From positions 1 to 20,670 of the forward strand of contig NW_021823901.1 of the NCBI RefSeq assembly GCF_006345805.1: a stretch of 20,670 nucleotides of DNA. Direction: 5' to 3'. This document shows positions 1 through 20,670 of the stretch, piece by piece (within the stretch, counting starts at the first letter, position 1; every line of letters begins with the position of its first letter). Both the position numbers and the translations under genes were made by a program. This DNA comes from Octopus sinensis. Its lineage: Eukaryota. Below the pieces are notes generated by a model that had not been told where the DNA came from, searched no databases, and worked only from the letters and a program-made list of their open reading frames with translations.

Positions 1-9097: not shown

Positions 9098-9494
9098 AGG
9101 CGCAGGAGTGGCTGTGTGGTAAGTAGCTTGCTAACCAACCACATGGTTCCGGGTTCAGTCCCACTGTGTGGCATCTGGGCAAGTGTCTTCTACTATAGCC
9201 CCGGGCCGACCAATGCCTTGTGAGTGGATTTGGCAGACGGAATCTGAAAGAAGCCTGTCGTATATATATATATGTATGTGTGTGTGTGTTTGTGTGTCTG
9301 TGTTTGTCCCCCTAGCATTGCTTGACAACCGATGCTGGTGCGTGTTTACGTCCCCGTCACTTAGCGGTTCGGCAAAAGAGGCCGATACAATAAGTACTAG
9401 GCTTACAAAGAATAAGTCCCGGGGTCGATTTGCTCGACTATAGGTGGTGCTCCAGCATGGCCGCAGTTAAATAACTGAAACAAGTAAAAGAGTA
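9098..9494 (+). mobile_element. SINE A, full length (left arm of inverted pair 2)
   Basis: Colinear with the other copies. Confidence 0.93.
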
Positions 9495-9501
9495 TATATA
9501 T

Positions 9502-9921
9502 CCTCTTTACTCTTTACTATTTTACTCCTTTACTTGTTTCAGTGATTTGACTGCGGCCATGCTGGAGCACCGCCTTTAGTCGAGCAAATCAACGCCAGGA
9601 CTTATTCTTTGTAAGCCCAGTACTTATTATATCGGTCTCTTCTGTCGGACCGCTAAGTTACGGGGATGTAAACACACCAGCATCGGTTGTCAAACGATGT
9701 TGGGGGGACAAACACAGACACGCACACACATATATATATATACATTTACATATATACGACGGGCTTCTTTCGGTTTCCGTCTACCAAAGCCCACGCGCAA
9801 GGCTTTGGACGGCCCGAGGCCATAGAAGAAGTCACTTGTCCAAAGTGTCACGCAGTGGGACTGAACCCGGAACAATGAGGTTGGTAAGCAAGCTACTTAC
9901 CAGACAGCCACTCCTGCGTTT
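9502..9921 (-). mobile_element. SINE A, full length, more diverged (right arm of inverted pair 2)
   Basis: Reverse complement is colinear with SINE A. Confidence 0.92.
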
Positions 9922-10418
9922 ATATATATATATATATTGTTATATTTCGGAATGGTCATTTTGCCAGTTTAGCCAATAAAAACACACGCACTATATTTTT
10001 GGTGTTATTTTGCTTCAGTGTTATTTATTTTTTACATTAATCTTAATCTTATTTCGGCCAGAGTCCTTTCGTCACACTCCTGTGACCGCATCAGTGGTCC
10101 TTTGTTTACTTCTTTCTTATTTGTATCTCTCCTTACTAACCGTCAGCCATTTTGTATTTCTATTGTATGTCTTCATTTGCGCATGCTTATATCTCTATGT
10201 GCGTCTATGTTTATTTAGTGTGTGTATGTGGGGGGATGCCTGTAATATTTGTATCTTCTGTTTATATATGTTCATGTAATTTGTATTTTGTTTTTGTTGT
10301 TTTTGTTTATTCTTATTTTGTTCATATATATATATATATATATGTGTGTGTATATATATATATATGTATATATATAGTATATATATATATATACATATAT
10401 ACATATACATACATATAT

Positions 10419-10591
10419 AAACAAAATTCAATAAGCTATTAAAACACCACTTGCTATATAGAGATCCATGGCTCTAAAACCACAAATTACTCACAATTAA
10501 ATACACACAGCGAAAGCAATAAACATAGAAATAGGCTTACCTTGTATTAACTACACAAGTAAGGAAGGTGTATATATACCGCAATCAATTG
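10419..10591 (+). repeat. Diverged direct repeat, copy 1 (partner 12649-12823)
   Basis: Shared blocks AAACAAAATTCAA, CCACTTGCTATA, TCTAAAACCA, AATTACTCAC, ATAGGCTTACCTTGTAT, GTAAGGAA, TCAATTG. Confidence 0.85.
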
Positions 10592-10780
10592 GTTTCGCCA
10601 TCTGTATGATAAGCGATACTTAGCCTCGTCAGGCAGACTTAACGCGACAACAGCTATTTCTGAAATATTTATCACGTTACACCGCTGGCGTTCTGAAAAG
10701 TGAATGCCCCCGCGACATTCAAAACGAACAAATTGTGAGCCTGTATAATTTTAGATTACACTGGAATCATCACATTATTA

Positions 10781-11802
10781 TTGGTGAACCGTTTGAAAGG
10801 GCTAAAGTCAGACACTTTCCTCTTTGGTCAAGGCCTCATCAACATTTTCAAGTTTCACTTGAAAAGGAAGATGAGGTTAGCCACGAGAGCCACTGCCTGG
10901 TACTGTATCACGGTATTTTGTTGTTATGATTATTATTATTGTTATTATAAGGAGGGCGAGGCCGTTTTCTTGTGCCTAGTGGCTGTGGCGAAAGAGGTTT
11001 TATGGTGGACCCGTTTGAAAGGGCTAAAGTCAGACACTTTCCTCTTTGGTCAAGGCCCCATCAACTTTTTCGAGTTTCACTTGAAAAGGAAGATGAGGTT
11101 AGCCACGATAGCCACTGCCTGGTACTGTATCACGGTATTTTGTTATTATTATTATTATTATAAGGAGGGCGAGGCCGTTTTCTTGTGCCTAGTGGCTGTG
11201 GCGAAAGAGGTTTTATGGTGGACCCGTTTGAAAGGGCTAAAGTCAGACACTTTCCTCTTTGGTCAAGGCCCCATCAACTTTTTCGAGTTTCACTTGAAAA
11301 GGAAGATGAGGTTAGCCACGAGAGCCACTGCCTGGTACTGTATCACGGTATTTTGTTGTTATGATTATTATTATTGTTATTATAAGGAGGGCGAGGCCGT
11401 TTTCTTGTGCCTAGGCTGTGGCGTGGCGAAAGAGGTTTTATAGTGGACCCGTTTGAAAGGGCTAAAGTCAGACACTTTCCTCTTTGGTCAAGGCCTCATC
11501 AACTTTTTCAAGTTTCACTTGAAAAGGAAGATGAGGTTAGCCACGAGAGCCACTGCCTGGTACTGTATCACAGTATTTTGTTGTTATTATTATTATTAAT
11601 ATTATAAGGAGGGCGAGGCCGTTTTCTTGTGCCTAGTGGCTGTGGCGAAAGAGGTTTTATGGTGGACCCGTTTGAAAGGGCTAAAGTCAGACACTTTCCT
11701 CTTTGGTCAAGGCCTCATCAACTTTTTCAAGTCTCACTTGAAAAGGAAGATGTGGTTAGCCACGAGAGCCACTGCCTGGTACTGTATCACGGTATTTTGT
11801 TG

Positions 11803-11833
<31 letters not shown>

Positions 11834-12027
11834 AAGGAGGGTGAGGACGTTTTCTTGTGCCTAGTGGCTGTGGCGAAAGAGGTTTTATGGTGGACCCGTT
11901 TGAAAGGGCTAAAGTCAGACACTTTCCTCTTTGGTCAAGGCCTCATCAACTTTTTCAAGTCTCACTTGAAAAGGAAGATGTGGTTAGCCACGAGAGCCAC
12001 TGCCTGGTACTGTATCACGGTATTTTG

Positions 12028-12068
<41 letters not shown>

Positions 12069-12219
12069 AGGAGGGTGAGGACGTTTTCTTGTGCCTAGTG
12101 GCTGTGGCGAAAGAGGTTTTATGGTGGACCCGTTTGAAAGGGCTAAAGTCAGACACTTTCCTCTTTGGTCAAGGCCCCATCAACTTTTTCAAGTTTCACT
12201 TGAAAAGGAAGATGAGGTT
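10781..12219 (+). repeat. Tandem array of ~6.5 chimeric units (213-234 bp): LINE ORF2 piece + end of another repeat + variable (TTA)n
   Basis: Anchor ATGGTGGACCCG or its variant at ~10781, 11002, 11215, 11440, 11659, 11887 and 12121. Confidence 0.97.
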
Positions 12220-12593
12220 AGAGAGGAGAGTGCTGTCCGATAGCAAGTTTTATGAAAGGTGGGTGAATTGTGCGAGAATGGCCAGTATAAATGATCCAAT
12301 TCTCAGGTTTCGCCTGTGATTGAAAAAGGCTTTATAAAAGGAGAAAGGGGCTCTCTACCCCCCTTTTGACTAGGCTCCCGTTGGCTTTTATGGGTTTTTT
12401 TTCCACCAGGAACCTTTCGAAGCGCCTCCCCCTATTGGGAGTTTTTCATTGTTATAATCTTTTGTTGTTAAACAGTTTTTACTCGGATTTTTTCAAAAAC
12501 GGACAAAACCCTTTGTAACCTTTCGTCCTGTTTTGTCCCTTTATGTTTACTAATCATGTGTGTCAGCCCTTGTGGCCAATAAAAAGAATTAAA
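12068..12593 (+). mobile_element. 3' end of a Tx1/L1-clade LINE: ORF2 C-terminus (stop 12317-12319), 3' UTR, AATAAA and A-rich end abutting (TAT)n
   Basis: Peptide FLCLVAVAKEVLWWTR...LKRKMRLERRVLSDSKFYERW fits the AK..(I/L)W..R / E / F...W pattern I recall for Tx1-type ORF2 C-termini. Confidence 0.72.
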
Positions 12594-12648
12594 TATTATT
12601 ATTATTAATGAAGGGCCTGGCAAAGTTACACTGTTATAGGTAAAATAC

Positions 12649-12823
12649 AAACAAAATTCAAATGGTTATTAAAATGCCACTTGCTATAAACAGACTTATT
12701 GATCTAAAACCATCAATTACTCACTATTAAAATAAATATGGCGGAAGTCAGAAACATAAAAGACATAGGCTTACCTTGTATAAAATACACAGGTAAGGAA
12801 TGCGTATATTCCGAGATCAATTG
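12649..12823 (+). repeat. Diverged direct repeat, copy 2 (partner 10419-10591)
   Basis: Colinear with copy 1 across ~175 bp. Confidence 0.85.
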
Positions 12824-12858
12824 AATTTGTTTATATAAAGGTGCAAACTTGCTAACCA

Positions 12859-12895
<37 letters not shown>

Positions 12896-13692
12896 GAGTT
12901 AGAGAGCAGTGCATGCCATCAAAGAGACACAGGGGTAAATTATACAAAGCCCAATATACCCATCATGACTACCTGTCCGATAAGTGTACACTAGACACAT
13001 GCATCACAACCATATGTGCACGACATGGTGATCTCGTATTAAGATAAACAGCACATGACCTTGCAGGTGGGGCCCAGTTAGAATTTTCTTCTGGTCAAGT
13101 AACCCATCCCACTCAAAAGGTCCCTGAATAAAGATTAAGATTGTTGAACGAAACAACCATGTTTCCAGAGGTGAATTATTCAAACCCCAAAGAACCGCTT
13201 TCAACACATGGCTATGATGCTCCCCCACTACTTCTGCTCGCGATCAGAGATGAACATATCGTCAGCCACTAAGGGACACGCTCAACTGGTTAAGGTCAAA
13301 CAACTGACAAGCAAATCTATGGTATTGAGCAGAATATTTGCTGTAGCCCATCTTTTATACCTATTTCTTTACTACCCACAAGGGGCTTTACTACACAGAA
13401 TGGACAAACAAGGACAGACAAACGGATTAAGTCAATTACATCGACCCCAGTGCGTAACTGGTACTTAATTTATCGACCCCGAAAGGATGAAAGGCAAAGT
13501 CGACCTCGGCGGAATTTGAACTGAGGATGTAACGGCAGACGAAATACCCGTAAGCATTTCGCCCGGTGCGTTAACATTTCTGCCAGCTCACCGCCATCTT
13601 TTATACCAAGACAAAACAATGTACGTAATAACACTTCTAATCAGTTAAGATCAGAAGCCATGAGAGTCACTGCCTTGTACTGCATCAGGGCA
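12896..13692. mobile_element. Unclassified interspersed repeat bounded by (TTA)n on both sides and interrupted by SINE B
   Basis: (TTA)n at 12861-12895 and from ~13694; the sequence resumes across the SINE TSD; its end (13658-13695) recurs in every array unit. Repeat status is partly from recall. Confidence 0.6.
13362..13593 (-). mobile_element. SINE B, full length, with 14-bp TSD
   Basis: TSD CCATCTTTTATACC at 13348-13361 and 13594-13607; tRNA-like head GGCGGTGAGCTGGCAG..GTTCAAATTCC. Confidence 0.95.
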
Positions 13693-13795
13693 TTTATTAT
13701 TATTATTATTATTATTATTATCTTACTATTATTATTATTATTATTATTAATGTTGGTAATGATACTTATTTAACTGTATACACACACACACGCAC

Positions 13796-13843
<48 letters not shown>

Positions 13844-13959
13844 TTTCTATGATGTTGGTGCATTACGGCGGTTGAGTTGAGACCTTAGCTCACATCTTTA
13901 ATAGGCTGATTCTCACTGGGGCCTTAAAGCTTCGTACTAATTTTATGTTTTATATGTTT

Positions 13960-13980
13960 GTATGTATCTACGTATGTATA

Positions 13981-14025
<45 letters not shown>

Positions 14026-14212
14026 ATATATATATATATATATTATATATATACGTATATATATATTATATATATATATATAGAGGGCATTATTACATAT
14101 AAATGCCTCACGCTAAGAGGGACATAAGTCATTTCTACCAAAAATATAAATATAAATATATATATTATATATATATATATATATATCTATATATATATAT
14201 ATATATAAATAT
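13960..14212. repeat. (TA)n-rich microsatellite region
   Basis: Directly visible. Confidence 0.92.
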
Positions 14213-14241
14213 ATTAAAAGTGTCTATTTACTTCCTGCATG

Positions 14242-14286
<45 letters not shown>

Positions 14287-14316
14287 GCATGCAGGAAGTA
14301 AATAGACACTTTTAAT
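14213..14316. repeat. 104-bp palindrome: 33-bp unique arms (1 mismatch) around (TA)19
   Basis: Left arm ATTAAAAGTGTCTATTTACTTCCTGCATGTCTG (14213-14245); right arm 14284-14316 is its reverse complement except at one base. Confidence 0.97.
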
Positions 14317-14317
14317 T

Positions 14318-14753
14318 TTAAAAAAAGGCGCGTTTTCATTCCGTTTATAAAGAGAATCACAGATGGAAATGCGATCCAAAAGTTTCTTCTCACTCAACCC
14401 ATGTGGTACCCAAACATCGTAGCGATTTGCGTACCCAAGCTTTACCAGGTGCTCATGAACGACGGATTTTGATAGGTTGAGGCTTTCTGACAATTCTCGG
14501 GTTGTGCAATGTGGGTTATTCTCAATTAATGACTTGGTCATCATCTGTAGTGTATAGTCTGTCTGATTGCTCTTTATCAATAAGGCTACAATCTCCAGCT
14601 CGGAACCTTGCGAACCACTTCTGTACAGTTCTTTCGGATTAAGAAACATCACCGTAAACTGCTCATATTTTCTTGGTTGCTTGTGAGGCATTTTTTCCTT
14701 TTACGGAAAAAGAAAAGCATCAAGTGCCGAAAATGAACTTTCTTATCTTCCAT
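14318..14753 (-). pseudogene. Mariner transposase pseudogene fragment (HTH region to WVPH motif), truncated before the DD34D domain
   Basis: MEDKKVHFRHLMLFFFRK / SERTVQKWFARFRAGD / LIENNPHCTTRELSESLNLSKSVVHEHLVKLGYANRYDVWVPHGLSEKKLLDRISICDSL, spread over frameshifts and stops. Confidence 0.93.
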
Positions 14754-14935
14754 TTTAAAGGGTTACAGAATGAACACAGGTTATAGGAACATAAACCTTC
14801 TTCCACGAAATTATACCTTAAACTGTGCTCTAAATGGAGGTGTAGTGAAATCCTATTTTATGGACACAACCATGTTCTAAAATAAGTCGAAAGGTAGGCT
14901 ACTATAAATCGGCACGAACTTTCCGGACAACCTAA
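14318..14935 (-). mobile_element. Mariner (Tc1/mariner) element, 5' half: TIR, ~180-bp leader and N-terminal transposase
   Basis: TIR TTAGGTTGTCCGGAAAGTTCGTGCC at the 14935 end; transposase remnants downstream on the minus strand. Confidence 0.93.
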
Positions 14936-15265
14936 TCTATATATATATATATAAAGCTGAAGTTGTCTGTGTGTGTGTGTGGTAGATTTGGTAGCCTTCA
15001 ACTAACACTATCTCCTCCGAGACCCTACAGCGCAACTTGACCAAAATTGAGAGTATGATAGAAGGAGGCTTGCTCTTCCTTTCTTAGAAGAAAACATTCA
15101 AATCGGACCATGTTAACGCCGAAAATTATTTACATCAAAAAGATGCTTTTTTTTTCTATGAAAATCCCTATTTTTTACGATTTTCTGACTGCTGTGTCGC
15201 CATTTTTCGATGTATTTCAATTCTAAAGGGTCGAACAAACCCGAGCAACGCCGGGCGACACAGCT

Positions 15266-15267
<2 letters not shown>
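14936..15267 (+). mobile_element. Non-autonomous Helitron (copy 2; same ends as copy 1, different interior)
   Basis: A|TC start; 3' ACAAACCCGAGCAACGCCGGGCGACACAGCTAG|T. Confidence 0.85.
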
Positions 15268-15364
<97 letters not shown>

Positions 15365-15457
15365 TATCTAGCTTCATCCGTGTTTTTCTGACGTGAATTT
15401 GCTACCAGGTATCGGTTAACCGAATTATCCATAATAAGATAATTCATTCAACTACTC

Positions 15458-15508
<51 letters not shown>

Positions 15509-15629
15509 TAAATTAGAGATAAAACCACTATTAGGCAATTTAATATAATATAAATAATATATTTATACTATAAAATTGGATTTAATCCTAAATCTAAATT
15601 TTCCCTGTAAGTTTGGATTTATTCCCTAA

Positions 15630-15714
<85 letters not shown>

Positions 15715-15720
15715 ATATGT
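15268..15720. repeat. Cluster of (TC)n, (TA)n and (TTA)n microsatellites with short AT-rich spacers
   Basis: Directly visible. Confidence 0.88.
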
Positions 15721-15949
15721 TTTTGTTAATACTTATTCTGTAAGCAAAACAAGTAACACACTGGATTACATCAAGGAACGCTGGCTGACGGAGTAAATGG
15801 TGTAATTTCGTTAAGAGCCGCTACGAAGCCCAGTCACACCTGAGTCTCTACAAAACAAGGAAATTGGTGTACAACCGTGGTATCTTAACTTTTCAGGAAT
15901 AAATTCTATCTATTTGTCTGACTGTCTGTCTGTCTGTCTATGTATCTAG

Positions 15950-16143
15950 CATTATACATCATCAACATCATTATCATCACAATCATCGTCCCCTCTCCCC
16001 CACTTCATCATCATCGTCATCGTCATCATCATTACCATCATCATCATCATCACCAACACCACCAGTATCCTCCTCCTCCTCATCATCGTCGTAATTATCA
16101 GCCAAAATTATCAACCACCACTACTTTCACGATCACCACCACC

Positions 16144-16177
<34 letters not shown>

Positions 16178-16583
16178 CAACCATTATCATCATCACCATC
16201 ACCACCTCCACCACCTCCACCACCACCAACGCCACCATCATCATCATCATCGTCATCCTCCTCTTCCTCCTTATCATCATCCTCTTCCTCCTTATCATCA
16301 TCCTCTTCATCATTGTCATCCTCCCCTCCTCATCCTTATTATCATTATCATCATCATCATCATCATCATCATCGTCATCCTCCTCCTCCTCATCATCATC
16401 ATCATTGTCATCCTCCTCATCATCACAACCATTATCATCACCACCACCACCACTACCACCACCAACGCCACCATCATCCTTACCATCATCATCATCATCG
16501 TCATCCTCCTCCTCCTCCTCCTCCCCATCCTTATCCCCATCATCATCATCATCATCATCATCACCATCATCATCACCATCATC

Positions 16584-16615
<32 letters not shown>

Positions 16616-16799
16616 AATCATCATCATCATCATTCTCATCGCCACCACCATCATCATCATCATCATCAGCATCATCATCATATCATCACACCATCATCAT
16701 CATCATCGTCTCATAATCATCATATCATCATCATCATCATCATCATCACCATCATCATATCATCATCATCCAACCCATCATCATCATCCTAATCATCAT

Positions 16800-16831
<32 letters not shown>

Positions 16832-16850
16832 CGTCATCCCTATTACTCAT
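15950..16850. repeat. ~900-bp compound (CAT)/(CAC)/(CCT) microsatellite
   Basis: Directly visible; accounts for ORFs 15940..16617, 16098..16319, 16313..16792 and 16316..16681. Confidence 0.97.
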
Positions 16851-17104
16851 CTATTATCGTGATTTTTCTCATTGTTTTGTCTTGCTTCCGTTGTCTTCTT
16901 TGACCCCTTTTGTCGTGGCCGGTATTGGACATTGTATCCTCCCAGCGAACCAGTAAGTAGTAGCAGCAGCAGCAGCATTAGTAGCAGTAGTCGTTACTGT
17001 TGTATTAGTAGAAATAGTGGTAGCGGTGGTAGCGGTGGTAGTAGTGGTGACACCATCCATTGTTGTTGTTGCTGTTCTTGTTGTTGTCTTGTTCTAATCG
17101 CAAC

Positions 17105-17345
17105 ACTGTCGCCATTTGTTATAACCGACTGTCTCAAATGGAACTTCCGGTGAAAGCGATTAACCACGGAACGCTCCGCTTGACTTCACTTCCGGTTCAA
17201 TGGCGTTTACATCAAACAAAAAGACACTCGGATCGATAGCACAATATCGATTTCTTCGAAATCAATATTGTCTGGCAGCGCCACCGTCAACGCCATCAGC
17301 CCCACCCGTAGCAGCAACAGCACCGCCACCAGGGGGCTCCAGAGG
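17105..17345. promoter_or_regulatory. Candidate bidirectional housekeeping-type promoter
   Basis: ACTTCCGGT at 17143-17151 and 17188-17196; divergent ATGGCG at 17115 (-) and 17200 (+); CTCF-like CCACCAGGGGGCTC 17326-17339; CpG-rich. Confidence 0.5.
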
Positions 17346-17364
17346 TGTTAAAAATAGATGTTAG
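17200..17364 (+). CDS. Candidate 54-aa ORF or first coding exon: MAFTSNKKTLGSIAQYRFLRNQYCLAAPPSTPSAPPVAATAPPPGGSRGVKNRC
   Basis: ATG GCG directly after the ETS motif; Pro/Ala-rich; only a weak donor (AG|GTGTTA at 17345). No recognised homology. Confidence 0.25.
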   Translation: MAFTSNKKTLGSIAQYRFLRNQYCLAAPPSTPSAPPVAATAPPPGGSRGVKNRC

Positions 17365-17400
17365 ACCATCCTCGAATCACAGCGGTTTCGGAATAGTGGA

Positions 17401-17746
17401 CACTTTGGATAATATATTCCAAGATACACTGTGTCTGAACCAGAGATAAATAAAATGTAACTGGAACGTCTTTGATCACAGATCATTCTGGATGCAAACT
17501 GACCTGTGGTTAAACAACAACAGCTATAGCCACTAATACTAACGACTATACTATACATTAGATAATGTAGTCCTAGATACACTAGGCCTGAATAACAGTT
17601 GGGATGGTCACAGCTGGAACGTCTTTGATCATAGGTCTGTCTGGATCAGGACTGACCTAGGGCTAAGCAACAACTATAGCTACTAACTCCTATACTATAC
17701 ATTAGATAATGTAGTCCTAGATACACTAGGCCTCAATGACAAATGG
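17401..17746 (+). repeat. Diverged tandem repeat, period ~153 bp, ~2.4 copies
   Basis: CTGGAACGTCTTTGATCA at 17461 and 17614; CTATACTATACATTAGATAATGTAGTCCTAGATACACTAGGCCT twice; partial copy at 17401-17445. Confidence 0.9.
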
Positions 17747-17747
17747 A

Positions 17748-17952
17748 TACTCTCTACTCTTTTACTCTTTTACATTTGAGTGTGGCCATGCTGGAGCACC
17801 ACCATTAGTCGAACAAATCGACCCCAGGACTTACTCTTGGTAAGCCTAGTACTTATTCTATCGGTCTCTTGTACCGAAACGCTAGGTTACAGAGGATGTA
17901 AACACACCAGCATCGGGTGTCAAGCGATGGTGGGGAGACAGATACACACAAA
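17748..17952 (-). mobile_element. SINE A tail half only
   Basis: Reverse complement of the A tail; ends at the (TA)n linker with no head beyond it. Confidence 0.88.
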
Positions 17953-17954
17953 TA

Positions 17955-18015
<61 letters not shown>

Positions 18016-18020
<5 letters not shown>

Positions 18021-18202
18021 CTTTACTACCCCAAAGGGGCTAAACACAGAGGGGACAAACAAGGACAGACAAACCAGTACGCAACTGGTTCTTAATTTAT
18101 CGACCCCGAAAGCATGAGAGGCAAAGTCGACCTCGACGGAATTTGAACTCAGAACGTAACGGCAGACGCATTTCGCCCGGCGTGCTAACGATTCTGCCAG
18201 CT
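18016..18202 (-). mobile_element. SINE B with internal deletions
   Basis: Colinear with 13362-13593. Confidence 0.9.
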
Positions 18203-18237
18203 ATATATACGTACATACACAAACACACACACATATA

Positions 18238-18382
<145 letters not shown>

Positions 18383-18592
18383 ACCAGCTGCAGATTGAAT
18401 CTGCGCTTGCACGGAAGATTTGAAAAATTATAATATATAAGGATGAAACACGTGTTATTTTGTCTCTAATTTATATGTTAATGTTTTGGTGTATCCGCTG
18501 ATGAGAACTTCGCCTTGTAAATTATTTTATTTGCTAATTAAAGTCCGGCTGTAAAACACGGGAAATGTTTTTATTTTTCATTCCCTTCGAAA

Positions 18593-18683
18593 TTGTTCTG
18601 AAATAATTGTTCTAAATAATCGTTCTTAAATAAGTCGAAAGAAAAGCTACTATAAATCGGCACAAACTTTCCAGACAACCCAA
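18593..18683 (-). mobile_element. Mariner terminal fragment with triplicated inner 13-14-mer; TA at 18684-18685
   Basis: AAATAAGTCGAAAG..AAGCTACTATAAATCGGCACAAACTTTCCAGACAACCCAA matches the 14935 end. Confidence 0.85.
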
Positions 18684-20014
18684 TAGTAGTACCTGTTAAA
18701 TTCCATCTAGACGCGAGAACCTGCAGCCAGATGGAAGAACTATAAATGGTCTGTTATTTCTCTACTCACCTGTTTTCTCAATTTAAGATGCTGCGAACAA
18801 TGATGGTTTCTGATCACAGTCAGACAAAATCTTTAGCACCCACTGATTGACAAACCAGATACGTTTTATCTCCTTGTCAAAAGATCTATTATTTGATTTG
18901 GATTCAATCATGTAAAATAACATTTTTATCTTTTTACCATTGTAAAATATTTTATTACCTGAGCTGAATGTTTTTATGTAAACTATCTTTGATTCATTAC
19001 AGAGGACACACAAATCTTCACATTTTTCTTATCATTCTCAAAGACTCTATCACTTGATGTGAATACATTTTGTAAACAAATTTCTGACACCGCAGAGGAT
19101 ACACAAAGCCTCACATTTTACTTTTGAAAATCTTTTTAAATAAGAGAAACCAGTCAAGTTAATAAATACTTTTAAAAGACTCATTTTTACTCGTGCAGTA
19201 ATCCCCAAGTTTACTTACTTTATACACGCCAGCTCAATTCTATTCGTTCTCAGTCGAAAGACGTCTGTTGTTATTTCTTGTTGTATTCGTAATTGTGTAT
19301 CATGTTCTCGTTGTTTGTATTTTTGGTGGGTAACCAGATCGAACCATCTAAAGTGTAACTGTCCGAAACGGTCGTGACTTCTTGGACTTGACTGATGAAA
19401 GAAGGCCACGAGTGACCCGTCTTTTTTTGCTTGTCCTTCAAATTGTCGTTTCTCTTGTCCGCCTTTGTATCGTCTATCTGTCCAAACGTTTTAATGCCCC
19501 CTATTGCGTTTTTGTTCCATGTTTATATATATGTATATATATATTAGAAAAATGAGGTAATCAGAAGACGGATGTTTCATATTTACAGATATTTATTTTA
19601 TATTACATTTTTTACATATATATCATATCACTTAGATCATTAGCGCTTCTCCCATTCTAGTGTGGTTTTCAAATCAATAATATATATATATAGATATATA
19701 TATATAATATATATGTGTGTATGTATATGGGTGTGTGTGTGTGTGTGTGTAATGTTTTAGACTAATGGATATGTGTCAATTAGTGTATTAAAGTGTTGAG
19801 ATAATGAGAATTGATTAAGTAATCAGTAGATGGATTTGGTATTAATCACTAGTTTGTACAAAGGTCGTTTGGATCATCCTGCTACTGGCCCTTATGGGTG
19901 GGACCCCGTTCAACATGTGGATAAAAAAAATGTACAGGAAATGAATGGATAGACAGGGGTGGATTGAGTCACATTGAGTTTAAAACAAAGGATTGGTACT
20001 AGAAAAAGGAAGGG

Positions 20015-20038
20015 ATATATATATATATATATATACTA

Positions 20039-20088
<50 letters not shown>
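20015..20088. repeat. (TA)n microsatellite
   Basis: Directly visible. Confidence 0.95.
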
Positions 20089-20091
<3 letters not shown>

Positions 20092-20435
20092 GGCTAGAAT
20101 GTCGAGGGGAGTATACACACATTCACACACACACTCGCTTGCACATATACTCACAGAAAGTACTTTGGCCCACCAGGTCATATGGTCAATTTCGGCTGTA
20201 GTATAATTTATGATCGGAAGACAATCACACCAGAAGTCTGTCATGATAGTCACCTTATGTCTAGGGTAGCTCTCAGACAGTCTGACTCGCTCCGAGATCT
20301 ATATCACCGAGGGTGAATCACACACCCCTACGCCTATATATACATACACCCACGCACACACACACACACATATGTATATAAAAGTAGTTTTAGAGACAGA
20401 ACCATCCTCAACTCAATCAAAATTGAAAGATATTA

Positions 20436-20665
20436 TACCCGACCGATCCATAAATTGTAAATATAATACTTACCCTGTCTATTCAGAATCCCATAACTTC
20501 CATTTTAAAGACAACACGTGTTTCATGACATTATGTCGGTATTGTTGAGATATAAGGTCTCTAGTTTCAATACTCAATTAGATCGACGTACTCCCAATTT
20601 TCAGGTCTGGATTCTACACTGAAAATATAGAAATCATATTAAATTTTTTATGTCTCTGTCGGGTA
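20436..20665 (-). mobile_element. 230-bp mariner-type MITE (internally deleted element) flanked by TA
   Basis: Inverted ends TACCCGACCGATCCATAAA / TACCCGACAGAGACATAAA; TA at 20434-20435 and 20666-20667; retains CTTTAAAATGGAAG, which is also the start context of the mariner ATG at 14753. Confidence 0.7.
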
Positions 20666-20670
20666 TAAAA

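What the first reader, a model, noticed from the sequence alone, without database searches (positions are those of the whole stretch)
10781..12319. Chimeric LINE/repeat/(TTA)n tandem array that keeps one reading frame for 513 codons and would encode a poly-Tyr repeat protein
Seen: each unit joins ~150 bp of LINE ORF2 C-terminus (AAGGAGGG...GAGGTTAG), 38 bp matching the end of the unrelated repeat at 13658-13695 (32/38 identical, joined at a shared AG), and a (TTA)n of variable length. The last unit runs straight into the intact LINE 3' end. All periods (213, 225, 219, 228, 234) are multiples of 3. The frame of 10781 reaches the LINE stop at 12319 with only two point stops (TAG 11441-11443, TAA 11597-11599). 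A -2/+5 indel pair near 11413-11427 also restores frame. Repeat peptide: KEGEAVFLCLVAVAKEVLWWTRLKGLKSDTFLFGQG.INFF.FHLKRKM.LATRATAWYCITVFCC(Y)n. Inference: a LINE 5' junction was amplified into a new minisatellite, possibly a proto-gene. Caveat: frame retention is partly expected from a triplet microsatellite plus a 1-in-3 chance for core length.
Basis: partly seen in the sequence, partly recalled or inferred. Interest (0 to 1): 0.8.

Follow-up and report, generated by a model that had tools for sequence, protein, structure and literature searches.

The report
Retrotransposon-derived minisatellite, not a gene
A short tandem array was built from the tail end of a jumping gene (an L1-type LINE) fused to the tail of a second repeat; its long open reading frame looks like an inherited by-product, so this is an ordinary way for junk DNA to make a minisatellite and shows no sign of being a new gene.

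Summary
Window 10782-12221 is a 6.4-copy tandem array with a period of 213-234 bp. Each unit has three parts: 154 bp from the C-terminal coding region of an L1-superfamily LINE ORF2, a 40-bp segment (T38) that matches the 3' terminus of a second (TTA)n-tailed repeat (X, 12896-13695), and a (TTA)n tract. Only the last unit continues into the true ORF2 end (stop 12317-12319), the 3' UTR and the LINE's own (ATT)n tail.

The proto-gene reading is not supported. T38 and (TTA)n have no stop codon in any forward frame, so keeping the frame only needs a unit length divisible by three, a chance of about 1 in 3. All length variation lies in the trinucleotide tract. The units differ by 10 point substitutions, 8 non-synonymous (one nonsense) and 2 synonymous, which is the neutral expectation. 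The frame carries two stops. No database protein contains the chimeric peptide.

Most likely origin: a 5'-truncated chimeric retrocopy (LINE fragment + T38 + tail, formed by template switching) and a 5'-truncated LINE copy landed at one (TTA)n tract. Unequal exchange between their shared LINE segment then built the array. This matches the known double-insertion route to TE-derived tandem repeats. I could not test whether the junction is unique, because no host genome was searchable.

The parts
10773..10781 (+). (ATT)3 at the left edge of the array. Probably a remnant of the (TTA)n/(ATT)n target tract, or microhomology at a 5' junction.
   Evidence: Sequence. LINE homology starts at about 10781-10787.
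10782..10948 (+). Unit u0, 5'-truncated. It holds LINE ORF2 fragment positions ~55-154 (to GGTTAG 10875-10880), T38 (10881-10920) and a 28-nt interrupted (TTA)n tail.
   Evidence: Its tail is identical to that of u2.
10949..11161 (+). Unit u1 (213 bp): 154-bp LINE ORF2 fragment, 40-bp T38, 19-nt (TTA)n.
11162..11383 (+). Unit u2 (222 bp).
11384..11605 (+). Unit u3 (222 bp). It carries the -2/+5 indel pair, the TGG>TAG stop (11441-11443) and, in its tail, TAA (11597-11599).
11606..11833 (+). Unit u4 (228 bp). It shares the variants C128/T148 with u5.
11834..12067 (+). Unit u5 (234 bp). It shares T9/A14 with u6 and C128/T148 with u4, and has the longest, purest (TTA)n tail.
12068..12319 (+). Terminal copy u6, the genuine last 83 codons plus stop of an L1-superfamily LINE ORF2. 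It is 5'-truncated at AAGGAGGG and is the parent of the 154-bp core.
   Evidence: 75% identical, ungapped, to residues 1029-1111 of the 1111-aa ORF2 P0155, ending at the same stop. See also P0001 and P0003.
12320..12609 (+). LINE 3' UTR with AATAAA (12578-12583) and the element's own (ATT)4AAT tail (12595-12609).
   Evidence: Two conserved 3'-UTR blocks and the terminus align to L019, which ends in AATAAA...(ATT)22+.
12861..12895 (+). (TTA)12 tract immediately 5' of element X.
12896..13749 (+). Element X, a non-coding (TTA)n-tailed repeat: body 12896-13361 plus 13608-13695, tail 13696-13749. Its last 40 bp (13656-13695) are the relative of T38. It carries a nested SINE (13362-13607) with the 14-bp duplication CCATCTTTTATACC.

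Best explanation
This is a neutrally evolving minisatellite derived from transposable elements, and its long reading frame is an inherited by-product.

Shown by the data:
- The 154-bp core is the ORF2 C-terminal coding region of an L1-superfamily LINE (APE + RT + CCHC zinc knuckle) whose natural 3' tail is a (TTA)n/(ATT)n microsatellite.
- The 40-bp T38 is the 3' terminus of a different (TTA)n-tailed, non-coding repeat, X.
- Only the last copy is continuous with the LINE's true 3' end.
- Variants are shared between neighbouring units in shifted register.

Inferred origin:
1. A chimeric retrocopy formed when the reverse transcriptase copied the tail and last 38-40 nt of an X-type RNA. It then switched at an AG microhomology onto LINE RNA (or the neighbouring LINE DNA) and stopped about 100 nt further on. 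The product was core(55-154)-T38-(TTA)n.
2. A 5'-truncated LINE copy starting at AAGGAGGG lies directly against the same (TTA)n tract. The order of the two insertions is unknown.
3. The two insertions share about 100 bp of LINE sequence, 222 bp apart. Out-of-register (unequal) exchange between these segments creates full internal units, core(0-154)-T38-(TTA)n. Repeats of this, plus conversion and microsatellite slippage, built 6.4 copies.

This single scheme explains the truncated first unit, the identical AAGGAGGG start of every internal unit, and the last unit running into the LINE 3' end. The frame stays open because the core is read in its ancestral ORF2 frame, T38 and (TTA)n contain no forward stops, and the founding unit length happened to be a multiple of three.
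For: Array and junctions.

LINE identity:
- P0002 and P0001 hits.
- 75% ungapped identity to the last 83 aa of P0155, which carries Exo_endo_phos + RVT_1 + zf-RVT.
- Distant relatives P0144, P0094 and P0086 carry the same domains.
- The best solved relatives are human L1 ORF2p, E 1e-50.

Tail and T38:
- The family's tail is (ATT)n: L019 ends AATAAA...(ATT)22+, and window 12578-12609 ends the same way.
- T38 matches the X terminus and is absent from the LINE relatives.

In-situ exchange:
- u5 and u6 share T9/A14, while u4 and u5 share C128/T148. The block [core 3' part-T38-tail-core 5' part] is therefore duplicated and includes the LINE-linked terminal copy.
- u0 and u2 share an identical interrupted 28-nt tail but differ at 3 core sites, a mosaic pattern.

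Neutrality:
- 10 substitution events, 2 synonymous and 8 non-synonymous (1 nonsense), against an expected synonymous fraction of 0.22-0.28. Codon positions are 3/5/2.
- Two in-frame stops.
- All length differences lie in the trinucleotide tract, apart from one net +3 indel.
- T38 and (TTA)n are stop-free in all forward frames.

Precedent:
- Double insertion followed by unequal exchange. Tail-to-internal junctions and distinct 5' truncations are its signature for non-LTR elements (PMC5932611).
- Template-switch chimeras (PMC2104539, PMC4476161).
Against: - The origin steps are inferred from one locus. No host genome could be searched, so I cannot show that the GGTTAG|CCACGAG junction is unique to this locus.
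- Pattern scans of metagenome, viral and prokaryote collections gave only chance hits. These collections are not expected to hold the host genome.
- The left boundary (a mid-unit start next to (ATT)3) is equally what a 5'-truncated retrocopy of an already-arrayed element would show.
- The AG microhomology is only 2 nt.
- Target-site duplications cannot be defined inside a microsatellite.
- The neutrality test rests on only 10 substitutions.
Confidence: 0.6

Rival explanations
1. The array was not built here. A non-autonomous LINE derivative already carried the internal tandem array in place of part of ORF2, and window 10782-12609 is one 5'-truncated retrocopy of it, inserted into a short (ATT)n tract.
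For: The array starts in mid-unit directly after (ATT)3 and ends with the LINE's own (ATT)n tail. This is how a 5'-truncated insertion of this family into its preferred microsatellite would look.
Against: None of 152 ORF2 C-terminal relatives, nor the two word-index hits, carries T38 or poly-Tyr sequence, although these come from other taxa. Shifted-register variant sharing shows that exchange took place among the units, though that could have happened in a master copy.
Confidence: 0.15
2. The ~200-bp chimera (LINE fragment + T38 + (TTA)n) is a discrete SINE-like mobile element. The array arose either by repeated retrotransposition into its own (TTA)n tail, or by the reverse transcriptase jumping end-to-end between several such RNAs in one insertion event.
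For: Every unit ends in a retroelement-type tail. Three or four (TTA)n-tailed elements lie head-to-tail in 3.3 kb, which suggests (TTA)n targeting. Microsatellite-targeting LINEs are known: Kibi and Koshi in the Tx1 group (PMC4494074).
Against: The last unit is continuous with the LINE 3' end and starts at exactly the same base as the others. That needs a coincidence unless the element was born at this locus. Adjacent units share derived variants in shifted register, which serial independent insertions do not predict. No internal promoter or tRNA-like head was found (Rfam: nothing).
Confidence: 0.1
3. A 38-40-bp 5'-truncated X-type insertion landed inside a LINE copy at GGTTAG|AGAGG with an unusually long (~154 bp) target-site duplication. 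This gave two cores flanking T38-(TTA)n, which then expanded.
For: It yields the core-T38-tail-core-LINE 3' arrangement in one event (structure).
Against: It needs a very long duplication. It also needs a separate deletion to explain the truncated first unit and the lack of any LINE sequence upstream.
Confidence: 0.05
4. The array is, or is becoming, a protein-coding gene for a repeat protein with poly-Tyr blocks, with its frame kept by selection.
For: 513 codons with only two internal stops. A -2/+5 indel pair restores the frame. ATG-initiated stretches of 190 and 189 codons exist.
Against: - The prior for frame retention is about 1/3.
- The substitution pattern is neutral.
- The unit with the compensated indel also carries a nonsense codon 20 bp downstream.
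- There are no Pfam families above cut-off and no homologous chimeric proteins.
Confidence: 0.03
5. The array, or its copy number, is an assembly artefact.
For: Tandem repeats with microsatellite spacers are prone to mis-assembly. This cannot be checked here.
Against: Units carry unit-specific substitutions, indels and tail lengths in a coherent mosaic, and the ends join cleanly to unique flanks and to the LINE 3' end.
Confidence: 0.05

Closest known systems
TE tandem dimers and arrays formed by double insertion at one target site, then expanded by unequal exchange (McGurk & Barbash 2018, PMC5932611; classic case: R1 arrays)
   Same: There is a tail-to-internal junction between the 3' tail of one retroelement copy and the 5'-truncated start of the next. 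The two founders have distinct 5' truncations. The target-like sequence, (TTA)n, sits in the junction. Later expansion and mixing of variants occurred by out-of-register exchange.
   Different: The two founders are not the same element. One is a chimera that carries a foreign 3' terminus (T38), so only about 100 bp of shared LINE sequence drives the exchange. The array is small (6.4 units), and there are no population data.
Template-switch chimeric retrocopies made by LINE reverse transcriptases (U6/L1 chimeras; MGL/WEIRD chimeras in Magnaporthe; PMC4476161, PMC2104539)
   Same: Two unrelated transcripts are fused head-to-tail in the same orientation. The 3' part carries the retroelement tail, and there is a short microhomology (AG) at the fusion point.
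   Different: Here the 5' part is the LINE's own coding region and the 3' part is only about 40 nt of a non-coding repeat. The tail is a (TTA)n microsatellite rather than poly(A). Flanking duplications cannot be read. The chimera has been amplified in tandem.
L1-superfamily LINEs, in particular the L1-Tx1 group annotated as recently active in Octopus vulgaris (PMC13282606) and the microsatellite-targeting Tx1 lineages Kibi and Koshi (PMC4494074)
   Same: The closest full-length relative has an ORF1 with a CCHC knuckle and an ORF2 with APE, RT and a C-terminal zf-RVT knuckle. (TTA)n-tailed elements cluster head-to-tail at (TTA)n tracts in the window.
   Different: The window copy holds only the last 83 codons and the 3' UTR. 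No phylogeny was made, so placement within Tx1 is untested. (TTA)n targeting rests on three or four junctions only.
Dong (R4 clade), the classic (TAA)n-specific LINE
   Same: Association with (TAA)n/(TTA)n microsatellites.
   Different: R4-clade elements have a restriction-like endonuclease and no APE domain. The relative here has APE and is closest to L1 ORF2p. It works alike at most and is not a member.

Membership tests
L1-superfamily non-LTR retrotransposon (LINE part, 12068-12609) | ORF2 with APE endonuclease, reverse transcriptase and a C-terminal CCHC (zf-RVT) motif | tested here: met
   The window holds only the last 83 codons. These align ungapped at 75% identity to the C-terminus of P0155, which carries Exo_endo_phos + RVT_1 + zf-RVT. 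More distant relatives (P0144, P0094, P0086) carry the same domains. The best PDB relatives are human L1 ORF2p.
L1-superfamily non-LTR retrotransposon (LINE part, 12068-12609) | Conserved 3' UTR and family-specific 3' tail | tested here: met
   Two 3'-UTR blocks and the AATAAA-(ATT)n terminus are shared with L019.
L1-Tx1 subgroup | Phylogenetic placement of the RT within the Tx1 lineage | not tested
   No reference Tx1 sequences or tree were made. The only hints are an ORF1 with a CCHC knuckle in L019 and the presence of L1-Tx1 families in Octopus vulgaris.
Microsatellite-targeting LINE (works like Kibi/Koshi/Dong) | Most copies flanked 5' by the same microsatellite that forms the 3' tail | tested here: inconclusive
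   The window shows (TTA)n at the 5' side of the LINE copy, of X and of the array, but that is only 3-4 junctions. L019 is cut within ORF1, so its 5' junction is unknown.
TE-derived tandem array by double insertion + unequal exchange | Junction between an intact 3' tail and a 5'-truncated element start, with different truncation points in the founders | tested here: met
   (TTA)n|AAGGAGGG occurs in every unit. u0 is truncated at about position 55 and the others at position 0.
TE-derived tandem array by double insertion + unequal exchange | Evidence of out-of-register exchange among units | tested here: met
   Variant sharing is in shifted register (u4/u5 against u5/u6). u0 and u2 share an identical complex tail but have different cores.
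TE-derived tandem array by double insertion + unequal exchange | Copy-number polymorphism, or intermediate dimers in other individuals or species | not testable with these tools
   No host genomes or reads were available.
Template-switch chimeric retrocopy | Two independent parent transcripts fused in the same orientation, with microhomology at the junction | tested here: met
   Both parents are present in the window (LINE 12068-12609; X 12896-13749). They are joined at a shared AG.
Template-switch chimeric retrocopy | Target-site duplications flanking the whole chimera | tested here: inconclusive
   Both flanks are ATT/TTA repeats, which cannot be told apart from the tail.
Protein-coding gene / proto-gene | Uninterrupted ORF | tested here: not met
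   Internal stops at 11441-11443 and 11597-11599.
Protein-coding gene / proto-gene | Excess of synonymous over non-synonymous change among copies | tested here: not met
   2 synonymous to 8 non-synonymous changes, against an expected synonymous fraction of 0.22-0.28. The sample is small.
Protein-coding gene / proto-gene | Transcription and translation | not testable with these tools
   No expression data were available. There are no homologous chimeric proteins in the databases.

The most novel reading that the evidence does not exclude
The ~200-bp chimera (LINE ORF2 fragment head + foreign 3' terminus + (TTA)n) is a live, self-tail-targeting non-autonomous retroelement family. It builds arrays by retrotransposition or RT template jumping. 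Alternatively, the array is transcribed and translated into a poly-Tyr repeat peptide.
Probability: 0.07. Interest if true: 0.5.

Novelty: new member of a known kind. Interest (0 to 1): 0.2.

Why it matters
The locus is a clean, small-scale example of how two retroelement insertions at one microsatellite can seed a minisatellite. All the junctions needed to read its history are still visible. It also documents an L1-superfamily LINE lineage whose 3' tail is a (TTA)n microsatellite, and it hints that this lineage and its passengers pile up at (TTA)n tracts.

It does not open a new question. The long ORF is explained by ancestry and arithmetic, so it should not be carried forward as a candidate new gene without expression data.

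Tried and rejected
1. External scans
- An exact scan for the junction (GGTTAGCCAYGAKAGYCACTGCC) in metagenome contigs gave 0 hits.
- Scans for the T38 20-mer gave 10 hits in metagenome contigs, 2 in viral contigs and 4 in prokaryote genome contigs. None has the upstream AGCCAYGAGAG or a downstream (TTA)n, so I read all of them as chance matches. These collections are not expected to hold the host genome, so this says little about uniqueness.

2. Tests on X and the flanks
- X as a diverged 3' end of the same LINE: no significant alignment beyond the first ~14 nt, and no match to L019, L020, L001 or L002.
- The left flank (10592-10780) as an X-like or T38-like element: not significant.

3. Structure, family and literature searches
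- A conserved hairpin in T38 or the LINE terminus: folding energies are no better than shuffles.
- Rfam on the whole window: nothing.
- Pfam on the array ORFs: only sub-threshold chance hits.
- A literature search for the sequence strings: one irrelevant hit.
- A word-index protein search with the last unit found only two LINE fragments and no array-bearing ORFs.

Full report
**1. What is in the sequence**

The window looks like cephalopod (octopus-type) DNA. It is rich in short interspersed repeats and TA/TG microsatellites. That assignment comes from my own recognition of the repeats and was not tested.

TRF finds a tandem array at 10782-12221 with period 222, 6.4 copies, 93% matches and score 2412. 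The repeat finder gives seven copies with spacings of 222, 213, 225, 219, 228 and 234.

The unit anchor AAGGAGGG lies at 10949, 11162, 11384, 11606, 11834 and 12068. The junction GGTTAG|CCACGA(G/T)AG occurs six times, while the seventh GGTTAG (12216-12221) continues into AGAGGAGAG.

The frame of 10781 runs 513 codons to TGA 12317-12319, with only TAG 11441-11443 and TAA 11597-11599 inside it. The other five frames carry 13-60 stops.

**2. The three parts of a unit**

*(a) The 154-bp core*
- A word-index protein search with the last unit found two fragments. P0002 has a zf-RVT CCHC motif, and P0001 ends ...FYERWVRVANMACVNGPTLSMRL.
- tblastn and blastn show that every unit matches P0002 residues 81-120. 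Only the last copy runs on to the end of P0001.
- An exhaustive HMMER search with P0002 found 194 relatives. The closest cluster contains P0155, a 1111-aa protein on a 5.2-kb metagenome contig (L019). It carries Exo_endo_phos, RVT_1 and zf-RVT.
- Window 12068-12316 is 75% identical, without gaps, to P0155 residues 1029-1111 and ends at the same stop.
- P0155's best solved relatives are human L1 ORF2p, E 1e-50. L019 also has an upstream ORF with a CCHC knuckle.
- The core is therefore the C-terminal coding region of an L1-superfamily LINE, read in its ancestral frame.

*(b) The LINE tail*
- L019 ends AATAAA...(ATT)22+.
- The window's LINE 3' UTR shares two conserved blocks with L019 and ends AATAAA...(ATT)4AAT at 12578-12609.
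- A (TTA)n/(ATT)n microsatellite is therefore the natural tail of this LINE lineage.

*(c) T38*
A 20-mer from this segment hits 7 times in the window against 0 expected.
- The match is the 3' terminus of element X (12896-13695). X is a non-coding repeat flanked by (TTA)12 on its 5' side and by its own (TTA)n tail.
- X is interrupted by a nested SINE with a 14-bp duplication.
- X and T38 have no counterpart in the LINE relatives.

**3. Is the frame meaningful?**

- T38 has no stop in any of the three forward frames, and neither does (TTA)n.
- The core is 194 bp in every complete unit, or 197 bp in u3 after a net +3 indel. All other length differences lie in the trinucleotide tract.
- The frame is therefore kept whenever the founding unit length is a multiple of three, a prior of about 1/3.
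- The units differ by 10 point-substitution events: 2 synonymous and 8 non-synonymous, including one nonsense. They fall at codon positions 3/5/2. The expected synonymous fraction is 0.22-0.28, and the binomial p is 1.0.
- The unit with the compensating -2/+5 indel pair also has the TGG>TAG stop 20 bp downstream.
- No Pfam family passes its cut-off on the array ORFs.
- None of the 152 LINE relatives, nor any word-index hit, carries a poly-Tyr or T38-encoded peptide.
- I conclude that the reading frame is inherited and incidental. The sample of substitutions is small, and expression could not be tested.

**4. How the array arose**

The alignment of units and the variant table show sharing in shifted register.
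- u5 and u6 share T9/A14 at the 5' end of the core. u4 and u5 share C128/T148 near its 3' end.
- The block [core 3' part-T38-tail-core 5' part] therefore occurs twice, and the duplication includes the terminal copy that is joined to the LINE 3' end.
- u0 and u2 have an identical, interrupted 28-nt tail but differ at three core sites, which is a mosaic pattern.
- The longest and purest (TTA)n tails are in u4 and u5. These are also the units that share derived variants with their neighbours.
- These patterns are what unequal exchange and conversion within the locus produce.

The simplest founder state that explains all boundaries needs two insertions:
- a 5'-truncated chimera, core(55-154)-T38-(TTA)n;
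- a 5'-truncated LINE copy that begins at AAGGAGGG and abuts the same (TTA)n tract.

One out-of-register crossover between the two ~100-bp LINE segments yields an internal unit, core(0-154)-T38-(TTA)n. It leaves the first unit truncated and the last unit joined to the LINE 3' end, which is what is seen.

This is the double-insertion route described for Drosophila TEs. There, tail-to-internal junctions and distinct 5' truncations mark independent non-LTR insertions that later expand by unequal exchange (PMC5932611).

The chimera itself is best explained by template switching of the reverse transcriptase from an X-type RNA, after about 40 nt, onto LINE sequence at an AG microhomology. U6/L1 and fungal chimeras form the same way (PMC4476161, PMC2104539).

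These origin steps are inference from one locus.

**5. Rivals**

- The array may have existed already in a mobile LINE derivative, and this would then be a 5'-truncated retrocopy of it. The mid-unit left boundary next to (ATT)3 fits that equally well.
- The chimera may be a mobile SINE-like family that targets its own tail. Against this, the last unit's continuity with the LINE 3' end and the shifted-register variant sharing are not what that model predicts.
- A long (~154 bp) target duplication around a tiny X-type insertion would need an extra deletion to explain the first unit.
- An assembly artefact is unlikely, given the coherent unit-specific variants, but cannot be excluded here.

The key test is whether the junction is unique in the host genome, and I could not run it. 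Scans of metagenome, viral and prokaryote collections gave nothing or only chance matches.

**6. Comparison with what is known, and verdict**

- LINE part: a member of the L1 superfamily. The domain architecture was tested in relatives and the C-terminus and tail were tested in the window. Placement within L1-Tx1 is untested. L1-Tx1 families are annotated as recently active in Octopus vulgaris (PMC13282606).
- Targeting: the head-to-tail clustering of (TTA)n-tailed elements resembles microsatellite-targeting LINEs such as Kibi and Koshi (PMC4494074). With three or four junctions this remains inconclusive.
- Array: a new example of a known kind, a TE-derived minisatellite seeded by adjacent insertions.
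- Interest is low, at about 0.2. The proto-gene idea should be dropped unless expression data say otherwise.

Noticed in passing
window 12896-12912 versus 12211-12232: The 5' end of element X (GAGTTAGAGAGCAGTGC) resembles the LINE exactly across the chimeric junction point (GAGGTTAGAGAGGAGAGTGC), including a 9-nt exact GTTAGAGAG. My rough estimate for that register is p of about 1e-3, but the comparison is post hoc and the sequence is purine-rich. The local alignment as a whole is not significant (157 of 1000 shuffles). It could be chance or a recurrent switch or truncation point.
   Followed up: partly
window 10415-10591 and 12645-12823: A ~180-bp segment is repeated (78% identity) on both sides of the array + LINE block. 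Each copy lies upstream of a (TTA)n/(ATT)n tract, but the sequences between the repeat and the tract are unrelated. It is either an old local duplication or another dispersed repeat. No other copy is in the window.
   Followed up: partly
window 10773-13749: Three or four (TTA)n-tailed elements lie head-to-tail within about 3 kb: the array + LINE, the 12610-12895 segment ending in (TTA)12, and X with its own tail. This suggests serial insertion into (TTA)n tracts, that is, microsatellite targeting by this LINE lineage.
   Followed up: partly
window 13362-13607; related copies at 3947-4485 and 18010-18202: A SINE is nested in X on the minus strand, with a 14-bp duplication CCATCTTTTATACC (13348-13361 and 13594-13607). 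The same SINE family forms a head-to-tail trimer at 3947-4485 (period 183, 3.0 copies).
   Followed up: partly
window 2100-2399, 5148-5504, 2235-3074: A second SINE family occurs as tandem dimers (periods 161 and 177) and as a 409-nt inverted pair, 92% complementary and 22 nt apart. Tandem and inverted SINE dimers are therefore common in this stretch, in line with frequent double insertion.
   Followed up: no
window 14224-14691 (- strand): A 155-aa ORF with a winged helix-turn-helix (Pfam HTH_24, E 6e-06) and a sub-threshold Transposase-associated domain hit (20.9 bits against a cut-off of 27.7). By eye it looks like the N-terminal DNA-binding part of a mariner-type transposase remnant.
   Followed up: partly
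window 6050-6526: An unrelated 101-bp tandem repeat of 4.7 copies, 92% matches, AT-rich with A/T runs.
   Followed up: no
window 16005-16838, 1-162, 347-561: A very long imperfect (TCA)n tract of about 279 copies gives extreme GC skew. Related (ATC)n and (TGA)n tracts lie at the start of the window in both orientations. They create long spurious ORFs of low-complexity peptides.
   Followed up: no
window ~1647-1675: A short interstitial telomere-like run (GGTTAGGCTTAGGGTTAGGGTTA) directly after a (TG)n tract.
   Followed up: no
L019 (JGI metagenome 3300045642), L020, L001, L002: Contigs labelled as metagenome, or from a fragmented draft assembly, carry near-full-length or partial copies of this animal LINE at 75-82% DNA identity to the window. 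This points to host (probably mollusc or cephalopod) DNA in those data sets.
   Followed up: no
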